Shown piece by piece: positions 1-64,000 of a DNA stretch of 64,000 bases. Made by a program: the position numbers and the translations under genes. The notes under the pieces are model-generated. The model was not told the DNA's origin. It saw only the letters and a list, made by a program, of their open reading frames with translations, and searched no databases. Every line of letters starts with the position of its first letter. The first letter of the stretch is position 1. This DNA comes from Gammaproteobacteria bacterium (GTDB lineage Bacteria > Pseudomonadota > Gammaproteobacteria > UBA4575), in contig OZ245760.1 in the NCBI GenBank assembly GCA_965227695.1, positions 174,619 through 238,618 of the forward strand, in the 5' to 3' direction.

Positions 1-2
1 TA

Positions 3-341
3 TGTGCTGACAACGCAGATGCCGGTAAGGTAGATGAAGCCAAAGCGACGCTTGCACCCGTCCTCGACCAGTTGAATGCAGCTTTAGGCGAGCATGACTA
101 TATTGTTGGCAAGAACTTCTCTCTTGCCGATATTCACTGGGAAGCAGATATGCACCTATTAAGTTTAACTGCCGGTAATGATTTAATTGAGTCGCGCAGT
201 AACATCAAGAACTGGGTAACCCGGCTTAAAAACAAAAAAAGCGCCTGTGGGCAGGATGTTAAAGCGGCATCATTCCTGCCAACCGCAGAAGATATCAAAG
301 CGAAGAAATTACCCCCTATCATCAAAATCGAAGATTTCTAG
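3..341 (+). CDS. Glutathione S-transferase family protein, C-terminal part (5' end outside window)
   Basis: Frame is open from position 3 (CADNADAGKVDEAKATLAPVLDQLNAALGEHDYIVGKNFSLADIHW). The YIVG..FSLADI N-capping motif is typical of the GST C-terminal domain. Confidence 0.8.
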   Translation, partial: CADNADAGKVDEAKATLAPVLDQLNAALGEHDYIVGKNFSLADIHWEADMHLLSLTAGNDLIESRSNIKNWVTRLKNKKSACGQDVKAASFLPTAEDIKAKKLPPIIKIEDF

Positions 342-365
342 CTTTTTATTGCTATCACCCCGATC

Positions 366-392
366 AAAGCCCCTTTTTCAGGGGCTTTTTTT
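366..392 (+). terminator. Rho-independent terminator
   Basis: AAAGCCCC-tttttca-GGGGCTTT followed by a T-run, 25 nt after the GST stop codon. Confidence 0.85.
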
Positions 393-649
393 ATGTCAAA
401 CCATTTATCAAAGTAACAGACTGGATTATTCGCGGATAGCTCATACAGCCATTCCGACACTGACAAGAACGCTATTGATTCGAATGAATATCCAGCGTGA
501 ATAGCAACACCAGGTTACCATCACGCTGTCAGCTTGACCTGTGGCTTTTAGCCTGACCCCATGCCTGTGATTATATCAGTTTGCTCACTATATACAGATT
601 AAGCAATAATACTGACGAAAGTGCTCACCGCACAAATTAATCGACTCAT

Positions 650-1462
650 ATGCCAATAATTATATTAATAAGTTTTTTAGTGCTGATGTGCATGGCATGG
701 TATGTCTACAGGCACTATAAGTCAGTGCAACGACACAAAAGATACAATGAGCCCATCCCTGAACAATGGGTCCCACTGCTAAAGAATAATGTTCCGTTAT
801 ATTCGCGCATTCCGGATAATCTCAAACGCCATTTTCATGGCTGCATTCAGTTATTCCTCGATGAAAAAGAATTCGTCGGCCATGGGATTAAAATAGATGA
901 CGAGATTCGCCTTACAGTTGCCGCAAATGCATGTTTACTTTTGTTGCATCGAAGACAGATCCGATTTCCCGGCTTTAGCACCATTATTATTTATCCGGAA
1001 TCCTACATCGCAACACACTCTTATTCCAGCGAGGCCGTACAAAGTGTAGAGCTCAGTCATCGTGCCGGAGAATCATGGGTGCGTGGGCCTATTGTTCTTT
1101 CCTGGAGAGACAGCCTAAAAGGGTCGTTAAACGTGCAGGACGGCCATAATGTTGTGCTGCATGAATTTGCACACAAACTTGATGAGCAGACAGGCAGCAT
1201 GAATGGTTTACCGCCATTAAGTGAAAGCTCGCATTACCAGGAATGGAGCCATGTCCTCAATAATGAATTCTTGTCGCTTAAACATCGATCCACGCATAGA
1301 AAGAACTCCGTGCTCGACGAGTACGGCACAATATCACCCGCTGAATTTTTTGCTGTTGCGACAGAGTCTTTTTTTGAAAAACCGCAACAAATGAAAAAGA
1401 AATTACCTGAATTATACCGTCAATTTCAACGATTCTATGAAATTGATCCCGCCGGCTGGTAG
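650..1462 (+). CDS. mtfA: Zinc-dependent peptidase, MtfA / M90 family
   Basis: N-terminal TM anchor; GESW..GPIVLSW, NVVLHEFAHKLD (HExxH) and EFFAVATESFFEKP motifs. Confidence 0.85.
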   Translation: MPIIILISFLVLMCMAWYVYRHYKSVQRHKRYNEPIPEQWVPLLKNNVPLYSRIPDNLKRHFHGCIQLFLDEKEFVGHGIKIDDEIRLTVAANACLLLLHRRQIRFPGFSTIIIYPESYIATHSYSSEAVQSVELSHRAGESWVRGPIVLSWRDSLKGSLNVQDGHNVVLHEFAHKLDEQTGSMNGLPPLSESSHYQEWSHVLNNEFLSLKHRSTHRKNSVLDEYGTISPAEFFAVATESFFEKPQQMKKKLPELYRQFQRFYEIDPAGW

Positions 1463-1522
1463 CCCTGCCAGGTCACAACAGGACCATGGCTTTATTTAAG
1501 ATCAACCATGTGTGAATTCACT

Positions 1523-2167
1523 CTAGAACATGTTTCGTGTTTTCCCGATTTGTATTTCGTTTATCATCATAAGGCTCTCATCTGCTTTTGATTGCATTAA
1601 ATAATCAATTTCCGCCCGATCATCGCTGCCAAGCCATGAATAGGCATCATCCACATCGATGATAACCGGCATGCGATGATGAATTTTTTTCATTGACCGG
1701 TTTGGTTCAGTAGTACAAACCGACATGTCACAGTGTCCCTGCTGATTAACTTCATATATCCCAGCCAGCATAAATGCATCATCGTATGTTTCAATTCGAT
1801 AACGGTCGCGCTTTCCCCTGGGCTGATTTTCGTTCCATTCATAAAAGGCATTAACCGGGATTAAACAGCGCCGCTTGCGGATGGCTTCACCCCAGACTTC
1901 ACTATGCCATATAGGCTGGCCCTTGGCGCTGATGCGTCTTGAATTAAACAAGCGCCTGTTTTTATCCCAATGCCGATGCCAGCCCCAATTCATCATCGTG
2001 GCAGATAAATTCCGGGGTTCATCCGAAATAATGCAAGCAACTGGCTGATAGTACGGATGCAGTTTCTCACTCAATTGAAAATCCGGAACATGCGTATCAG
2101 GCACACCGACACGTGTCATCAGTTTCCTGATTGACTGTCGATTACTTACATTGACTCTTCCACACAT
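1523..2167 (-). CDS. SOS response-associated peptidase (SRAP/YedK/HMCES family; abasic-site protection)
   Basis: Start moved to the ATG at 2167, giving the family N-terminus MCGR; RRCLIPVNAFYEW and IHHRMPVI motifs present. Confidence 0.88.
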   Translation of the reverse strand: MCGRVNVSNRQSIRKLMTRVGVPDTHVPDFQLSEKLHPYYQPVACIISDEPRNLSATMMNWGWHRHWDKNRRLFNSRRISAKGQPIWHSEVWGEAIRKRRCLIPVNAFYEWNENQPRGKRDRYRIETYDDAFMLAGIYEVNQQGHCDMSVCTTEPNRSMKKIHHRMPVIIDVDDAYSWLGSDDRAEIDYLMQSKADESLMMINEIQIGKTRNMF

Positions 2168-2326
2168 ACTGACTCTTTTGTGAATTAAATATCTGACTGA
2201 CAATACTGACCCATACGGATAACAGGCCAGCGTGCAACCATATAATCAGGATATACTCAGCAATCAATTATTGCCATGTCATGGTAAATTAGTTACTTAT
2301 AAATATCCGAATATGAGGTCATAGAA

Positions 2327-3412
2327 ATGTTTTTCATCACAAATAGACAATTCGACGCATCAAAAAAAGGCTATGACAAATTTACCAGACATCCCAACGC
2401 CAAAGGGCCCAATGAGTTACAGGCAATTGAAATTACAGGCGTCAATAGCCCCCGCTTCAGACTTTTAAAAGATCGACTTTCCCTGTCTGAAACCCGTTTA
2501 TTAAAAAATAAGTTCAAACTTGATATCGACGAATCACAGCCACACTACGCAAGCCTGAAGGTTGCCTGTCAGGTTTTTGAACGGGCGCGCAAGGAGAAAA
2601 AAAATGTCCTGTTATACGTTCACGGCTATAATAACGATATTAAGGATGTCTACAGCACCGCCCGTGAAATTGAACGTATCTACGATGTTATTGTCGTGAC
2701 TTTTACCTGGCCGGCTAACGGTGGTGGAGCCTTGTCAGGCACCTTATCCTATCTTGCGGATAAACGCGATGCCCGCGCCTCCCAGGATGCCTTAAACCGT
2801 ACGATCGATCTTGTCGCCAAGTACCATGCCTTACTGACCATGGCGGCAAGAAAGACCCTCATCGACAAAGCCAGCAGTAAATACGCCGACAATCCTACCA
2901 GGCAACGTGAGTATTTGTCGGAACTCATTAAAAAGGACTGCGATCTGTCAATTAGCCTTTTTTGTCACAGCATGGGAAATTATGTTCTCAAATATGCACT
3001 GACCAGCAGCTTGTCTGAAGCACGCAAGCTGGTTTTTGACAATATCATCATATGTGCTGCGGACACTAATAATGAAAATCATCGACAATGGGTGGAACAA
3101 TTACAGGTCAGGCATTCGATTTACATTACGCTCAACGAGAACGACTATGCCCTGTCATGGTCCAGACGCAAGCCTGGTGAACAACAAAAAGCCCGCCTTG
3201 GCCATTATCTCAAGCGCCTGAATGCTGATAATGCAATTTATGTCGACTTTTCAAGCGAAAAATCTGTCAACAACAGTCACTCTTACTTTGATAAAAGAAC
3301 GGTAAATAACAACAAAGGGGCCTTGAGGTTCTTTAAAAAAGCATTCTCCGGTGAGAATGTGACATCCTACTTAGACTACTATGCGCATAATAATACTTAT
3401 AGACCAAAATAG
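2327..3412 (+). CDS. Alpha/beta hydrolase, DUF900-like
   Basis: LLYVHGYN, FTWP and CHSMGN nucleophile-elbow motifs; C-terminal HSYF; GAGG RBS. Confidence 0.75.
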   Translation: MFFITNRQFDASKKGYDKFTRHPNAKGPNELQAIEITGVNSPRFRLLKDRLSLSETRLLKNKFKLDIDESQPHYASLKVACQVFERARKEKKNVLLYVHGYNNDIKDVYSTAREIERIYDVIVVTFTWPANGGGALSGTLSYLADKRDARASQDALNRTIDLVAKYHALLTMAARKTLIDKASSKYADNPTRQREYLSELIKKDCDLSISLFCHSMGNYVLKYALTSSLSEARKLVFDNIIICAADTNNENHRQWVEQLQVRHSIYITLNENDYALSWSRRKPGEQQKARLGHYLKRLNADNAIYVDFSSEKSVNNSHSYFDKRTVNNNKGALRFFKKAFSGENVTSYLDYYAHNNTYRPK

Positions 3413-3663
3413 TCCGGATAACACTTTACCCATGCCAATCTGAATCCGGGCTGCTACAGTCGCCCGCTTGTGTCTGTTCAAACCGATCAGACATCATTAA
3501 TCCGCTCGAATTGACCGTCTGTATTCCACCGCTATTTGTGGGCAGATCTGCCCGATACAATAAAATGACTAATTGTCACAATTTGTAACATCACTGTATT
3601 ATTTTCGAATTAATATGCAGGACAGTCATATAAATTACGTGCAGGTAACCCTGAGGTGAAAAA

Positions 3664-3921
3664 ATGCCCGATCAAGCGCAACTGGATAACTTATTCAACG
3701 CCTTTAAAGTCAGTGCAGAATATCAGTACAAGCTGGATGAACTGAGAAACAGTTTTGATGAAAACCATGTAGAAATTTTTTTAGAAAAGCTTGAGGCTTT
3801 TGACAACATTGATGAATTACTCGCTGAGTCATTCATACCAAGTGAACACTCCAATCAGTTTATCGATTTTGTCAGTGAATTGATTGTCAGCAAATCATTT
3901 AACAATACAGTTTTGAAATAA
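3664..3921 (+). CDS. Hypothetical small acidic protein
   Basis: 85-aa ORF with GAGGTG RBS, filling an otherwise empty interval; no family recognised. Confidence 0.6.
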   Translation: MPDQAQLDNLFNAFKVSAEYQYKLDELRNSFDENHVEIFLEKLEAFDNIDELLAESFIPSEHSNQFIDFVSELIVSKSFNNTVLK

Positions 3922-4079
3922 TTTCATACGGTTTTACATAGCCACACCCCGACACTGACGATCATCTTGTTGAAGCAATGTGTTCAACAGAATGATCGTT
4001 GACTGCCTGCAACAACAATACATTCCAGGCCGGACTGCAAAGCATCGAGCAAAATCCAGATACAGTTTTTGCCCAGTGC

Positions 4080-5933
4080 TCAAAACATTTCTGATGAGTC
4101 AACTTCTTCCTGCGCATCTTTTGAGTTGCGCGCAGGAATGAAATCACCTGTTATCATTTCCTCATAACACATTCCGGGGCCAACCATGGGATAGACACCC
4201 GCATCACGATCGATGATTACTTCCAGGAATGCTGGGCCAGGGAACTCCACAAACTCTTTAATTACTTTTGGAAGATCTGCCTTGTTTTCCAGTCGAACTG
4301 CGTATTCAAATCCATCTGACTCTGCAGATTTAATAAAGTTTTTCTTATGCAAGGATTTATCACTGGCAGACAAACGTCCCTTAAAAAACAGTTTCTGCCA
4401 TTGCTTGACCATCCCGTCACCAAAGTTATTAAGGACTACTGTTTTGACAGGCAGCTGATAAGTTGTGACTGTTTCCAGCTCGCCCAAATTCATTCGGATA
4501 CTTGCATCACCATCAATATTTATGACCATCAGACCGGGTTTGGCAAACTGTGCGCCGATGGCAGCAGGAAGACCAAATCCCATGGTTCCCATACTTCCGG
4601 ATGTCAGCCATAAACGCGGCTGCTTAAAATCGAAATACTGCGCGGCCCACATTTGATGTTGGCCAACACCTGTACTGATAATCGCATCCCCTTTCGTATG
4701 CTTGTTTATTTCCTCAATGACTGCATATGGCTGAATTGTCTCGCTGGTTTTATCGTAGTTCATTGCATAAGTGGCCTTCAGATCGGCAATATGCTTATTC
4801 CATTCGCCATAGTCGGCATCAAATTGATAAACCTCTTTCCCATACTCCAGCAAACATTTTAAACTCTGGGGCAACAACCCAACATGATGCCAGTTTACTG
4901 ATTTCACTTTATCAATTTCGGAGGGATCAATATCAAAGTGGGCGATATATTTTGCATTGGGTACAAACTTTGCCGGCACCGCAGCCACACGGTCATCGAA
5001 GCGCGCACCTATTGCGATCAGAAAATCACAGTCGTCCGCGGCATAATTTGCAAATGCCGTCCCGTGCATCCCGAGCATATGCAGTGATCTTGGTTGCGTT
5101 GTATCATAAGCCCCGATGCCCATCAGGGTAGTGACTACCGGGATTTCGAAAGCATCCGCAAACTCTCTGAGCTGGGCCGAGGCTTCACCGTTAATTGCAC
5201 CACCGCCGGCATAGATCAGCGGCCGCTCCGCCTGTGATAAGGCATCAAAAAACTGTTTCTTCTTGTCTGCTGTTAATTCAGATGAGATCACAGAATGCAT
5301 TCGCTCCCGATAACCTCTTACAGGCAAACGTCCCCTTCCCTTAAATGGACCCACCCAGTTTTGCACGTCTTTGGGTATATCAATGACAACCGGGCCAGGC
5401 CGGCCGGTGCGCGCGATTTCAAAGGCCGTTCTGATTGTCGATTCGAGTTTGGCCGGGTCTGTCACCAGGAAAATATGTTTGGCGACTGCACCCATGATAT
5501 TTGCGATGGGGGCTTCCTGAAAACCATCACTGCCAATCGCTGCAGTCGGAACCTGCCCACAAATAACCACAATTGGAATTGAATCGGCCATGCAGTCCCT
5601 CACCGGTGTGACAGTGTTAGTGGCTCCGGGACCTGATGTGACCATCACCACACCGACTTTACCACTGGCGCGGGCATAACCGGATGCCATGAATCCCGCA
5701 CCCTGTTCATTAGCCGGGACTATCAGGGGCATCGCATCGTTGTTATCATGATTGTAACGAAACACAGCATCGTAAGTGGGTAAAATTGCCCCTCCACTGT
5801 ACCCGAAAATAACATCAGTCCCTTCCTGGGCAAGCACCTGCACAATAATGTCAGCACCCGACATTTCGCGACCCGCTAGCGGGTGATTAGAGGCTTGTTC
5901 GATTTCGAGGGCTTGTTGGGCAGCACTTTGCAT
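4080..5933 (-). CDS. ilvB: Acetolactate synthase large (catalytic) subunit, ThDP/FAD-dependent
   Basis: IFGYSGGAILP, TSGPGATN, FQEAP, GRPGPVVIDIPKD, ARFDDRV, GVGQHQMWAAQ and GDAS..N ThDP motifs. Confidence 0.9.
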   Translation of the reverse strand: MQSAAQQALEIEQASNHPLAGREMSGADIIVQVLAQEGTDVIFGYSGGAILPTYDAVFRYNHDNNDAMPLIVPANEQGAGFMASGYARASGKVGVVMVTSGPGATNTVTPVRDCMADSIPIVVICGQVPTAAIGSDGFQEAPIANIMGAVAKHIFLVTDPAKLESTIRTAFEIARTGRPGPVVIDIPKDVQNWVGPFKGRGRLPVRGYRERMHSVISSELTADKKKQFFDALSQAERPLIYAGGGAINGEASAQLREFADAFEIPVVTTLMGIGAYDTTQPRSLHMLGMHGTAFANYAADDCDFLIAIGARFDDRVAAVPAKFVPNAKYIAHFDIDPSEIDKVKSVNWHHVGLLPQSLKCLLEYGKEVYQFDADYGEWNKHIADLKATYAMNYDKTSETIQPYAVIEEINKHTKGDAIISTGVGQHQMWAAQYFDFKQPRLWLTSGSMGTMGFGLPAAIGAQFAKPGLMVINIDGDASIRMNLGELETVTTYQLPVKTVVLNNFGDGMVKQWQKLFFKGRLSASDKSLHKKNFIKSAESDGFEYAVRLENKADLPKVIKEFVEFPGPAFLEVIIDRDAGVYPMVGPGMCYEEMITGDFIPARNSKDAQEEVDSSEMF

Positions 5934-6213
5934 GGTTTGTATAATATCTTGATCAATAAAGAGATATATCGAAGCTAACTTATTAATAGGTAGCTAGTCA
6001 ATTACCATGAAGTGACATAGCAAGATTGACGTGGACTGCTCTGTGCAGACCACAAATCCGGATCATCACGACATAACATGAATTCTACAAGAAACGGAAT
6101 TGGCCACATTGCCACTTACCTGTACATCCCGAGAATATCGCTGCTGTTTACTTGCACCAGGGCAGTGAACAAGTTAGCTTAAGGAATTATCTTACGCCAA
6201 CAATGCAAACAAC

Positions 6214-7038
6214 ATGGATTCAAGCAATCGCGCTAAAAGTTATAAACCGGAAGAGTATTTCATCGACAAAGAGCCTTATTATGAGCCGGTGTCCGATGAA
6301 ATAGAAGTTTTCGAGGCGGCCTACGCCAACAAGTTGCCGGTATTGCTCAAAGGACCAACAGGATGTGGCAAGACACGCTTTATGGAGTACATGGGCTGGC
6401 GATTAAAAAGGCCACTAATGACGGTCTCATGTCATGATGACTTAACGGCTTCTGACCTGGTCGGGCGGTACCTGGTCACGGGCGGTGAAACCGTTTGGGT
6501 TGACGGACCTCTGGCGCGTGCTGTCAGAACTGGCAGTATCTGCTATCTGGATGAAATTGTTGAAGCACGAAAAGATACGACTGTCGTCATACATCCATTA
6601 TGTGATGATCGACGGGTACTACCCATTGAAAAAATTGGCGAACTGCTTGAGGCACCAGAAGAATTCTGCATGGCCATATCCTATAACCCAGGTTACCAAA
6701 GTGTATTGAAAGACCTCAAACAAAGTACACGCCAACGCTTCGTCGCGCTTGAGTTTGACTACCCTGAAGCCAGTGTAGAGCAAAAAATCATTCAGCGCGA
6801 AACACAAATCGATAACGACACCGCCAGACAGCTGGTTAAATTTGCCCAAATGACACGCAATCTCAAAGGCAGCGGCCTGGATGAGGGTGCCAGCACGCGT
6901 TTGCTGGTCCATGCCGGTAAATTAATTCAAACCGGCGTTAATCCTGTCACCGCATGCAGAAGCGCAATTTCCCAGGCACTCACTGATGACCCTGAAATGC
7001 TGTCCGCCGTTTACGAGCTCAGTTCTTCTGTATTCTAG
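6214..7038 (+). CDS. CbbQ/NirQ/NorQ family MoxR-type AAA+ ATPase
   Basis: Walker [10 protein letters not shown], Walker [19 protein letters not shown] and C-terminal ASTRLL motifs. Confidence 0.92.
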
Positions 7039-7235
7039 ATAAACTGTACACGGGCCACCTTTTATCCGGGTCATGCAGGGCTAGATATTCACACTCGTAA
7101 ACAACCTGGCTGGTATTGGTCACTCAATACAGCCGCTACGTTTAAGTCAGAAATAGTTTCATCTGTACTCATGGACCGGTGTACAATTTTAGTGCACATA
7201 ATAAAACCAAAATATCAATTACCAGGAGCAGAAAA

Positions 7236-7613
7236 ATGGATGAGGCGACAAAAATCAAGTATCTGAAAATAGCTTTAGTGCTTATCGGGCTTACTTTTAC
7301 TTTTATACTATTGCCACTTACCATTTACTGGCCATCCGGCTGGTCATGGCATGGTGAAGGACGATCGTATTACCTGGAGATGATCCTGGTTATTTACGCC
7401 ACTTTAGGTATTTTTTTAATGTATGCGGCCCGTAACCCTTTGCAGCATCGCAGTCTGATCTGGTTCACCGTATGGTCAAGTGTGGCTCATGGTGCCGTGA
7501 TGGCGTGGCAGTCATTTGATGGCGCCCATAATATGGGACACCTGTTGGGTGATGTCCCGGCGCTGTTTATTGTTGCTGCAGTACTGGCTTACCTGACACC
7601 AAAGAACGCTTAG
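7236..7613 (+). CDS. Four-TM membrane protein, DUF6632-like
   Basis: AGGAG RBS before the ATG at 7236; YWPSGWSW, YATLG, HRSLIWFTVWSSVAHG and HLLGDVPAL motifs. Confidence 0.75.
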   Translation: MDEATKIKYLKIALVLIGLTFTFILLPLTIYWPSGWSWHGEGRSYYLEMILVIYATLGIFLMYAARNPLQHRSLIWFTVWSSVAHGAVMAWQSFDGAHNMGHLLGDVPALFIVAAVLAYLTPKNA

Positions 7614-7621
7614 TCATTACC

Positions 7622-7651
7622 AATAAAGCCGGCCCATGGGCCGGCTTTATT
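7622..7651. terminator. Bidirectional intrinsic terminator between convergent genes
   Basis: Perfect 30-bp palindrome AATAAAGCCGGCCCATGGGCCGGCTTTATT. Confidence 0.8.
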
Positions 7652-7676
7652 TGAGACATAATGTCAGAGTAAAGAT

Positions 7677-7778
7677 TTAAAACAAAGCAATACCGAGGGC
7701 AAAGATCAGCGAAAGTCCAACAATCAGCAGGGCTGTCTCTGCAGCGACAAAGCGACAAAAGATAGAATTACCAAACAT
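7677..7778 (-). CDS. Unannotated 33-aa small membrane protein (MFGNSIFCRFVAAETALLIVGLSLIFALGIALF)
   Basis: AGGAG RBS at 7789-7785, ATG at 7778, TAA at 7679-7677; single hydrophobic C-terminal helix; flanked by a promoter and a terminator. Below the ORF-track length cut-off. Confidence 0.65.
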   Translation of the reverse strand: MFGNSIFCRFVAAETALLIVGLSLIFALGIALF

Positions 7779-7813
7779 GGTTTTCTCCTGGAACGATAAA
7801 TTTAAGTAAGTTT

Positions 7814-7859
7814 AGTATAGTAGTATTTACTAATATAAGCAATAGCTAATGCTTATATT
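7814..7859 (-). promoter_or_regulatory. Putative sigma70 promoter with overlapping inverted-repeat operator for the 33-aa ORF
   Basis: TTGCTT (7842-7837)-N17-TATACT (7819-7814); perfect 10-bp-arm repeat AATATAAGCA-N8-TGCTTATATT at 7832-7859. Confidence 0.5.
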
Positions 7860-8002
7860 CGGATAAAAGGAGAAATTTTTAACGCAACCGGGTGTTTTAA
7901 TGCGTTTTTACACCCCCACGGCACTATAATCCGGAGCAACCAGTATCAATTTCGTGGAAATCATACATATTTTGCGTTCATCCATACAAAAGGAATGGTA
8001 AT

Positions 8003-9049
8003 TTGATTCAAAATGTTTTCTTTTTTGTGTTGCTGATTACTGCAACACTCGCGTTTCTGGCCATTCTATTCCCGTTTTTTGAACCGATTTTATGGGCAGT
8101 GACGCTGGCAGTACTATTCTCCCCTGTACAAAAGAAACTATTACAGCATCTTCATAATCGCGAGAATCTGACGGCACTACTGACCTTACTTATCATCTTA
8201 TTCGCCGTGATCGTTCCGGCGATGTTGCTCTCTATCGCAGTTGGTAAAGAAGGGGTCTCACTTTACCAGGCAATCGCCAAAGGGGAGATCAATTTATCCG
8301 GACCCATCAGCTGGGCACAGAATACCTGGCCATCATTGATCGAACGGGGCGAATCCCTCGGTATTAACCTGGAAGAAATCAAGCAAAAACTCTCTTCATC
8401 CGCCCTGAAGGGCAGCCAGTGGCTGGTTTCTCACCTGTTTACGGTGGGCCAGAACACCTTGAGTTTTACTATTATGTTTTTTTTGATGCTTTACTTGTTG
8501 TTCTTTTTTTTGCGCGATGGCAAAAAGATCATTGAAATGATTATTCATACACTACCCATTGGTGATGAAAGCGAACGCCTGTTACTGGCAAAATTTGCAG
8601 AAGTTTCTCGCGCAACAATCAAAGGCACCTTGCTCGTCGGCATCGTACAGGGTGTTATCGGTGGTATCACATTTTATCTGCTGGGCATTCAGTCTGCTGT
8701 TTTCTGGGGGGTTGTGATGATACTGCTGTCCATTCTGCCTGCCATAGGCTCCGCGCTTGTGTGGTTACCGGCTGCCATTTACCTGTTCACCAATGGCATG
8801 CTGATGAAGGGTGTCATCCTGATATTCGTGGGCGTATTTGTGATTGGAATGATCGATAATATTTTACGCCCGATACTCGTTGGGCGGGATACAAAAATGC
8901 CTGACTATCTTATTCTTTTAAGCACACTGGGAGGATTATCATTGATAGGCATTTCCGGCTTTGTGCTGGGGCCAGTGATCGCAGCATTTTTTTTATCGAT
9001 ATGGGTGATGTTCGCTAACGAATATAATTCTGACAGTACTAGGAAGTAA
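8003..9049 (+). CDS. AI-2E family transporter
   Basis: Multi-TM protein; FFLRDG, GSALVWLP, DNILRPILVG and GFVLGP motifs. Confidence 0.9.
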   Translation: MIQNVFFFVLLITATLAFLAILFPFFEPILWAVTLAVLFSPVQKKLLQHLHNRENLTALLTLLIILFAVIVPAMLLSIAVGKEGVSLYQAIAKGEINLSGPISWAQNTWPSLIERGESLGINLEEIKQKLSSSALKGSQWLVSHLFTVGQNTLSFTIMFFLMLYLLFFFLRDGKKIIEMIIHTLPIGDESERLLLAKFAEVSRATIKGTLLVGIVQGVIGGITFYLLGIQSAVFWGVVMILLSILPAIGSALVWLPAAIYLFTNGMLMKGVILIFVGVFVIGMIDNILRPILVGRDTKMPDYLILLSTLGGLSLIGISGFVLGPVIAAFFLSIWVMFANEYNSDSTRK

Positions 9050-9626
9050 GCGTCTTGACATGCTGCTTTAATACCGGAACCACATCATGCTCAAACCACA
9101 CATTGCGTTTTAGCCAGAGACGGTTTCTCGGAGAAGGATGAGGAATAGGTAAATATTGTGGCGCATAACTTTGCCATGCCCTGACAGTTTCCGTTAAGGT
9201 CGATTTACAAAAATCATTCAAATAATATTTTTGGGCATACATGCCTACCAGTATCACCAGTTCAATCTGAGGCATCAATTCAAGCAAAGGCGGATGCCAT
9301 TGCGGCGCGCATTCACTCCTCGGAGGTAAATCACCGGATTTTCCCTTGCCCGGATAGCAAAACCCCATCGGCATTATTGCAATTTTATTATTATCGTAAA
9401 ATATGTCGCGGCTTAAACCCATCCAGTCGCGCAGTCGGTCCCCGCTGGCATCATTCCATGGAATGCAGCTATGATGCACTTTGGCGCCTGGCGCCTGGCC
9501 GATAATGAGTAATCTTGCTGTGCGCGAAGGAACAACAATCGGGTTTGGCGCAAACGGGAGTTGATGATCACATCGTTTACATGAGCGAATTTGACGGGTC
9601 AGATCGCTTAGCTTCTTTTTTGACAT
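9039..9626 (-). CDS. Uracil-DNA glycosylase superfamily protein
   Basis: CxxC, IIGQAPG, PWNDASGDRLRDW, MGFCYPG and PHPSPRN motifs. Confidence 0.88.
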   Translation of the reverse strand: MSKKKLSDLTRQIRSCKRCDHQLPFAPNPIVVPSRTARLLIIGQAPGAKVHHSCIPWNDASGDRLRDWMGLSRDIFYDNNKIAIMPMGFCYPGKGKSGDLPPRSECAPQWHPPLLELMPQIELVILVGMYAQKYYLNDFCKSTLTETVRAWQSYAPQYLPIPHPSPRNRLWLKRNVWFEHDVVPVLKQHVKTLTS

Positions 9627-10072
9627 TATCGTTTTCGTGATCGTCGCCTGCCTTTATAGGCAGATATCTCCTGCATTATCAGTCCGTAGGGGAGCTGATC
9701 TATCGTAGAGTACTTTTTAATGGCGAGGTTCAGAACATGATGGATATCCTGTTCGTCATAATCAGCAGGTTCAACTGTTTTTACCAGGCCCTTGATACCG
9801 CCATTTTGTATTTTTATTTCAGTATTATGCGGAAGCGGTTCTTCTACGCTGGTTTGCTGTATTAAAAATCGGGCTTTTTGTCTCAACTTTTCCAGTAACT
9901 GTGTACACATCTGCTGGGCCTGCGGTGAGCGACACGCGACTCCCTCGCGATCTGCCAAATTGAATCGTCTCGCTAAAGCGCAGTTACATACTCGCGAGTT
10001 AATCGCTTTTTCGTAGACACAACGAGTGTGGTTAAGTGTTTGATAGGCAGAGCGATATTCTTTTTCGTCCAT
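9626..10072 (-). CDS. Hypothetical Cys-rich protein
   Basis: 148 aa with RCVYEKAINSRVCNC...REGVAC...C; stop codon overlaps the UDG start (translational coupling). Confidence 0.75.
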   Translation of the reverse strand: MDEKEYRSAYQTLNHTRCVYEKAINSRVCNCALARRFNLADREGVACRSPQAQQMCTQLLEKLRQKARFLIQQTSVEEPLPHNTEIKIQNGGIKGLVKTVEPADYDEQDIHHVLNLAIKKYSTIDQLPYGLIMQEISAYKGRRRSRKR

Positions 10073-10097
10073 TGATTAACCAGACTCAGCTAACGCC

Positions 10098-10337
10098 CTA
10101 TTTTTCCCATTCACGCAAAATAGGCGCATCGCGGTTTTCAGTCAGTCTCGATTCTGCCATCTCTTCATTATCGGCAAACATAATTTTAATATCACTGGCA
10201 TCCTTAACCTTCAGTTCTTCACGTAGCTGGCGCGCAAAGGCCTTTGCCTGCTTATAATCATCAAAACTATCTTGAAATTCAGCTGACCGTACAGCACCAT
10301 TGGTGCCCTTAGTTAAATGAAATACAAAATAAGGCAT
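10098..10337 (-). CDS. Hypothetical protein
   Basis: 79 aa (MPYFVF...YKQAKAFARQLR...KIMFADNEEMAE); first of three tightly packed co-oriented genes. Confidence 0.75.
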   Translation of the reverse strand: MPYFVFHLTKGTNGAVRSAEFQDSFDDYKQAKAFARQLREELKVKDASDIKIMFADNEEMAESRLTENRDAPILREWEK

Positions 10338-10486
10338 AATTATCTGCTCTGTGGTTGATCAGCAGTCATTTAAACACTGTTACATACATATGAAAATAAC
10401 CTTGTCGGGGAAGATCTAGCTCTGTCTGGCCGGAGAAACCCTGTATTTTTTATTTGCATTTTCACATTCTTTTAAACGACATAGCG

Positions 10487-10816
10487 ATGAAAAACTCATT
10501 TACATTTGCAACCAAATTAGACGAAGTCCCACCAGGCAAAACTAAAAAGATCTGTTTTCCGCAACAAAGCCCTGTCTTACTGGCAAATGTTAATGGCCAT
10601 ATCTATGCAGTGGATGACACCTGCACGCACGAAGACTCGTCACTTTCTCTCGGCTGCCTGCGCGAGGATAAGGTAAAATGTACATTGCACGGAAGCTGGT
10701 TTAGTGTCATCACAGGTGAGCCGACGGAAGAACCCGCAGATGAGCCCCTGCAATGCTATCCGGTTAAAATCATTAACAATGAAATCTGGATAGATCTTTC
10801 ACCATCCAAGCATTGA
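10487..10816 (+). CDS. Rieske [2Fe-2S] ferredoxin
   Basis: CTHE...CTLH (CxH/CxxH) ligands; ATG at 10487 preferred over the upstream TTG. Confidence 0.9.
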   Translation: MKNSFTFATKLDEVPPGKTKKICFPQQSPVLLANVNGHIYAVDDTCTHEDSSLSLGCLREDKVKCTLHGSWFSVITGEPTEEPADEPLQCYPVKIINNEIWIDLSPSKH

Positions 10817-11032
10817 GCTATAAATTGTCCGCAGGGTAATTAACGATGCGCTTTTAGTGTGTGTATAGCAGTGAGCAACCGACTCATCCTGGCATGGTGT
10901 TAAGCGCAAATGCCACTTTTATGTGCTTATTCCATATCGAGACCATCTACTTCTAATGGCCCGTCATTAATAACCTAATGAAAATAAACAGTATTTATAT
11001 GTGCGCAATGCAGGACGAGTAACTGCCTATGT

Positions 11033-11048
11033 TGGCACTTATATTGCA
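11033..11048 (+). promoter_or_regulatory. Sigma54 (RpoN) -24/-12 promoter
   Basis: TGGCAC-TTATA-TTGCA, a perfect consensus with GG-N10-GC spacing, about 40 bp upstream of the 11089 ORF. Confidence 0.75.
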
Positions 11049-11088
11049 GCATGAATCATGATGTGAGCCCAATTCAAGAGGAGTTTCT

Positions 11089-11352
11089 ATGAAGGCATTA
11101 TGTTTGTGCGCAACACTCGGTTTGTCGACGCTGGTAAATTCATATGCCTGTGATGACATAAAGACAACACAGGCTATCGTTGAATACGTTTGCCATTACT
11201 CTCTGGTCAGTGATACACAATGTCGTATATGGAAAGAAGACGTACGGCAGATGAACCAAAACAATGAGATCATTATTGATTCATTTATTGGCTGGGATAA
11301 AAAAATGGCGTCGGAGCAACATACCGTCGCTGAAGCCATACCCGGCCAATAG
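11089..11352 (+). CDS. Small secreted hypothetical protein
   Basis: GAGGAG RBS; signal-peptide-like N-terminus (MKALCLCATLGLSTLVNSYA); preceded by a sigma54 promoter. Confidence 0.65.
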   Translation: MKALCLCATLGLSTLVNSYACDDIKTTQAIVEYVCHYSLVSDTQCRIWKEDVRQMNQNNEIIIDSFIGWDKKMASEQHTVAEAIPGQ

Positions 11353-11378
11353 TCTATTACGTTTGTATTAGCATGCTC

Positions 11379-11398
11379 CATCCCTGGACACAGGGATG
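11379..11398. terminator. Hairpin between the convergent 11089 ORF and soeC (possible terminator)
   Basis: CATCCCTG-gaca-CAGGGATG stem-loop; no strong U-tract. Confidence 0.35.
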
Positions 11399-11413
11399 CA
11401 GACCAAGACTAGT

Positions 11414-12352
11414 TTAACACTGTTGCATACCATGATACAGATTTACGACATGGCGTGCTTCTGCAAAAAATAGCCAACGCTCAATCAGCACCCCGGCAAA
11501 GGCACTGACGACGGCTATTGTGCTGGCCAAAACCACCGGTAACACATGGATACCGGCCCATAGCATTAATGCAGGTAATACAAAAGCAAGTAGCAATACC
11601 AGCCAGCGCAACACAATTAAACGAGCACGGGCAACCTGGTAACCGAACTCATCGGTAAGAAAAGTGCCTGCTGTATGTCCTACATCCAGCAGGCGGACCA
11701 TACTACGTGTAAAAGCAGTGGCAGTATTTATATTTGGACCCGCCGGCGTTCCAATCCAGAAGAAGTAAACCACTTTGGCGATTGCAGCAATGGTAATAAC
11801 ATAGATTGCGCTCATCACAAGACTGGCTGTAACCATCCCGTGAACAGATGCCAGCAGAATAAAAATCAAGCCACCCAGCATGACACCAAGCAAAATATAA
11901 TTTACGGGGGTTAATGCATTATGCCACTGACGAATTGTTTTAAGGCAGGCATAAATCATTCCGGTCGAAAAAATGATTACGATTGACCAGATCGCAGCAA
12001 GTAAGGAGATCAACACGAACCAGTGACCGTCATCCATACCACGCCATATAGAAAACATGTACAACCCTGCAATAGGATAAAACAATACCGCAAGCAGTCC
12101 CTCACGCGCCAGCCAGGAAGTTCTCACACGGCTGAATGCCCGCCATGCATTTTTTGGATTTGCCAAATGGAATGTTGATGACACTAAGCCAAGTGTGATC
12201 AGTGTCAGCGCAATGATACACGCGGCAAGTACGCCACTCGCACCCAATTCGCTGCCAGGGTTAACAAGATGATACAGAATTGTTATCGCGAACAGGCCAT
12301 AACCTGCCCCGGAGGTTACGGTAAAAAATATAACTGAAAATGCCGGATGCAT
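11414..12352 (-). CDS. soeC: Sulfite:quinone oxidoreductase membrane anchor subunit SoeC (DmsC/NrfD-like)
   Basis: MHPAFSVIFFT..SGAGYG, SSTFHLANPKNAWRAFS..RTSWLARE, MIYACLKTI and ERWLFFAEA.HVV motifs; third gene of the operon. Confidence 0.9.
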   Translation of the reverse strand: MHPAFSVIFFTVTSGAGYGLFAITILYHLVNPGSELGASGVLAACIIALTLITLGLVSSTFHLANPKNAWRAFSRVRTSWLAREGLLAVLFYPIAGLYMFSIWRGMDDGHWFVLISLLAAIWSIVIIFSTGMIYACLKTIRQWHNALTPVNYILLGVMLGGLIFILLASVHGMVTASLVMSAIYVITIAAIAKVVYFFWIGTPAGPNINTATAFTRSMVRLLDVGHTAGTFLTDEFGYQVARARLIVLRWLVLLLAFVLPALMLWAGIHVLPVVLASTIAVVSAFAGVLIERWLFFAEARHVVNLYHGMQQC

Positions 12353-12370
12353 TGATCTTCCTTGATATGT

Positions 12371-13063
12371 TTATCTGGTCACCAGACGATTAACCCAATC
12401 TTTAACTTTATTGATTGGATTTGTTTCATTGATATATGTTTCAACATGCTTTTTTTCTCGTGGCGGCAAATATTTATTTACCGGCTCGTACCCAAGTTCA
12501 GGCATCAGTGATTTTCCATTGCGTTCGCGGGTGATGACCGATACTTCTGAATTCGGGTCATCAAAATCACCAAAATAGCGTGCATGTGCCGGGCAAGTCA
12601 TCACGCAGGCAGGCTTGCGTTCATCTTCAGGCAAATTGTTGTCGTAAATTCGATCAACGCATAATGTGCATTTTTTCATTACGCCATCTTCACGATCCAG
12701 TTCACGCGCACCATACGGGCATGCCCATGCACAATAATTACAACCCATGCATTTATCCTGATCGACCAGCACGATCCCATCTTCCTCACGCTTATAAGAA
12801 GCACCAGTCGGACAAACAGTCACACAGGCTGCATCATCACAATGCATACAGGACATTGGAAAATGTACTGTTTTACTGTTTGGGTAATCACCAACCTCAT
12901 AATTTCTGATGCGGTTGAACCATACGCCGGTTGGATCTTTTCCGTATGGCTCAAAATCTGTCAGTGGTCCTGTAGTTCCTGATGTATTCCATTGTTTACA
13001 GGCTACAGCACATGCATTACAACCCACGCATGTGTCCAGATCTATTACCAGTCCTAGCTTCAT
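12371..13063 (-). CDS. soeB: Sulfite:quinone oxidoreductase Fe-S subunit SoeB
   Basis: Four [4Fe-4S] Cys motifs (CVGCNACAVAC, CMHCDDAAC..VCP, CMGCNYCAWACP, CTLC...CVMTCP). Confidence 0.92.
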   Translation of the reverse strand: MKLGLVIDLDTCVGCNACAVACKQWNTSGTTGPLTDFEPYGKDPTGVWFNRIRNYEVGDYPNSKTVHFPMSCMHCDDAACVTVCPTGASYKREEDGIVLVDQDKCMGCNYCAWACPYGARELDREDGVMKKCTLCVDRIYDNNLPEDERKPACVMTCPAHARYFGDFDDPNSEVSVITRERNGKSLMPELGYEPVNKYLPPREKKHVETYINETNPINKVKDWVNRLVTR

Positions 13064-13069
13064 TATTAA

Positions 13070-15973
13070 TTACTTCCTTTTGGTTTTACCACGCATCAGA
13101 ATATCTTTCAGTGAACGATTGATTCCTACCGCCTTGTGTGTCTGATAACGTAACTTGTCTTTTTTAATTTCTGACCCGGGCAGTGGTTTAATTGTCTCGA
13201 AGTTCGGCCAGACACCTATCTCACCTTTCCTGGCAGGATAGACTTTGACCTGCAAGTCATACCAGGCTGCCTGGCCCGTAATAGGATCTGAGTTTGTTAT
13301 CGGGCGTCCGGTATCACCGCACGGCAGATGCTCATTAATTATGTGATTCAGCAAAAATCCCTGATTGGATTCATTCGCGTCCGGATCAAGCCCCCATGCG
13401 CCGCGCTGTTTGCCAATCGCATTCCAGGTCCAGATCGTATGCTTTTCTGTCCCTTCCATTAACTTCACTTGCACGCGGATCCTGCCGGTTTTGGATTCGA
13501 CCCAGATCCAGGACAAATCTTCAATGCCCATATCTTCTGCCTGCTGGCGATTCATATACATATAATTTTGGGCCAGTAACTGACGCAACCAGGCATTTTG
13601 TGAATCCCAGGAGTGATACATCATCATCGGACGCTGTGTTATCGCATGAAACGGGTATTCTTCCGGTGATGTACAGCGCTGTTCGAGCGGAATAAAGTAT
13701 TCCGGCAGAGGGTCAAAGAAACGTGATGTACGATACTGATCGCGCTCATCCCTGGGCTGGGGTCCATCATATAAACCCAAACCCGCCAGACGAAATTTCT
13801 GTAATGTTTCCGAGTAAAGCTCCATGATAATCGGCTCGGACCGGTCTATGAAACCCGCCTGCTTGGCAAATTCCAGATAATCCTTGTTGGCAAAACGATA
13901 AAATCGTTCGTGCTTTGCCAGGCGATATTCAAAGAAGCATTCATTTTCTACATATCGATCCCATTGATTCGGATTAGGCTCACCACGCAGACATTTTTCA
14001 CCGTCTTCACCTCGCCAGCCGGCGAGAAAACCGATACCGGGAGTTTTTTCATAATTGACAATAAAATCTTTATAGTCTTTGTACTTGGGCGATCCGTCTT
14101 CATTAATAAAAGCGGGGAACTTAAGGCGTGACGCCATCTCTACCATCACTTCCTGCCAGGGACGAACGTCAGATGTCGGTTCCACAACAGGTGCCCTGAT
14201 GGCGTCACATACTGCATCCGGTTCGGAGATGGGTCTGTCCAGCATTGAAATAGTGTCGTAACGCTCGAGATAAGTTGTATCCGGCAAGACCAGATCTGCA
14301 AACGCAACGATCTCTGAATGAAAAGCGTCCACGACCGTCAGGAACGGCAGTTTATATTCACCGTTTTCATCTTTCTCGCGCAAAAGATCGCGGACTTTTC
14401 CAGTATTCATGGAAGAGTTCCAACTCATATTTGCCATAAAGAAAATGAGTGTATCGATTGGATAGGGATCCCCATTCACGGCATTGGTGATAACCATATG
14501 CATCAGGCCATGGTTGGCGATCGGCGCTTCCCACGAATAGGCTTTATCTATGCGCAGCGGATTACCCTCATCATCGATAACAAGGTCTTCAGGGCAGGTA
14601 GGAAATCCAAGCGGTGGACTATCCAGCGCTTCACCTGGCGCTTTTGGTTTCGCCGGCTTATTTGGCGGACATACATGCTTGGGGTAAGGAGGCTTGGCCA
14701 AATGACCGCCTGGCACATCAACGCTACCAAGAAGCACCTGCAGCAAATGAATAGCACGACAGGCCTGAAATCCGTTGGAGTGTGCCGAGATACCACGCAT
14801 CGCGTGCATCGAGACAGGACGTCCAATAAAGCTGTCATGCTTGCGACCTGCCCAATCTGTCCATTCCGTTTTTATTTCAATACTTTCTTCAAATGCCACA
14901 TGCGCCATCTCCATGGCAAGTCGCTCAATCATTTCAGCCGGCACACCACATACTTTGGTTGCATTCTCAGGCGCATACTCATCTGAAAGATAGCGTTCGG
15001 CAAGGAGAGTAAAGGCCGTTTTGACTGTAGTGCCCTCGGGGGTTTGGTATTCACCAAACAGGGCCGGTTTGATGTCCGCAAGTGTGGCATCAACAAATGT
15101 GTTCTTTTCCAGATCCCACGCCAGTGGCTTGTCCTGTTCATTGCGATATATCAGACCATCGCCCTTTTCGTAGGGAGTGTGCACCACGAGGTGAGTGGAA
15201 TTGGTATAACGAACTATATATTCCCAGTCAAAAAGGTCATGCTTCAATAAAACATGCACCATGGACAATGCCAGCATCGCGTCTGTACCCGGTTTAATCG
15301 GCACCCACTCATCTGCAATGGCCTGGTACCCGGTGCGCACCGGGTTAATTGAAACAAACTTGGCACCGCGACGCTTTAACTTTTCCAGTCCAATTTTAAT
15401 GGGATTTGATGAGTGATCCTCGGCCACCCCCCATAACATAAAATATTTAGTTCTGTCCCAATCCGGATCCCCGAATTCCCAGAAGGCATGACCTATGGTG
15501 TATAAGCCTCCGGCGGCCATATTTACCGAGCAAAATCCTCCATGCGCTGCCCAGTTCACGGTACCGAACTGCTGAGCCCAAAAGCCCGTCAATGCCTGCA
15601 TCTGGTCCCGGCCGGTAAAGAATGCCAGCTTTTTGGGATCGGTTTCACGAATTTTTTGCAGCCTCTGCGTCAGATAGTCGAGTGCGGTCTCCCAACTGAC
15701 AGGCACAAAATCACCTTCCCCGCGTTCACTACCTTCGCGACGCATCAGCGGCTGAGTAAGCTTGGCCGGTGAATTCTGCTTCATAATTCCGGCGTTGCCT
15801 TTCGCACACAGCACACCTTTATTAATCGGGTGATGCTTGTTTCCCTGAATAAAACGCACCTGGTTATCTTCTACTGTCACCTTAATACCGCAGCGACACG
15901 CACACATGTAGCAGGTAGTGTACTTGTGTTCTTGCTTACTATGATCTTCAAATTGGGGTAACTTTGATGGCAC
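13070..15973 (-). CDS. soeA: Sulfite:quinone oxidoreductase molybdopterin subunit SoeA
   Basis: N-terminal TTCYMCACRCG...LC Fe-S motif, no Tat signal (cytoplasmic); AAHGGFCSVNM, HAMRGISAHSNGF and MYHSWDSQNAWLRQ motifs characteristic of SoeA. Confidence 0.92.
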   Translation of the reverse strand: MPSKLPQFEDHSKQEHKYTTCYMCACRCGIKVTVEDNQVRFIQGNKHHPINKGVLCAKGNAGIMKQNSPAKLTQPLMRREGSERGEGDFVPVSWETALDYLTQRLQKIRETDPKKLAFFTGRDQMQALTGFWAQQFGTVNWAAHGGFCSVNMAAGGLYTIGHAFWEFGDPDWDRTKYFMLWGVAEDHSSNPIKIGLEKLKRRGAKFVSINPVRTGYQAIADEWVPIKPGTDAMLALSMVHVLLKHDLFDWEYIVRYTNSTHLVVHTPYEKGDGLIYRNEQDKPLAWDLEKNTFVDATLADIKPALFGEYQTPEGTTVKTAFTLLAERYLSDEYAPENATKVCGVPAEMIERLAMEMAHVAFEESIEIKTEWTDWAGRKHDSFIGRPVSMHAMRGISAHSNGFQACRAIHLLQVLLGSVDVPGGHLAKPPYPKHVCPPNKPAKPKAPGEALDSPPLGFPTCPEDLVIDDEGNPLRIDKAYSWEAPIANHGLMHMVITNAVNGDPYPIDTLIFFMANMSWNSSMNTGKVRDLLREKDENGEYKLPFLTVVDAFHSEIVAFADLVLPDTTYLERYDTISMLDRPISEPDAVCDAIRAPVVEPTSDVRPWQEVMVEMASRLKFPAFINEDGSPKYKDYKDFIVNYEKTPGIGFLAGWRGEDGEKCLRGEPNPNQWDRYVENECFFEYRLAKHERFYRFANKDYLEFAKQAGFIDRSEPIIMELYSETLQKFRLAGLGLYDGPQPRDERDQYRTSRFFDPLPEYFIPLEQRCTSPEEYPFHAITQRPMMMYHSWDSQNAWLRQLLAQNYMYMNRQQAEDMGIEDLSWIWVESKTGRIRVQVKLMEGTEKHTIWTWNAIGKQRGAWGLDPDANESNQGFLLNHIINEHLPCGDTGRPITNSDPITGQAAWYDLQVKVYPARKGEIGVWPNFETIKPLPGSEIKKDKLRYQTHKAVGINRSLKDILMRGKTKRK

Positions 15974-16272
15974 CGTTGTTCCTTTATGGGTATTTTGCTC
16001 GTCGCTGAGCGGCCTGTTGGTAATAAACTGGCTTTATCCAGGGAATAAGTACAGCTTAATATTCTTATACACTAACGTAAATACGGCTAATAGCCAATTA
16101 AACTTGCTAATACCTATATAGCGCTGGCCTCCCGCGGGGCGGCACATTACATACCATCTTCCATTTTCATGCAATACTCTCAACTGTCTGATTTTAATGA
16201 TTTTATTGAGATATTCGCGTTTTTTATGGCGATCATGTAATGTGGATTGACTAACTTCTCGAGTGACTGATC

Positions 16273-16959
16273 ATGGAAGCATATGAGGGACTTGTTCAGA
16301 CCATTGCCTTAACGCTGGGTGTCGCCTGGGCCAGTGGCATCAATCTGTACGCGACGCTGGTGGCGCTTGGCATCATGACACAAACCGGCTACGTTGAGCT
16401 TCCGCCTGATCTTCAGGTGCTAGCGGATCCCCTGGTGATCGTCGCGGCTGGCTTTATGTACTTGGTCGAATTTTTTGCTGACAAGGTCCCCGGGGTAGAT
16501 ACCGGATGGGATACCTTGCACACCTTTGTACGTATACCTGCCGGCGCCATATTAGCTGCCAGTGCCCTGGGTGACGTTTCTGTTGCCGCCGAAATTGCTG
16601 CGGCAATTGTCGGGGGAACCATTGCGGCGGGCACTCATTTCACAAAAGCTGGTACCCGTGTCATGATTAATACTTCACCAGAGCCATTTTCAAACTGGAC
16701 TGCATCAATTACAGAAGATATTGCCGTCATTGCAGGTTTATGGGCGGCACTTCAGCACCCGGTATTTTTCCTGATACTGCTCGTCCTGTTTATCATGCTC
16801 ATGGTTTGGCTGTTACCAAGATTATTTCGCGCCATCAAAAAAGTGGTCGGTTTTTTCATTAATTTCATTTCCGGCTCAAAGGCAACAGAGAACACCAAAA
16901 AATCCGTCCCGGTCACGTCTGCACAAGCTGCTGAAACAAACAAAATGACCCAACAATAA
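16273..16959 (+). CDS. DUF4126 family membrane protein
   Basis: WASGINLYA, EFFADKVPGVDTGWD and INTSPEPFSNW motifs. Confidence 0.85.
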   Translation: MEAYEGLVQTIALTLGVAWASGINLYATLVALGIMTQTGYVELPPDLQVLADPLVIVAAGFMYLVEFFADKVPGVDTGWDTLHTFVRIPAGAILAASALGDVSVAAEIAAAIVGGTIAAGTHFTKAGTRVMINTSPEPFSNWTASITEDIAVIAGLWAALQHPVFFLILLVLFIMLMVWLLPRLFRAIKKVVGFFINFISGSKATENTKKSVPVTSAQAAETNKMTQQ

Positions 16960-17089
16960 ACGGACCAGATTATCTACAATTGGGTGTCTTTTCCTACTAC
17001 TAACTAATTGTTCTAAAAACGATGTAAGCCCGGTAAACTACCGGGCCGTTACATACAATCCGCCATGCAAGGACATAAAGGCAAACACT

Positions 17090-17839
17090 ATGTCAGACTC
17101 CAACTGGGTAGACGCTAAAGTAATTGAGAACTTACACTGGACTGATGCATTATATTCCATAAAAGTGGAAGCAGAGATCGGCGACTACACAGCCGGCCAG
17201 TTTGGACGCCTTGGGTTAATGATCGATGACAAAATCGTAGGTCGCCCCTATTCTTTTGTCAGCGCACCGCATGAAGAATATTATGAATTTTATTCCATTA
17301 ATGTTCCTGAAGGCCTGTTATCGCCAAAACTTGCTGCGCTTAAGCCAGGAGATCATGTTTACCTCGGCAAAAAGGCCAATGGTTTTTTAGTCCTTGATGA
17401 AATACCTGAAAGTGATGATTTATGGATGATTGCGACAGGCACTGGTATTGGCCCATTTCTCTCGATCCTAAAAACCCAACAACCCTGGGAACGATTTAAC
17501 AAATGCGTATTGGTGCATGCAGTACGCACCGCGGCTGAATTAACTTACCGCGACTTAATTGATGACATAAAAGCCCGGCATCCCGACCAGTTTATATACA
17601 TCCCTTTTGTCAGCCGTGAAAAAACCGATTTTGCATTGCCGGGACGCGTGCCGAAGGCACTGAAAAAAGGTACTTTGGAAGCGCGCGCACAGCTCAACAT
17701 TGAGAATGGTAAATCACAGGTAATGTTATGCGGTAATCCGGATATGGTAAAAGATGTGCGTGAAACGCTGGAAAAACGTGGGCTCACAAAAAATTTACGT
17801 CGAACGCCGGGGAGTATCAGTACTGAAAATTACTGGTAA
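17090..17839 (+). CDS. fpr: Ferredoxin(flavodoxin)-NADP+ reductase
   Basis: RPYS FAD motif, G.LSP, ATGTGIGPF, MLCGNPDM and C-terminal ENYW. Confidence 0.93.
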   Translation: MSDSNWVDAKVIENLHWTDALYSIKVEAEIGDYTAGQFGRLGLMIDDKIVGRPYSFVSAPHEEYYEFYSINVPEGLLSPKLAALKPGDHVYLGKKANGFLVLDEIPESDDLWMIATGTGIGPFLSILKTQQPWERFNKCVLVHAVRTAAELTYRDLIDDIKARHPDQFIYIPFVSREKTDFALPGRVPKALKKGTLEARAQLNIENGKSQVMLCGNPDMVKDVRETLEKRGLTKNLRRTPGSISTENYW

Positions 17840-17900
17840 CAATACCTAATAGATAGTGTGGCATCATGGTACCGGTTGCCAGACTCCCTTCAAATGCACC

Positions 17901-18410
17901 TCACTTTAACTGACGGGGAGTAATCAGGCTGATCATGTTGCCAGACTCTTGCGCAATAGCCTGCCAGTCATCGACACAAAACCGAACGGAATAAACCGCA
18001 CAGGTTGGCAAATTTTGCAGATAGTTCCCGGTCAGGTAATTGCATAATTCTGTCAAGCCCGGGTTATGGCCAATGATCGCAACCTGGTCATCGTGATTAT
18101 CAATATTTTCAATGACGCTGACCAACGTGTTTAAACTGGCCAGATAAAGTGCATCTACATAATTTATTTTTTGTGCAGGGACCTCAATATGCCGATTGAG
18201 CGCATCACAGGTTAGCCTGGCACGCCGCGCGCTACTACAGTAGACATGCTCAATTGTGTAATTATGAGTAGCCAGATATTCGCCAATCAGCGCGGCATCC
18301 CTAAATCCTCTCTTGTTGAGCCCTCGATCATAATCGCCACATTCTTGCTCTAACTCAGATTTTGCGTGACGGATAATATGCAGTGTTTTAAATTTCGTTA
18401 TTTTGCTCAT
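17901..18410 (-). CDS. sixA: SixA-like phosphohistidine phosphatase (histidine phosphatase family)
   Basis: IIRHAKS, SSARRARLT and IIGHNPGL motifs. Confidence 0.85.
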   Translation of the reverse strand: MSKITKFKTLHIIRHAKSELEQECGDYDRGLNKRGFRDAALIGEYLATHNYTIEHVYCSSARRARLTCDALNRHIEVPAQKINYVDALYLASLNTLVSVIENIDNHDDQVAIIGHNPGLTELCNYLTGNYLQNLPTCAVYSVRFCVDDWQAIAQESGNMISLITPRQLK

Positions 18411-18483
18411 TGATGTTTATTGCCTGCCGGAGAACCTGTAGAATAACTTTTAATCCTCACTTATTCCAAGGTAGTAAAATATA

Positions 18484-18909
18484 ATGTGCACTCGCCGGTT
18501 GGTTATCACCTGTCTTATCCCGTTATTGTTTTCAACCCATCTGTTTGCGAACGATGCTATCAGCATTAATCCGGGCATGTGGGAAGTAACAACGCGCATG
18601 ACCTCACCCATGTCACCCAACCCGCGTACTCAAACCAGCGAAGAATGCATCACAGAAAACCTGATTCGCCCCAGCGACCTCGCACCACAGGAAAGTGGAG
18701 AATGCCAGATTACACAAACCAATGTGAGTGGAAACTCACTCAACTGGACAATGCAATGCCATACCCCTGGCGGCAAGATGAGTGGGGAGGGTCACTTTAC
18801 TTCACATGGTAATACCGGCTCCGGCAAAATGACCATGAATATGAATATCGAAGGTCAGTCATTTAGCATGGAAATGTCCTGGGAGGGAAAACGCACTGGC
18901 GATTGTTAA
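18484..18909 (+). CDS. DUF3617 family secreted protein
   Basis: Signal peptide; PGMWEVT, spaced Cys residues and C-terminal GKRTGDC. Confidence 0.8.
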   Translation: MCTRRLVITCLIPLLFSTHLFANDAISINPGMWEVTTRMTSPMSPNPRTQTSEECITENLIRPSDLAPQESGECQITQTNVSGNSLNWTMQCHTPGGKMSGEGHFTSHGNTGSGKMTMNMNIEGQSFSMEMSWEGKRTGDC

Positions 18910-19014
18910 GAACGACAGCCCGGACGCGGCAATAATTTCAATTAAATCATTAGTACAGCGGCGCCAGTCGCTGTTTTTTTATATCACTATCACTTTTTAA
19001 GGAGAAATATTCAC

Positions 19015-19563
19015 ATGTCCGAGAAAATAGTCATGCGTGTTGGAGAATCACTTGTAGCGGGTGGTCCACCGGGTACAGCGGCAGAACCAGAAGTAATCAT
19101 CGGAGAACTGGACGGACCGGTTGGCACGGCATTTGCCACCCTGCTTGGTGACCAGGTCAAGGGACATTCGCGCGTTCTTGCCATCATGAATACCGATATT
19201 CAGGTAAGGCCTTCAACCTTGATGGTGAGCAAAGTCACTGTGAAAGATGAACGTTATACCAATATTCTAATGGGTACCGTTCAGGCCGCCATTTCAAATG
19301 GTGTACTGGATGCTGTTCGCACTGGCGATATTCCCAAAGAAAAAGCCAATGATCTTGGAATAATCGTCTCAGTGTGGTTAAACCCAATGGTCGCCAAAGC
19401 CGATGATCTTGATCACAAAATCCTATTTGATATTCACCGCAAAGCAATGGCCAGCGCTATCCACAAAGCGATGAACAACGAACCGGATATAGACTGGTTA
19501 CTGGAAAACCAGGAACAAATCACACACAAATATTTTCAAATGGGTTTGGACGGCAAAATTTAA
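19015..19563 (+). CDS. fae: Formaldehyde-activating enzyme paralogue (Fae2/Fae3-like)
   Basis: VGESLV, GPVGTAFA, P.TLMVSKVTVK and G.VQAAI..GVLDAV..G.IP Fae-family motifs; AAGGAG RBS. Confidence 0.85.
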   Translation: MSEKIVMRVGESLVAGGPPGTAAEPEVIIGELDGPVGTAFATLLGDQVKGHSRVLAIMNTDIQVRPSTLMVSKVTVKDERYTNILMGTVQAAISNGVLDAVRTGDIPKEKANDLGIIVSVWLNPMVAKADDLDHKILFDIHRKAMASAIHKAMNNEPDIDWLLENQEQITHKYFQMGLDGKI

Positions 19564-19574
19564 GTCTGAATACA

Positions 19575-19609
19575 TTTTGGGGCAGTCAAAGCAGATGGCT
19601 GCCCCAAAA
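19575..19609. terminator. Stem-loop between the convergent fae and VPLPA genes
   Basis: TTTTGGGGCAGTCA-aagcaga-TGGCTGCCCCAAAA; strong stem but no trailing U-tract on either strand. Confidence 0.45.
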
Positions 19610-19680
19610 CATCTGGCTATTTTTGTTATTTAAAATCCTGCCTTCTTGATCAAATAGTCCATTATTTCTTGAGATAATTT

Positions 19681-20403
19681 TCAGTGCATGCCTGCGCTGT
19701 TCCGTGCACGTGAAAATCCGGCCAGCGCTGCGATCCCTGCGCCTAAAAACCATATTGCTGCGGGTAGAGGTACAGGATTAACCTCAACACTTATGCCGCC
19801 GGATTTCTTCTGGATAAAGGCAAATCCGTCTGCATCGTCGGTATCTGCAAGCAGATTATTTTGAATCTGGAAGTTAATGCTGGTCTCTTCCGTCCACTCC
19901 CAGTCGTTATTATTTTCAAGCGTCCAGGCATTCAGCGCAGAGAGATCATCAGGCGAGGTAATAGAACCAGTTTCGGAGAAACTGACGCTCGAGGCCGCGG
20001 TCCCATTGATTGTCTGGGTATTGCTGGTGACCTGGGTACGAATAGATGCACTTACCTCTGACCCTTGACCGCTCAGAGTATAATCACCCGTTTCAATGAC
20101 ACTCAGCGCGTCGAGAAAAAATCCACTGCCAGAAAGGGAATTGATAATAATATTTAAAGTATCCGTCACCAGAACCGGCGCGGTATTCCCCGAGGTCTGG
20201 TTCAGAAAGTTCACCGGGTTAAAGTTGATACTATTGCCAACAACATTGCCAACCCCGAATAAGGTAGAATCATCATAGGTAAATGAGACATCCGTCCCAT
20301 TGACCGTAACCATTGCCGCACTCGCATTGAGCGAGCTCACGCATAATATGATCGCTGACACCAAAGACATCACTAAGCGACTAAATTTCATGTTTATCCC
20401 CAA
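19681..20403 (-). CDS. Secreted surface protein with VPLPA-CTERM (PEP-CTERM-type) sorting signal
   Basis: Signal peptide; S/T/N/D-rich body; C-terminal PVPLPAAIWFLGAGIAALAGFSRAR (motif + TM + basic tail). Confidence 0.85.
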   Translation of the reverse strand: MGINMKFSRLVMSLVSAIILCVSSLNASAAMVTVNGTDVSFTYDDSTLFGVGNVVGNSINFNPVNFLNQTSGNTAPVLVTDTLNIIINSLSGSGFFLDALSVIETGDYTLSGQGSEVSASIRTQVTSNTQTINGTAASSVSFSETGSITSPDDLSALNAWTLENNNDWEWTEETSINFQIQNNLLADTDDADGFAFIQKKSGGISVEVNPVPLPAAIWFLGAGIAALAGFSRARNSAGMH

Positions 20404-20824
20404 TATTCGAAAAATCTAAAACCCGGTAAATTGATTACTACAAATTGATTTGGCAAATTGACTTGGCACCAATTCAATCTACATCACCACGTGCTCGGTG
20501 GCTTAAGTATAAAAAAATCAGTGGTAATTAAAAATAAATTTCTGATGAATGTTTAATGATAAAATTGTCACATTTGCGGAAAACCTGAGTGTGACCCTGC
20601 AAAATGTTATACTTCATACTTAGATTTTATATGGGTTTTCATCCCAACTGTTCGAGATTGATGTATTTACAAATTTTCCCGACCGGCTCCTTGTCGAAGC
20701 TCTTAAGACTGGTGAAAAAAACCGACATTGTTCTGTCCAGAAGCTGGCTATGATGGGGTTTATCCACAACCGGGCAATAAAAGTGACACTCAGGCAATCA
20801 ACTTAAATTGAAGCTACTTCCTAT

Positions 20825-21727
20825 ATGGTGAATTTACCGACGGTTAAACAACTGAGATACCTGGTAGCACTTGAAAAGCATTTGCATTTTGGAAAAGCTG
20901 CCGAAGCATGCTTTGTGACTCAGTCCGCTTTTAGCGTGGCAATTAAAGAGCTTGAAACGATACTCAATACCTCGCTCGTGGATCGCACCAACAGGAGTGT
21001 TGTATTTACCTCGACGGGAACGCTGGTTGCGCAACAGGCCCGCCTGGCACTTTTTGACATGGAAGGCATCCTTGACATTGCCAGGGCGAACCAGCAGCCA
21101 TTAAGTGGACCACTAAAGATGGGGGTCATACCCACGATTGCGCCTTTTTTACTGCCACGCATATTACCCGCCATACGCAAACGATACCCGAAACTCGAGT
21201 TATATCTGAAAGAAGAGCAGACGCACCATATACACCAGCTACTGCTTGATGGTGAACTTGATCTATTATTACTCGCACTTCCCGTTCACCTGACCAATAC
21301 AGAATCGATCAGTATCTTCAATGACCCTTTCAATCTTGCCTATCGCAAAGGCACCAAGCTGATTGATCCGGAGAACTTTTCTCCGAACAAGCTGAATGAA
21401 TCATCGATCCTTCTCCTCGAAGACGGCCATTGCCTGCGCGACCATGCAATGAGCGCATGTAATATTTCAAGGAAAGAAAAAATCAGTAAATTTTCTGCCA
21501 GCAGTCTATATACATTGATACAAATGGTGGACAGCGACCTCGGCGTCACCTTCGTGCCACAGATGGCGATTGACAGCGGTATACTCAAACACACCAGAGT
21601 CTCTACCTCGCCAATGAAAGATAAGTCGTATCGTGAAATTGGTCTGGCCTGGCGCAAGTCCAGTGTGAGAAAACCCGAGTTCAATCTTCTGGCAAAAATT
21701 ATATCTGATTGTATCAACCGCCAGTGA
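20825..21727 (+). CDS. oxyR: Hydrogen peroxide-sensing LysR regulator OxyR
   Basis: LysR HTH; GVIPTIAPFLLP; LLEDGHCLRDHAMSAC with both redox cysteines (C-x8-C); SLYTLIQMV. Confidence 0.88.
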   Translation: MVNLPTVKQLRYLVALEKHLHFGKAAEACFVTQSAFSVAIKELETILNTSLVDRTNRSVVFTSTGTLVAQQARLALFDMEGILDIARANQQPLSGPLKMGVIPTIAPFLLPRILPAIRKRYPKLELYLKEEQTHHIHQLLLDGELDLLLLALPVHLTNTESISIFNDPFNLAYRKGTKLIDPENFSPNKLNESSILLLEDGHCLRDHAMSACNISRKEKISKFSASSLYTLIQMVDSDLGVTFVPQMAIDSGILKHTRVSTSPMKDKSYREIGLAWRKSSVRKPEFNLLAKIISDCINRQ

Positions 21728-21770
21728 AGGGTCTTGCGCTTTCATGAAACAACCATTACACATTTTCTAT

Positions 21771-21800
21771 AAAAAAAGCCCCGCGGGGTTAGGCGGGGCT
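21771..21800 (-). terminator. Rho-independent terminator (minus strand)
   Basis: Minus strand reads AGCCCCGC-ctaacccc-GCGGGGCT followed by a T-run. Confidence 0.85.
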
Positions 21801-21852
21801 GACGGCTTAGTGTGAATCGGCTTAGTAATACGGAGGCAACAACTAAGCACAT
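21771..21852 (-). ncRNA. Candidate ~82-nt sigma54-dependent small RNA
   Basis: Bounded by a sigma54 promoter and an intrinsic terminator; 5' hairpin GCTTAGT/ACTAAGC with a CCTCC-containing loop; no RBS for a peptide. Confidence 0.55.
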
Positions 21853-21862
21853 ATATGAGCAA

Positions 21863-21878
21863 TGCAGGAGTTATGCCA
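21863..21878 (-). promoter_or_regulatory. Sigma54 (RpoN) -24/-12 promoter
   Basis: Minus strand TGGCAT-AACTC-CTGCA with GG-N10-GC spacing; AT-rich upstream region. Confidence 0.6.
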
Positions 21879-21987
21879 GCGATATATTAGCAGCCAATAC
21901 AGATAGTTAATATTTTTCGAATGAATCCCACCTATTTATTTGCACTAATCCGGCACACTTCATGCTTTAGCGTGAAGCAATACCTGA

Positions 21988-23379
21988 CTAATGAATGACA
22001 CTGATATCTTTCCAGCGACCGCGTTTAAAACGCATATAAAAGACACCGCAATACAACATCACATGAATAGTCAGTATCCACCACAGTACTAATAACTCCT
22101 CATCAAAAAATTGTACATATAAATAGCATGGCAATACCAGGCAACCAAGTGATACAAGAAAACTCATCCTCATAATAAATCTGGTATCACCCGCTCCTTC
22201 AAGCGCTCCCATAAATACCAGAAAAATGGCATCACATAAGCCAAAAAATGCAATGAATCGCAGCAATACAATAATCAACTGTTTATCCTCCTGGGTATTT
22301 CCCAGTTCGCCATATGATGAGAATGGGTGAATAAAAATAGAAGGTATCAGCAAGTATAATAATGCCAGGGTTCCGAAAAAAATAATCGCGATATGTATAC
22401 CGGACCAGGTGGCTTTTTCCGCAAGCCATGGTTTTTGCTCACCAAGACGCTGACCGACAATAACAGAAACACCGATCATCAGGCCCACCATGGGCAAAAA
22501 CGATAATGCATTTATATTAATCGCGATATTACTTATCGCAAGTTCACGTGTCCCTATTTGACCCATAAACATAAGGAAGGCAGTAAGTGAGGACATATCG
22601 ATAAACAGCCTCATCCCGTTAGGCATTCCGTAATGAATTAATCGTGTGAATAAACGATAGTTAAATTTCCAGCCGCTATAAACCTGATATAAACATTCAT
22701 GCTGTGTACGAAAAACCAACATAAGCAAAACCAGGCAACCTGAAATCACGGCGACGTTCGTTGCTATTGCAGCCCCATAAATGCCCATCACCGGAAATCC
22801 AAGCTTGCCAAATATCAGCAGATAATCAAGCGCGATGTTAATAATGGCAATTAATACATTGACCCACATCACTAGGATTGTTTTGCCCATGCCAGAGAAA
22901 AAGCTGTACAAAACATTATTCATTACCACAAAAATCGCTGAATACATCAACGTCTTAAAGTAGATAGTTTCCAGATCTTGTACTTGCTGTGAATGACCGA
23001 CAAATGCAAAGAACTCATCAGCAAAAACATAGGCAGGAATAACACACAGTAAAGAAAATAAACTAAAATAAATGCCCTGCCATATGATGGCACCAATCAT
23101 TGTTTGCTCTTTAGCACCAAAATACTGAGCGACAAAGGTATTTACATATGCGGCAGTTCCAATAAAAAAACATAGCATCGAAAAACTTGCTAACCCGGCA
23201 GGCACCGCTGCAGCAATCGATTCAGGAGAGTCCCAGGATAAAAACATACGATCGAAAAAAATCAGCAGGCTCCACGAGCCTGTGCTAAATATCAAAGGGA
23301 CCGCAATAACCAGCAATTCCCGGTAGCCGCCTTGCGCTGACCAGCGCTGCTTCAAAAAGCCTGTCATATAATTCAGCAC
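21988..23379 (-). CDS. MATE family efflux transporter
   Basis: About 12 TMs; D..FL, VAQYFGA, LDYLLIFG..GFP.MG..GAAIAT and GALEGAGDT motifs. Confidence 0.9.
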   Translation of the reverse strand: MLNYMTGFLKQRWSAQGGYRELLVIAVPLIFSTGSWSLLIFFDRMFLSWDSPESIAAAVPAGLASFSMLCFFIGTAAYVNTFVAQYFGAKEQTMIGAIIWQGIYFSLFSLLCVIPAYVFADEFFAFVGHSQQVQDLETIYFKTLMYSAIFVVMNNVLYSFFSGMGKTILVMWVNVLIAIINIALDYLLIFGKLGFPVMGIYGAAIATNVAVISGCLVLLMLVFRTQHECLYQVYSGWKFNYRLFTRLIHYGMPNGMRLFIDMSSLTAFLMFMGQIGTRELAISNIAININALSFLPMVGLMIGVSVIVGQRLGEQKPWLAEKATWSGIHIAIIFFGTLALLYLLIPSIFIHPFSSYGELGNTQEDKQLIIVLLRFIAFFGLCDAIFLVFMGALEGAGDTRFIMRMSFLVSLGCLVLPCYLYVQFFDEELLVLWWILTIHVMLYCGVFYMRFKRGRWKDISVIH

Positions 23380-23600
23380 TTGGTACTCAGATCCTGATTT
23401 ACGGTTAAATATAATTATTCAGGCTACATGCTTTTCAGAGATAAACGTGACCCAGGAGAAAGGTGGGTTATCTTTATTTGCAAACTCGATGTTAATAATT
23501 TTTGAATATATAACATTTTTATATTTTGCAAATTATTAACTGTAGTTAAACACCCAAGAGCAACCAGGCACTCGTCACAAGGTTCAAACATGCCCGCGAT

Positions 23601-24689
23601 TTAGGAATCTGCGCTTTGTGTCTTTTCAAGCTGTAATGCCGCAATCACTTCTGGATGTGCAATAGATGACATCTGAAATTGACTGATCATATAGTTCATC
23701 ACACGCACTTTAGCCCAGGGTATTAACAGCCCTGCACTCAGGATAATAGCAAACATATTGGTTAAATAAATATACATCATCGGCTTTACCTCAAGTAATC
23801 CATTAAAAGACATCAACGGCACCACCGCTGACACTGGCCGAACATCCTTAAAATTGATGAGTAATGTGCTTGACCATACCATGTTGAATATTTTTGTTTT
23901 TAAATATGCAAGCGCTAGAACATACCCGACGGATGCAAACAGCAACAATATCGCGAATGACAGGAATATCGCTGTCCTTATATCTACCGCCCTGGAGGGA
24001 TCATTTGCGCCAAGAAAAAAAAGAGTTAGTTGATCCCCATAAAGAATTGCCGCACTGAGTGCACCCATAACAATACTGAGCAATACAATAATTAGCGCGA
24101 TTGAATAGTATCGATAGAAATGACCTGCACTAGCCCTGAAATTAAAGACGTGATTTCCATACTGATGGTTATCTATTTTGAATTTGGTAATAACGTATTT
24201 GTAATACGGGTAAATTAACCCGAGTGTCAGAGGAATTAGAACCCCCAGTCCTGTGATCCATTTTGCTGCTTCGCTTAAATTTTTATTGAATGAGAAATTT
24301 ATAGCTCGATATGAAGAATGGCGCGCATCACAGGCCAGGCTTTGCAGCGCGAACCATGGCAGAATCAGGAAAAAAACTAACAACATTACTATTATCAAAG
24401 ACGGGATAAAGTACGCTGTTATCAAGCTGATTCCAAGCAAGACGAATAGAAGCAGCCTTTGTTTTAGCATCACCACTGGATTTGGATTATAGCCAAGAGG
24501 CGAGTCAGCAATGATCGTATTTGAATAAAAAAACTGCTTTTCCCGTATTTTTGCCCAGGGTGAGTAAACACCTAGCGTCAGCAAGTTAAGAAATAAATTG
24601 ATAATCCAGATTCTGAAATAATCACCTGTATGCCCTATAAAATCCACACCTACGGGCTTTAGCATTTTATCTTTTATTTCAAAGTCCAT
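23601..24689 (-). CDS. YjgN / DUF898 family inner-membrane protein
   Basis: F.G..GDYFRIWIINLFL..LTLGVYSPWAK.R and GLLIPWAKVR motifs. Confidence 0.85.
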   Translation of the reverse strand: MDFEIKDKMLKPVGVDFIGHTGDYFRIWIINLFLNLLTLGVYSPWAKIREKQFFYSNTIIADSPLGYNPNPVVMLKQRLLLFVLLGISLITAYFIPSLIIVMLLVFFLILPWFALQSLACDARHSSYRAINFSFNKNLSEAAKWITGLGVLIPLTLGLIYPYYKYVITKFKIDNHQYGNHVFNFRASAGHFYRYYSIALIIVLLSIVMGALSAAILYGDQLTLFFLGANDPSRAVDIRTAIFLSFAILLLFASVGYVLALAYLKTKIFNMVWSSTLLINFKDVRPVSAVVPLMSFNGLLEVKPMMYIYLTNMFAIILSAGLLIPWAKVRVMNYMISQFQMSSIAHPEVIAALQLEKTQSADS

Positions 24690-24784
24690 GATAAATCAAG
24701 CGAATCATGATATCAGTAATATTTAAAGTCACATGCCATGAAACTAATAGCGCAAATTCTGGCAATATAGCCAGTGACAAAATT

Positions 24785-25699
24785 TCACGAAACGCCACCG
24801 CGTTTTCTTTGTACTATTTTGTTGGATATTTTGCCAATATTTTCAACTTCGCACTCCACTATATCACCGGGCATCAAGAACTCGGGTGGTGTTCTCGCAT
24901 ATCCGACTCCACTGGGTGTTCCCGTAGCAATAATATCTCCTGCTTCCAATTCCATTCCCTGGGACAATACAGATATCACGTTGGCAATTTTAAAAATCTG
25001 ATGGCGGGTATTTGATTCCTGCTTCAGATCTCCATTCACCCAGCTGCGCAACTGAAGACTATGCGGGTCATCAATTTCATCGGCTGTTACGATTACAGGT
25101 CCCATGGGACAACAGCCTTTGTAACTTTTTCCTATATAAAACTGTTTATGCCATTTCTGCCTGTCTCTTGCAGTTACATCATTGATGACTGTATATCCAA
25201 ATACATGCTGCATGGCATTTTCCTGACTTATACCAAGACCAGATTTCCCAATGATAACCCCCAGTTCAGCTTCCCAGTCCATTTTGGCGGACACGGCAGT
25301 ATCAATTTCGATATCGCTGTAGGGCCCGTTCATGCTATTGGCCGCCTTGGTAAATACTACCGGAGACCTGGGCAGTTTTACTTGTTCCTGGCTTTCACCT
25401 GTTGTTTCGGATACGTGATCGAGATAATTCAGGCCAAGACATATGATATTTTGTCTTGGCCTGGGGATGGGTGAATGAAGCTTGACATTTTTTCTATCTA
25501 CACAAAATGCGTCTTCAGGGTTTGATGACAATTCAGTTAGTTGTTTCCACGCCATCTCGCCAGCATCCAGCAGCGCGAGCATGGAATTAATGGATGCATC
25601 CCATTTCGGATGACGATACGGAAGGAATATACGCTCGTCCCTTTCAACACCCAGCCAAATTTTACTATCAAACTCACAGCTAACTAATCGCATAGACAC
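24785..25699 (-). CDS. Fumarylacetoacetate hydrolase family protein
   Basis: ICLGLNYLDH, DWEAELGVIIG, GYTVINDVTARD and ATGTPSGVG motifs. Confidence 0.9.
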   Translation of the reverse strand: MSMRLVSCEFDSKIWLGVERDERIFLPYRHPKWDASINSMLALLDAGEMAWKQLTELSSNPEDAFCVDRKNVKLHSPIPRPRQNIICLGLNYLDHVSETTGESQEQVKLPRSPVVFTKAANSMNGPYSDIEIDTAVSAKMDWEAELGVIIGKSGLGISQENAMQHVFGYTVINDVTARDRQKWHKQFYIGKSYKGCCPMGPVIVTADEIDDPHSLQLRSWVNGDLKQESNTRHQIFKIANVISVLSQGMELEAGDIIATGTPSGVGYARTPPEFLMPGDIVECEVENIGKISNKIVQRKRGGVS

Positions 25700-25757
25700 A
25701 CACTCCCATGGTAATGAATTATTCCGCTAAATTTCCCAAACAATTTAATGTTGTATC

Positions 25758-25775
25758 ATGTAAGCTTGCTTACAT
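25758..25775. promoter_or_regulatory. Inverted repeat, putative repressor operator
   Basis: ATGTAAGC-tt-GCTTACAT in the 119-bp divergent intergenic region. Confidence 0.4.
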
Positions 25776-25818
25776 ATTGCCGGTCTATATCTGAATTTAC
25801 CACCACCACAAGCTTGTC

Positions 25819-27948
25819 GTGAAGAGAATTATAATATTTTTAATTATCGTTGCATTGATTATTTTAACCATAGTTCTCTTTGATCTGGGCCACTACTTCT
25901 CTTTTAGTGAACTGGTATCGAAACAGGCCGCCCTGCATGCCATCGTTGAAAAGCAGCCTTATCTAATGGCAGCTATTTATTTTTTAATCTACGTCATTGT
26001 TGCTGCTGCATCAATTCCGGGCGCAGCGATACTAACGCTTACTGGTGGCGCGTTATTCGGGCTGTATGCTGGAACGCTGCTTGTCTCATTTGCTTCCACG
26101 ATTGGTGCTTTGTGTGCGTTTTTAGTTGCACGTTTTTTATTACATGATTTTGTTCAGTTAAAATTTTCTGACCGCCTTGCATTTATTAACCATAAAGTCA
26201 AAACAGAAGGAATTTTTTATTTATTTTTCTTACGCCTTGTCCCAATATTTCCTTTTTTTGTGATCAACCTGTTACTTGCTCTAACACCAATACGCACCTG
26301 GACTTTTTATTGGGTAAGCCAGGCAGGCATGCTTCCTGCAACGCTCATTTATGTCAATGCTGGCACTCAGCTGGCTAAAATATCATCCCCGTCAGATATC
26401 GTTTCCCCTCCTCTCTTATTTGCACTTACGCTTCTTGGTTTAATGCCCTTTATTACAAATCAACTTATGCTCTCTCTAAAAAAGCGCATTTTATATAAAA
26501 AATTTAACAAGCCTTCTTCTTTTCAATATAACACCATCATAGTTGGTGGCGGCGCTGCCGGACTTGTCGCGGCTTACACAACAAAGACCCTGCAGGGTAA
26601 AGCGCTTCTGATTGAACAAAATAAAATGGGAGGAGATTGCCTCAATACCGGATGTGTTCCATCCAAAGCCATCTTACGTAGTGCCAAGTATGTTTCTGAT
26701 ATAAAAAAACATAGGCAATTTGGCATTACCCGTGCGGTCTGTGAGTTTGAATATAAAGATATACTGAATCGCATCAAAAGCATCATTTCTGAGATAGAAC
26801 CCAAGGATTCCATGGAACGTTACAGCGCACTGGGCGTTGATTGCCAGCAAGGCAAGGCCACTGTCATATCGCCATGGGAAGTACAGGTTAATGGCAATAC
26901 TTTCACAGCGAAAAATCTCATTATCGCAACAGGTGCGCGTCCAGACATCCCTGAAATTGTTAATCTTGAACAGACACCCTATTTCACCACGGAAACAATC
27001 TGGTCACTAAGCGAGCTGCCGGAAAAACTACTTGTCATTGGCGCCGGACCTATTGGCTGTGAACTTGGACAGGCCTTCGCCAGGCTTGGTTGCAGTGTGA
27101 CTATCGTTCAACGCGGTACAGGTATACTGCCCAAAGAAGACAGGGACGCCGCAAGTCTTGTCGGGCAGTCCTTACAAACTGACAATGTCACGCTGATAAA
27201 CCGTTTTCATGCTTGCGAAATTAGCCGTCAAAACAATGAATATGTGATGACAGGCTCGAGGGATAATGAAAAAATTACGATTACTTTTACACATTTATTA
27301 ATTGCAACCGGCAGAAAAGCACGCCTTGAAGGTCTCGAACGTCTCGATTTAACTCTCAATAGTGAAGGTAAAATTGTAACCAACACTGCCCTGCAAACTA
27401 ATTATCCCAATATATTCGCCTGTGGTGACGTGACAAGTCCTTTACAGTACACGCATGCTGCCTCACACCAGGCATGGTACGCGGCCTTTAACGCACTTTT
27501 TCAGCCTATTAAAAAAATAAACTGCCGTCTCGATAATATCCCTCGCGCGATTTTCACCGAACCTGAAATTGCCAGCCTCGGCATCACTGAAGAAGAAACC
27601 CGCGAGAGCAATAAAGACTATCAAATCACTACCTTTCCTATGGATGATATTGATCGCGCAATCACGGATAATGTGACTACTGGATTTATCAAGGTGATTA
27701 CGCCTAAAAATAGTGACAAAATTTCTGGCGTATGTATTGTCGGCCATCATGCTGGTGAGTTAATCGCAGAATTCGCATTGGCAAAAACCAATGGACTGGG
27801 CTTGAATAGTATTTTGAAAACAGTACATATCTATCCCACCCAAAGCGAGATCAATCGAATGGTTGCCGGCAAATGGCGTCGTACCAGGCTCACTGAAGCC
27901 ACCATTAACCTACTTAAAAAATACCAACAGTGGAGACTGGGAAATTAG
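25819..27948 (+). CDS. DedA/VTT (TVP38) domain fused to a class-I pyridine nucleotide-disulfide oxidoreductase
   Basis: N-terminal TM domain with PGA..LTL.GG.LFG and LRLVP.FPFF.IN; GGGAAG, GGDCLNTGCVPSK redox disulfide, GAGPIGCE and C-terminal HIYPT..E; no MerA C-terminal Cys pair. Confidence 0.9.
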   Translation: MKRIIIFLIIVALIILTIVLFDLGHYFSFSELVSKQAALHAIVEKQPYLMAAIYFLIYVIVAAASIPGAAILTLTGGALFGLYAGTLLVSFASTIGALCAFLVARFLLHDFVQLKFSDRLAFINHKVKTEGIFYLFFLRLVPIFPFFVINLLLALTPIRTWTFYWVSQAGMLPATLIYVNAGTQLAKISSPSDIVSPPLLFALTLLGLMPFITNQLMLSLKKRILYKKFNKPSSFQYNTIIVGGGAAGLVAAYTTKTLQGKALLIEQNKMGGDCLNTGCVPSKAILRSAKYVSDIKKHRQFGITRAVCEFEYKDILNRIKSIISEIEPKDSMERYSALGVDCQQGKATVISPWEVQVNGNTFTAKNLIIATGARPDIPEIVNLEQTPYFTTETIWSLSELPEKLLVIGAGPIGCELGQAFARLGCSVTIVQRGTGILPKEDRDAASLVGQSLQTDNVTLINRFHACEISRQNNEYVMTGSRDNEKITITFTHLLIATGRKARLEGLERLDLTLNSEGKIVTNTALQTNYPNIFACGDVTSPLQYTHAASHQAWYAAFNALFQPIKKINCRLDNIPRAIFTEPEIASLGITEEETRESNKDYQITTFPMDDIDRAITDNVTTGFIKVITPKNSDKISGVCIVGHHAGELIAEFALAKTNGLGLNSILKTVHIYPTQSEINRMVAGKWRRTRLTEATINLLKKYQQWRLGN

Positions 27949-27957
27949 ACCACCTTT

Positions 27958-28917
27958 ATGCGAGAAACCAAACATTTATTATTTCCCGGTGATTTTCCAG
28001 CTATTGAACGTGATCAATCCGCGACGTTACAGGTAAACCTCGGCTACAAATGCAATCAATCATGCACACATTGTCATGTTAACGCGGGACCTTCGCGCAC
28101 AGAAATGATGTCTGATGAAACAATGGAGTCTGTAGTAAGGTATCTTTCCCAAAGGCGGGTCTCCATGCTGGATCTCACAGGTGGCGCTCCCGAGTTACAT
28201 CCACGCTTCAGGGATCTGGTCTCAACCGCACGCAAGATGGGCATTGTAGTTCGCGACCGCTGCAACCTGACTATATTATTTGAACCTGCACAAGCCGGCC
28301 TTGCTGATTTCCTTGCCAGCAACCAGGTGGAAATTGTAGCCTCCTTACCCTGCTATACTGAAGATAATGTCAACAAACAGCGTGGCAAAGGCGTATTCAC
28401 ATTAAGTATAAAAGCATTAAAAAAACTTAATGCGCTGGGTTATGGAAAAACAGACCGCCTTCGCTTATATTTGGTCTATAACCCAAGCGGTCCTATCCTT
28501 CCGCCGCCACAGGCACAGCTGGAACAGGACTACAAAAAACATCTGGCAAATGACTATGGCATCTATTTTGACGGCCTTTTTGTATTAACCAATATGCCCA
28601 TTCAGCGCTTTGGCAGCAGTTTGCTTTCTACCGGCCATTTTGAAAGTTACATGAAAACCCTGCGCGAGAGTCATACGCCTGCAAATATGAACACAGTCAT
28701 GTGCAAGAACACAATAAGTATCGACTGGCAGGGGTATGTTTATGATTGTGACTTTAACCAGATGCTCGACGAGCCGATCGTTGACTCAGGTAACCGTTCG
28801 CTTCATATTGAAGACCTTCTCACGCGTGACATTCATTCAATAAAAGTCAAAACCGGTAATCACTGTTATGGTTGTACAGCGGGCCAGGGTAGTAGTTGTT
28901 CCGGCGCTTTAAGCTAA
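27958..28917 (+). CDS. arsS: Arsenosugar biosynthesis radical SAM protein ArsS (DUF3641 C-terminus)
   Basis: LQVNLGYKCNQSCTHCHV (CxxxCxxC), DLTGGAPE, ASLPCY, MC...ISIDWQG..YDCDFNQ and HCYGCTAGQGSSC motifs. Confidence 0.88.
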   Translation: MRETKHLLFPGDFPAIERDQSATLQVNLGYKCNQSCTHCHVNAGPSRTEMMSDETMESVVRYLSQRRVSMLDLTGGAPELHPRFRDLVSTARKMGIVVRDRCNLTILFEPAQAGLADFLASNQVEIVASLPCYTEDNVNKQRGKGVFTLSIKALKKLNALGYGKTDRLRLYLVYNPSGPILPPPQAQLEQDYKKHLANDYGIYFDGLFVLTNMPIQRFGSSLLSTGHFESYMKTLRESHTPANMNTVMCKNTISIDWQGYVYDCDFNQMLDEPIVDSGNRSLHIEDLLTRDIHSIKVKTGNHCYGCTAGQGSSCSGALS

Positions 28918-29008
28918 CCATATACCTTTTATGTCGGCATGATACGATAGCTCTCATATTTGACCTGTATTCAGCACAGCTGGCCTGCACTATTCGTAAA
29001 AACATTTA

Positions 29009-30055
29009 ATGAATAAATCATTTTCCTTTTTGCTAACATTACTGGTATTTGTATTTTGCAGCACCTTATCGGCTGACGGTCCTCCAGAGTATTCCAAACC
29101 CGTCGTCGTCGATATTGCAAAAATAAGGCAGCTTGCTCCTACCGCGCAGTATTCAGGCAGTGTAATCAGCAAATATGATGCACGTATTTCCGCCGAAGTA
29201 GAAGGACGCCTGACCTGGGTAGCAGAAGTTGGATCCTTAATTAAACAAGGCGAGGTTATTGCCAGGCTGGATGATATCTTCCTGCAGCAACAGCGCTCAG
29301 AAGAACTCGCACTCATTCAAAGCGAACAGGCCAAGCTCGAATTATATCAAAAAGAAGTGCAGCGCTATCAGCGCCTGATCCAGCAAAACAATGTTGCCCA
29401 AAACCAGTTGGACCAGTCAATTTCAGACCGCACCGTGGCACAAAGTAATATTATCGCCGCACGCGCAAGGCTTGCACAAATTGAGGAAAGAATCATTCGA
29501 TCATCACCGCGCGCTCCATTTGCAGGCGTCATTACCGAACGCTTTGCAGAGGCTGGCGAATGGTCTGAACGTGGTAACCAGTTGGTGCGTCTGGTGGATA
29601 CCAGTCACCCGGAGATTCAGCTTCGGGTTCCCCAAAGCATCTATCCTTTGCTTCATTCCGGCAAAATATTAAACGTAAGCCATGACGAGCAGACTATTCA
29701 GTCCCGTGTGGTAACGATTGTACCGGTCGGCACAACGACCTCAAGATTATTTGAGTTACGCCTGAGCCCGGAGGTCCCGCTGTTGCCGGGCACCCTGGTA
29801 AAAGTATCTCTGCCGACCGCCAAACCCAGGCAGGTCATCTCGGTTCATCGTGATGCATTGGTGATCAGAAAAGGCGGCATTAGCATCTATAGAATCAATG
29901 ACAACAATCAGGCTGAACAGGTACCGGTTAAAGTAGGCAGCGGGGATGCTGACTATATAGAAATCGTTGGTGATCTGGCCGCCGGCGACCGTGTTGTCAC
30001 CCGCGGTGGCGAGCGTTTACGCCCTGGCGAGACGGTGACAGTTATCAATGAGTAG
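29009..30055 (+). CDS. RND efflux periplasmic adaptor (membrane fusion protein)
   Basis: Signal sequence; lipoyl-like halves (ISAEVEG...APFAGVI), coiled-coil hairpin and C-terminal GDRVV.RG...LRPG. Confidence 0.9.
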   Translation: MNKSFSFLLTLLVFVFCSTLSADGPPEYSKPVVVDIAKIRQLAPTAQYSGSVISKYDARISAEVEGRLTWVAEVGSLIKQGEVIARLDDIFLQQQRSEELALIQSEQAKLELYQKEVQRYQRLIQQNNVAQNQLDQSISDRTVAQSNIIAARARLAQIEERIIRSSPRAPFAGVITERFAEAGEWSERGNQLVRLVDTSHPEIQLRVPQSIYPLLHSGKILNVSHDEQTIQSRVVTIVPVGTTTSRLFELRLSPEVPLLPGTLVKVSLPTAKPRQVISVHRDALVIRKGGISIYRINDNNQAEQVPVKVGSGDADYIEIVGDLAAGDRVVTRGGERLRPGETVTVINE

Positions 30056-33000
30056 TCCAACCAAACTTGCACTTGGTAACCCAACTGCAGCATTAGTCAC
30101 TGCATTACTTATCATTTTATTTGGTCTTTTGTCATTACGGGTATTACCCATCCAGCTTACGCCTGAAGTCGAAAGGCCCGAGATTACCATTACAACCAGC
30201 TGGCGGGGAGCCGCACCCGAAGAAGTTGAAGCTGAGATTATCGAACCACAGGAAGACCAGCTGCGTGGTTTGCCGGGTATGACGGAATTATTATCTGAGG
30301 CAAGTCAGGGATCAGGCAAAATTACCATTTCATTTGATGTTGACTTTAGTCTGGAGCGCGGTCTCATCGAAGTCATTAATCGGCTAAATCGCGTGCCCCA
30401 ATACCCATTGGAAGCCGATGAACCGATTCTCAGTACGGCCGGTGGACGCAGTCGTCCAATTGCCTGGTTTATTATTAAGCCTGGTGAAGGCAACAAAACC
30501 GGCATTGAAGAATATCGCGATTACGTCGAAGAAGTAGTGCAATCACGCTTTGAACGGGTCGCCGGAATCGCGCTCTCCGAAGTGCGAGGTGGCAATGAAC
30601 AGGAAGTTCGTATCACAGTCGACCCGTATCGCGCAGCCGGCATGGAGATAGATATCATCAATGCTGCCCGGATTGTCGGCAACAATGAAGATGTCTCAGG
30701 GGGCACAACAGACATTGGCAAAAGACGTTATATCCTGCGTTATACAGGAGCCCTGACACCAAAGGACTTACAATCACTGGTGATTGAATGGCGCGATGGA
30801 CAGCCTGTTTATTTGCGTGATATTGCCACCGTAGCCATACAGCCTGCTGATCGTGACAATTTTGTCATTACCCGGGGAGAACCTGCGATTGCAGTCAATG
30901 CATATCGTGAATCGGGTGTGAATGTTCTGGATGTAATGCTTGACCTGCAGCAAGCGACTGATGAACTCCGACAGGGTCCGTTAAAACGCTCAAACCTGAC
31001 CATAGAACAGGTCTATGACGAAACCATCTATATAGATAGCGCAATAGAACTGCTGCGCAGCAACCTCGGTCTCGGTATTGTTTTGGCTGTTGTCATTCTC
31101 TGGTGGTTTTTAAGGAGGGTTAAAGCCACTCTGGTTGTCACCATCACCATTCCATTGTGTTTATGCATTGCATTCGTGGTTATTCTTGCCTCCGGGAAAT
31201 CCATTAATGTCATTTCCCTGGCCGCGATGGCCTTTTCTGTGGGCATGGTCATGGATGCTGCCATTATTGTTCTGGAAAATATTGTGCGCTTAAAAGAAAA
31301 AGGCAAGTCAGGTTTTGATGCAGCACTTGAAGGCACCAGGCAGGTCTGGCCGGCATTGCTGGCTTCAACTGCAACCACAGTGGCTATCTTTTTACCCGTG
31401 CTGTTTTTGCGCGACCAGAGTGGACAGCTGTTTGCGGACCTGTCTATCGCGATTACCGCTTCAATCATTGCCTCCTTATTTGTCGCAACCGTCCTGATCC
31501 CGACTGCCAGTATGGTTTGGCTCAGAAACACAACTTTTGAAGATCGCCATAGTCACCTCTGGGATGGCATTACAGAAAAGATAGCAAGCATAAACAGATC
31601 ATCAGTGATTCGCGCAGGTATAGCGATCATGTTAATCATTATTCCCATCACCAGCTCTGTGTATTTTTTCCCGGAGAGGGATTACCTGCCCACGGGCAAC
31701 CGCAACCTGGTATTTGGCTTTGTGATACCACCACCCGGAGTTAATATTGAGCATCTTAAAACAGAAATGGGAGACGTCATTGCCGAGCGCATTCAACCAT
31801 ATCTTTCCGGTGAAAAAGAACCCAAAATCAAACATTACTTTTTCGTCGCCAATTCCGGTTCTATATTTATAGGTGGCCGCGCCGCCGACCCTTCCCAGGT
31901 TAACCAGCTGGTTACCGTTTTAAATCAGATCGTCAGCGGCTTCCCGGATACCTTCGCGGTGGTTCGAAAAGCATCGCTGTTCTCAGGTTTCGGGGCTAAC
32001 CGTGAAATAGAGGTGAACGTGCAAGGCCGCAATATTGACGCATTGATTGAAGCAGCACTGACAGGATTTATAGCAATCCCGCAAAAAGTTCCGGGTGCTC
32101 GCGTTCGCCCTCGCCCGGGATTGGAACTTGCAGAGCCTGAGCTTCAATTAGTGCCACGCGATGACCGCCTGCGTGAAACAGGCTGGAATCGAGAAACATT
32201 ATCGCAGATATCCAGAGTACTGGGTGATGGCTTGCAGGTTGGTGAATACTTTGATGGCAAAGAACGTCTCGATATCATCGTGAGGTCGCCGCAATGGGAG
32301 ACGCCTGAGCAGCTTGGCGCGATTCCCCTGCACACCCCGCAGGCCAGCGTTATTCCATTTGGTGAACTGGTCGATATCGTTCGAACAGCTGGCCCGGATA
32401 CCATTCGCCGTCTCGATAGGCGCAGAACAATTACGCTGGAAGTCACCCCCCCTGAGGATTTACCCCTGGAACAAGCACTTAGTCTTATCCAGACGGAAGT
32501 GGCACCATTAATGGAACCTCTGCTGCCGGAAGACGGGGTAATCCGTTATGGTGGCTCTGCCGACAATCTTAAATCTGCCATCAGTAACCTCAGCGGCAGT
32601 TTTATGGTTGCCTTGATTATTTTATTGCTGTTAATGGCAGCATTATTCAGATCTTTTTTTGATAGCCTGCTGGTAATGCTAGCCCTGCCCCTGGCGACAA
32701 TTGGCGGCGTTATCAGCCTCAAACTCCTCGGCCTGTCGGCAGATCTGCTGACACTTATTGGGTTTATCATTTTGTTGGGGCTGGTTGTAAACAATGCCAT
32801 ACTCCTCGTTTACCAGGCAAGAAATGCCGAGCGGGAAGGAATGACAAGATCCGAGGCGATCAATAACGCAATACGCACTCGTGTGCGGCCCATCTTAATG
32901 AGCACATCGACCTCGGTATTTGGCATGTTGCCACTGGTGATATTTGCCGGCGCCGGTGCAGAGCTCTACCGTGGACTGGCAGCGGTGATAGTCGGTGGGA

Positions 33001-33098
33001 TGATCGTGAGCACGGTGTTTACACTCGTATTAATCCCAAGCCTGCTGCAATTTGATTTTAACAGGCAAATCAGAAAAATTAACCAACCCCAGAAGTAA
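30048..33098 (+). CDS. RND efflux permease (AcrB/AcrD/AcrF family)
   Basis: 1016 aa; P.QL.PEV, GAAPEEVE, GMVMDAAIIVLENI, GLVVNNAILL and RVRPILMST motifs; 8-bp overlap with the adaptor gene. Confidence 0.92.
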   Translation: MSSPTKLALGNPTAALVTALLIILFGLLSLRVLPIQLTPEVERPEITITTSWRGAAPEEVEAEIIEPQEDQLRGLPGMTELLSEASQGSGKITISFDVDFSLERGLIEVINRLNRVPQYPLEADEPILSTAGGRSRPIAWFIIKPGEGNKTGIEEYRDYVEEVVQSRFERVAGIALSEVRGGNEQEVRITVDPYRAAGMEIDIINAARIVGNNEDVSGGTTDIGKRRYILRYTGALTPKDLQSLVIEWRDGQPVYLRDIATVAIQPADRDNFVITRGEPAIAVNAYRESGVNVLDVMLDLQQATDELRQGPLKRSNLTIEQVYDETIYIDSAIELLRSNLGLGIVLAVVILWWFLRRVKATLVVTITIPLCLCIAFVVILASGKSINVISLAAMAFSVGMVMDAAIIVLENIVRLKEKGKSGFDAALEGTRQVWPALLASTATTVAIFLPVLFLRDQSGQLFADLSIAITASIIASLFVATVLIPTASMVWLRNTTFEDRHSHLWDGITEKIASINRSSVIRAGIAIMLIIIPITSSVYFFPERDYLPTGNRNLVFGFVIPPPGVNIEHLKTEMGDVIAERIQPYLSGEKEPKIKHYFFVANSGSIFIGGRAADPSQVNQLVTVLNQIVSGFPDTFAVVRKASLFSGFGANREIEVNVQGRNIDALIEAALTGFIAIPQKVPGARVRPRPGLELAEPELQLVPRDDRLRETGWNRETLSQISRVLGDGLQVGEYFDGKERLDIIVRSPQWETPEQLGAIPLHTPQASVIPFGELVDIVRTAGPDTIRRLDRRRTITLEVTPPEDLPLEQALSLIQTEVAPLMEPLLPEDGVIRYGGSADNLKSAISNLSGSFMVALIILLLLMAALFRSFFDSLLVMLALPLATIGGVISLKLLGLSADLLTLIGFIILLGLVVNNAILLVYQARNAEREGMTRSEAINNAIRTRVRPILMSTSTSVFGMLPLVIFAGAGAELYRGLAAVIVGGMIVSTVFTLVLIPSLLQFDFNRQIRKINQPQK

Positions 33099-33305
33099 TT
33101 TCAGTGTTTATTTACCAACAACCATTATTCTCATCTCGCTATGGCTTTTTAATTGCCTCACGCAGTCAATTTTGAGCACACACAGCAAGGAAAAAACTTT
33201 AAATCTACCGCTAAATCAAATTCCCGACTGTCTATCTTTGGAGATATATTCAGCTTTGGGCTTTAAGCGTCTAATCGCGCCAACTAATGACATGAGATCC
33301 AGCCA

Positions 33306-33572
33306 GTGTCTAGAAAACAGCCCCAAAATCCACTACTTAAACAGATCCAACTGGCATGTAAAAACACCAGTGTCAGCGCGCGTGAGGTTCTCAAAGAGCT
33401 AAGCCTCGACGATATAAACATGCTTAAATCAGGCGATTTATCCACCGACTACCTAGTCTCACTTGCACAGGATCTCCATGAAGAAAAAAAATTATTCAGC
33501 ACAGTCCATGATGACTTGGGCGATAGTAATCGCTATGATCCCACACAGCACGATGACTCATCACATTTATAA
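33306..33572 (+). CDS. Hypothetical protein
   Basis: 88-aa ORF ending 26 bp before rimK; weak start signal. Confidence 0.4.
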   Translation: MSRKQPQNPLLKQIQLACKNTSVSAREVLKELSLDDINMLKSGDLSTDYLVSLAQDLHEEKKLFSTVHDDLGDSNRYDPTQHDDSSHL

Positions 33573-33598
33573 TCGTAATATTTACATTAAGGTAATCA

Positions 33599-34990
33599 TT
33601 GACTAGCGAAAAAAAAATAGTAATTGGCAGTCAGGAATGGTGTTCACTTAATCAACTTGGTATACCGGCCATTAAAGCCCGTATCGACTCAGGGGCAAAA
33701 ACTTCATCTCTGCATGCATTCAATATCCATGCATTCAAGAAAGAAGGGGCACCCTGGGTCAGTTTCGAGGTGCATCCCTTACAAATGAATCGCTCAACGA
33801 TTATCCGTTGTGAGCAGCAGGTACTTGACCGGCGGGTAGTCAAAAGCTCCAGCGGTGAATCCGAGAAAAGATATGTGATAAAAGCAGAGGTTACTCTGGG
33901 GACTGAAACCTGGCCGATAGAGATCACTTTGACTAATAGAGACTCAATGGGTTATCGCATGTTGCTGGGACGCGAAGCGATGCATAATCGAATATTGGTC
34001 AACCCTTCCGAGAGTTTCCTGCATGGCAAGATGGAACCGGAGTATGTCAAATCGCTTTATGGGAAACCCATCACTCATACCAATGGGTTACGTATCGGGG
34101 TTTTAGCCAGCAATCCTGATCTTTATAGTAATCAGAGAATCATTGAGGCAGGGGAACAGCGTGGCCACCAGATGCATTTTCTGACGATCAAGCAATGCTA
34201 CATGAAGCTTGACCCCAACAATCCAGAAATTCATTCCCGGGGCGGAAAAGTAATAGATCAGCTTGATGCGATCATACCACGCATACGCCCGAGTATTACA
34301 TTCTATGGCTGCGCCCTGATAAGACAATTTGAAAATATAGGAACATACTGCCTGAACTCATCTTCTGCGATTAGTCAGTCGCGTGATAAGCTTTTTTCAC
34401 TACAAAAGTTACAGGAAAACAAGCTTGAAATTCCCCTGACAGGGTTTGCCAATTCACCGATTGACACCGATGACCTGATTGAGATGGTCGGTGGTGCACC
34501 ATTAATCGTAAAATTACTGGAAGGTACCCAGGGCAAAGGCGTGGTTCTTGCTGAAACGCGCAAGGCTGCCGAGAGTGTAATCAACGCATTCAAATCGCTA
34601 AAAGCCAATTTACTGGTTCAGCAATTTATCAAGGAAGCCAATGGCAAGGATATTCGTTGCCTTGTCATTAATGGCAAAGTCGTTGCAAGCATACAAAGGC
34701 AGGCACCACCGGGGGAGTTTAGAGCAAATATTCATCTTGGCGGTATCGCCTCTTCGGTCAAGATCACTCAGGAAGAAAAAGCATTAGCCATCAAGGCAAC
34801 CAGGGTTTTCGGTCTTAAAGTCGCTGGCGTTGATATTATTCGGTCCAGCCGTGGTCCGCTATTGCTTGAGGTCAATTCGTCCCCGGGGCTCGAAGGTGTC
34901 GAAACGGCCACGGGGAAAGATATTGCTGGTGCAATGATTGTTGCTATTGAAAAAGCATGCAACTGGAGAAGAGAGGTTACTCACCCATAA
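33599..34990 (+). CDS. rimK: RimB-like retropepsin/'ATP-dependent zinc protease' domain fused to RimK ATP-grasp glutamate ligase
   Basis: N-domain IGSQEW...[15 protein letters not shown]...LLGR; C-domain [29 protein letters not shown] and [11 protein letters not shown] motifs. Confidence 0.9.
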
Positions 34991-35089
34991 CAGGTAGCAT
35001 TTATTTTATCAAATTTTTTAGAATTGACTTGCGAGCACAGAGCCACCGGCCATCTGTGGCCATGGCCGGGAACTTTACTTTAGACTGAC

Positions 35090-35494
35090 TCAGTAGTGTA
35101 TTGCACGTGGCAATTCTTTTGCCTGCTTTACCCAGTCTTCTACCTGTGAAGCCGAGGGAACCTGCCTGACCAGCTTTTTATCTTCATTCACACTCACCAT
35201 TTTTTCATGCAGATTTGCTGCATTACGCTGTGCAAGCTCCGGCACAGTATCCACTCCGGCACATTCCAGCAGATCGGCGTATTGCGTACTCACCCCTTTG
35301 ATGCGTGCAAGATCCGCACGATTCAGCCATTTTAAAACCAGTTTTTCACTGATATCGCATTTTTCCGCAATTCCCTGCCGGCCTTTTTTTTCCCCGCCCA
35401 CTTCCAGTAACTGCTCAATCGAGTGGATACCACCTTCCTCTAGTTTTTTTGAATATGCCTCACCAATACCTTCGATGTCAGCCAGCTTTGTCAT
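35090..35494 (-). CDS. DUF4332 (helix-hairpin-helix) protein
   Basis: IEGIG, W..RADL.RIKGV..QYADLLE.AGVDTV.ELAQRN motifs. Confidence 0.85.
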   Translation of the reverse strand: MTKLADIEGIGEAYSKKLEEGGIHSIEQLLEVGGEKKGRQGIAEKCDISEKLVLKWLNRADLARIKGVSTQYADLLECAGVDTVPELAQRNAANLHEKMVSVNEDKKLVRQVPSASQVEDWVKQAKELPRAIHY

Positions 35495-35602
35495 ATAGTC
35501 TCCTGTTTTATTGGTTTTGTTACTATTTTAAGACTGCCGGCCAGTCACTCTGACCGTGAAACTATTGTCTTTGTTTATTTTTATACAGTTTTAATCGGAT
35601 GT

Positions 35603-36478
35603 CTATTTTTCATTAATAAGCAGCTCACGCAGATGCGCGAATCGCTGTAATGCCTGCTCGTCTACCCTTGGATATTGCAAATCAAGTGATTCGAGAGTTT
35701 CAGCAATAATTTTTGCCACGATGTAACGCATATAAGGCTTATTATCGGCGGGAATGGCATACCATGGTGCATAATCACGCGAAGTCGCACTTAATGCAGC
35801 TTCATATGCCCCCATGTAATCATCCCAGTACTTGCGCTCGTTAATATCGGCTTCAGAAAATTTCCAGTTTTTCTCCGGTTCATCAATGCGACTTAAAAAT
35901 CGCCGGCATTGCTCTTCCCTGGAAACATTTAACCAAAACTTTAATACGACCGTGCCATTGTATGCCAAATGCTTTTCAAGATCGCGGATAGACTCATATC
36001 GTTTCTCCCAGATTTCATGCATGTCTATCTTTTCCGGAAGTTTTTGCTGATTGAGAATTTCCGGATGCACTTTAACAACAAGCACTTCTTCATAATAACT
36101 CCTGTTGAATACACCAATACGCCCCCGTTCAGGCAAACGAACAGAACTTCTCCACAGAAAGTCATGGTCCAGTTCGTTTGCAGAAGGTTTTTTAAATGAA
36201 AATACCTGGCAACCAGCCGGGTTGACTCCGGTCAGCGCATGTCGAATGGTGCTGTCTTTCCCTGCCGCATCCATTGCCTGAAATATTAAAAGCAAAGCGT
36301 GGCTGTCATGTGCATACATGATGCGTTGCAGGTCATGTATTTTTTTTGTCAGTTTTTTTAGTTTCTTTTTATATATCTTGTCATTAAGCTTCTTTTCTCC
36401 AACAGAAGTGATTGCCTGTTTATAACTGAATGACCCATCAAAGGGAACCAGGTACTGATGTTTGACCGCGCTAAACAT
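35603..36478 (-). CDS. ppk2: Polyphosphate kinase 2 (class III-like polyP:nucleotide phosphotransferase)
   Basis: FQAMDAAGKD, SFKKPS..ELDHDFLWR, FNRSYYE and KNWKFS motifs. Confidence 0.9.
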   Translation of the reverse strand: MFSAVKHQYLVPFDGSFSYKQAITSVGEKKLNDKIYKKKLKKLTKKIHDLQRIMYAHDSHALLLIFQAMDAAGKDSTIRHALTGVNPAGCQVFSFKKPSANELDHDFLWRSSVRLPERGRIGVFNRSYYEEVLVVKVHPEILNQQKLPEKIDMHEIWEKRYESIRDLEKHLAYNGTVVLKFWLNVSREEQCRRFLSRIDEPEKNWKFSEADINERKYWDDYMGAYEAALSATSRDYAPWYAIPADNKPYMRYIVAKIIAETLESLDLQYPRVDEQALQRFAHLRELLINEK

Positions 36479-36482
36479 TTAT

Positions 36483-36920
36483 TTACTCCTGTGACAGACT
36501 AGATTGTTGGGCCACCCTAATCGTTTTGTTTCCTTGTGCAATCCAGTCTTTAATACCTTTACTGACATTATAAACCCGTCTGAAATCATGCTGCCTGACC
36601 AAATAATTTCCAACCATGTTACTTCGATTTCCTGTACGACAGATAAGGATCAACTCATCGTCGGGAGTGACAATCTGAGCCACCTTATGCATCCATTGCT
36701 TTGCTTGTGGTTGGCGCCTTTCATCAAAAAACATGATTGGCAGACTGCCCTCTACAATACCAGTCTGGTCCCACTCTGATGGTGTTCTCAGATCTATCAC
36801 GGTGACACCTGCTTTAATCAGACTTTTAAGTTGTTGTGCATCGATCTGAATTACTTCGGCATATACGCTGCTTGCCGAACAAAGGATATAAAGTATCAGC
36901 CATTGTTTAAATTTCATCAT
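36483..36920 (-). CDS. Secreted rhodanese-like domain protein
   Basis: Signal peptide; IDLRTPSEW and active-site loop ICRTGNRS; GI.DW. Confidence 0.85.
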   Translation of the reverse strand: MMKFKQWLILYILCSASSVYAEVIQIDAQQLKSLIKAGVTVIDLRTPSEWDQTGIVEGSLPIMFFDERRQPQAKQWMHKVAQIVTPDDELILICRTGNRSNMVGNYLVRQHDFRRVYNVSKGIKDWIAQGNKTIRVAQQSSLSQE

Positions 36921-36929
36921 AATCTCATA

Positions 36930-37421
36930 TCAGTTCGTAAATATGGCCTGACAATTTTGATCAATATATTTTTGCAGGCGTTTCTTTTTCGCGTCTACCA
37001 CGTTTTTTTCAATATAGACACGTTTACCGTTTTCATCTAACTCATAATACGTCACCCCTCCCTGTGCCAGGTCGCTCAGTTCAGCCCGTGCTATATAGCA
37101 GTTTGATTTAACCCTGTCTTTTTCCTGCTGTTGTTGCTGGCGCATATTTTTTCTTTCAAGCCGCTCGGACTGCAGATAATCCGAGTATCTTTTCTGCTTT
37201 TCATAACGGCTTGATTCAGTATCCCGACCCGTCTCTCCGGGTAATGCATAATTTCTCCTGAGTTTTATTTTTTCGGCACCCTCATAAGGAGGTATCTGAG
37301 AATAACTGACACGCCCATGTTCATCAACCACACGATATATATTCGTTGCCGTCACAATGTTCAGACCAGTGAGAAAAAAAACCAATAATACGGTTCTCAT
37401 CATATTGTTATCACCGCACAT
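36930..37421 (-). CDS. DUF4124 domain protein
   Basis: Signal peptide then IYRVVDEHGRVSYSQIPP; C-terminal coiled coil with two Cys. True start may be the second or third Met. Confidence 0.8.
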   Translation of the reverse strand: MCGDNNMMRTVLLVFFLTGLNIVTATNIYRVVDEHGRVSYSQIPPYEGAEKIKLRRNYALPGETGRDTESSRYEKQKRYSDYLQSERLERKNMRQQQQQEKDRVKSNCYIARAELSDLAQGGVTYYELDENGKRVYIEKNVVDAKKKRLQKYIDQNCQAIFTN

Positions 37422-38994
37422 ATTGAGTAGAAAAATAATCCTTCAGAAAAGAGTCAAAATCCTTTTCATCATTTTCTTCCATTTCTTTTTGTCTCAGTAT
37501 ACTCCGCTCAACTTCATCAGAGATTACACAACTCACGGTTTCACATTTTCCGCTATGTGCAAAATACTGGCTATAATCTTTTCCAAGTGCTTCTATATAT
37601 TGATAATAAGACACCTTATCATTGCGCATTGTTTCCAGCATCCGCGCCGAATAAGTATTTTCAATGTTCTCAACAGATGGATAATGCCGGTTTATTGCTT
37701 GCATATAACCAGGATTGCTATCTCCATTATCCATACATTCAGCGACTTCCTGCAGTCCGCCAAATATATCTTTTGCCATTACCCTTAATGGGACACTGCG
37801 GCCATTATTCCTCAGGTAAAGATCCTCCTTGCGGCCATGATGTGAAACTTCGTACTCATTAATATCAATTTCTTCACGTTCTTTTCTGTCAATTAATCGG
37901 TCGTCTGCCAACAAACAATAAACAAACAATACTTCCATAAACCTGAGCTGATCAATGGATACACCATATGGTGAAAATGGGTTCAGATCCAGCGATCTAA
38001 TTTCAACATACCGGACGCCCCTCTCTAATAGTGCATGGGTGGGCTTTTGATTCCTGTGTGCTAACTGTTTCGGCCTGACTGTACTGTAGTACTCGTTTTC
38101 TATCTGGAGAATATTGGCATTCAACTGTCGATAATCATCATTCACTTTCACACCAATATCTTGATAAGGCTGGTACGGTGTTTCAATCGCATGTGTCAGA
38201 CAACTCACGTAGTCATCAAGGCTGTCATAGCACGCCTTGATACCAATTTCATTTTCCCGGCTATTGGTATAACCGATATCACCCAAACGCAGTGAAGTCG
38301 CATATGGCGCATACAGGGTGTCTTGATCCCATTGTTGCAGATCTTTTACCCCTTCATGACTGAAACTTTTATCTACCGCCGGAGACGCGCCAAATAAATA
38401 CGGTACCAGCCAGCCTACTCTCTGAAGATTACGGATCAGCTTGAAATACTGTTCATTTATAAAGTGCTGCTCTGCACGCCTGTCTTGCTGACAGAACTGC
38501 CAGTTTGGCCAAAAGCTCAAAGGCATCGACAGGTTGACATGTATCCCTGCGATCACCTGCATGACCTTACCGTAGCGATAGCCAAGGCCGCGCCTGTAAA
38601 CGTTTTTCATTCTGCCAAGGTTGCTGTGACCATATTCTGCAATTCGAATATTATGCTCACCCTCTAACCTGCATGGCATACTTGCTGGCCATAAAAATTC
38701 ATCTTCCAGAAAAGGATAAACAAATTGATGTATTTGCCCCAGAAATTTCATGGCCTGTTCAGCCGTTTCATGGGCCGGGGTAACAAACTCAAGTAATGCC
38801 TCAGAATAATCAGTGGTAATATATCGATGAGTTAATGCTGAACCCAGGGCCAACGGGTGATCTGACATTGCAATAAATCCATCCGAACCTACCCGTAATG
38901 ATTCTTTTTCAATGCCTATTTTCCCCACCTTCAGCTGCGACTCTAACCCATGCTGATGAATTAAATTCAGGTTATGTTCAACAGATTTCCGCAT
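37411..38994 (-). CDS. gshA: Glutamate--cysteine ligase
   Basis: GIEKESLR, ITTDYSEALLEFVTP, RYGKVMQ.IAGIH.N, ATSLR, LQIENEYY and YVEIRSLD motifs. Confidence 0.95.
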   Translation of the reverse strand: MRKSVEHNLNLIHQHGLESQLKVGKIGIEKESLRVGSDGFIAMSDHPLALGSALTHRYITTDYSEALLEFVTPAHETAEQAMKFLGQIHQFVYPFLEDEFLWPASMPCRLEGEHNIRIAEYGHSNLGRMKNVYRRGLGYRYGKVMQVIAGIHVNLSMPLSFWPNWQFCQQDRRAEQHFINEQYFKLIRNLQRVGWLVPYLFGASPAVDKSFSHEGVKDLQQWDQDTLYAPYATSLRLGDIGYTNSRENEIGIKACYDSLDDYVSCLTHAIETPYQPYQDIGVKVNDDYRQLNANILQIENEYYSTVRPKQLAHRNQKPTHALLERGVRYVEIRSLDLNPFSPYGVSIDQLRFMEVLFVYCLLADDRLIDRKEREEIDINEYEVSHHGRKEDLYLRNNGRSVPLRVMAKDIFGGLQEVAECMDNGDSNPGYMQAINRHYPSVENIENTYSARMLETMRNDKVSYYQYIEALGKDYSQYFAHSGKCETVSCVISDEVERSILRQKEMEENDEKDFDSFLKDYFSTQYVR

Positions 38995-39066
38995 AGTCGA
39001 TATCTTTTATGGAAGGTATAATTGCCATTTAAATTATAATTATCCTGATTAATTAGGCTGGTACGC

Positions 39067-39771
39067 ATGTTCAAGTTAAAATTATATCAAAGCATGCCCT
39101 ATCGTTGTCCGTATATTCCCGCTAACATCGCCTACCACCACACTTCGGCACCGGGCGCAGGGTTATCAAAAAGTATTTATAGCCAGCTTATTAACCTGGG
39201 TTATAGACGCTCCGGAGAGCGCATTCATATACCCAATTGTCATACCTGTCAGCAATGCGTTTCTCTGCGTGTCCCGGTTGCCAGTTTTTCACCCAGTCGC
39301 AGCCAACGCAGGACCCTCAAAAAAAATAACTCGCTCAAAGCAGCCATTATCAGCCAACCGGATCCAGCTGAATATTATTCTCTCTACCAGACTTACATCC
39401 ATCATCGTCATCCTGAATCTGAAAATATGCATGACGTAAAAGCTACCTTCAGCGATTTCTTATTTAGCTCATGGTCCGAAAGTTTTGTCATTGAAATACG
39501 CCTGCCTAACAAAAAGTTAGTGTGTGTCTCAATTTGTGATCCGTTAAACCAGGGGTGGTCGGCTGTCTATACTTTTTATGACATTAATTTCACCGAATAT
39601 AGTTTGGGAACATACGCTATACTATCTCAAATCAATCTCCTGAGGCAGCACAAAATGGACTATTTATATTTGGGATACTGGATTCGGGATTGCAACAAAA
39701 TGAATTATAAAAAACAATTCAGACCCTGTGAGGGCTTCATTCAAAACCGCTGGACTTTAATCGATGAGTAA
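39067..39771 (+). CDS. bpt: Aspartate/glutamate leucyltransferase (bacterial ATE1-like, N-degron pathway)
   Basis: CPY, GYRRSG, C..CQQC, SAVYTFYD, SLGT and YLYLGYWI..C.KM.YK motifs. Confidence 0.88.
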   Translation: MFKLKLYQSMPYRCPYIPANIAYHHTSAPGAGLSKSIYSQLINLGYRRSGERIHIPNCHTCQQCVSLRVPVASFSPSRSQRRTLKKNNSLKAAIISQPDPAEYYSLYQTYIHHRHPESENMHDVKATFSDFLFSSWSESFVIEIRLPNKKLVCVSICDPLNQGWSAVYTFYDINFTEYSLGTYAILSQINLLRQHKMDYLYLGYWIRDCNKMNYKKQFRPCEGFIQNRWTLIDE

Positions 39772-40087
39772 CAGGAATAATTTTTCACCCGATTACTACG
39801 ATTTGCCTTCGACCGACCATATATCAAGATTGATAATGACAAACAGCCATTCCAGGGAGACGACCATCCTTGAAAACAAACCTGGCAAACAGGCCTCGGT
39901 AAAAATACTTTTTAATATTGCCAATTCTAATAACATGCATATTTCCGCGGGCGAAGCACAACATGGTCTTTTACTTTTTGGCGACTATGTACTTGAAGAA
40001 ACACAACAGCCCGGGGCTCATCCTAATATTCGCCTGCTCATGGACATAGTCGAAAATAAAGAAGCGTGGTCAGTGACCGTCGAATGA
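39764..40087 (+). CDS. DUF2322 family protein
   Basis: LPS.DH, ENKPGKQ.S, GL.LF and PGAHPNI.LL motifs. Confidence 0.7.
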   Translation: MSNRNNFSPDYYDLPSTDHISRLIMTNSHSRETTILENKPGKQASVKILFNIANSNNMHISAGEAQHGLLLFGDYVLEETQQPGAHPNIRLLMDIVENKEAWSVTVE

Positions 40088-40624
40088 TGTATTAATCCTG
40101 TTCCAGTCAAACGCGTCACCCGGATCGGTTTTTCGACCGGGGGCTATATCGCTATGCCCCACTATCTGATTGCTGCTTAAGCCCGGATAATTCATTTGCA
40201 AACACAGTACTGTTGTACGCAACACCCGATACTGCGCATCTGTATATTGAATTTTATCCGCACCTTCCAGCTCGATACCAATCGAGAAATCATTACAACG
40301 CCGACGATTTTGAAAACAGGACTCTCCTGCGTGCCAGGCTCGTTTATCAAAGGGCACAAACTGTATCAATTTACCACTACGCTCAATGAACAGGTGACTC
40401 GATACCTTAATATTTCCAATTTCTTTGAAATACGGATGCGCTTGAGTGTCTAATTTATTCAGGAAAAAATCTTTGACATATTCACCCCCGAACTGATTAG
40501 GGGGCAGGCTGATATTATGCACAACAATCAAGTCAATGTCAGAATCCCGCGGACGTTCATCATGATTTGGCGATTCAATATATTCAGCGCCGACAATACA
40601 GTGAGTGGTGGGGTCAATTCGCAT
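40070..40624 (-). CDS. ampD: 1,6-anhydro-N-acetylmuramyl-L-alanine amidase
   Basis: SPNHDERP, HNISLPP, VSSH, RAWHAG, CNDFSIGIELEG and GHSDIAPGRKTDPG motifs. Confidence 0.95.
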   Translation of the reverse strand: MRIDPTTHCIVGAEYIESPNHDERPRDSDIDLIVVHNISLPPNQFGGEYVKDFFLNKLDTQAHPYFKEIGNIKVSSHLFIERSGKLIQFVPFDKRAWHAGESCFQNRRRCNDFSIGIELEGADKIQYTDAQYRVLRTTVLCLQMNYPGLSSNQIVGHSDIAPGRKTDPGDAFDWNRINTSFDGH

Positions 40625-40679
40625 TTATTTATCTTGAATTCATTCTCTTCACATACAAATTTCACATATGCATTTATCA

Positions 40680-41085
40680 AAAAGTATATAACAACTCATT
40701 CGCGATAACCTCCAATCGGTCGGATACATGTTCTAGCGGTATTGGCGGCATCAATGGAACGACCTGCACCACCTCATTACCATCATCGACCACTTTTCTC
40801 TCTTCTTTGAATAGATTACTTACTGACTCTGTGGCTCTGTCAAACTTCACTGGTAACGGAAGTATCCGGGGCACCGTCAGTCAGACCGGGCCATTGTTTA
40901 CCAATGAAACAAACGGCGATGACGGATTTATCGATTCCCGCAGTGGGAATGTAAATACATCAGGCAGACTACGGGTGATTTACGATTACAGCGAACACCC
41001 TCCTGTCCCACTACCTGCCGCTTTCTGGTTCTTTGCCTCTGCACTGACAATTTTGATCTACTTTAAGAAAAGCAGATGTCACTAG
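40680..41085 (+). pseudogene. 5'-truncated VPLPA-CTERM surface-protein remnant
   Basis: Ends in HPPVPLPAAFWFFASALTILIYFKKSR but has no in-frame ATG/RBS or signal peptide outside ampD; left boundary approximate. Confidence 0.6.
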
Positions 41086-41154
41086 GTAATATCGATACTC
41101 TTTAATACAGGTAGATGCGTATCTGATGTACGTGCCTTAATATTTCATTCAAAC

Positions 41155-41188
41155 AAAAAAGCCCCGCAGAATTAATTGCGGGGCTTTT
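41155..41188. terminator. Bidirectional intrinsic terminator downstream of groEL
   Basis: AAAAAA-GCCCCGCA-gaattaat-TGCGGGGC-TTTT. Confidence 0.88.
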
Positions 41189-41212
41189 CAAAAGTGACTG
41201 ATGGAATTAAAA

Positions 41213-42862
<1,650 letters not shown>

Positions 42863-42905
42863 TTACCTTCGTTTAAATTTAGTTTAAAAATTGATGTAAG
42901 TTTGC

Positions 42906-43196
42906 TTACCCTTCGATAACAGCCATCACGTCATCTTCACGCATAACCAGCAGATCTTCGCCCTCGACTTTTACCTCTGTGCCTGAATATTTTCCAAATA
43001 ACACAGTGTCGCCTACCTTGAGATCCAATGGACGCACTTCACCGTTATCACTGATTTTTCCATTTCCCACGGCAAGCACTTCTCCCTTGATCGGCTTTTC
43101 GGTCGCAGAATCAGGAATAACAATACCACCAGGGCTGGTGCGCTCTTCTTCCATTCGTTTAACTACTACACGGTCGTGTAAAGGTCGTAAATTCAT
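42906..43196 (-). CDS. groS: Co-chaperonin GroES
   Basis: [23 protein letters not shown] and FGKYSGTEV motifs; AGGAG RBS. Confidence 0.99.
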
Positions 43197-43261
43197 GCCT
43201 TATTTCTCCTGACAGATAATTAACTGCAAATTCTTTATAAATTAGAGAGTTACTGAATTTG

Positions 43262-43288
43262 TTAGCACTCTCTTTGAATGAGTGCTAA
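43262..43288. promoter_or_regulatory. CIRCE element (HrcA operator)
   Basis: Exact TTAGCACTC-N9-GAGTGCTAA upstream of groES. Confidence 0.95.
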
Positions 43289-43315
43289 TAATACGGTTCA
43301 CAATACCTTTGTCAA
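43288..43315 (-). promoter_or_regulatory. Sigma70-type promoter of groESL
   Basis: TTGACA (43315-43310)-N16-TATTAT (43293-43288), abutting the CIRCE. Confidence 0.7.
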
Positions 43316-43331
43316 GACGATTTTTAAAGTT

Positions 43332-43793
43332 TTACACTTCATCATCTTTCTTGTATTCCCCCTCAATAACATCCTGGTTTTGTCGCTTAGAATGACCCCC
43401 GGCTTGTGACCGGTAAGTAAACCCATTGCCTGTCATAGTAAAATTTTTCAGAAAACGGGCAATAATGGCCTGGCGAGTCCAGGGAATTAAGCACAGGAAA
43501 CCAATCGCGTCGGTCAGAAAACCAGGCGTCAGTAGCAATGCACCGCCAAAAACCAGGGCTATCCCCTCCAGCATGGTATTGGCAGGAAGCTGCCCGGTCG
43601 AAACCTGTTGCTGAAATCTGGCCATGGTACTGAACCCCTGGGCACGAAGCAGGGTCACACCAAGCAGGGCAGTAATAATTACTAGCAGTACGGTAGGCAA
43701 TGCACCGATGAGACCACCAATCTGTATAAATAAATAAATCTCGATCAGGGGAACGCCAATGAACAGCGTAAAAAGTATCGGGAAAGCGCGCAT
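43332..43793 (-). CDS. fxsA: FxsA family membrane protein
   Basis: PLIEI, LLLTPGFLTDAIG and C-terminal VIEGEY motifs; canonical position next to groES/cutA. Confidence 0.92.
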   Translation of the reverse strand: MRAFPILFTLFIGVPLIEIYLFIQIGGLIGALPTVLLVIITALLGVTLLRAQGFSTMARFQQQVSTGQLPANTMLEGIALVFGGALLLTPGFLTDAIGFLCLIPWTRQAIIARFLKNFTMTGNGFTYRSQAGGHSKRQNQDVIEGEYKKDDEV

Positions 43794-43878
43794 TAGTCGA
43801 GTCTAGTCTTGCAGTGCATGAGTCATATATAGTGGCGACTAAAAGTAATTACAATAGCTTGAGAAAAAAATTATAAAA

Positions 43879-44211
43879 ATGCCTTCATCGAATCATGCCG
43901 ACACACTGGTGGTGTTAACCACAATCACTGACATTGATAAGGGAAAACAACTCGCCCGTCAGATAATCAGCAATCATCTGGCAGCCTGCTGCAACATAGT
44001 GCCGCAAATCACCTCTGTCTATTACTGGCAGAATGAACTGTGCGAAGATCAAGAGTGTCTACTGGTAATGAAAACAGCCCGGCACCGGTTTAATGAATTG
44101 AACAACTATATTCATGCCCAGCATCCATATGAAACACCGGAAATCATCGCGATACCAATCACTGCAGGTTCACAAGAGTACTTATCATGGGTTATGAAAG
44201 AAACCAGTTAA
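43879..44211 (+). CDS. cutA: Divalent-cation tolerance protein CutA
   Basis: LAACCN, SVYYW, MKT and HPYETPEIIA motifs. Confidence 0.92.
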   Translation: MPSSNHADTLVVLTTITDIDKGKQLARQIISNHLAACCNIVPQITSVYYWQNELCEDQECLLVMKTARHRFNELNNYIHAQHPYETPEIIAIPITAGSQEYLSWVMKETS

Positions 44212-46064
44212 CCAGGCAATCACTATGGCCTATCGCCATATTTGTATTTTTACTGAGCTGTCTTTTCAGTCAATCACATGCCTCCGGATTATTCGGCGAC
44301 TCAGGACAGGATGACTTCCTCAAAGTTGATGAAGCATTTCAACTCACATCAACAATCACTTCAGACAACCAGATAAAATTACTTTGGTCTATTGCTGATG
44401 GTTACTATCTATACAGAAAACGTATCAATGCCAGCAGCGAACAGGCGGGTGTCACTATCGGTGAACTCGAATTGCCAGCAGGCAAAACCTACCATGATGA
44501 ATTTTTTGGCGATGTCCAAATCTATGAAAACAGTCTTGAAATTGATCTGCCGGTCACTGCGCAACATAGTTCTATTGAGGTTGTCGTTGGTTACCAGGGT
44601 TGTGCCCATGCCGGCTTATGTTATCCGCCGGTTCAAAAAACGCTCGCGCTGCAATTACCAGCCGCATTGACGAGCAGCGCTTCAACCGACAACCCGGTAA
44701 AGTCGTCAACCGTTAACAGTGAAATACCATCAGGCGTCAATGAAGAAGACAGTATTCTCGCCGATCTTAAAAATGCCAATCCGGTTTTCGCATTAATACT
44801 GAGCCTGGGATTTGGGATATTAGTGGCTTTTACCGCTTGCATGTATCCCATGATTCCGATACTCAGCTCCCTTATCATGGGTCAGGGTGAAAACATCACC
44901 ACCTTCAAAGCCTTTACACTCTCCTTGAGCTATACACAGGGAATCGCCATTACCTTTGGTATTCTCGGGGCCATTATGGCTGTGATTGGCGAGGCCCTTG
45001 GCATCCAGGGCAGCCTGCAGACACCCTGGGTATTAATCCCTTCTGCCCTGCTTTTTATCGGTCTGGCGCTGTCCATGTTTGGCTTTTATGAAATTCAGGT
45101 GCCAAGCGCCCTGCAGAGCCGGTTAAACGCTCGCAGTAATCAACAGCAGGGGGGCTCTCTGGCTGGCGTGGCAATGATGGGAGTACTTTCTGCGCTGATT
45201 GTTGGTCCATGCGGCGGGCCAATTTTACTTGCCGTGCTGGCATTTGCTGCCCAGTCACAAAACCCACTGGCAGGATTTCTCTATCTGTGGGTATTTGGCA
45301 CAGGCATGGGGCTTCCACTCCTGGTGATGGGCTCCGGCGGGGGCGCTTTATTACCAAAGGCCGGCACCTGGATGGAAAAAGTCAAGGCTACCGGGGGTGT
45401 CATTTTAATTGGCCTGGCGATCAGCTTCCTGGAAAGGCTTAGCCCAACCTATATACCGCCTGCCATTATTATGCTGATGTGGGGGAGCCTGCTGGTGATT
45501 GTCGCGATTTACCTTGGCGCTTTGCAGTCCCTGCCTGAACAAACCAGCGGATGGAGCAAATTCTGGAAAGGAACTGGCATTGTACTGTTGATTTATGGTG
45601 CTGCATTTCTGGTTGGCATTGCCGGCGGAGGTAAGGATACTGTCAAGCCATTAAGCGGCATCATCAGCGCCGGCCCTGCCGGCAGCAGTCAACATCCTGC
45701 TTTTACACGTATAAAAACCATCGAAGACTTGCAACGAGAACTTAGCGCCGCCAAAGCTGCGGGCAAACCGGTGATGCTGGACTTTTACGCTGACTGGTGT
45801 GCCTATTGCAAAGTGATGGAAAAGAAAGTTTTCCCGGACCCCGAAGTCGTTGCCGCACTTCAGGGGGTTGTAACACTGCAGGCAGATATTACTGTTCAGG
45901 ATGAACACGATAAGGCGCTTTCCAGACACCTGAATATGCCTGCACCTCCCGTGTTATATTTTTGGGACCAGCATGGCAATGACCTGCGCAGTCAACGCCT
46001 CACCGGCAGTGTCACCGCCGAGCAGCTGGCCCGGCACCTGCGCGCACTCTTTGGCGAACAATAA
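44187..46064 (+). CDS. dsbD: Thiol:disulfide interchange protein DsbD
   Basis: [34 protein letters not shown] and [11 protein letters not shown] motifs. Confidence 0.95.
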
Positions 46065-46222
46065 GCAGCTTTTCATCCCGCATAATACTGCAATCTTGCT
46101 GTAAAAATCCCATAGTTTGCCGCTATTTTCGTCTATCTTGGGTTTTGTTAGACAGCTATGGCATTTTACGGCACAATGCTCGGCAAAATACACACAACCT
46201 GTATACGAATCTGAATCTGCGC

Positions 46223-46663
46223 ATGAGCAATATCCTTCTACTGAATGGCCCCAATTTAAATTTACTTGGCACGCGTGAACCTGACGTGTATGGCTACGAA
46301 ACACTGGAAGATATTGTTAATCTGCTAACCACACATGCCCGCGGCATGGGACATGACTTACAACATTTCCAGAGTAATGCAGAGCATGAGCTCATTAACA
46401 GATTACATGCCGCAAAATCTCAGGCCGTTGAGTTTATTATCATTAATCCCGGCGCATTCACGCATACCAGCATCGCGCTAAGAGACGCTTTTCTCGGGGT
46501 GGCCATACCATTTATCGAAATACATATCTCAAACGTATATGCCCGCGAGTCATTTCGTCAGAAATCATACCTGTCTGATATCGCGGTAGGAGTGATTTGC
46601 GGCATGGGAACGTATGGATATCAGCTTGCAGTGAATGTCGCAGACAACCAGTTAACCAAATAA
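46223..46663 (+). CDS. aroQ: Type II 3-dehydroquinate dehydratase
   Basis: [16 protein letters not shown] and [15 protein letters not shown] motifs; start placed at the ATG at 46223. Confidence 0.95.
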
Positions 46664-46676
46664 CAGAATCAGTCAT

Positions 46677-47144
46677 ATGGATATACGCAAAGTAAAAAAA
46701 CTTATCGAACTGCTGGAAGAATCCGGTATCGCAGAAATTGAGATCAAAGAAGGTGAAGAGTCAGTGCGCATTAGTCGCAATAGCTCCGAGTCGACACAAG
46801 TACCAATACAGTATGCCGCCGCACCCGTTACAATGCCGACACCCGTGCCAGATACATCCGCTTCAGGAACACCCGCCAAAGACACAAGTCCGGACAGTGA
46901 CACTATCAGTGGCCACCAGGTGACTTCCCCCATGGTAGGCACCTATTATGAAGCCCCCTCGCCGGGCGCACCTCCGTTTACAGAGGTCGGCAAGCAAGTC
47001 AAGGAAGGGGAAGTACTATGTATAATTGAGGCAATGAAAATGCTCAATCAGATAGAAAGCGATAAATCTGGTACGGTCAAGGCAATACTGATAGAGAATG
47101 GTCAACCTGTCGAATTCGGGCAGCCATTGTTCATCATCGAATAG
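46677..47144 (+). CDS. accB: Acetyl-CoA carboxylase biotin carboxyl carrier protein
   Basis: [18 protein letters not shown] and EAMKM biotinylation motif. Confidence 0.97.
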
Positions 47145-47319
47145 CCATATTGGTACACCTGTAACACTTTAATTACCATGCTAACCATTGTTTTAAGCAA
47201 CCTGGTCTATGCATTTTTATCCGGCTTTGCTGATTGTTGCCGTCGCCGTACATATGACTTGCAAAATTTCCGCTCAAGTCCCAGCAAAACGCTGAAACAC
47301 TCAATTAAGTTAACCCGCT

Positions 47320-48666
47320 ATGCTAGAAAAAGTTGTAATTGCCAACCGCGGTGAGATAGCTCTTCGCATACTTCGCGCCTGTCGCGAACTGGGCATCAAA
47401 ACCGTGGCCGTTCACTCCACGGTTGACCGTGAATTAAAACACGTCAAACTTGCAGATGAATCTGTTTGTATTGGCCCACCTCCTTCTACGGAAAGTTATC
47501 TGAACATCCCGGCGATAATCAGTGCGGCAGAACTTACAGATGCCAGTGCCATACATCCCGGCTATGGCTTCCTGTCTGAGAATGATGATTTTGCTGAACG
47601 CGTGGAATCAAGTGGCTTCATTTTTATTGGACCTACAGCCGAAACGATTCGCCGCATGGGCGATAAAATTTCTGCCAAGAACGCCATGCAGGAAGCTGGT
47701 GTGCCCTGCGTACCTGGTTCGGCCGAACCACTGACAGATGATTTTTCCCTGAATTCAAAATTAGCCCACGAAATTGGTTACCCGGTCATTGTTAAAGCAG
47801 CGGGTGGCGGCGGCGGACGTGGCATGCGTGTCGTTCGCGGCGATGAAGAATTGGCCGATGCAGTATCTCTCACACGGGCCGAAGCGACAGCCGCTTTCAA
47901 TAATGGCACGTTATACATGGAAAAATTTTTAGAAACACCGCGCCATATTGAAATACAGGTACTGTCGGACACACATGGCAATGCCCTCTATCTTGCTGAG
48001 CGCGACTGTTCCATGCAGCGCAGGCACCAGAAGGTTATTGAAGAAGCACCCGCGCCGGGACTTACCGAGAAAGAAAGGAAGTTCATAGGTCAGCGCTGCG
48101 CGGATGCCTGTAAACTACTTGGTTATCGGGGTGCAGGCACATTCGAGTTTCTATATGAAAATGGTGAATTTTATTTCATTGAAATGAATACGCGTGTTCA
48201 GGTAGAACATCCCGTCACTGAATATATCACCGGCATTGATATCGTTAAACAGCAGCTACTGATTGCCGCGGGCGAACCCCTGTCGATGAAACAGGAAGAT
48301 ATCCATATTAATGGTCACTCAATTGAATGCCGGCTTAACGCGGAAGATCCCGATACTTTCATTCCCTGTCCCGGCAAGATAACACGCTATCACAGCGCTG
48401 GCGGATTTGGTGTAAGAGTAGATTCTCATATTTACTCCGGTTATACGGTGCCACCTTATTATGACTCGATGATAGGGAAACTCATCACTTATGGAGAAGA
48501 TCGTGAGACTGCGATCAAGCGCATGCAGGGCGCGTTACAGGAAATGATCATTGACGGCATCAAAACCAATATACCCCTTCAGTTAAGACTGCTGTCTGAT
48601 CCGGGATTTTGCAAAGGTCAGATCGATATACATTATCTTGAACGTTTGTTAGAGGGCAGTCGATAA
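47320..48666 (+). CDS. accC: Biotin carboxylase
   Basis: [25 protein letters not shown] and [10 protein letters not shown] motifs. Confidence 0.97.
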
Positions 48667-48678
48667 CCGCTCACACGC

Positions 48679-49545
48679 ATGCTCCAACTAAGAATACAGA
48701 CCGTTGCTGAGTCAGCAGAACACATTGAAGAGTTATTGTTTAACTGCGGAGCGGTCAGTATTGCCTATGAAGATGCTGCAGATGAACCAATACTGGAACC
48801 TGAGTTTGGCACCCATCCTTTATGGTCAACGCTGTTTATGCAGGCTAATTTTACATCCGCTGAAAAAGTACAGATTGCATCAAAAGCTCTGCAGAATAAC
48901 CAGCTTGTTAAACAACATATTGTCCTCAGACAGGTTGATGATCACGACTGGCAAGGCGAGTTTCAGCAACAGTTTTCCCCGATGAAATTTGGCGATCTGT
49001 GGATTTTTCCGTCATGGGAAGACAACCCGGATCCCCAAGGACTGAGTCTGCAACTTGACCCCGGCCTGGCTTTTGGTACAGGCCACCACGCCACTACCAG
49101 CTTATGCCTGCAGTGGCTGAGCACAGCACCATTAAATGGCCAGCAAGTTGTCGACTTTGGTTGTGGTAGCGGCATATTGTCGTTAGCTGCCTATCAGCTT
49201 GGAGCCCGGCATGTCTATGCCATTGATATCGATCCTCAGGCGTTAATGGCCACCGAACAAAATATCATTCGCAATCAGTTACCACTTGACTGTTTCACTA
49301 TCGGCAATCGTGATTGCCTGACTCAAGGTCATGTCGATATTATCGTGGCTAATATTCTTGCCGCGCCATTACTTGACTTTTACGATTTTTTTTATCAGTT
49401 ACTCGCTCCGCAAGGCACTCTCGTCGTATCCGGAATACTGGACTCACAGATAAAAACAATCACCCGGCACTATGCTTCATGCTTTAACGACGCGCAAATT
49501 ACCCGGCAAGATGAATGGGCGTGCATCTCGTTTCAACGTAGCTAA
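48679..49545 (+). CDS. prmA: Ribosomal protein L11 methyltransferase
   Basis: LDPGLAFGTGHH.TT, DFGCGSGIL and ANILA motifs. Confidence 0.95.
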   Translation: MLQLRIQTVAESAEHIEELLFNCGAVSIAYEDAADEPILEPEFGTHPLWSTLFMQANFTSAEKVQIASKALQNNQLVKQHIVLRQVDDHDWQGEFQQQFSPMKFGDLWIFPSWEDNPDPQGLSLQLDPGLAFGTGHHATTSLCLQWLSTAPLNGQQVVDFGCGSGILSLAAYQLGARHVYAIDIDPQALMATEQNIIRNQLPLDCFTIGNRDCLTQGHVDIIVANILAAPLLDFYDFFYQLLAPQGTLVVSGILDSQIKTITRHYASCFNDAQITRQDEWACISFQRS

Positions 49546-49594
49546 CGCGTAAAAAGGCCTGGGGTCTGTGAACGATTCTCGGTAAACTTGTTAC

Positions 49595-50485
49595 ATGTAT
49601 ACTCGCTGTCCAAGTTGTCGTGCTGCCTTCAGCATCAGTCAACAGCAATTAGAAATTGCTGCAGGCGTTGTTCGTTGTGGTATATGCGAACATGTTTTTG
49701 ATGCCAAGCTGTTTCTGTTTAATCAGGAACCCAGACCGGCAGAGGCAGACAACGGGGCTGATAACGAAATTACAGATGTTACAGGGGCTGTCGATCTTGA
49801 ACTGAATAGTGAACCACACACGACTATAGACCTGGAAATTCTAGACCGGGACTTGCACGACCACGCCAGCACAGCTGATGAGGACATCATAGGCACGGAG
49901 CAGCCCAAAGGTCATTCAGAATGTGACACGGCTGAATCCGAAACCGGACATTCTGGCGATGACAAGGTCATTCCCAAAATAATCGCGGACCAGGTGTCCA
50001 GCCTGGAGAAACCGTCCCCGGAAATCAAACCGGTGCAATGGCTGGGAATGATAACACTCATCGTATTACTTGCATTTTTGGGTATTCAGACAGTGGCAGC
50101 TTTTAAAGCAAATATAATTCCATCTTCGTATCAGGGCATAATCTGTCAATGGTTAAAATGTTCAGTTGAGCTACCCCGTGCACTCGATAAAATAGAAGTG
50201 CTTAACAGAAGCATACACACACACCCGACGGAACCAAAGGCACTGATGGTGACCCTCACGATTATTAATCGTGCACCTTTTACGCAACCATACCCCGTAA
50301 TTCAGTTACTCTTTTTAAATACAAGCGGTGATATCATCGCGGCAAGGCAATTTAGCCCCAATCACTATCTGCAAGAAGAATGGTCGGCCGATCGCCTTAT
50401 GGCTTCCATGACGCCTTTGTCAATTCAGCTGGAAGTGCACGATGTCGGCGAAGAAGTCGTCAGCTACAATTTTGACTTTTTTTAA
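49595..50485 (+). CDS. Zinc-ribbon + DUF3426 domain membrane protein
   Basis: N-terminal CPSC...VRCGIC, acidic linker, TM, C-terminal N.A.F.QPYP; usual prmA-dusB neighbour. Confidence 0.85.
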   Translation: MYTRCPSCRAAFSISQQQLEIAAGVVRCGICEHVFDAKLFLFNQEPRPAEADNGADNEITDVTGAVDLELNSEPHTTIDLEILDRDLHDHASTADEDIIGTEQPKGHSECDTAESETGHSGDDKVIPKIIADQVSSLEKPSPEIKPVQWLGMITLIVLLAFLGIQTVAAFKANIIPSSYQGIICQWLKCSVELPRALDKIEVLNRSIHTHPTEPKALMVTLTIINRAPFTQPYPVIQLLFLNTSGDIIAARQFSPNHYLQEEWSADRLMASMTPLSIQLEVHDVGEEVVSYNFDFF

Positions 50486-50513
50486 TCCTGAATGTAAGCC
50501 AGAAACTCTCGCA

Positions 50514-51500
50514 ATGAAAGTCGGACCATATAATCTATCGAATAAATGCTTTCTTGCCCCCATGGCAGGAGTGACTGACCTGCCATTTCGCTTGCTTTGC
50601 CGCAAACTGGGAGCCGGCTATACAGTGACAGAAATGATCAGTGCAGACCTTAAGCTCTGGCATAGCCCGAAGTCAGCTCAGCGACGTTCGCACATGGGTG
50701 AACCGGCCCCCCGGGCCGTACAGATCGTGGGGTCTGATCCGGAGCAGCTTGCCCAGGCCGCGCAATTCAATGTCGATCATGGTGCGGATATTATCGATAT
50801 CAATATGGGTTGCCCGGCAAAAAAAGTCTGTAAAGTACTCGCAGGTTCGGCACTGCTGGCAGATGAGGCGCTTGTAAAGCGTATACTTTCCAGGGTCGTA
50901 AATGCTGTCAATGTGCCGGTGACATTAAAAATACGCACAGGCACCGACCAAAACCACAAAAATGGAGTTGAAATTGCCAGAATCGCAGAAGACTGCGGCA
51001 TTCAGATGCTCACTGTCCATGGCCGCACACGTGCCTGTCGCTTTCATGGGCATGCAGAATACAGCACGATCTGCAAGATAAAAAAGTCAATAAATATCCC
51101 CGTCGTGGCTAATGGAGATATAAATTCTCCAGAAAAAGCAAAAAAGGTCTTGGCAATTACCAACGCAGATGCGATTATGATCGGGCGCGCGGCACAGGGT
51201 CAGCCGTGGCTATTTCGCCAAATTGACCACTATCTGAAATTCAATGAAAAATTAGAAGCGCCGCCACTGGCGGAGATACGAACTATTATATTGAATCATT
51301 TACAAGAACTGTATTCCCTGTATGGAAAACAACAAGGAGTGCGAATTGCGCGTAAACATATTGGCTGGTACTTAGATAATATGATTGGCTCGTTACAATT
51401 CAAAAAAAAGGTATTTTCCGTAGCTGATGCAGATGTCCAGTTCGATATGGTACGTAGTTATTTGCAAGACGCAGAATTTAAAATGGAGAACGTTGCATGA
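50514..51500 (+). CDS. dusB: tRNA-dihydrouridine synthase B
   Basis: LAPMAGVTD.PFR, IDINMGCP.KKV, TVHGRT and ANGDI motifs; start placed at the ATG at 50514. Confidence 0.95.
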   Translation: MKVGPYNLSNKCFLAPMAGVTDLPFRLLCRKLGAGYTVTEMISADLKLWHSPKSAQRRSHMGEPAPRAVQIVGSDPEQLAQAAQFNVDHGADIIDINMGCPAKKVCKVLAGSALLADEALVKRILSRVVNAVNVPVTLKIRTGTDQNHKNGVEIARIAEDCGIQMLTVHGRTRACRFHGHAEYSTICKIKKSINIPVVANGDINSPEKAKKVLAITNADAIMIGRAAQGQPWLFRQIDHYLKFNEKLEAPPLAEIRTIILNHLQELYSLYGKQQGVRIARKHIGWYLDNMIGSLQFKKKVFSVADADVQFDMVRSYLQDAEFKMENVA

Positions 51501-51778
51501 CAAGTTCAGTTTCAAACTTAAATGTTTCTGAGTTACATCCGGTAACTCCCTCACAGACGCTTAGAGAATCTGTTGCGGAATCTCTACGCAGTTATTTCAG
51601 CAAGTTAGATGGCCATGCGCCGGATGACCTGTACCGTATGGTTATAGAGGAAGTAGAAAAGCCGCTACTGGAATCCGTTATGAATTACTGTGGTGGCAAC
51701 CAGACCAAAGCAGCAAAATGCCTGGGACTCAACCGTGGCACCCTGCGCAAAAAGCTTAAACATTACGACGTACGTTAA
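51497..51778 (+). CDS. fis: DNA-binding protein Fis
   Basis: EVEKPLL, GNQTKAA..LGLNRGTLRKKLK; follows dusB. Confidence 0.95.
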   Translation: MTSSVSNLNVSELHPVTPSQTLRESVAESLRSYFSKLDGHAPDDLYRMVIEEVEKPLLESVMNYCGGNQTKAAKCLGLNRGTLRKKLKHYDVR

Positions 51779-51803
51779 TTATTTTCTCATTCACGCTTAA
51801 ACT

Positions 51804-53369
51804 ATGTCGTCAGCGACAAACCGCCGGGTTCAGCGCGCACTGATTAGTGTTTCTGACAAATCAGGCATCGGGGAGTTTGCAACAAAGTTACATCAGGCGG
51901 GTATTCAGATACTTTCAACAGGCGGCACAGCCGCACTATTACGTGCGGCTGATGTCCCTGTCACGGATGTCAGCGAGCATACACACTCACCTGAAATAAT
52001 GGACGGACGTGTGAAAACACTCCACCCGAAAATTCACGGTGGTATCCTCGGACGAGCCGGCGTTGATGATGATGTAATGCAGCAACATGGAATAGACGCC
52101 ATAGATCTCGTGGTTGTCAACCTGTACCCGTTTGCGCAAACTATTGCTCAGCCCGAATGTACGCTGGCACTCGCGATAGAAAACATCGATATCGGCGGAC
52201 CTGCGATGATTCGTGCTGCTGCCAAGAATTTTCAGCGTGTCAGCGTCGTTGTAGATCCGGCAGATTACTCTGCCGTACTGGCCGAGCTCGCAAATAATGA
52301 TCAAACGATCGGCCAGCCGCTTCGCTTTCATCTGGCATGCAAAGCATTTAGTCACACTGCAGAATATGATGGCCGGATTGCAAATTACCTGGGGCAACAA
52401 AATGAAAACCCCTGCCCTGATAGCATTCATTTTACTTATAATAAAAAACAGGTATTGCGTTATGGAGAGAACCCACACCAGACGGCCTGTTTCTATTCGG
52501 AACCACAGCCGGAACAAGGCACAATTGCCGCCGCAAGACTCACTCAAGGTAAAGAGCTGTCATTTAACAACATTGCCGATACAGATGCCGCACTCCAATG
52601 CGTTAAGCAGTTCAAGCGTCCTGCATGTGTCATCGTGAAACATGCAAACCCTTGTGGCGTTGCCGTCGCAGAATCCCTTGAACAAGCATATCAGTTCGCC
52701 TTTCGGACCGATCCTACCTCAGCGTTTGGCGGCATTATCGCCTTTAATCATGCCCTGGATGCGAAAACCGCAAAAACAATTCTGGACCAGCAATTTGTTG
52801 AAGTCATTATCGCCCCTGGCATAGATTCAGATGCCATTCATATACTGAATACCAAGCCAAATACACGAGTACTGGATTGCGGCACTATCGCGATCACCCC
52901 TGCCGGTCATGATATGCGCAAGGTCAGTGGTGGTTTGCTTTTGCAGGATCAGGACCATGCCACGGTACAGGCATCCGATTTAAATATAGTGACTCAGCGC
53001 AAACCCAGTGAGCATGAAATCCGTGATCTGCTATTTGCATGGAAGGTTGCCAAGTATGTTAAATCAAACGCTATTGTTTATGCGCACAATGAACGTTCTA
53101 TCGGTATCGGTGCCGGTCAGATGAGTCGCGTCTATTCAGCTAAAATTGCCGGTATTAAAGCACAGGAAGAAGGGTTGAGAGTGGAAGGTTCAGTCATGGC
53201 ATCAGATGCCTTTTTCCCTTTCAGGGACGGTCTTGATGCCGCACATGATGCCGGTATCAGCGCCGTGATTCAGCCCGGTGGCTCACGCAATGATAAAGAA
53301 GTCATTGCTGCCGCTGATGAACATGGCATGGCCATGGTATTCACCGGCATACGCCATTTCCGTCATTAA
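51804..53369 (+). CDS. purH: Bifunctional AICAR transformylase/IMP cyclohydrolase
   Basis: [37 protein letters not shown] and C-terminal RHFRH. Confidence 0.97.
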
Positions 53370-53611
53370 GCGCTCTCGCTTGGGTTCAGCTAATATCCAG
53401 CATGATGTAATATTATCCAGAGACAATGGAAGTTTACTGACAATTTATTTTACGCCTTGACTGCTGGCTATATTGTTCATCCACAACCGGCTTATTCGCC
53501 TTATGCACCTGGTCTCCTCATGCAGACTCAAAGTCGTCATCACAATTTCAGCTCGCAATAGAATTTGAAACTGTCATTTCAAGCGGCTTACGCTAAACCA
53601 AGGAAATAAAT

Positions 53612-54502
53612 ATGCCGGTCATTATTCAGATTGCACAAATCATGTTTCCTCTGGTTGCAATTGTAGTAATCGGGATATTGGTTGGTATCAGGCAACAGCC
53701 GGCATTAGAAACTATCAACAACATCAATTTAAATATTTTTATTCCGGCACTGGTGTTTTCTTCCCTGTTACAACAGCAGTTCCAGCTTAGAGAATATGCA
53801 TTACTCGGTATAAGTGGCCTGATAATGGTATTGTTAACCGCTATTGTAGCAATACCGGTAGCAAAACTTTTTAGTGTTAGCTATCGTACACTTGCACCTC
53901 CCCTGATGTTTCATAATGCTGGCAATATAGGTTTGCCTTTATTATCTCTCGCGCTTGGCCCGGAGGGTTTGGCCGCAGGATTAATATTATTCCTGATTGG
54001 TAATATTACCCACTTCGGCTTAGGATCTTACATGCTTGACCATCAGGCAAAATGGTTACGCAGCATCACATCCCCGGCTATCATCGCCGCAATCCTGGCG
54101 CTTAGCCTGCAAAGCCATATCATTCTCATTCCTGAATTTATTATCTTACCCTTTGATATGCTCGGTAGCATTGCAGTCCCTCTGATGCTTTTCTCTTTGG
54201 GTGTACAACTTAGTCGTGCGAACTTTGAATACTGGAAACTTGGTCTCCTGGCCGGCCTGGCGACACCCATAATCGGTGTGTCGTTAGCGCTTATGATTGC
54301 TATTGTTATTCCTCTTACCAAAATACAGCTGGCCGCACTGATACTTTTTGGCGCTTTGCCACCTGCAGTAATGAATTTCCTGTTTGCTTCACGCTACCAG
54401 CAGGAACCAACGAAAGTTTCTGCTATAGTATTAATAGGCAATGTTCTTGGGATATTCAGCTTGCCGACGGCTTTGTGGTTTGTTTTGCCAGGTTTGACAT
54501 AA
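53612..54502 (+). CDS. AEC (auxin efflux carrier) family transporter
   Basis: About 10 TMs; IFIPALVF, NAGNIGLP, PLMLFSLG and LPPAV.N motifs. Confidence 0.85.
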   Translation: MPVIIQIAQIMFPLVAIVVIGILVGIRQQPALETINNINLNIFIPALVFSSLLQQQFQLREYALLGISGLIMVLLTAIVAIPVAKLFSVSYRTLAPPLMFHNAGNIGLPLLSLALGPEGLAAGLILFLIGNITHFGLGSYMLDHQAKWLRSITSPAIIAAILALSLQSHIILIPEFIILPFDMLGSIAVPLMLFSLGVQLSRANFEYWKLGLLAGLATPIIGVSLALMIAIVIPLTKIQLAALILFGALPPAVMNFLFASRYQQEPTKVSAIVLIGNVLGIFSLPTALWFVLPGLT

Positions 54503-54517
54503 ATTGAGTAAATTTTT

Positions 54518-55795
54518 ATGAAGAAAATATTAGTAATAGGCAGTGGAGGCAGAGAACATGCACTGGCCTGGAAGTTTGCACAGTCGTCCCTTACGCACAA
54601 AGTCTACGTCGCACCTGGTAATGCGGGCACAGCGCGGGAACAGAAAGTGGAAAACATCAATATTTCCAGTGATGATATCCCTGCGCTGATTGAGTTTGCC
54701 AGCCAACAAGCAATTGACCTCACTATTGTTGGCCCTGAAGGCCCTTTGGTCGCAGGGATCGTTGATCAATTTAAAGCGCATAATCTATGTATATTTGGCC
54801 CTTCCCAGATTAATGCCCAACTAGAGGGTTCGAAAAGCTTTGCCAAGCGATTCATGCAGCAATTCAACATACCCACTGCTCACTACCAGGAGTTTACAGA
54901 CACGGAGTCTGCACTGGGCTACCTCTCCAGCCAAAACTTTCCGATTGTAATCAAGGCCGACGGCCTCGCCGCAGGTAAAGGTGTTGTTATTGCCGAGGAT
55001 TTACAACAGGCAAATGATGCCGTGATATCCATGCTCAGTGGAAGTGCTTACGGCGATGCAGGCAGAAAAATCGTCATCGAGGAATTCATTCAGGGCGAAG
55101 AATTAAGCTTCATATGTATCGTCGATCATGACGTCATTATTCCACTGGCCAGTTCTCAGGATCATAAAGCACGCGATGCAGGTGACCTGGGACCAAATAC
55201 AGGCGGGATGGGCGCATACTCGCCAGCGCCACTGGTGACCAGCACCATGCACGACAAAATAATGTCCAGTGTTATTAAACCAACGGTACTTGGCTTTATA
55301 CAGTCCGGTCATCCTTATCAGGGGTTTTTATACGCAGGCTTAATGATTACACCTGAGGGTGAACCTAAAGTACTTGAGTTTAATTGCCGTTTTGGTGACC
55401 CCGAAACACAGCCAATATTAATGCGTCTGCGCAGCGATTTGTCACAACTATGCTGGGATACAGCCCGTCATCAATTAACCCTGCAACCGCTTGAATGGGA
55501 TACCCGGTCTGCGCTTGGCGTGGTGATGGCTGCAGGCGGTTACCCTGACAACTATTCAAAAGGGGATGAAATTACAGGCCTTGATTCAGTCGCCTCCCCC
55601 GACACCAAGATTTTTCATGCAGGGACCTCCATGAAGAATGATGGAGAAATCGTGACATCGGGCGGGCGGGTATTATGTGTCACCGCGCTGGGTGATGATG
55701 TCGCAGCAGCCCAGGCAGCTGCTTATAATACAGTCAGAAAAATTTACTGGAATAATGTTTACTATCGAAATGATATAGGTTACAGAGCCCTGTGA
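54518..55795 (+). CDS. purD: Phosphoribosylamine--glycine ligase
   Basis: GSGGREHALAW, KADGLAAGKGV, GPNTGGMGAYSP and EFNCRFGDPE motifs. Confidence 0.97.
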   Translation: MKKILVIGSGGREHALAWKFAQSSLTHKVYVAPGNAGTAREQKVENINISSDDIPALIEFASQQAIDLTIVGPEGPLVAGIVDQFKAHNLCIFGPSQINAQLEGSKSFAKRFMQQFNIPTAHYQEFTDTESALGYLSSQNFPIVIKADGLAAGKGVVIAEDLQQANDAVISMLSGSAYGDAGRKIVIEEFIQGEELSFICIVDHDVIIPLASSQDHKARDAGDLGPNTGGMGAYSPAPLVTSTMHDKIMSSVIKPTVLGFIQSGHPYQGFLYAGLMITPEGEPKVLEFNCRFGDPETQPILMRLRSDLSQLCWDTARHQLTLQPLEWDTRSALGVVMAAGGYPDNYSKGDEITGLDSVASPDTKIFHAGTSMKNDGEIVTSGGRVLCVTALGDDVAAAQAAAYNTVRKIYWNNVYYRNDIGYRAL

Positions 55796-55834
55796 AACTT
55801 GGCCCGGTAAAAGTTAAATAGACGATTCTGACTT

Positions 55835-57091
55835 CTATCTTTTCATTGCTTCAAAGAATTCGGCATTGTTCTTACTGGTTTGCATACGTGCCAGCATAAA
55901 TTCCATCGCTTCAATTTCATCCATTGAATGCAGGAATTTTCTTAATATCCACATTTTCTGGAGAACCTCCGGTTCTATCAGGAGTTCTTCCCGGCGTGTG
56001 CCGGAGCGGTTAATGTTGATGGCAGGATAAATTCGTTTCTCTGCTACGCGACGATCAAGGTGTATCTCCATATTACCTGTTCCCTTGAATTCTTCGTAAA
56101 TAACTTCATCCATTTTAGAACCAGTGTCAATTAGTGCAGTGGCCAGGATAGTCAGACTACCCCCTTCTTCAATATTCCTGGCTGCACCAAAGAAACGTTT
56201 TGGGCGGTTAAGCGCATTCGCTTCAACACCACCAGACAATACCTTGCCTGATGAGGGTGCGACTGTATTATATGCACGCGCCAATCGGGTAATGGAATCA
56301 AGCAATATCACTACATCACGCTTGTGTTCAACGAGTCGCTTGGCTTTTTCGATCACCATTTCCGCGACCTGAACATGGCGGCTGGCCGGCTCATCGAACG
56401 TACTTGAGACCACTTCACCCTGTACCATGCGCTGCATCTCGGTCACTTCTTCAGGTCGCTCATCAATCAGTAACACAATCAGGTAGCATTCAGGATGATT
56501 GGCACTGATACTTTGCGCAATATTCTGAATCATAATCGTTTTGCCGGCTTTCGGGGGCGACACGACCAACCCACGCTGGCCTTTACCAATGGGTGAACAT
56601 ACGTCAATAATCCGTGCTGTAATATCTTCCGTGCTTCCGTTACCACGCTCGAGCTTGAGCATTTCGTTTGGATGCAGCGGAGTGAGGTTCTCAAACAAAA
56701 CCTTGGTCTTGGCATTCTCAGGCGCCTCAAAATTAATCTGATCAACTTTGAGCATGGCAAAATAGCGCTCGCTGTCTTTAGGCGGTCTTATTTTGCCGGC
56801 AACAGTATCCCCTGTTCTTAGGCCAAAGCGACGAATTTGACTGGGTGAAACATATATGTCATCTGGACCTGCCAGATAGGAGCAATCTGCCGACCTTAAA
56901 AAGCCAAATCCATCCTGCAGAATTTCCAGCACACCATCACCAAATATATCTTCCCCGCTTTTTGCGTGCGCTTTCAATAGGGTAAATATGATGTCCTGCT
57001 TGCGCATACGGGCAACATTATCTATACCCATATTTCTTGCGAGTTCGACCAGTTCAGCAGCAGATTTAACTTTAAGTTCGGTGAGGTTCAT
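55835..57091 (-). CDS. rho: Transcription termination factor Rho
   Basis: [36 protein letters not shown] and [10 protein letters not shown] motifs. Confidence 0.99.
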
Positions 57092-57202
57092 AGATTACTT
57101 GTTGTTTTACTTGAATTTATATGGAGTGTTTATTGGGAAACCAGACTGAATGAACCCAGGCAGTTGACATATCGTTCGGGTACCAGGAAACTGGTTTCTT
57201 GC

Positions 57203-57289
57203 CGGGCTTGGCAGTTTTTTACAGTAAGTAGAGTATTATTTATAACGTTTTGCGCCCGTTACTGGTTTGGGCACCATCGGGCTTGGCAG
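57203..57289 (-). repeat. 12-bp direct repeat in the rho 5' leader
   Basis: CGGGCTTGGCAG (+ strand) at 57203-57214 and 57278-57289, each preceded by ACTGGTTT. Confidence 0.7.
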
Positions 57290-57300
57290 CGTTAATTTGC

Positions 57301-57329
57301 AAGTTAGCACTAAATTCTGAAGGCGTCCA
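57301..57329 (-). promoter_or_regulatory. rho promoter
   Basis: Minus strand TGGACG-N17-(TGC)TAACTT, resembling the trxA-rho intergenic promoter as I recall it from enterobacteria. Confidence 0.65.
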
Positions 57330-57366
57330 GTAAATTTAGCATGCCAAATGGCCGTTAATCTATCTT

Positions 57367-57693
57367 TTAAATGCTCTGATCAATAAAAGCGGTCAACTGC
57401 GACTTTGATAGGGCGCCTACTTTGGTTGATTGAACATCTCCGCCCTTGAAAATCATCAATGTAGGTATGCCCCGAATACCGAATTTGGGTGGCGTGGCCG
57501 GATTTTCATCAATATTCAGTTTTGTAATTTTTAACTTGCCTTGATAATCCGCCGCTATTTCATCAAGAATGGGAGCAATCATTTTGCAGGGTCCACACCA
57601 TTCCGCCCAATAATCAACTAATACGGGAATGTCGCTTTGCAAGACTTCCTGCTCAAAAGATGCATCAGTTATGTGCGTGATTTTGTCACTCAA
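57367..57693 (-). CDS. trxA: Thioredoxin
   Basis: WAEWCGPCK active site; upstream of rho; TTG start with AGGAG RBS. Confidence 0.97.
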
Positions 57694-57843
57694 GAGTTTG
57701 CGCTCCTAAAGAAATAATTGAAGGTTTGTTCATTTCTATCGACATTTTTAACGCATATTTGCTTGGAAAACAAGACGCACCGGGAATAATGCACTCAGCG
57801 TTACTTCACATACTTCTTTGATATAAGCGGGTATACTGCTCAG

Positions 57844-58776
57844 ATGAAGAAAAAAAACTGTATCGCTATACTTGGAGGAAGTGGCTTTGTCGGCTCAGAA
57901 GTATGTACCCAGCTGGTCGCAGCGGGTTATTCTGTTCGATTGCTGACTCGACACCCCGATAAATGCCGCTCACTGAGAGTGTTACCTTCGTTATCTGTTT
58001 GTCCTGTCTCGGCATACAATGCTTCATCTATCTCAGGATTCAGCAGTGGTTGCCAGGCTCTCATCAACCTGGTTGGGATACTCAACGAAAAAGGCAACGA
58101 CGGCAAGCAGTTTCATGAAACTCACGTTGGCACAACACGAGAAGCTTTAAATGCCTGTGAGCAATCCGGCATATCACGCATCATTCAACTGAGCGCTCTG
58201 AATGCCGATCCTGCTGCCGACAGTTATTACCTAAGCACCAAGGGAAAAGCGGAAAACTATTTAAAAACATTTTCCGATCAGCACATTGATTACACGATAT
58301 ACAGGCCTTCAGTCATATTTGGCGAAAAAGACAGCTTCCTGAACCGTTTTGCCAGGCTCCTTAAATACTCACCCGGCATTTTCCCCCTGGCGTGCCCCAA
58401 TACCCGGTTTGCACCGGTATACGTAGGAGATGTGGCCCGGCAAATAGTGCATTCGGTTGGCGAGAAATCTACCTTTAATCGTAGTTATGATTTATGTGGA
58501 CCATACAACTACACATTAAAAGAGCTTGTCCAATATACTGCAAGCATATGTGGTTACAAGCGCAACATTATCGGACTGCCCAATGCTTTATCCAGGCTAC
58601 AGGCCAGCATTCTGGAACACTTCCCGGGCAAGCCTTTTTCCAAAGACAATTTTAAGTCACTCCAGCTTGATAGCATATGTCGCGACGGCAGCACGTGTAT
58701 CACTTCATTGCAGGCTGTCGCGCCAAGCTATCTATGTAGCAGCCGTATAGCTTCCAACAAATACAAAACTGCATAA
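57844..58776 (+). CDS. NAD(P)-binding atypical SDR, complex I NDUFA9-like family
   Basis: GGSGFVG, INLVGILNE, SAL.A, Y..TK, RPSVIFG and APVYVGDVA motifs. Confidence 0.85.
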   Translation: MKKKNCIAILGGSGFVGSEVCTQLVAAGYSVRLLTRHPDKCRSLRVLPSLSVCPVSAYNASSISGFSSGCQALINLVGILNEKGNDGKQFHETHVGTTREALNACEQSGISRIIQLSALNADPAADSYYLSTKGKAENYLKTFSDQHIDYTIYRPSVIFGEKDSFLNRFARLLKYSPGIFPLACPNTRFAPVYVGDVARQIVHSVGEKSTFNRSYDLCGPYNYTLKELVQYTASICGYKRNIIGLPNALSRLQASILEHFPGKPFSKDNFKSLQLDSICRDGSTCITSLQAVAPSYLCSSRIASNKYKTA

Positions 58777-58782
58777 CAGGCT

Positions 58783-59841
58783 CTAACGACATAGGCTGTT
58801 TTCAAGCTGTGTCCGTCGTTGCTGCATCTTTAATCCACGCAATCCTTCTACAGACCGATAAAAGTTTGCAAGCTTTTTATCGCAATTGTGAAATAAATTA
58901 ATAAATTGTGGTACCAGGTTTTGATAAGTTGCGAATGCGTTGAGCCGGGCATTGTTAACATCTTCCAAAAACCATGACCCGTACTGATCATAAAGTTGTG
59001 CGGATTGTAATAACGTGGTCATTTCAGTGTGATAATGCTTGAGAGCATGCTGTTTTTGTTGCTGTTTATTGTAATGGTCCTGTGAAGATTGATATATTGT
59101 TCTCAGACGCGTTCTTAAATCACTGATTACTTGGTAAAATTGTCGCAAGTAAAGATTGTTGTGCTGATAGGCGGACAGCAATTCCGTCTGATTTGACATT
59201 CGCAACCACCGTTCTGTACCCAGTTGTGCCAACGCCGTTGCAAAAGCCTCATTCAAGGCGGTATCGTTTTTAATGTACAGTTTCTGGTGCGCCAGCTCGT
59301 GAAAGATATGTTCGGCCATGGATACATTATTGCCACTCACCATGCTACTTAGTACAGGATCTTTAAACCATCCAAGTGTCGAATAAGCAGGGACTGGTGC
59401 CACGTAAACCTCATATCCCTGCTGTTTGAGTTTTGAAGAAAAATTCACTGCGTGGCTTTTTTCAAAATAGCCACGGTAGGGCACACATCCAGCCACCCAA
59501 AAACACCATAATTTTGGCTGCAAAGAAAAAGGCCTGGCCGCAAAAACCACCCAGGTTACATAGTCTCGCTCCAGTTCAACGTACGTTTTGTAGCTTTGAT
59601 TATCGGGGAGCAACAACTCATTAGTGGCAAATTCACGTATCTCAATGAGCTGTTTAAACAGATTTTTAGAGGTTTCGTCTGTGGCTGTTTTTGCAAGCAT
59701 ATCTATCGACTCGCGTTGCTGCATTATCTGCAAATGCCCGCGTGCCGCCTGCAACCAATAAGCAGGCGATGTGCAAGCCGCCATATGAATAAGACTAGTG
59801 ATTAATAAAATTCGTATTAAAATAGTCGTTTTTATTAACAT
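58783..59841 (-). CDS. Putative zinc aminopeptidase (probable lipoprotein)
   Basis: [31 protein letters not shown] and NEAFAT motifs; lipobox-like MAAC; start placed at 59841 (ORF track 59859). Confidence 0.8.
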
Positions 59842-59857
59842 CAATTTGGGATTTCCC

Positions 59858-61006
59858 ATGAAGAAATATCTGGTTGGCGGCGCAGTTCGTGACAGATTAC
59901 TTAGTCTACCAGTCCATGAACGAGACTGGGTAGTTGTCGGTGCTACACCAGAGCAACTATTACAACAGGGCTATCGGCAAGTAGGCAAAGACTTCCCTGT
60001 TTTTTTGCATCCACACACACATGAGGAATATGCGCTGGCGCGCACAGAACGCAAGTCAGGACTTGGTCACAGGGGCTTTGATATTTTTAGCAGTCCTGAT
60101 ATCAGCCTTGAAGATGACTTACGCAGACGTGACTTAACGATCAATGCCATCGCTCAAGATGAAAATGGTATCCTGACAGATCCTTTTAACGGTCAAAAAG
60201 ACATAGATAAACGCATACTCAGGCATGTATCGGCAGCATTTGCGGAGGACCCTCTGCGTGTATTGAGAGTCGCGCGTTTTGCAGCAAAATTCTGGTCCCT
60301 TGGGTTCACAATTGCACCTGAAACTCTTGCCTTGATGACTTCAATCTGCAACAGCGGTGAACTCGAACATTTATCAAAAGAACGCATATGGCATGAAACG
60401 GAACGTGCATTATCGACCTCGAATCCGGAAATTTTTATCCATGTACTCATGCAGACGGGCGCAATTGAGCGAATTGCGCCCGAGTTATCCCAGTCACTCA
60501 GTAAAAAGAAATCATTACTCAGGTTATCCAGAATCAAGCATATCAATGCTACTGAGTGTAGATACGTCTGTCTCGTTTTGCTTGCCTGCCAGGCTGAAGA
60601 TACTTTTAATATTGAAATTGCTGATACGATCAGCCATTCATTAGCCTGCCCCGGCAACCTGCATAAGCTTACGCGACTTTGCGTACAGTTCTTCTCGTCG
60701 TGCTGCAATCTTCTTTCCAAGAGTGAAGATGAAATATACCACCTACTGCATGCACTTGATGCTTTTCGACGCCAATCACGCTGCATGCAAATGATAAAAT
60801 GCATGCAATGTGCCCAACCAGTTTTAAATCAAACGTGTGGCGACTCCTTGACGTTCATGGGACAACTGATAGAAAGTTTGAATTCTGTCTCGCTAGATGA
60901 AAACAAAAGAAAACAGCTACAGGGAAAAGCGATTGGAGAAGCAATTAAACGATTGCGTATCAAAGAAATCCGAAACCAGTTACAGCGATTAAACAAAGAT
61001 AAATAA
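59858..61006 (+). CDS. cca: CCA tRNA nucleotidyltransferase (no recognisable HD domain)
   Basis: [35 protein letters not shown] and EDPLRVLR motifs; start at MKKYLVGG (59858). Confidence 0.9.
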
Positions 61007-61780
61007 TAACAGCCCCAGTATAATCCGGTAAATAACAAAAGGCATCATACCGATAACATTAACCAGCCTTACAAAACCTTCAATACAGGCGTACGCGACA
61101 ATACCTGCTACCAAAAACACACACATGACAGCTAAATAATCCAAATTTACATCTGTCACAAACAACTGGGAGGATTTGTAGGTGATGGCTGCAAGTATGG
61201 TGGGAATTGATAATAAAAATGAATAGCGAGCTGCCGCTACCCGGCTTAACCCCATCATTAAACCCGCCATCATTGTAACGCCCGATCTGGATGTTCCCGG
61301 GATTAATGCAAAAGCCTGTGCAACACCTATAAATAATATCGCCTTCCAAGTTAAAGCATATTCATCAATTGATTCACGATGATTCCGATCAGCATACGCC
61401 AAAAGCACTGCAAACAAAATTGTGGTTGCCGCAATCACATCAGCATCACGCAAATACGTCTCTATGATATCAGCAAACAATAGCCCAACGATTATGATCG
61501 GGATCGTGGCTATAATAATTCCTTGCATTAACCTCAGAATTTTTGCATTTTCTTCCCGCGTGGGAGTCTTGATTGCATGCATCATCTGCATTAATTCTTT
61601 TCGGAAGTAAAGCAACACCGCCAGCAGACTGCCAGCATGAGCGGCAACATCGATCAATAGACCCTGGTCTTCCCAGCCCATCACAATAGACAGCAGTACC
61701 AGGTGAGCCGAGCTGGAAACCGGCAAAAACTCGGTAAGACCCTGGATAATACCCAAGGCGATTATTTGTATGTAATCCAC
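60989..61780 (-). CDS. uppP: Undecaprenyl-diphosphate phosphatase
   Basis: [21 protein letters not shown] and YSFLLSIP motifs. Confidence 0.95.
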
Positions 61781-61791
61781 TTTTTCCTATT

Positions 61792-62961
61792 TTACAGTCT
61801 GTGTAAAAGATTCCGGTTTGTAAAATGGCAGGCTGATAGATCCATGTTTTTGCTTAGTATCATAACCTGAAATCGTTCCCCCATCTCACCCGGCAGCAAT
61901 AATCTTTTTAATTCTGCATGATCATTCATGGTAACGATATGTGTGGAATTATCCAGTTGACTTAAAATTCCGCTCGCAAGTAAAAAATTTGCTTGCGTGC
62001 TATAACAATCCACTTTCAATTTTGCTTTATCGGCAGCTTCTGCCAACGCCGTAAAATCTACACTACATGAAATATCCTGCAAACCTGGCCATAACAGTGG
62101 CTGTTCATTTGCCACATGTCTAAAATGACAGATTAACGTCCCCATCGTTCTTTGATGATGATAATATTCAGCACGAGGATAACCATAGTCGATATAAAAA
62201 AATATTCCCTGCTTCACAAATGCAGAAATATCCTCAATAAAACTATCATACTCGAGACTAACTTCAGCAAAATAATCAATATCGTTTTGTTGGATCAACG
62301 TTTTCGGTACTCTATTACACACCGTATTTTGCAGGCGGGCATCTGCTTTGCGTTCAACAAATTCCAGTTCTTGCTTTTTGTCCAGCCCAACACAACGCTC
62401 GGCAATCATCCCGCCTTTTATTCTTAGCAGTTTGACTGGCAACACGTCCAGCACTTCATTTGCTATCACCATGGCGCATGCTAGTGGCTGCGACACTGAG
62501 TGTTGCCATACAAATTCACACAGCGAAGCATGGCGCTCAAGCCTTGATTGCTGTTTTCTTTTTAACTGCTCACTCTTTTCAATAATAATGTATTGCTCAG
62601 GAACACAGCCGATGTATTTCAGGTGTGTCACCAAATCATCCGCAAACTTCCCGCTACCAGCACCTACCTCGACAATTTGAATTGCTGGATTACTTTTTTT
62701 TAACTGTTGGAAATAATTTGCAAACGCGAGTGCAAAATAATGGCTACGCTCAGGACTGGTAGTGAAGTCTCCCCCGGCGCCAAACAGCTCATCTGCTTTT
62801 TCATAATAGCCTGTGTCCTTTGCAAATAGGCAAACCTGCATGTAGTCGTCAAACCCGATCGCGGATTGTGCACTATCAATTACTTCGACAATTCTTTTTT
62901 TGCATTTAGCACTATGCTCCCGCTGCCATGCAGTTGGCACAGGCATTTGTATATTCGTCAT
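61792..62961 (-). CDS. SAM-dependent methyltransferase, MidA/NDUFAF7 family
   Basis: GYY, GDFTTSPE, EVGAGSG, ANEVLD, IDYG, QDI...VDF and GEMGERF motifs. Confidence 0.88.
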   Translation of the reverse strand: MTNIQMPVPTAWQREHSAKCKKRIVEVIDSAQSAIGFDDYMQVCLFAKDTGYYEKADELFGAGGDFTTSPERSHYFALAFANYFQQLKKSNPAIQIVEVGAGSGKFADDLVTHLKYIGCVPEQYIIIEKSEQLKRKQQSRLERHASLCEFVWQHSVSQPLACAMVIANEVLDVLPVKLLRIKGGMIAERCVGLDKKQELEFVERKADARLQNTVCNRVPKTLIQQNDIDYFAEVSLEYDSFIEDISAFVKQGIFFYIDYGYPRAEYYHHQRTMGTLICHFRHVANEQPLLWPGLQDISCSVDFTALAEAADKAKLKVDCYSTQANFLLASGILSQLDNSTHIVTMNDHAELKRLLLPGEMGERFQVMILSKNMDLSACHFTNRNLLHRL

Positions 62962-63075
62962 TTTATCCCTTATATGTCCAGCTCAGTCCCTCACTTCATT
63001 TCGCTGGCATGATATATTCACGCTCTGTCGGCCTCAGTATACATTTATCAATTAACCCGCATCAGAAAGGACTTT

Positions 63076-63819
63076 ATGGAATCAAAAAACACACGCGTGG
63101 CGATTGTCACCGGAGCTGCACGTAGAATCGGCGCCAGTATCGTACGCAAGCTTCACGCACAGGGTATGAATATTGTCCTCCACTATCGTGGATCAGACAA
63201 TGAAGCCAGGGCGATTGAACGAGAACTTAATGCTGTCAGGCCGAACAGCATAAAATGCCTTTCATTCAACTTGCTAGACTGTGAAAACCTCGAAGTCTTT
63301 GTAAATCAGGCAGTTTCCATATGGGGACGTCTTGATGTATTAATTAATAACGCTTCTACCTTTTATCCGACAGCTGTGAATGAGATAACCCAGCAACACT
63401 GGCATGATCTGATCGGTGTTAACTTACAGGCACCGCTATTTCTAACGCAAGCCTGTGCCAGTCATCTGACCTTTTCCAGAGGTTGTGTAATCAACATTGT
63501 TGATATCCACGCTGACCGGCCACTAAAAGGCTATACCGTTTACTCGGTGGCGAAAGCAGGCCTGTCCATGCTGACCAAATCCATGGCACGTGAACTGGCC
63601 CCTGATGTGCGTGTCAATGGCGTCTCGCCCGGAGCCATTATGTGGCCCGAAAATGAACATTATGAAGCTCAACACCAGGAGATAATTGATCGCACCGCTC
63701 TCAAACGGGAGGGCCATCCAAGCGATATTGCAGAGACTGTTTGGTTCCTGATCGACGCAGCCGGTTATATCACCGGCCAGATAATCTCGGTTGATGGTGG
63801 TCGCACTCTGAGCAACTGA
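63076..63819 (+). CDS. folM: Pteridine reductase / dihydromonapterin reductase (SDR)
   Basis: TGAARRIG, NNAS.FYPT, YSVAK and RVNGVSPG motifs; convergent with folK. Confidence 0.85.
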   Translation: MESKNTRVAIVTGAARRIGASIVRKLHAQGMNIVLHYRGSDNEARAIERELNAVRPNSIKCLSFNLLDCENLEVFVNQAVSIWGRLDVLINNASTFYPTAVNEITQQHWHDLIGVNLQAPLFLTQACASHLTFSRGCVINIVDIHADRPLKGYTVYSVAKAGLSMLTKSMARELAPDVRVNGVSPGAIMWPENEHYEAQHQEIIDRTALKREGHPSDIAETVWFLIDAAGYITGQIISVDGGRTLSN

Positions 63820-63834
63820 TTATCCAGCATGTCG

Positions 63835-63999
63835 CTAGCGCTGTTCAACAGAAGAGACTGATATCTTTTGGGGTGGCAGACTATCAACCAGTTCTACCCG
63901 CTTTAAACTCAGCTCGCGCTTATCGAACTGCTCCCACAATTGTGCGAAAGTTGTTTTAAGAATTGGATGTGGCATATCACCGGCAATGTCGGCAAGCGG
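63835..63999 (-). CDS. folK: 2-amino-4-hydroxy-6-hydroxymethyldihydropteridine diphosphokinase, C-terminal part (5' end outside window)
   Basis: Manual translation gives PLADIAGDMPHPILKTTFAQLWEQF..., matching the HPPK C-terminal PL.EI.P...HP motif; stop at 63837-63835. Confidence 0.7.
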   Translation of the reverse strand, partial: PLADIAGDMPHPILKTTFAQLWEQFDKRELSLKRVELVDSLPPQKISVSSVEQR

Positions 64000-64000
64000 C

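Follow-up and report, generated by a model that had tools for sequence, protein, structure and literature searches.

We found that the DNA between a MATE-family transporter gene and a converging OxyR-like regulator gene very probably holds a real, conserved sigma54 RNA gene. The reading we prefer, at a probability of roughly 0.6, is that NtrC and sigma54 activate an RNA of about 82 nt that represses translation by pairing its CCUCC core with GGAGG ribosome-binding sites. The window is the whole stretch of 64,000 nucleotides that was analysed, and G000 denotes the 2.73-Mb genome to which it belongs. On the minus strand, the promoter, the hairpin arms, the CCTCC, both copies of ACTAAGC, the hairpin at 21799-21778, the T7 run and the NtrC-like half site at 21947-21941 all lay where the earlier note had placed them (Table 1). 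The +1 at 21852 is a predicted position, derived from the usual -24/-12 spacing. Between 21600 and 22100 there was a single terminator where 0.3 were expected; a sigma70 promoter was not found in that interval.

Table 1. Positions in the window of the RNA gene, its parts and its neighbours.
Feature	Position	Strand	Remarks
sigma54 (-24/-12) promoter, TGGCAT-N5-CTGCA	21863..21878	minus	Motif read; GG and TGC invariant in 7/7 aligned orthologues; rpoN in genome
Predicted small RNA, ~82 nt	21771..21852	minus	Ends predicted from -24/-12 spacing and terminator
5' arm of hairpin 1, GCTTAGT	21842..21848	minus	Pairing kept through changes on both sides
Seed region, anti-Shine-Dalgarno-like	21827..21841	minus	CCUCC core at 21836-21832
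First ACTAAGC, nearer partner of 5' arm	21820..21826	minus	5% predicted at 37 C
Second ACTAAGC, farther partner of 5' arm	21805..21811	minus	95% predicted
Hairpin 2, terminator stem	21778..21799	minus	Conserved C-rich loop 21792-21785
U-run (T7) of intrinsic terminator, predicted Hfq-binding tail	21771..21777	minus	Hfq binding inferred; hfq in genome
NtrC-type box, 17-mer, right half good, left half weak	21941..21957	minus	Starts 79 nt before promoter
Possible second, degenerate NtrC-type box	21963..21979	minus	Two helical turns further upstream; by eye
MATE-family transporter gene, upstream, co-directional	21988..23379	minus	TIGR00797 above cut-off
OxyR-like LysR regulator gene, converging	20825..21727	plus	Below NCBIfam OxyR cut-off

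The converging gene had been named oxyR; OxyR was indeed its best NCBIfam match, but the score of 235 bits fell short of the 329-bit cut-off, so we call it OxyR-like. In several relatives (loci L002, L004, L043 and L048) a small membrane-protein gene, which we take to be YbaN/DUF454-like, stands between the RNA and the OxyR-like gene; it is absent in G000 and G010. In other MAGs the OxyR-like gene is flanked by genes that looked catalase-like on visual inspection. Elsewhere in the window lie a gene of the formaldehyde-activating enzyme family (19015-19563, above cut-off) and a molybdopterin oxidoreductase gene (13070-15973), presumably SoeA-like; together they are a hint that the host has a C1 and sulfur metabolism.

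The family was searched by BLAST, pattern and covariance model in 56 genomes (16 of genus g1, which includes G000, 15 of the sister genus g7 and 25 of nine other genera), and the region behind the MATE gene was also examined across g1. An intact unit stood behind this gene in 8 of the 16 g1 genomes (G000, G002, G006, G010, G012, G013, G014 and G015); seven of these units carried CCUCC, and the seed of G014 read GCCCCUU. G008 and G009 kept only remnants of the unit, which was absent from the region behind the MATE gene in G004, G005 and G007; G001 and G003 had no usable sequence at the locus, and a search of G011 yielded no MATE gene. At the G004 locus (L323, G004:C48) a plain terminator lies directly behind MATE with no RNA unit, G008 (L328, G008:C1:404284-405204) retains the box and a decayed promoter only and has a broken MATE gene, and G009 (L319, G009:C94) has a box remnant directly before the OxyR-like gene. 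In g7 the element occurred in 7 of 15 genomes, with promoter-linked copies in G021, G035, G063, G069 and G070 and long forms in G033, G063 and G065. The g7 copies stand beside unrelated genes and carry their own promoter, which supports the proposed layout of a stand-alone sigma54 small RNA gene. The 25 genomes from nine further genera yielded no copy, the best covariance-model locus of each genome having been inspected.

The GG and TGC of the promoter, the CCTCC and most of the terminator were invariant in all seven aligned orthologues, and the spacers diverged; CCTCC was invariant in all ten aligned members. Hairpin 1 showed pair changes from GC to CG to UA at one pair and from CG to UA at another. 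When model R2 was fitted to the seven orthologues, pairing held in 96% of cells (slid controls, 33-54%) and covariation reached 0.308 versus 0.174 when shuffled (0/500), figures from a fitted alignment that leans towards structure and from related genomes that are not independent. G000 and G012 probably share single events, and without fitting, five sequences gave only a marginal covariation signal (37-41 of 500 shuffles). The conservation that the earlier note asked for in the promoter and the hairpin was found, and the seed and the terminator were conserved as well.

Searches outside the family gave results at chance level, with limited sensitivity. Model R2 was run on 151 class genomes with only 27 candidates scored per genome; its eight matches beyond the family were plain terminators throughout, none with a sigma54 motif. 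The promoter-seed-terminator pattern, applied to 401 genomes, returned eight matches outside the family (four of them inspected) versus nine control matches, and it missed G000 itself because one of the gaps allowed in the pattern was too small. The metagenome pattern yielded 97 loci, four with a sigma54-like motif; L144, identical in sequence to G010, and L158 score as members, and L127 and L140 were left unscored. In viral contigs, none of 45 pattern matches had a sigma54 motif. Within G000, an architecture scan showed that 3 of 259 sigma54-like motifs were followed by a terminator within 170 nt; two of these three promoter-terminator units had a CCUCC-type seed, one of them being the flagged element. 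The reversed and the complemented G000 controls each gave 0/116 such units.

Given the existence of the RNA, we lean with some confidence towards Shine-Dalgarno occlusion as its mode of action. Under nitrogen limitation, phosphorylated NtrC would open the sigma54 promoter, the U-tail of the RNA would bind Hfq, and CCUCC would pair with GGAGG ribosome-binding sites and block initiation; the outcome would be a set of strongly translated proteins turned down when nitrogen is short. The predicted RNA has the class features of Hfq-dependent trans-acting small RNAs, namely its own promoter, a non-coding sequence, a U-tailed terminator and an exposed conserved seed (as predicted), and G000 encodes rpoN, hfq, ntrBC and seven strong enhancer-binding proteins. 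Among 2671 crudely called G000 genes there were 97 candidate starts with GGAGG at Shine-Dalgarno distance, some of them false internal starts, and because strong sites are so rare in the genome, even a generic CCUCC seed would have some selectivity. Precedents for Shine-Dalgarno occlusion appear in the portions compared of the reports on NfeR1, acting on ntrB (PMC10746234), and SuhB (bioRxiv 10.64898/2025.12.09.693200).

Duplex ranking in G000 revealed no target that tracks the RNA, and the seed-complement pattern, with 57 matches in five genomes, gave no tracking target among the 30 loci listed and 18 more regions. The gltD gene ranked high in G000 and had GGAGG in all 13 g1 genomes read; it was rejected as a target because g3 and g5 genomes that lack the RNA also have GGAGG there, and the g7 carriers G021 and G035 do not (site compared in 30 of 53 genomes). 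Also rejected were trxB and sucD, whose sites are not conserved (5-6 genomes), a match in the glnA coding sequence, likewise not conserved (15 genomes), and the ntrB/ntrC starts, where pairing is poor and not conserved (15 genomes). In tusA, CGGAGGU was kept in six of six carriers, the comparison being of carriers only.

That no conserved mRNA target was found would also fit a real RNA whose C-rich loops bind a protein or a G-rich sponge RNA and not the ribosome-binding sites of mRNAs. The conservation of both loops and the retention of the gene with an altered seed in G014 point the same way, and the sponge CrfA binds alpha-R8 seeds, according to the part compared of one report (PMC12559287). 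We nevertheless consider this unlikely: the invariant core is the complement of the Shine-Dalgarno sequence, a U-tail together with hfq suits base-pairing RNAs, and a search of G000 for an intergenic partner with two G-rich sites returned none except the element's own opposite strand.

Translational repression by CCUCC pairing, as we prefer it, would be tied to nitrogen by NtrC. We scored NtrC-type sites with a matrix built from 32 boxes upstream of glnA/ntrB in 15 family genomes, which are orthologous and so not independent; canonical boxes before glnA, ntrB and a porin-like gene of G000 (G000:C1:394102, 396361 and 499521) were used in it. What the earlier note described as a weak NtrC half site emerged as an NtrC-type box whose position is conserved in orthologues (up to 15.4 bits). 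The box in G000 scores 3.8 bits, compared with 18-26 for the training sites. A score of at least 2.3 bits at -81 to -76 from the promoter was found in 10 of 13 members, this threshold having been set afterwards at the weakest positive member, and in the control 1 of 235 sigma54-like motifs in G000 passed, that one being the flagged element. This fixed position of the box, so rare among the motifs of the genome at large, makes nitrogen control by NtrC likely, and we hold this sequence-based prediction with good confidence. In the long forms, three in number, the boxes sit at -78 to -80 and score 8.8-15.4 bits. A further box precedes the first by 21-22 nt in several members, the same spacing as at glnA in g7; the G000 region at 21963..21979 is not among the two best-scoring 17-mers.

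Another enhancer-binding protein could instead activate this sigma54 small RNA, in which case the signal would not be nitrogen. The genome has six further strong enhancer-binding proteins, the G000 box is weak, and G015, G069 and G070 have no NtrC-type box at the -81 to -76 spacing. We think this improbable, since the box fits the matrix built from glnA and ntrB sites and stays in place in both g1 and g7, and the paired boxes of several members repeat the arrangement at g7 glnA. The ntrC gene scored above cut-off in 52 of the 56 family genomes and therefore cannot account for the patchy occurrence of the RNA.

The predicted length of the RNA was 71-84 nt across the g1 orthologues. The fold of the 83-nt strand had z = -4.5 and none of 200 shuffles was as stable, much of this stability coming from the terminator; the values were z = -2.5 (4/200) for the 5' hairpin alone and z = -1.6 (19/200) for the 53-nt 5' part. 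The 36-aa frame, the only one from +1, was not kept in the other nine members examined, and a small protein was rejected. Of three sequencing runs listed, the one RNA run left the element uncovered; it comprises contigs only and gives no evidence either way.

At predicted equilibrium (G000, 37 C) the 5' arm is 95% paired with the second ACTAAGC and 5% with the first, which makes the 15-nt 5' hairpin loop, in which the earlier note saw CCUCC presented, a minor predicted form in G000. Exposure of the seed itself stood up, with CCUCC predicted unpaired at 0.63 in G000, 0.95-1.0 in six g1 orthologues and 1.0 in G063; the value was only 0.41-0.44 in the long forms of G021 and G035. The earlier note had further proposed that the repeat could act as a switch, which in a two-state form would cover or uncover the seed. 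Two partners of the 5' arm are present in G000 and G012, and in G012 the predicted balance stands at 87:13 at 37 C and at 31:69 at 15 C. However, the arrangement is missing from five of the seven orthologues, G000 is predicted to be 95% (37 C) to 100% (15 C) in the far-copy form, and CCUCC is predicted to be 0.60-0.99 unpaired at both temperatures alike. Local duplication of a linker motif accounts for the repeat more simply; the (C/T)TAAGC-type motif also occurs in orthologues whose 5' arm cannot pair with the linker. With both partners in only two of seven orthologues and CCUCC predicted to be mostly unpaired, we dropped the switch as very improbable.

It is barely credible that the hairpin is the MATE terminator only, with an incidental promoter and seed, for although the MATE gene is co-directional and ends ~110 nt before the sigma54 promoter with no other terminator found in between, the promoter, box and seed are conserved, the g7 copies lie beside other genes, G004 has its plain terminator without the unit, and G008 and G009 have remnants only.

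The loop of hairpin 2 is C-rich and nearly constant across g1 and g7. By contrast, most of the 11 further G000 terminators listed with a similar stem have a short or A/T-rich loop. The C-rich loop persists despite a broken U-run in G069, G070 and two of the long forms, which suggests, from sequence comparison, that hairpin 2 has a role beyond termination; the loop may be a second contact surface. G069 and G070 (L091 and L098) have the seed and C-loop hairpins followed by a CUCCUCC hairpin with its own terminator, in tandem modules of ~235-250 nt from one sigma54 promoter. In the long forms L033, L040 and L101 (G065, G063 and G033, respectively), the seed module is preceded, at a distance of ~570 nt, by an NtrC box and a sigma54 promoter; the span holds up to three conserved small ORFs (~33, 57-66 and 37 aa), two of them hydrophobic, and the U-run of the last hairpin is broken.

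A second RNA unit of ~97 nt, from sigma54 promoter to terminator, lies outside the window at G000:C1:1582084-1582210 (+), and also at L277:1585-1710, with a CUCCUCC seed between hairpin and terminator. It matched 35 of the 56 family genomes, with 94-97% identity in eight other g1 genomes, and is better conserved than the flagged element. Among 300 scored genomes, one of another family had it (G203, with two seeds), and G028 has three nearby copies. No Rfam family was found for it. Its upstream motif differs and is not NtrC-like; we take it to resemble FleQ sites. At L219 (G143:C1:431601-431721), in another family, an intergenic sigma54 motif, two CCUCC stretches and a terminator differ in sequence from the flagged RNA and were unmatched by model R1. 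Tentatively, and with more doubt than belief, we propose that a two-loop module, made up of the anti-Shine-Dalgarno hairpin and the C-rich-loop hairpin that also serves as terminator, is reused alone, in tandem and behind small ORFs and that, together with the second sigma54 RNA, two enhancer-binding proteins bring distinct signals to one pool of strong ribosome-binding sites. If this were true, the tandem reuse would be that of G069 and G070, and the reuse behind ORFs on NtrC-driven transcripts that of G033, G063 and G065.

The flagged RNA is a new family within a known class of RNA, set apart from its relatives partly by published descriptions, of which portions were compared. As the earlier note suspected in not recognising its family, no Rfam model reached threshold for the element; no family reached gathering score in the whole window, where there were weak matches only. 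The best match, RF02278 (22.8 bits against a 50-bit cut-off), came from CUCC and the terminator only, and 13 of the 14 control genomes also gave weak matches to that model at E<=10. Alpha-R8 (RF00519) scored 15.8 bits against a 41-bit cut-off and had no match at E<=1 in 13 further loci; alpha-r14 was absent among the 10 Rfam matches at E<=10. No description of the RNA was found in the literature compared, in which papers are not searchable by sequence and which also spans part of PMC9170634.

In the portions compared, the alpha-R8 RNAs (MmgR, SuhB and SisA-D) resemble the flagged RNA in their ~70-85 nt, anti-Shine-Dalgarno seed and intrinsic terminator, and alpha-R8 is Hfq-associated. MmgR is ~77 nt and NtrC-induced, with RpoD and RpoN promoter motifs listed (parts of PMC7143759 and PMC8401924). 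Unlike alpha-R8, our RNA lacks the decamer UUUCCUCCCU, having GUUGCCUCCG in G000 and AGCCUCCCU in most orthologues, and has MATE and OxyR-like neighbours where alpha-R8 is usually beside an FGase gene (PMC12559287, in part); its host is gammaproteobacterial. Class I PHA synthase was not found in the genome, so MmgR's role in PHB is unlikely to carry over.

NrsZ of Pseudomonas is a stand-alone RNA with an RpoN promoter, induced by NtrBC (PMC4253122, in part). The flagged RNA is likewise stand-alone, with a conserved RpoN promoter motif and NtrC-type box that predict such control, and the hairpin modules of NrsZ, which vary in copy number and keep their loop conserved, can be likened to it (same source, in part). 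It differs from NrsZ in its CCUCC loop, that of NrsZ being ACAGGCAG, which activates rhlA (PMC4253122, in part), and in its locus, which is not behind ntrC, whereas NrsZ, as partly described, lies behind ntrC and has at least 226 nt and three modules. NfeR1 (alpha-r14) shares an anti-Shine-Dalgarno loop on a stem of variable sequence and a link to NtrBC. Three CCUCCUCCC loops, a sigma70 promoter, repression by NtrC and independence of Hfq set NfeR1 apart (PMC10746234, in part for both comparisons) from our RNA, with its one anti-Shine-Dalgarno loop, sigma54 promoter and predicted activation by NtrC.

RF02278 and the betaproteobacterial ncS03, 05, 27 and 62 are, like the flagged RNA, short, with two hairpins and CU-rich unpaired regions, and those of ncS03/05/27/62 are predicted to cover ribosome-binding sites (both from parts of PMC5688073); the term 'sigma54' is absent from the main text of PMC5688073. 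GlnZ of enterobacteria is a comparable nitrogen-limitation RNA, Hfq-dependent and linking nitrogen and carbon metabolism, but it arises by cleavage of the glnA 3'UTR and its pairing site lies far upstream of sucA, whereas our RNA has its own promoter (both from parts of PMC9731577). Three g7 copies are in a 3'UTR-like position. NcS25 was considered and judged unrelated from a partial account (PMC10117139).

In the portions of the literature compared, we did not meet a promoter organised as in NrsZ together with a seed like that of MmgR and NfeR1. Regulation of this kind is itself already well known. If NtrC controls it as predicted, the RNA adds a new sequence family to the few RNAs placed directly under the NtrC/sigma54 response to nitrogen, and it shows a layer of NtrC/sigma54 RNA control in an uncultured gammaproteobacterial lineage.
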